Notes: a model not told the origin generated them from the sequence alone. Numbered from the stretch's first letter, positions 1-20,000 are shown. The stretch: 20,000 bases of DNA from Seison nebaliae (GCA_023231475.1 JALJEE010002345.1:53131-73130), one strand, 5' to 3'. Translations and numbers: made by a program.

Positions 1-1200
1 GTTTGATAGCATCAGCACATGAAGTTCCACCAAAACTATCGTCATTTATATTCAATTTACACATCATTTTTCCATTACAAGTCTTCTTAATCCATTCTAA
101 AGCGTTAGTGGATTGACAAGGAAATTCATCATTTCTGCCGTTCCAATTCAAACAATTTCCTGAATATGAATTAGGTGTTAATTTCCCGTAGAAAACTCTC
201 AGGATTTCCAAAGTTCCCGAATCATCACATTCGAGAAGAACATCAGCATTTTGACACATGACATCCGATGTAGTTACACTGGGTTGTACAGCGAGAAGTT
301 CAGCATATTCCTCGTCGGGAGTTCTAAATTGTTGCAAACAATCAGGTTTCAATTCCGGTGCATAGAAAGGAACTTCTTCTCCGATATAATGATAATTTCG
401 ATTTCCATATAATTCCACTGCATTAATACACGAAAATTTCACTTGTAAATTCTTCACCCATTTCAAACATTTAATATCGTCAAACAGATCTGAGAATTCT
501 TCTGTATTTATTTCACATGTCTTCTGTCCATCACACAATCCTTGGATGTATGGAAGGATTTCTTTCGTGTAACATGGCCATATGATATCCTCATACTGAG
601 TTTTACTTCGTGCACATTTCGGCATATCTGAACTGGCTTCATCCAATCTACCGAAATAAGCGGAATTGATATGAATTCGACTCAAACTCGGTTGGCATAC
701 CAAAATCAATTTAGACATTTCACAAATCTTTCCTTCATTATTCACACTAGGATGGTCATCTTCTCCCCATTGGAAATATTGTTGAATGACGTCATAAGAT
801 GAGATGGTACTACTCTTATCTTCCAACCATTCATTCAGATCGATGACAATATTGTCAGTTGTCGATTCATAATTAGTGATGAGTAGATTCTCTCGTCTGA
901 TGTTCGCTTTGATCGATTCGCAACCGAATTTAACGGCAAATTGTGAAACGGTCACATCACAAATCGAAGGGAAATATTCGGGTATGATGGAGAAAACACA
1001 TTTCTCTTGTCCATTACAAAACTCGGCAGCAAAGGCGTAACTGGTGGGCATGTAACACGTGTCGATCTTGTTGAAAACGGGTCGTTCACAAGTGTTGTTC
1101 ACTTGCTCCAAATTACCCACACCATAAAGTGCGGCGTAGATTTTGATGGTAGAGAAGGATGGACATTTCAATGTTAATTGAGAATAAGGACATACGAGAC
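1..1200 (-). other. Three SUEL-type lectin-like domains (about 1195-920, 725-428, 265-<1) within the VWD protein
   Basis: Each shows the C-x5-6-L-x-C...I..A.(Y/F)G(R/K/V)...C...C...C(N/D)G...C...C...V.F.C spacing, e.g. ICEMSKLILVCQPSLSRIHINSAYFGR...LCDGQKTCEI...KNLQVKFSC. Confidence 0.8.
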
Positions 1201-4200
1201 CGGAAGCCAATAATCCGGCTTTTGAATCAGTCGGTTTCTCTTTCACTTCATCAACTATCATATCGGCAATTTCTTGATTGTCAATCTCATCTGTTATTGG
1301 TTCAATCTTATCAGATATTTGATGTTGTTTCAATACTAAATGGAAATTAATTCCAATTGTTGTGGTAGTTGTGGTTGTGGTAGTAGTGGTAGTAGTAGTG
1401 GTTGTAATTTTAATACATTCCTCTCGACCGTTACCCATATATTCTCCTCGGCATTCACATTCGTACGTATAATCACCAACCTTATTACATTCAGCATTCT
1501 CCACACAATCTGGTATTTCCTCTTCTATTGGTTCGCCGTTGATACAGGTAACTTTTTTATCACAACCTAACATGATAAATTGACCTGGGGCAATTGTCTT
1601 ATTATCATAATTACATGAACATTCTTCAATTGGAATACATCGACCTAAATTATCTAAATATTCGTCTGCTGGACAACAACATGAACGACTTAATTCAGCG
1701 TGACAGAATTCACTGTCCATTGTCGGTCGGAGAGCTGGACAATAAATTTCACATTCTTCTCTATCTTCACAAGACACTTCACTCGTATCACAACTTTGAC
1801 CGAAATGAACATCGGCACATTTCTCATTGTTCAATTCAACCGTTTCAACTAATCCATGCTTACACGGTAATTCCATAGCGGTGACGGTGGAGCAAGTTGC
1901 TTCATGAATTCTTTTTGATACTTCATCCGTCATTGTACTATTTTCTGGTAATAATTGCATACTAATCATTTCCAATTCACATAAAGAAACCTTCGTCTCC
2001 AAATCACCTAATTTCACTTGAGAGTCTTCCAAATTGAAACATTGTTTGACATCTTCTTGACTGAATACTTCTTCACATGATTGAGAGATAGTTTCCATTA
2101 ATTCCTCATCTGTTTCTGTCACTACTTCTCTCTTCTCTAACGAATTCTGACATAATTGATCAACAGTAAATTTGTAGCCACCTAACCATTGGAGAGGTGA
2201 TTCATATCCAATCGTCGTTCCTAACGGATATTCATTATCGTTCGTTAAAATTCTATCCATATTTCCACATAATCCTTCAACACTATTATCTGGTGACGGT
2301 ATCATATTATCGATAATCAAATCCTCATTCTTCGTGTAATCGATTCTCCATTTACATGTGCTATGTTCCACCGTATATGCTTGATCACGATGCATTAATA
2401 CAAAAATTACTTGACCCAAATTATCGATATATTTCGATGAGCCTTCCACCACACTACCTTTATCTCCGTTATCAACCAAAGCATAAGACTTCTCGATGTT
2501 AATCGTTAAACCGTTCGTCATGATTTTGTAAGATCGATATTGAACATCCCAGTCATCCTCTAACGTTCGGACAGTGACGGCTAAATCGCATTTCTTATCC
2601 ATCGTTTCGATATTTGTCAAATATGTTTCACAATTCGAACGGAAATATAATGTCATACCATCGAAAGTGAGAACACGTCGGTCATTTTCATATCGACAAT
2701 TATGCAATTCTTCATCAATGACGAGTGATTCCATTTTACATCCAACTTCATTCTCCGAACGATAATGTGCCACTCCTTCGAAAAACGGTTTACATTCACA
2801 TACACTATCTCTACAAACTGCTGCTTCTTCACAATATAACAATTCTTCCAATTGAACCAATACTCCTTCTTGACATTGGACTTTATGATGGCAATCGGCA
2901 GATACGGCCGTTTCTTGATCATTCAAATCATATTGTTCATTTTTACAACGACACTTCGAAGGCTCTACACATTCACCATTGAAATATTTCAAACCCTCTT
3001 GACAAATACAACTATCGAAGCCAGTATATTCTTTCATTTCGTCACTCGAACAAAATTCCATTTGGTCCACCGTATTAAATATCATGTTCTCTGGACAGAC
3101 ATCAACACAACCCAATTCGCTTGTCACTTGAATATCGACATTACCTTCTACTCGACATCTCGTATCTATTTCTTTCAAAAGAGGACAAATCAGTTCTGTA
3201 GGTTCTTCCACTTGTTTCGTCTCACAAATACTTGTCAAATAGTTTATCCAATCATCTTCCTCCCAAAGACCAGAACAATCACCTAAAATTCGTTCATCGA
3301 AAATTGTTCGTCTCAAATCATCAGTTAAACAAGGTTCTGGTTCATCTTCCGCTACCAATCTAATTTTCTGTTGACACATTGGATCGATTTGTCCACCTTT
3401 CATCACTTCGAATTGACCACCGCGTAATTCAAAAAATCCAGCTTCTTCAACGAGTTCAGGTCCATAAGCGGAAATCGTATCGTTACCAGTTTCTTCACAT
3501 TTATCATAAGTCGCTTCCATACACATTCCCTTGCTAACTTTGCCTAAATAAGATTCGCCCAATTGAAGAATGACGTTGTCATCAAAAGTCCAATCAATTC
3601 GAATACCACAAATATGGTTTCTAAATTCGACGGTTGATCCTTGAATGGAGAACGAGATTTGAGTAGGATAGTCAGGATGATACCAATGTTTCTCATCTCT
3701 CACCTTATCGTTAACTGTCAATGAAGTTTTATCATAAACAATTCGAAATCCGAAAATCGCAATCCATATGGATTTCAGAAAAACGGTACTAGTTAACATT
3801 TGTTCGAAATTTGCTTTTTCATAAGCTTCTGTCTCGACGACCAATTCATATGCACATTCATCTGCATTTTGATCAGTAGCTGAAGCCATCATAGGACAAA
3901 CATTCTGAACATCCATTCTCGTTCCGTTGAAAGTTTTCACTCTCAAACCATCACCTACTTCACAAATAAACGGATACACATCGACCGGTTTCGGGTTTTC
4001 TGCGAATGCAGCAAATGGTGAATAGACACATTCGTTCGCTTCCTCGTTATAGATATGTTGAGTTTTACATTCACATTGACCTCTCTCTTCGTTGCAAGTG
4101 GAGAATTCGGGACACTCCTGATAGTTAATCAATCGAACTTGTTGAGGCATAACACATTGGAGAACTTTGGAGCAATCTTTCGATTTGAATTGTTCATGAA

Positions 4201-7200
4201 GTGAAAACGATCGTCCTTCGTAATCACATCCACATTCATTCTTCTTTATACATTGACGACGTTCATTACGAACAAAACCTTCTTTGCAAATACACGCTTC
4301 TCTCTTGCCCATATCCATCAAACTGCACGATTCCATACTGTCTTCTAAAGTAAAACAACTCTTCTCGCATCCTTCGATTAACGGAGAAAATTCTTCATTC
4401 TCATCACAGTCCATCGGACAATTAGCTTTCTCTCGCCAAACAATTGGTGCTTCCATTCCTTGTTTATAACATTCTTCAATTAACGACGCATAATAATGAC
4501 ATGCCAATTTTTTAATACGATTGTTCGGTCCTTTCGGATACAAGAAAGTGATGTCACTCTTCGCCTTAAATTTCGTCTCTTCCATCACCGTTTCATTCAA
4601 TACGCAATCACCAGTGTCAAAACCGATCATTTCAACTACTTCATCGATCAATTTATAATTTGCCTTTATCGTTTCATTACCGATGTTGGCATCGATTAAA
4701 TCTATTTTATCTTGACCAACAGGTCCACATCTATTCGGAGGAAACACATTTAATAGATCTTAACGAAAGAAAAAATTCTCCAACTTCTTTCCAATATTCG
4801 TATCATCATCCACCTCGTACTTGAATCCACCTAACCATTGCATGTCCCAATTCTCCATATACGGAATCACTTCATCCGTATCGGTATCCATTAGATCATC
4901 CGTCTTATTTCCTATCGATATAAAAAAAATGAGATATTTCAAAAAATGATAAGAAAACCGTTATAATTTCCACAAATACCACACATTTTATTTTGGAGAA
5001 TATTTGGTACGAAAATTTTGAATTCCGTATCAGGAATATAAGTTATCATCCATCCGCACACAGTATTAGCAATATGTCGATGTCTCTTTCGATAAGAGAT
5101 GATGACAGCGTTCGATGTTCCTTTGTATGGTAATTTGATGGTTCTTTCACTTCTCTTCTCTCCATTCACCTAAACAAATTTCAATTATTTAACAGATCTA
5201 AATTAAATAATAAACGAATAATTGATTCTTATAGAATCGAATTGTTATGTTATCGAATTTGACGTCGACCAATCTCGTCACTGTTCCTTCCAAATATTTC
5301 TCGTGAAAAACTCTGGTGACATCGTGAGTAGCTTTGTGTTCCACACGGAAATGACACGAATCCTAAATCCGACATGTCAACGGATGAAATTTTGGAAGAT
5401 TGATATTAACGGTTAAGTCACACACTTCAGCAGCGAGATATTTGCATTGTCCTTGAAAATGGAGGATATTATTATCGAAAGTTTTGTAATGAGGATCTCC
5501 TTCGATACGACAGAAAGCCGCACTCTGCTCCCATGCATTGTACAAGTCACGTTTCCGCAATTTACCTTCTCGATATAATTCCCAGATCTTCTTATGATTT
5601 CCAATTTCGAATAATCGATCCATCTCATCTCGAGACGATAAACAATTTTCCATTCCATCACCAATATAAGGAAGAACGCATTGACATGTATTGAAATCTA
5701 ATTTATCTGTGTCACATTGTGCAGATTCGTGACAGAATGAGTCTTTTTCTTCAACTTTTGAAAATTCAGTATTTTCTTGACATATCCATTTGCTGGCACA
5801 GTCGTCCTTATAAATGAAGGATCCGAACTGAAAGTTAGAAAATAAATGGTGAAATAATCATTAATTCAAAATATTCAAACTTTCACATTAACACCCGATT
5901 CCGTTTTACATCCACAAATTGATCGTGGTTCACATTTGTTGTTGTTCCACACATATCCTTCTTTACAGAAACAGATATTTTTCTCTGGTTTCTCACAATT
6001 CTTTCCCTCCATATCCTCACAAGTTTTCTGACAGGATTTCGTATAAGTCAATTCTTCATTCTCTTCACATTTCTTACCTGAAAGTATAAAATCAAATAAA
6101 TTTTCATGTTTCTCCTTCTTTGACAACTAACCGCAATATTCAGATGTGGTCCAATCGAAGTCCAGACCCAATTCCACTGAACAGATAGAATAGAGATATC
6201 TGGTGGTGAAGCAGAAGATATAATCCTTCAAGTTCATCTGTTTTTCTTGGAGAAAATCGTTCAATTCAACCGAATGTTTCTTGCAAACACCTAAACGGTC
6301 ATTCAAGAAATCCTCACGTTCAGGAATACTCTAAAGAATGTCATCACTTTAAAATTGTCTCTTAAAAGTTAACAGATAAGCAAGATCGGAATTGGCCTTC
6401 ATTTCTAGATAAGCCCAATGAATCCATAGCACAAAATGCGGAGACTTGTGTCACAAAATTTTGGTCATCTTCACTGCCGGTTTGAACGGATTTTATAGTG
6501 TTGTAACCATTCAAGATGTTCTCTTTCGAATCGAATTCGCATCTGTTCACATTGACATTGAATTAAGTAAAATATAAAATGAAAAAAAAAACTTTGTTCC
6601 AATATCAGTGTCATCTAATGAGAGATGTTGTACGGCACCGTTCCATTCTAATGTTAGTTCGGTAGGTTCTAATATCTTACCAGCCTCATCTCCATATACC
6701 AGTGCGAAATCATCAGTGGCATCACCATTTCCATTAGCACATAGACCACAAACATCAGCATGATCGGACGGTATGGTAACGGTGACAAATTCGTAATTCA
6801 TAATTGTTACCAATTTGCCACATTTGAGATCCTTGATAGTGATCACATTCTCCTTTGAAGAGACTTCGATTACACCTTGCTGCTTATAGGGCAAGTTGAC
6901 TTCCAAATTATTAATCTGTATATTTAGACAGATTAATTCGATTAATATATTTGAAATTTAACGGTCAATTCATCATTGGAATAAACGACAGATATTGCTT
7001 CAAATTTAGCAAGAACATAATACTCCAATTCGTTGTCGACCAATTGAACTTTCCGTTCAATACTGAAATCACATTTGTCCTTGAATAATTGAGAAATAAT
7101 TTGAAGAAGTGAGGGAAATCAAAAGGCAAAACTCCAATGGTGCACGACTTCGCCAAATAGAATTTACAAGGCAAATAATAATTGTAAATGGCTCCGTCGA

Positions 7201-7349
7201 ATGTCGTTACGTGATCCAACGAAGTTACCCTACAAGTTACTAAAGAACGAGAAGGATCATAAGAAGATGAGTTAAGACATAAAAAATAAACAGTCGTTTT
7301 CAGCTAGAACTGCACTAGCAGTTAGAAGTATTGCAAAAATAGGAAACAT
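1..7349 (-). CDS. Large secreted VWD/C8/TIL/EGF repeat protein with C-terminal SUEL (galactose/rhamnose-binding) lectin-like domains; zonadhesin/FCGBP-like; 3' end outside the window
   Basis: Manual splicing gives phase-consistent exons 7349-7292, 7239-7133, 7079-6963, 6915-6593, 6542-6374, 6330-6132, 6077-5881, 5827-5411, 5362-5216, 5169-4959, 4911-4785 and 4730-<1 (about 2,267 codons in the window). Signal peptide MFPIFAILLTASAVLA. VWD starts CRVTSLDHVTTFDG, CRIEGDPHYKTFD, CEVGDGLRVKTFNG and CRYENDRRVLTFDG; VWD ends VCGLCAN, MCGICGNYNG and VEGLCGN. TIL domains (CEENEE...CQKTC...CFCKEGYV) and EGF-like units are present. The last exon is open to position 1, so the ORF track misses it. Confidence 0.93.
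1358..1405 (-). repeat. 16-Thr coding tract (mucin-like linker) between the last EGF and the first SUEL domain
   Basis: 16 consecutive ACN codons in the open frame. Confidence 0.85.
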
Positions 7350-7400
7350 TTCTATTTCCAAAGAATATTTGCTTCTGCTGTCCAATTGTCGGGGAAGGTT

Positions 7401-7408
7401 CTTATATA
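7401..7408 (-). promoter_or_regulatory. Possible TATA box of the VWD gene
   Basis: TATATAAG on the minus strand, about 50 nt upstream of the ATG at 7349, in a locally GC-richer context. Confidence 0.35.
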
Positions 7409-9654
7409 TTCCAATTAGTTTTCAAGAAGCGTTCGAGTTCTCTTCTCAGCATCTGTTGGAGTTAGCGCCATCGACTCATCATGTCGGAGAAGTGATCGCT
7501 ACTTGAACTTCAACTCAATTAATTTAATTATTTTCTCTTTTACAATTTTTTCAATAGAATCATGTGGAATTGGTCAACTCTCCAAACTTACATTACATCG
7601 AAGGACATCCTATTAAAACTTGTCAAAGTAATTCTTTTTTCATCGTCTATCCATATGAAAAGCAATAGAAAGTCAATCTTATCTCGCCGAGTATGATTGG
7701 AGAAAATACTTTTCAGTGTTACAGAAATTGCTTATTAATATTTTTTATTATTGGAAATAAACGATATTTTTAATTAAATTTCCTATTTTTATTTACCGTC
7801 ACCGATGATGTTTATCCATTCGTAGGCGTAACAAATCAATAACTTCCTCCACTATCAATTTTGTCGTTGGAATAATATTAATATTTTTAACGACGAATAG
7901 TTTTTAATATTTCCATTAACCTCCCCACATTTACACTGCGCAAAGTTATCCATATAATCATTGTGGCTGTTTTAAAAATACCTAATAGACCAAATGTACT
8001 AAATAAGAGTTATTTTCAAAACAAAGAGAGCTACATTATTTAGAGGCTAAATGAGATCTATTTACCTACCATATTTACAATATTGTTAGTCCATCCATAT
8101 AGCTATTTTAAGCCTATAACTAAAGTTGTTTTTATACTCTATTTTCAACTTCAAAAAACAGATGTTTTAGCGACTAATTACAATTCATTCTTATACCTTA
8201 TTGAAGTGCTTCCAAATACATCGCTATAAAGGGCTAATTTAGATGATATTCTATATTATATCAATTAGTGCTAGAGAAGTCTATTAAGTTAGTTATTAAA
8301 TTTGTAATTATTCCTCTTTATCTAAAAATTATGTTTTATGATTTTATGATAATGAAATTAATTTTGTTTGTCAATAAAGATGATGTCAATTGTCAATAAA
8401 GATGGGATTTCGATCGAGACAAAGAAATATTACGATAATGATCAAAATACTTGCTTCGTGATTCGAATAATATAGATATCTGTACGTTAAATATATACTT
8501 AAAATAATGCAACACTAAAATCATTTAATTTTAAAATGCATTTGATTATTTCAATAGTGAGCAAAAACAAAAGAACACTTTTAGTATTTGACTGACAAGG
8601 AAAGTTTTCGATAAGAAAGAAATCAAAAATAGAAATAATAGGATATGTGAAAAATTCTGCTGATTGTAGATATGATAGAATTTTTATTTTTTTGCCTAAT
8701 AGTTAACATAGTTTATAAATTGGGATAAAACTCATAAATTACAAATCAATGTAATAATGATGATATATGCGATTCTTCTCTTACAAGTTAGTCTAGTGTT
8801 AGTTTTGGTTTAGTTTTATATAATCTTTATTATTTACATGCATTAGGGCTGTTTGTAATTTTGGTTCCTTCAAATTTTAAATGTTCAATTCCAGGAACAG
8901 AAATCGTAATGCCCTATGCGGAATACGCAACGGCTTTGTTTTCATGGACTATTTCATTCAACACATCATTCATATATTTCAACGACAAAATATTGTCGGT
9001 ACTGTGTCGCTCCTTTTTAACATCAATGGAAAAATTATAAACGCAAGCTGAATTTTTAAACTAAAGAAACTTGAATTTTCTTAAACAAAAATTTAGATTA
9101 TTCAATAAGCTTAAACATACTTAATTCAATTAGGTACTTATAGAGACCATCTGGGGCCCATTTGGACTGCACTTGATTGTAATGTTCTATATTATATCTA
9201 TAACGTTCTCTAAATTTTTATTAGATTTTTCATCTTTCTAAGTGGATCTTCCATTATAATAATAACGAAATAACTCTTATTGAGTTATTTCGTATTGAGT
9301 GCGTTTTTGTGTACTAAAGAAACTCTCATATCTGTCAGTACATATTTTTAAAGCAATTGAACTATTATTTATTTCTATCGAATAAATTTGACGAATATAA
9401 TATTTAATTAGAAAAAACTTTCATGGTCGTATGTGTCAGTCCTAGAAAGTTGAAATAAAACAGAAAAAGGACAATCGATCTCATTAAAGTTCTTTTAATT
9501 GACTTGATGTTGATTGTTAACCTTTTTTTATGATCCAGTTATTTTATGCGTTTATGCAGTATGATATGAAAAGATGTAGTTAAATTTAATGAGATTTCCC
9601 GATGCTATTTCTATTCATCATTCCATGGTACAATTTCAGATCAGAATATTGAAA

Positions 9655-11452
9655 ATGGTTCATCAAAAAACTTTCATAATAATAACTGTAATTTTATTGT
9701 ACTCAGAATTCTCATCAGTTCGTACTGACAGTGAGATTATAGATTTTTCGAAAAGTTTAATTTTTGTTAAGAAAAGTTATGAGTTGTTTAATTCAAACTA
9801 GAAGATTGGTATGAATTTGAAAAAAAAGTCATCAATTTCGAACAGGTTGAAGGTAAGACAGAGAACAAAGTAAAATGTGATGATAATCATTTCCGAATTA
9901 TGTTAGTATTTATGATCTAATTTTTCCAATTCTTAATTAGAGCACCTGTTTGGGGTGCTTCTCCCGTAGTATGCGGACAAGGACTTACTCCTAAAACATT
10001 GTTCTTTAACACCACACAGATTTATTGTTCAGGAGAAGGATGTCGGAGAAGACTCAAAGGGAGAATTAGAAAACCGATCAAATCGGAATTAAACACTGAA
10101 ATCAATATATGGAAATTGAAACGTATTCGAAATGATGAATATGAATTTCTCTGGGAAACGAATGGTTTCACTGATACGGTTATAGAAATCGATGACGATA
10201 TCCTGAATCAATTTCAAATAGTGAACGTTATAAATAAATATCATGAATGTAATGTTAATTTGACAAATCCTCTTACTCTTCCCAGAGAATGTAAAGAAGT
10301 CAAATTTGTAGTAGAAAGTTAGGAAGATTAATAAGTTTTCTTATTTTAAATTTTTGAAGAATCATCACCGAAACATTATAATGCTGCCGGTTATTTTTAT
10401 ATCAATAAAAATTAATCACTTCAACAATGAGGAAATTATACAGATTTAAAAATGAATAAATGGTCTTGCTCAAACTGCAAAGTCACATTCACCAATTTCC
10501 ATATTCGCGATTTTAGTTTAAGTAAATTTTTATTTGTATATTGGTGTAAAGATTATTATGTAAAATTAAGGTTAGTTCAATAGGAATGAAACTTATAATA
10601 ATTCAAATATGTTTTATTAATCTTCAGTTCTTTTCATCAGAATAGACAATATGAAGGACCACGTCTTTGTACGGACAAAGTGAAACCAGTAACGATAAAC
10701 GGTGACAATGTTACGATTAAAATGTCAAAGAACTTTTCCATTGATATGACTTGGATAATGGAATATTGTTTATTTATTTTGTATAGAAAAATTTAACTTG
10801 TTTGAAAAAAGATACAATTAAAGATGATTGGGAAGCTATTTACGATTTTAATGTCACTGATATCGATTTATTCGGCATCGATAATCGTTTCAATTTTGGA
10901 TCGTCCCCAGAAATAAACACTATTTACGTCCCTCCCAGTTTGAGTAAACGTATTTCACTTTTCGTGACGAATAATAATTGCGAATTGGAATATTCTGAGA
11001 TTGCTACCAAAGACCAATCAGATAACGGTACTCTGATAACGCCGGATGTGAAATGCGGAAATGAAATGGAAATTTATATTTACATGTTAACTCTGAAAAT
11101 TTCTTAACCGTTAAAATCTTTTTTTTTCAATAGGTTACCAAAATTCGATGAAGAATCATCAATAACAATTGAAAGAATGGCAAATGCTACAAATGCTACG
11201 ATAACTGAAAAGACCTACAATTCTACTAAAAATAAGATTGAACAGAAGTTGTTTAATTTTAAATTTTCGATACTGAAAAATTTATAATTTTTCTAATATA
11301 GTAATTTTGGAGGTAATTTTACAACAAACAAACCGTCCGTTCGATCCGAATCGATATCAACAAATGTCTTTAAATTAAATAATAAAACGTCTCAAATGTT
11401 GTTGACGTTGAAACTTCTTCTACAATTCAATCTGACAAATTCAAACGAATAA
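9655..11452 (+). CDS. Secreted protein with two divergent CUB-like modules (paralog A)
   Basis: Phase-consistent exons 9655-9754, 9802-9901, 9941-10317, 10360-10389, 10444-10570, 10628-10767, 10812-11085, 11134-11247 and 11302-11452. Hydrophobic N-terminus MVHQKTFIIITVILLYSEFSSVRT. CUB-like cores KCDDNHFRI...VCGQGLTP and WCKDYYVKL...LCTDKVKPVTINGDNVTI. Clear similarity to the gene starting at 17621. Confidence 0.75.
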
Positions 11453-11675
11453 AAATTATCAATAAATTAATCATAATCATTTTGATTTTAGATAGAATTT
11501 AAACTGCTTTTCTTTTATGCATAATTTTATATTTATCTGCTAAATTAAATTTTCTTAATGTTCTTTCCAATAATTTAATTTATAATAATAATACAATAAT
11601 ATATAATAATAATAAATTGAGATATCATTAGAAAAACATTTCCACATGAAAATATATTCAAATAAAATATGTAAT

Positions 11676-12568
11676 TCATCGTTCAGATCTCTCTTGTAGT
11701 AGTCGTCCAATTTCTTTCATTTTCAACTTGTCTAATTCTTCCAAATGTTCCGTGTCAATTAATTCCATTTTTGCACGATTCTCTATCAAAAGTGCACACA
11801 TATCAACATTGCCGATTTGAACTGCCATTAATCTGGAAATTGATTACGAAATAAAAGTTGACAATTAATTGGAATGTAACAATGGAGTCTTCTTTTCATT
11901 ATCTTCCTTGTTAATGGAATCGATTAGAAGTTTCCTCACTCTTAACATACGTAAAACTTGTTCCGTCAATTCTAAATTATCCAACATAACACAACGATGT
12001 ATAAGATTATATCCATAATTGTCAACCACATCAACAGAGACATTCTTCAACAATAACATGTCAATAATCTGTTAAGATTATGTGAAGATGATTTTCGGGA
12101 GAAAAGAAGAAAAACATTTTTCTGATTTTTTGAAATAGCATAGACTATAGCTGATCGTCCATTCTTCTCACAAATGTTCACATCAATATTCGATCTCTTC
12201 AATAATTCTTCAACAATTTTTGGACGAGCAGCTGACACTGCGATCATCAAGGCGGACCAACCTTGCTATTCAGATGGAAATCATTGGAAAATGATGAAAA
12301 AGAAAAATTGAACTTCATCAACTCGATTGATGTCGAGAGTGAGAGGATTGTTTAAAATAAATTTTATTAAATCCAAATGACCACCACTACATGCCCAATG
12401 TAAAATAGTACGACCTGTCTATTTTGATGGAAAGTTAATTTATTGAAAAACGGTTAAATTAACGATATCAATTACTTCCAATTCTTTCGAACGATTTTCT
12501 TTCAAATATTTCTCGATCATCTCAAGTTTACCTTCATATGCTAAATTGCACACAGCGATATCACTCAT
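11676..12568 (-). CDS. PSMD10: Gankyrin / 26S proteasome assembly chaperone (ankyrin repeats), 234 aa
   Basis: Exons 12568-12464, 12418-12314, 12265-12116, 12068-11881 and 11832-11676. The N-terminus VCNLAYEGKL and the repeats RTILHWACSGGH and GWSALMIAVSAAR match gankyrin (VCNLAYSGKL, RTALHWACSAGH, GWSPLHIAASAGR). Confidence 0.88.
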
Positions 12569-12639
12569 ATTGATAGATATTAATAATTATTCTGTCGATG
12601 AAATAATTCCGTTTAATTATTGAAAACGGTAATAATCAA

Positions 12640-13497
12640 TTAGAATTTGCGAATAACATGAAATGAATAAAAATGATGATTCAATTGAGGAATGAGATGA
12701 ATTTGATGAGAATTGGTTGAATGGAATGATGGGAAATGTATAGCACCATTTGAATGTGAATTGAAAAAGAATAAATGTTCAATTCTACAATGAATTAACA
12801 TCATTCCACACATCATACATGGCTCGTCACTCACATAAACATCACATGAAGTGCAAAGATGACCATTAAATAAAGTTCGGTTACGTTTACAACATTCTCC
12901 CATCCATCTCTTGATTGGATGATCGATTTGTGCGAAATGATTAACAGAATTATTCCTCAATTTCATACAACAATTTTTTCTTTCATTCCTTTCGAATAAG
13001 ATCTCTTCATTTGTCTTTTTGTCCATCACCAATAAAACGTTGTCTTTAGGAAATTTCATTAATTTCATAAGATTCCTTTCAATTTCTATCAGACGTTCTG
13101 ATGAAAAATAACTATTATTTAATATTTGATTAAAATCATTATTCTGATAATTGATTTTACTTCTTATCGGCCATAACATTCGAGCTCGTTCTTCTTGCAT
13201 TTGTGTGAAGATGTCAGCAGGATTAGGAATTGATCGTTGAACGATCGAAATAATCTTCGAAGAAATAACATCAGGAATATCACATTTTCCCATTCCTATC
13301 AATAAAAGGATATGTCCGACTTGTGTTTTATTGATTCTTTGTAATCCTTGTGGAATGGAAAATTGTTTGTTCTTTTGTAAATATTGAATGATATTATTCA
13401 GTTCTTTCGTGTCTACTACTTCACCAACTCTTCCCACCAATCTTCCAACATCTCCAACATATTTACGAGGAATAATTGGAATTAATTCAAATCTCAT
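12640..13497 (-). CDS. ADAT3: tRNA adenosine-34 deaminase non-catalytic subunit (ADAT3/Tad3), single exon, 285 aa
   Basis: The C-terminal signature LCTSCDVYVSDEPCMMCGMMLIHCRI...NGAI...IHLIPQLNHHFYSF matches the ADAT3 pattern YLCTG.D.Y...EPC.MC.M.L.H.RI...GA...H....LNH.F. IDHPI has a hydrophobic residue where active deaminases have the HAE Glu. Confidence 0.88.
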   Translation of the reverse strand: MRFELIPIIPRKYVGDVGRLVGRVGEVVDTKELNNIIQYLQKNKQFSIPQGLQRINKTQVGHILLLIGMGKCDIPDVISSKIISIVQRSIPNPADIFTQMQEERARMLWPIRSKINYQNNDFNQILNNSYFSSERLIEIERNLMKLMKFPKDNVLLVMDKKTNEEILFERNERKNCCMKLRNNSVNHFAQIDHPIKRWMGECCKRNRTLFNGHLCTSCDVYVSDEPCMMCGMMLIHCRIEHLFFFNSHSNGAIHFPSFHSTNSHQIHLIPQLNHHFYSFHVIRKF

Positions 13498-14337
13498 ATT
13501 TTCAAAATAATTCGATATGCTTAAAATTATAAGTAGAAGTATTTTTTAAATGATTGACATTCGATAAAATTAGAAAATATTTGAAAGATAATTATTTTAT
13601 TAGCTTACCAATACCTTTCTCACAATTAGCCTAACAGTGAAAGACCACACAAAACTTGGACGTTCATCAAACATCAATTAATTTTTATCCTTTAAAATAT
13701 CCAATCATAAATCGAGATATGAATCCTTATACATAAATTAAGTTATGAAAGCGAATATAATATAATATAAAGAAAGTAACGTTTATTCTCAAAAGTAGAT
13801 GGAACAAGATATTAAAAAATTTGAAAGAAAAATTAATTTGAAAAAATGATTATTCATATCATTATTATATATATTATCATCATAAAATGATTAGTTTTCG
13901 GCGGGTTGAAAAATGGAGGAAATTCGGTTTGAATGGAAATTCAATCAATCTAGATGATGGCAATGACGGTTTTAAATTGAAAATGATTATAAGAAGTCTT
14001 TTAAAGATATACATATGTATGAGAATCATATGAGAAATAATATAAGAGAGAATAAGATTTGGAATCATTACGATTCCATTAAAATGGTAAAAATATAATT
14101 TTTCGATTTAGAATTGTAGAAAAATTGGTGAAGCAACATTTATTTTGCTTCACTCGTTAGTAAATGGATATCTCGGATTTTCTACCATTCGATGATATGG
14201 TATATGAATTTTTGAAAAATCCAAATTATTCATTCCATCAAATAAGTGGCATAATTTTTTATTTAAATTTATTCTGAATTTCCAATATTTTTTGTATTTT
14301 CAATTCACTTTTCAGTTGGACTTCAAATAATAGATTA

Positions 14338-15640
14338 TTAACAATTTTCGTTCGTTTCCATATCGTTCCTTAGTCTCTTGATTGCAGGCTCACTTTCACC
14401 CATACTTTGTCTTTTCCTTTCTTCATAAGGACCTACCAAAGAAAAACATCCTCTATTTCTTAAGAGTGCTGTTCGACTTCGAGTAAGTATTCCTTTTCGA
14501 ACTGGTAACGAATATCGACTTCTTGTTCGTTTCGCTATTGGAGTGAATTCTTCAATACGATGATTCTGAGATGGATTTGATGGGACAACATCTTCCTCAT
14601 CTGATGACAAAATAATTGATTCTCCTGTAATTGGTAATGTAACAAGAGTGGAAGTGGCAGAATATGATGTGGGCGATCTTGGTGAAACGAGATGTGAATC
14701 TTCCCCACAAGTGGGCGAAGTTGGTGAAACGAGATGTGAATCTTCCCCAGAAGTGGGCGAAGTTGGTGAAATGAGATTTGAATCTTCCCCAGAAGTGGGC
14801 GAAGTTGGTGAAACGAGATCTGAATCTTCACCAGAAGTGGGCGAAGTTGGTGAAACGAGATGTGAATCTACACCAGAAGTGGGCGAAGTTGGTGAAACGA
14901 GATGTGAAATTTCACCACAAGTGAGTGAAGTTGGTGGAACGATATTTGAATCTTCACTACAACTGGACGATACTGATATTAATCGATTTCGATTATTTGG
15001 TATGTTTCTTGAAGATCGTCGAAGTGTAGTTTGTTCATTCTCCGACACATTGGTAGATGATCGACTTCTGGTGGTGATTCTCTCTCTTACTATATCGGTA
15101 GGACGTAAATTGAATATAATATTTCTATCCAATTGATCCTCGGCACTGGGAGAGTCACAATTTATACAAAACCATAAAATTTCTTCATTACCGTTTAAAC
15201 TTAATCCACTACAAACTAAATGTACTTTTAAATCACAGAATGCACATGATAGAATTTCATCGTCATCATTCATTGAACACTCGCAAATATAGCAGACATT
15301 TATAGATGCGTTTTCATCGAACGTCCCAGAATGAACATTAACCTGAAGAAGAAGAATTTGGAGATTCGGATTAAAAAAGAATAATAAACAGATTTCAAAT
15401 ATATCCTCTCCTCCATATCATAAACTTTCAATTGAGTCATCACAAGTCTATCCAACGGACATGTATTCGCCACCTTTAAATCGATTGAGAATATGATAAA
15501 TCAACGAAGATATAAACTTTCGACCATTTGGACAAACAGGACAAACAAAAGACATGACGACATTCATTCGGCATTGCTACATATCGTGGAATTTCGGTAA
15601 CACAAATCGGACACTTCTCTTCGCCTGTTAACTCGTCCAT
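14338..15640 (-). CDS. RING (C3HC4) plus PHD finger protein, PHRF1/Asr1-like, about 403 aa, with a Ser/Pro/Thr repeat region
   Basis: Exons 15640-15518, 15473-15390 and 15342-14338. The RING CPIC...PNECRHVFCLSCLSKWSK|VANTCPLDR resembles PHRF1 (PENCAHYFCLDCIVEWSKNANSCPVDR). It is followed by a PHD finger CYIC...ILSCAFCDLKVHLVC...WFCINC. Confidence 0.85.
14666..14956 (-). repeat. 42-bp coding tandem repeat, about 7 copies, consensus EDSHLVSPTSPTSG
   Basis: The plus-strand unit gaagtgggcgaagttggtgaaacgagatgtgaatcttcccca recurs with 42-nt period and is in frame with the RING-PHD CDS. Confidence 0.95.
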
Positions 15641-16242
15641 TTGTGATCTCTGTGTAAGGAATGAGGAAGGGAAACAGGAGAAGCTTAAGAGAAAATGCTC
15701 ACGTGAAATACTAAACTAAAAATTCGAATTTGAAACTTTAACTCGAAAAATTCAAGTCAAAATGAAAATCTAATTCTTTCTATTTCAAGTTCGCACTTTT
15801 AAATATTATTTTTTATTTATAATTTTTTAAATGGTTTTTAAGTCTGTTAAAAGCAGACTCATATTTCTTGGCAGTTTAAAAGAAGAATTTGAGTCAATTA
15901 GAATAAAAGATGGAAAATTGAAAGACAATATAATTTATAATTTAATTTGTGAATTATAATTTAATCGATAATGTGAGTTCATATTGTGAAATAAATTCAT
16001 ATGAATTTATAATCATATTTAATGACATTTTTAACACTTTTAGATCTCATTTTGGCTAAAATTATGAAGATTCCGATCATCAAAAATTAAAAAAAAAATA
16101 TATATTCTAGGTATTTAAATTTTAAGCTTTAAATAATTCATAATCGTTGTCAAATATTATGTCAAAGACAATATTTATAACGCTTTGACATTTCGGAAAA
16201 CGGATTTGTTATATCGATTAATTATATCTCAACATTCTCAAA

Positions 16243-17102
16243 ATGTACAAATTAATCTACGGTTTCTGGTCGTATTTGACGGAGAAGAGGAATTATTACA
16301 TTCTAATCCTAGGATTGGATAGAGCGGGAAAGACAGTTAATTTCATTTCGACTTGTCTTCCATCCTAGAAAATTAATTGATAGACATATTTAGAACAAAC
16401 GAGAATGAAATTCGATCGTTGTTACAAGAAGCAAAATCTCAATAAAATTACGAGTACAGTTGGTTGTAACAGTTAGTAAATGAATTTAATATGTGAAACA
16501 ATTAATTCGATTAGTTGGCAGTATTGACATGAAGGAAGTACGTTTGAATTTTTGGGATTTGGGTGGAGAAGAAGAACTGCAAAGTTTATGGGATCAAGTT
16601 TTTTCCCTCAACTCATATTCATAACTCCATTCGAAGTATTATGCTGAATGTGACGGAATAATTTATTTAGTTGATTCGAGCGATAACGAAAGACTCGAAC
16701 AATCGTGGCAGACATTCGGTTATTAATTTGTATAAAAATATTCTAAAAAAATTATTTTTTAGATAATTTATTATCATCTCATCATATTGATGGGAAAGCA
16801 GTTTGTATCGCTTGTAATAAACAGGATATCGAGGTTCCTCACAAACTTGAAGAAATAACTTCAATTTAATTAATCACAGAACTGTATGACAGTTGGCGAT
16901 ATACGGAAAGTATTCAATAAATCTGATGAGAAAATTGGCGTACGCGATTTCATCATAACGGCCTGTAGCGCATTAACTGGGTTTATTTACTCTATCACAT
17001 ATCTTTTAATTCAATCATTTTAGTGATGGAATTGGTGAAGGAATTGATTTCATTCACAATTGTGTGAGTCGAATGAAAGTTCGAGATAAAGTGGACGAAT
17101 AA
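16243..17102 (+). CDS. ARFRP1: ADP-ribosylation factor-related protein 1 (Arf-family GTPase), 198 aa
   Basis: Exons 16243-16335, 16384-16471, 16515-16597, 16637-16718, 16763-16833, 16880-16980 and 17024-17102. MYKLIYGFWSY N-terminus (no Gly2), ILILGLDRAGKTTYLEQ, KITSTVGCNIG, FWDLGGEEELQSLWDQYYAEC, NKQD and CSALTG align collinearly with ARFRP1. Confidence 0.95.
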
Positions 17103-17620
17103 TCAGAAACATTCTTGTACATGAAATTCAAATTGGAGAAATTCTTCATAAATCTCTTCAGAAAGTTTAAAAATAAAAAAAAGTTTTAGGAAACTCTTTT
17201 CGGAATAACATTGAACAATTGTAATGTAAATAAACAAGTATTTTTGGGAATTCATCCAAGAAATATTCGAGTTTCTTATTTTCGGAACGATAAAATTAAT
17301 TTTAAATGTAATTGAATGATTTAAAGGATTTTTTTTAAATAAACAATTTCTTCTCACAAAATATTCCTTTATTTCTTTTCATGAAAATGAGGTAAGGTGA
17401 GTTATTTATGTCTGTTAAACTAACACGAGAGGAGAAATGTTACAACTGAAAATAAACATGGAATTCTTCTTCTGATTTATCTGTGATAAGAGTCAGTGTT
17501 ATATCACTTCATATTAGTCAGACCTGTTCAGTTATTCTTATTCTACTGCATAACTTGGTAAATAATAAATTTATTTTAAATGTAAACACGACATAATTTC
17601 TTTTAGAAGGAAATTTACAT

Positions 17621-20000
17621 ATGATGATCAAGAACGATTTTATCAAGAGACTCACCCTCTGTTTCATTATCCTTCAATTGGCTATAGTAAAATCGGATGA
17701 TATCAATTTTGATGAAGATGGAAGTTTTCTTTTAAATCACATTTGCAAATGATTATCATTAGTATATGAATATGTATTCGAGAAAACTATGATTGTTTTT
17801 GGTGATGTGGATGGTGACATAACTATTCCTCAGGATTTTGAAATTAAGTGTGACGATGATTATTATCAAATAGAGTTTATTCTTTGTTTTTTAGCTCGAA
17901 ATATGTAACATGTCTTTAAATTCCAATTTTAGAATAACCAACAACCAAATAACAAAACAATATTTTAGATTATGTGGACAAGGATTATATCCAGAAAGAA
18001 TATATGCTGATAAAATTGTTATAAATTTTACTGGAGATAAATGGAAAGGAAAGTTTAATGCCACATCAATTGCTGGTAGTGCATATGCTCAAGCGAAAAG
18101 TGAATGGACGTTCAAACGTATTAGTGATGGAAGATATAACTTTCTGTGGACACAAACAATTTCAGTGTCACCTAAAGAAATTACTATAAAGAAAGATGAG
18201 AACTTGATCGGAAAATATACTACGAAAAATTTAGGTACTAATAGCCAATGTGAAATAAACCAAAATGATAACACAATAATAATCATTTCTTCTAATTGCA
18301 CCGGAATCAAATTCTCTATACAAGGTTAGAAATAACGACCGAAAGAAAATCATATTTTTCTGAAAAGAATTGAACGTTCCCACTCAAAAAATACCTGGGG
18401 TAACTACAAGTTCGATGATATCGCAAACTGGTGAAGAAACAACTTCAACGATTACAACAAGTACTTTGACGCCAGTCATCATTACATCGCAAACGTTAGA
18501 TCCTCATATAAATTATTTATTAGAAATTTAAGTGAATTTAAGTAAACATAGTAATATCTAGATCATGGATGTCAAATCGGAAGAAACAAAGAGAAAAAAC
18601 CAGTTTTCAGCTTCCTCTGCGTTATAGAGATCCTCTAATGTCAAAACTACAGAATTACATGATTTGTCTCTTCGTTCCTCCCAACTTCACATCCATGATC
18701 TAGAAAGTACTTTAAGGTGTTCATTTGATTGAACTGGAAATTAGAAATGAAATTTTTATAGATAAAGATATTCTATTTCTTATTAATTAAACTTTTTATT
18801 TTTTTAGAACTGTTATACAATTCGGTCCGGGAACGTATACTCAAGAAGGTTCTCCATCATTATATTTATAATAATTTTGTTATTAATGCGGAAAACATCT
18901 TTTTAGATTTAAGTGGATTAATTTGGAGATGTGTAAAATGCGAAATCACATTTAACGCTTTCACACACAACTCCACAACTCAGCTAGAGGAAAATGAAGA
19001 CATTGTGTGTAATGAAAAATATATTCAAATTACGTTAATAATTATTATAATGCATAAAGTTAGTTTAAAATAACTTAATTGAAAAAACAGATCAAAGAAA
19101 GGAGAAGAATCATACAAAGGTTTCCACGTTTGTTCGAATCTAATTAAACCGGTAAAATTCAATGGTGATTCAATCGAAATCCGTTTAAGTCAGCAGTTTG
19201 ATATTGAAATGGAATGGACTTCTATTGGTTTGTAACGTTTAGAATAAATTATTTGTCGAATATTTATTAGCTGCAGAATCTCCTATTTCAAGTTGGACAG
19301 CGGAATATAAAATCGATTCGTTGGCAACACCAGGGTCTACCTCAAACTACAATTTCTTCTCATCTTCTAAGATCGTCCAAATTAATGTAGACTCCTTTTT
19401 GTCTACTTCATTGAGTTTAGAACCTACAGGAGATTGTGGAATATCAAAATATTTGAATGGTGATGGTGTATTAAATGATCATTTCGACAATTTAAAGTTC
19501 TCAAAAGAATGTGATGATGAGGATGTTTCAATTTATATGTTTTAGCTTTTAATTTTAAACTGTAAGAAAACTGATAATAAAACTTTTTAAACAGTAAAAT
19601 ATTGAACATAGTAAGTACAACACCAAAAACAACAATGACGACAACAACGACGACAACGACGACAACAACAACAACAACAACAACAACAACGACAACAACG
19701 ACAACGACAACAACGACAACAACGACAACAACTACAACAACGACAACAACTACAACTACTACAACAACAACAACTACTACGACAACGACAACTACTACAA
19801 CAACAACTACGACTACAACTACTACTACAACAACGACAACTACGACAACTACAACTACAACTACAACAACCACAACGACTACTACAACTTCGACAACTTC
19901 TACAACAATAACTACGACAACTACAACAACTTCAACTACAGCTTCAATTACAACAACAACTACCAAAACAACTACAGCAAAATTAATGTTCTATGTGGTT
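17621..20000 (+). CDS. Secreted mucin-like protein with two CUB-like modules and a poly-Thr stalk (paralog B); 3' end outside the window
   Basis: Phase-consistent exons 17621-17723, 17763-17874, 17933-18324, 18368-18494, 18808-18848, 18907-19033, 19091-19227, 19271-19538 and 19595->19987. Signal peptide RLTLCFIILQLAIVKS. Cores KCDDDYYQI...LCGQGLYP and VCNEKYIQI...VCSNLIKPVKFNGDSIEI. Confidence 0.75.
18564..18697. mobile_element. 134-bp MITE, hAT-Charlie/Buster-like, intronic
   Basis: Termini CATGGATGTCAAA...TTCACATCCATG, with an imperfect inverted repeat extending about 36 bp. Flanking 8-mers ATCTAGAT (18556-18563) and ATCTAGAA (18698-18705) match at 7/8 positions and fit the NTCTAGAN target consensus of Charlie-type hATs. 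Confidence 0.7.
19617..19976 (+). repeat. Thr-rich (ACN)n coding tract; 84 consecutive Thr codons at 19638-19889
   Basis: All codons are ACA/ACG/ACT/ACC, with variation confined to the third position. The tract is in frame with the spliced paralog B CDS. Confidence 0.9.

Follow-up and report, generated by a model that had tools for sequence, protein, structure and literature searches.

Do the introns of Seison nebaliae, a tiny marine rotifer, follow a 5' splice-site code of their own? In the 20,000-nt stretch of genome analysed here (the window), all 39 curated introns modelled in six genes start with GTT, and none has the +3 purine of the animal GURAG-type donor (0/39). They are distributed among a VWD gene (11 introns), paralog A (8), a PSMD10-like ankyrin gene (4), a RING-PHD gene (2), ARFRP1 (6) and paralog B (8); the coordinates and per-gene counts of the initial annotation were reproduced on recount. 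Minor U12-type introns, whose donor motif is the rigid RTATCCTT, were rejected as an explanation, as +3 is T, +4 to +8 are free and 21 different donor hexamers occur across the 39 introns. A literature search found no earlier report of this GTT donor bias in Seison or in any animal, and the words 'intron', 'splice' and 'snRNA' were not found in the supplements of PMC8351084.

Gene models and donor-blind control

The introns are modelled and the NCBI PSMD10-like model is itself predicted, so that biased choice of models, faulty gene prediction or errors in the assembly might have produced the pattern. A GT-only Viterbi gene finder that places no score on +3 (donor-blind; intron-length prior set around the PSMD10 introns) called 45 introns, 42 with GTT, among them all 39 curated donors, of which it still recovered 34–36 after in silico substitution at +3. 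Run with no length prior, it misplaced 1 of the 4 PSMD10 junctions and several VWD junctions. Six calls were dropped in curation (3 GTT, 3 non-GTT), which could speak for an artefact: those at 6900 (GTC) and 18118 (GTA) would delete residues aligning with a sister VWD repeat or the paralog, those at 18603 and 18717 are within or at the edge of a repeat inside the 313-nt intron, and those at 9579 and 9658 lie before or within a likely signal-peptide start. Against an artefact, the GT...AG ends of all 39 introns restore an open, homologous reading frame, none of the six spliced models has an internal stop, homology or the NCBI model fixes 29 of the introns, ARFRP1 exons tile vertebrate proteins gaplessly, and intron positions are paired. 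In addition, long DNA contigs of run X1, which may be the source of the window, match it at 14/14 donors in 16200-19590. GTT in all 12 homology- or domain-constrained introns has p ~2e-4 at a rate of 0.5. Selection of models is rejected as the origin of the pattern, in line with the initial annotation, and an artefact of any of these kinds is very improbable.

Five of the 7 sequencing runs listed contain the stretch, none of them recorded as RNA. No spliced joint was found in the contigs aligned over 16200-19590, and contigs of runs X6 and X7 gave no alignment over that interval. Low-depth diverged contigs align up to 16344-16349 and 17878, just beyond two donors, with imprecise ends; among the matches listed they show no difference at those donors, and they are given no weight here. 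A paralog B exon and the long exon of the VWD gene, used as protein queries, gave no matches and hence no annotated models of these genes, and an Atlas search gave sub-0.8 matches only.

All VWD introns (minus strand) were called by the donor-blind finder. Three pairs relate the VWD repeats at 28% identity, with GTT retained in each: introns 2 (7080..7132, GTTTTG, 53 nt) and 8 (5363..5410, GTTAAT, 48 nt), both phase 0; introns 3 (6916..6962, GTTAAA, 47 nt) and 9 (5170..5215, GTTTAT, 46 nt), both phase 0; and introns 4 (6543..6592, GTTTTT, 50 nt) and 11 (4731..4784, GTTGGA, 54 nt), which agree in place and phase (2). The others are introns 1 (7240..7291, GTTTAT, 52 nt), 5 (6331..6373, GTTAAC, 43 nt), 6 (6078..6131, GTTAGT, 54 nt; the following exon starts GTAAGA), 7 (5828..5880, GTTTGA, 53 nt) and 10 (4912..4958, GTTTTC, 47 nt). 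In the PSMD10-like gene (minus strand), introns 1 (12419..12463, GTTAAT, 45 nt), 2 (12266..12313, GTTCAA, 48 nt) and 3 (12069..12115, GTTTTT, 47 nt) follow the NCBI protein SNEBB_006431, and intron 4 (11833..11880, GTTACA, 48 nt) is the sole GT-AG placement yielding that protein. RING-PHD introns 1 (15474..15517, GTTTAT, 44 nt) and 2 (15343..15389, GTTTAT, 47 nt), also on the minus strand, come from the donor-blind finder.

Conservation of intron positions

ARFRP1 (plus strand) can be compared with its homologs. Intron 1 (16336..16383, GTTAAT, 48 nt) was placed by vertebrate protein tiling at a position common to other organisms, introns 2 (16472..16514, GTTAGT, 43 nt) and 3 (16598..16636, GTTTTT, 39 nt) by protein tiling and homologous-position comparison, intron 4 (16719..16762, GTTATT, 44 nt) by vertebrate protein tiling, intron 5 (16834..16879, GTTCCT, 46 nt) by homologous-position comparison, and intron 6 (16981..17023, GTTTAT, 43 nt) by frame and coding model, with no homolog alignment. 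An alternative donor near intron 2, GTAAAT, was rejected, as its use would remove an invariant Gly. In other organisms, GTT was present at 0/57 donors of the corresponding ARFRP1 positions vs 39/39 in the window (Fisher p=8e-28), and 56/57 had the +3 purine/GURAG-type consensus. These 57 donors come from 44 of 80 fetched loci, none of the 80 identified as rotifer; the other 36 loci, which lacked introns, had them elsewhere or were partial and so yielded no anchored donor, were left out. Since the ARFRP1 positions are common to other organisms, yet all are GTT in Seison, the donors appear to have changed in place.

Paralogs A and B (both plus strand, all introns called by the finder) retain GTT in 7 intron pairs at 23% protein identity. 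Paralog A introns 1 (9755..9801, GTTTAA, 47 nt, phase 1), 2 (9902..9940, GTTAGT, 39 nt, phase 2) and 3 (10318..10359, GTTAGG, 42 nt, phase 1) pair with paralog B introns 1 (17724..17762, GTTTTC, 39 nt), 2 (17875..17932, GTTTAT, 58 nt) and 3 (18325..18367, GTTAGA, 43 nt), respectively, and paralog A introns 4 (10390..10443, GTTATT, 54 nt, phase 1), 5 (10571..10627, GTTAGT, 57 nt, phase 2), 6 (10768..10811, GTTTAT, 44 nt, phase 1) and 7 (11086..11133, GTTAAC, 48 nt, phase 2) with paralog B introns 5 (18849..18906, GTTCTC, 58 nt), 6 (19034..19090, GTTAAT, 57 nt), 7 (19228..19270, GTTTGT, 43 nt) and 8 (19539..19594, GTTTTA, 56 nt). Paralog A intron 8 (11248..11301, GTTGTT, 54 nt) has an alternative donor 3 nt on, also GTT; paralog B intron 4 (18495..18807, GTTAGA, 313 nt) carries a MITE-like insertion at about 18550-18711. 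Judged from genomic sequence, the altered 5' splice-site code proposed for S. nebaliae is well supported by the ARFRP1 comparison and by the GTT kept in paralog pairs.

Base composition

T follows GT in 39% of cases in the whole window and in 49% in intron interiors, which are 42% T and 35% A. At a rate of 0.5, the chance of 39/39 GTT is p ~2e-12, and composition as the sole cause is ruled out, as it predicts at most about 49% GTT. A wider alternative holds that the machinery is standard and that GTT is a strong bias, which U-rich introns and a relaxation of selection in a compact genome would have produced and which other rotifers perhaps share, with a substantial GTA/GTG minority elsewhere in the genome. 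Consistent with such a bias are the reliance on a single window, the T content of intron interiors, and GTA as well as GTT candidate donors of putative introns in the 5' UTRs of both paralogs, among them a 49-nt GTAAAT...TTTAG at 17558-17606. However, the 95% lower bound on the GTT fraction, estimated from the window, is 0.93 (n=39) or 0.90 (29 independent positions), far above what composition gives, and zero GTA donors remained after curation despite the intron A content. Since GTA donors would arise easily in A/T-rich DNA, their complete absence suggests selection against them by changed machinery, and we regard a mere bias as unlikely. The word 'invariant' used in the initial annotation is accurate for the window (39/39), which is as far as the claim reaches; beyond that, the lower bound of 0.90-0.93 applies.

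Sequence context of the donors

Animal and plant donors form two classes, AG//GUNNN and NN//GURAG (PMC11732430). Seison donors resemble them in their GU-AG ends, residual +5 G and weak -2 A, but 0/39 are GURAG, only 4/39 have AG at the exon end (AG|GU), and 30/39 fit neither relaxed human class (AG|GU or GUNAG) even when +3 is ignored, the other 9/39 fitting one or the other. Among the 39 donors there is no enrichment of G at exon -1 (10 vs 8.1 expected, p=0.28) and the +5 G signal is weak, so that most of them lie outside both known animal classes, a point added to the initial annotation. The statement that +4 to +6 vary freely was right for +4, which is at background (A 17, T 17), but slightly overstated for the rest: +5 G, found in 10/39 donors as counted previously, exceeds the 3.3 expected (p=0.0013), and GTTAG is found in 7/39 (p=1.4e-4). 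Together with +6 T (23 vs 17 expected), these excesses fit a canonical-register GUUAGU optimum.

Another way to account for the lost -1 G is a U1 register shifted by one base, in which U+3 would replace the usual U+2, and G+1 the -1 G, with catalysis that needs G+1 and U+2 fixing GUU; U1 would be standard or have A at position 8. The -2 position is A/C in 31/39 donors where 19.4 would be expected (p=1e-4, in a post hoc comparison), which resembles the M of MAG moved by one place, and there is a mild excess of T at +7 (23 vs 17). Shifted-register donors occur in human introns (PMC4856993, citing Roca and Krainer 2009) and share with those of Seison the GUU start, the lack of -1 G and A/C at -2; however, they are a rare exception in human, whereas every Seison intron would be involved, and the +6 G by which they are defined shows no enrichment in Seison. 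A shift predicts +6 G and -1 A, but these were seen at 2/39 (3.3 expected) and 14 (13.3 expected), GTTAAG is not among the 39 donors, and the G enrichment sits at +5. Position matches exceed chance in both registers (canonical 112 vs 92, p=0.007; shifted 116 vs 98, p=0.014). We consider a shifted register improbable, slightly more so than a compositional bias.

Comparison with other altered donor codes

Transformed donor codes have been published mostly for intron-poor protists and fungi, their origin being debated between loss of ill-fitting introns and intron-spliceosome co-evolution (10.1101/2022.06.08.495308). Entamoeba was the only published +3 U lineage found in a literature search; its donors are GUUUGU(U), with a co-evolved U1 ACAAAC, and the full GUUUGU hexamer is present in 88-90% of them (10.1101/2022.06.08.495308). 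Seison is similar in its dominant +3 U (39/39) and major-type GU...AG introns. In contrast to the fixed hexamer of the intron-poor Entamoeba, Seison is an intron-rich animal (6 genes with 39 introns) that keeps ancestral animal positions for its introns, +4 is free, and GTTTGT is just 1/39. Fritillaria borealis is likewise an animal in which donor identity changed on a large scale, but it lost GT/AG ends with U1 5' ends unchanged, whereas Seison kept GT-AG and tightened it to GTT (10.1101/2025.08.15.670264). A splice-site model whose training data came from other animals would score the S. nebaliae genome wrongly.

Possible basis of the donor change

Whether a core snRNA change (U1 5' end or U6 ACAGAGA box) has recoded the spliceosome across the genome, so that it requires GUU and ignores GUAAG, with intron positions ancestral and essentially every donor rewritten at +3, is in our judgement an even call. 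The reading that we favour tentatively, at somewhat under even probability, is that the species uses GUU for GUR as its standard donor, most likely via a predicted U1 change from ACUUAC to ACUAAC. The U1 base facing intron +3 would have changed from U to A, the donor checkpoint would be a three-pair core of G+1, U+2 and U+3 with U1 C8, A7 and A6, and GU...AG ends and ordinary major-spliceosome chemistry would be retained, probably with intron definition across very short introns. Two exonic canonical-type AG|GTAAG sites, unused in the model, favour a U1 change: AAG|GTAAGA at 9853..9858 (plus strand), where the downstream stretch aligns with the paralog B protein, and a second at 6077, after VWD intron 6. 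The residual +5 G and GTTAG point the same way, as does the Entamoeba precedent: U1 has changed in that +3 U lineage, while most +4-only donor changes leave U1 standard (10.1101/2022.06.08.495308). Against a U1 change, -1 G is unenriched although U1 C9 should still favour it, and Fritillaria donors changed under an unchanged U1 5' end (10.1101/2025.08.15.670264). Moreover, in pairing energy with ACUAAC the true donors have no significant advantage over 221 GTT decoys (p=0.11), nor do they with standard U1 (p=0.13) or with a U1 matching the shifted register (p=0.37), and position matches exceed chance about equally in the two registers. No snRNA was found in the 20-kb window (Rfam, gathering score or E<=1).

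A U6 change alone could also yield the residual +5 G and +6 U. A species-wide +3 U rule might be enforced after U1, at docking on the U6 ACAGAGA box, with U1 standard; U+3 would wobble with G44 or pair with a G44-to-A change, and contacts of METTL16, SNRNP27K, U1C or Prp8 may have been lost or changed. The +3 position faces U6 G44, where purines pair weakly (PMC11732430), and GUUUGU has been noted as permitting more U6 ACAGA pairing (10.1101/2022.06.08.495308). A single invariant position amid relaxed U1-paired -1, +4 and +5 resembles a geometric check, +4 at background is expected on loss of an m6A43 preference, and only 9/39 donors fit either relaxed human class. On the other hand, PMC5855946 describes ACAGAGA as an essential motif with perfect conservation, and G44, if unchanged, would not alone forbid GTA, since A+3 is tolerated opposite it in other animals. 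A rule set at U6 is possible but doubtful. Seison would offer a natural test of whether the preference at +3 is determined by U1 position 6 or by U6 G44.

Discrimination of introns from exonic GTT

Of the introns, 38 are 39-58 nt long, and the remaining one is the 313-nt intron with the MITE-like repeat. Donors defined by GUU plus intron length, as formerly proposed, would be insufficient, since an AG also lies 39-58 nt downstream of 112/163 exonic GTTs. Coding sequence is depleted of GTT (213 vs 236) and also of GTA (161 vs 187), with no such depletion for GTRAG (17 vs 20); exonic avoidance, affecting GTT and GTA alike, does not discriminate. Under the proposed U1 change, exonic GUU sites may be told apart by intron composition together with branch and 3' signals. 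True introns are richer in A/U and poorer in G than exonic GTT decoys and contain a WTRAY branch-like motif, found in 28/38 introns vs 17.1 in shuffled sequences (best of 5 patterns tried), and acceptor position -3 is C/T in 33/39 and A in 6/39.

Donor sequences of the modelled introns

The GUU-only modelled donors of Seison nebaliae are a real and strong feature of an intron-rich animal. The initial annotation had stated that every intron begins with GTT, and this was borne out by all 39 curated introns in the six genes of the window, each of whose donors was found again by a gene finder blind to intron position +3. Besides the GT and AG ends, this finder used only coding statistics learned from three long exons and a loose prior on length, and left +3 unscored. 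It returned 45 introns in the six genes, 42 starting with GTT, from which six calls (3 GTT and 3 non-GTT) were dropped to leave the 39. Calls at 6900 (GTC) and 18118 (GTA) would lose residues aligning with the sister VWD repeat or paralog; those at 18603 and 18717 lie inside or on the border of a repeat contained in a single 313-nt intron; and those at 9579 and 9658 fall ahead of or overlap a likely signal-peptide start. Except for the 313-nt intron, the curated introns (38/39) measure 39–58 nt, with a median of 47 nt, and the six spliced frames contain no internal stops.

With gene starts fixed, the finder recovered 37 of the 39 donors unaltered. When +3 was replaced in silico by A, G or C, it still recovered 36, 34 and 36 of 39, respectively, and since recovery was nearly unchanged, the finder has no preference for GTT. 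Forbidding GTT lowered the score of every gene, by 7 to 71 log units. T follows GT at a background rate of 39–49%, so that base composition is ruled out as the cause of the 39/39 count (p about 2e-12 even at a rate of 0.5). For this sample of one window with six genes of five families, the donors being those of gene models, the GTT share has a 95% lower bound of 0.90–0.93, and 'invariant' GTT is therefore shown only locally.

Evidence from outside the finder pins 29 of the 39 introns. The sole match to a PSMD10-like ankyrin exon was the 234-aa S. nebaliae protein SNEBB_006431 (NCBI), which is obtained exactly from 12568–11676 (minus strand) after removal of four introns, and the sole GT-AG placement at each of these four junctions starts with GTT. 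Five introns are pinned in ARFRP1, where four exons cover residues 1–115 of vertebrate ARFRP1 without gaps and the fifth junction coincides with an anchored position. Between paralogs A and B (23% identity), 14 introns match up as seven same-phase pairs no more than 2 alignment columns apart, and two VWD repeats of 28% identity share three intron pairs, which accounts for six more. The ten further introns are supported by reading frame, coding score and the continuity of domains. Long contigs of X1, a DNA-like sequencing run, agree with the window at 14/14 donors in 16200–19590; as X1 may itself be the source of the window, this agreement rules out consensus error only.

Possible exceptions are found ahead of the paralogs. 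An acceptor-like AG lies 14–15 nt before the start codon in both and is preceded by candidate donors of the GTT and the GTA type (17526–17606 and 9559–9639, plus strand), which suggests a 5'-UTR intron common to both genes. The leading candidate exception to GTT is a 49-nt GTAAAT...TTTAG intron at 17558–17606.

Comparison with other organisms and earlier reports

In 44 of 80 ARFRP1 loci from metagenomes, a donor falls at one of four positions that Seison also uses. Their 57 distinct donors comprise 39 GTA, 17 GTG, 1 GTC and no GTT, many of the loci being mutually related and none identified as a rotifer, and 48/57 carry G at +5, whereas Seison has GTT at all four shared positions. As far as these sequences go, the comparison shows that Seison differs from other organisms and leaves the change undated. 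Three compact ARFRP1 loci (L029, L030 and L031) have short introns at positions other than those of Seison, with donors that appear by eye to be of the GTA type.

Transformed donor codes are a known phenomenon, among which the GUU donors of Seison are counted. The genome of S. nebaliae, a seisonid rotifer, is described as compact, some 46 Mb in size with a GC content near 32%, in the covered portions of its paper (PMC8351084), in which the main text uses 'intron' twice and 'snRNA' never, and the two supplements contain neither of these words nor 'splice'. Alternative splicing in Seison is reported in a paper on lamins (PMC10125929), in the covered portions of which donor sequences were not found. 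The literature searched on Seison, rotifers and atypical donors, which included few subscription journals, held no report of a GTT bias; the feature is thus apparently unreported, and pan-eukaryote intron surveys could already tabulate S. nebaliae.

Donor anatomy

Beyond GTT, the Seison donors carry almost no further consensus. G at +5 occurs in 10/39 (3.3 expected, p=0.0013), T at +6 and at +7 in 23 each (17 expected, p=0.04 each), and GTTAG in 7 (p=1.4e-4), while +4 is at background level (17 A, 17 T) and +6 is G in 2/39. On the exon side, G at -1 is not enriched (10 against a phase-matched expectation of 8.1), and A or C occupies -2 in 31/39 (19.4 expected with phase matching, p=1e-4; post hoc, one of 20 tests). 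Two donor classes, AG//GU and //GUNAG, are described in humans and other species (PMC11732430, in part); with +3 disregarded, only 9/39 Seison donors match either. Sites of canonical appearance (AG/GTAAG) at 9853 and 6077 are both exonic in the models.

The proposal that donors are defined essentially by GUU plus intron length fails as a whole rule, since 112 of 163 exonic GTTs also have an AG 39–58 nt downstream. True introns have a median A/T content of 0.78, against 0.63 for the best decoys (GTT sites not used as donors), and are also G-poor. WTRAY, the best of five patterns tried, lies 8–32 nt from the intron end in 28/38 introns (17.1 after shuffling).

Possible basis of the GUU donor

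Intron +3 first faces U1, at the U in position 6 of AUACUUACCUG (PMC4856993), and later G44 of U6, where purine pairing is weak (PMC11732430), according to the portions of these papers covered. From the full exclusion of GTA despite A-rich DNA, we infer that the check on +3 has been altered. The preferred explanation is a changed U1 5' end that would match U at +3; it is placed first, tentatively and at somewhat below an even chance, because of the precedent of Entamoeba and the residual GUUAG in the canonical register. In Entamoeba, the one published +3 U lineage found, U1 matches, while most +4-only changes are without a matching U1 (10.1101/2022.06.08.495308, in part). Two results count against a U1 change: the absence of -1 G, and the fact that true donors could not be told apart from 221 decoys by pairing with any of the U1 ends compared, whether the predicted ACUAAC (p=0.11), the standard end (p=0.13) or a shift-matching one (p=0.37). 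An Rfam search detected no snRNA genes within the 20-kb window.

One invariant base amid relaxed neighbours would also suit a check on +3 made by U6 or a protein, and Fritillaria, an animal, has altered donors with U1 unchanged (10.1101/2025.08.15.670264, in part). However, the ACAGAGA box is called perfectly conserved in the part of PMC5855946 covered, and such a check seems rather unlikely. If U1 were instead shifted in register on Seison donors, the A/C at -2 and the missing G at -1 would be accounted for, but the predicted G at +6 and A at -1 fail; a shift is considered improbable.

Genes and repeats in the window

Paralogs A (9655–11452) and B (17621 to beyond 19640), both on the plus strand, are likely secreted, share 7 introns and had no convincing match in Pfam, sequence or Atlas searches; the end of B is a mucin-like tail, long and rich in Thr. 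Intron 4 of B was enlarged to 313 nt by insertion of a MITE-like element (18550–18711) with 49-nt inverted arms, 82% complementary with a perfect outer core, and a depth about 60x that of single-copy sequence. The VWD/TIL/SUEL-lectin protein (minus strand, from 7349 to beyond 1) exceeds 2260 aa, includes an exon 4.7 kb or more in length and yielded no relative in the sequence search. Adjoining the PSMD10-like gene is an intronless ORF of the cytidine/adenosine deaminase family (12640–13497, minus strand, 285 aa), with weak Pfam matches and an exact NCBI protein, which by resemblance we take to be ADAT3-like. The RING-PHD gene contains a Ser/Pro/Thr-rich repeat of about six tandem 39-nt units (14680–14930, minus strand).

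Two tandem canonical-type donor motifs (AG/GTAAGG and AG/GTGAGT) at 17392–17402 (plus strand), in the spacer that separates ARFRP1 from paralog B, could be linked to no exon and may be due to chance. At 18070–18085, in an exon of paralog B, both of the DNA-like runs compared depart from the window in seven letters, at full depth, possibly through a local assembly error or a haplotype. Diverged low-depth contigs of runs X1/X5, about 84–96% alike, align at 16240–16349, 17030–17100 and 17450–17680 and possibly represent a second lineage; two strains of S. nebaliae are described in the covered part of PMC8351084.
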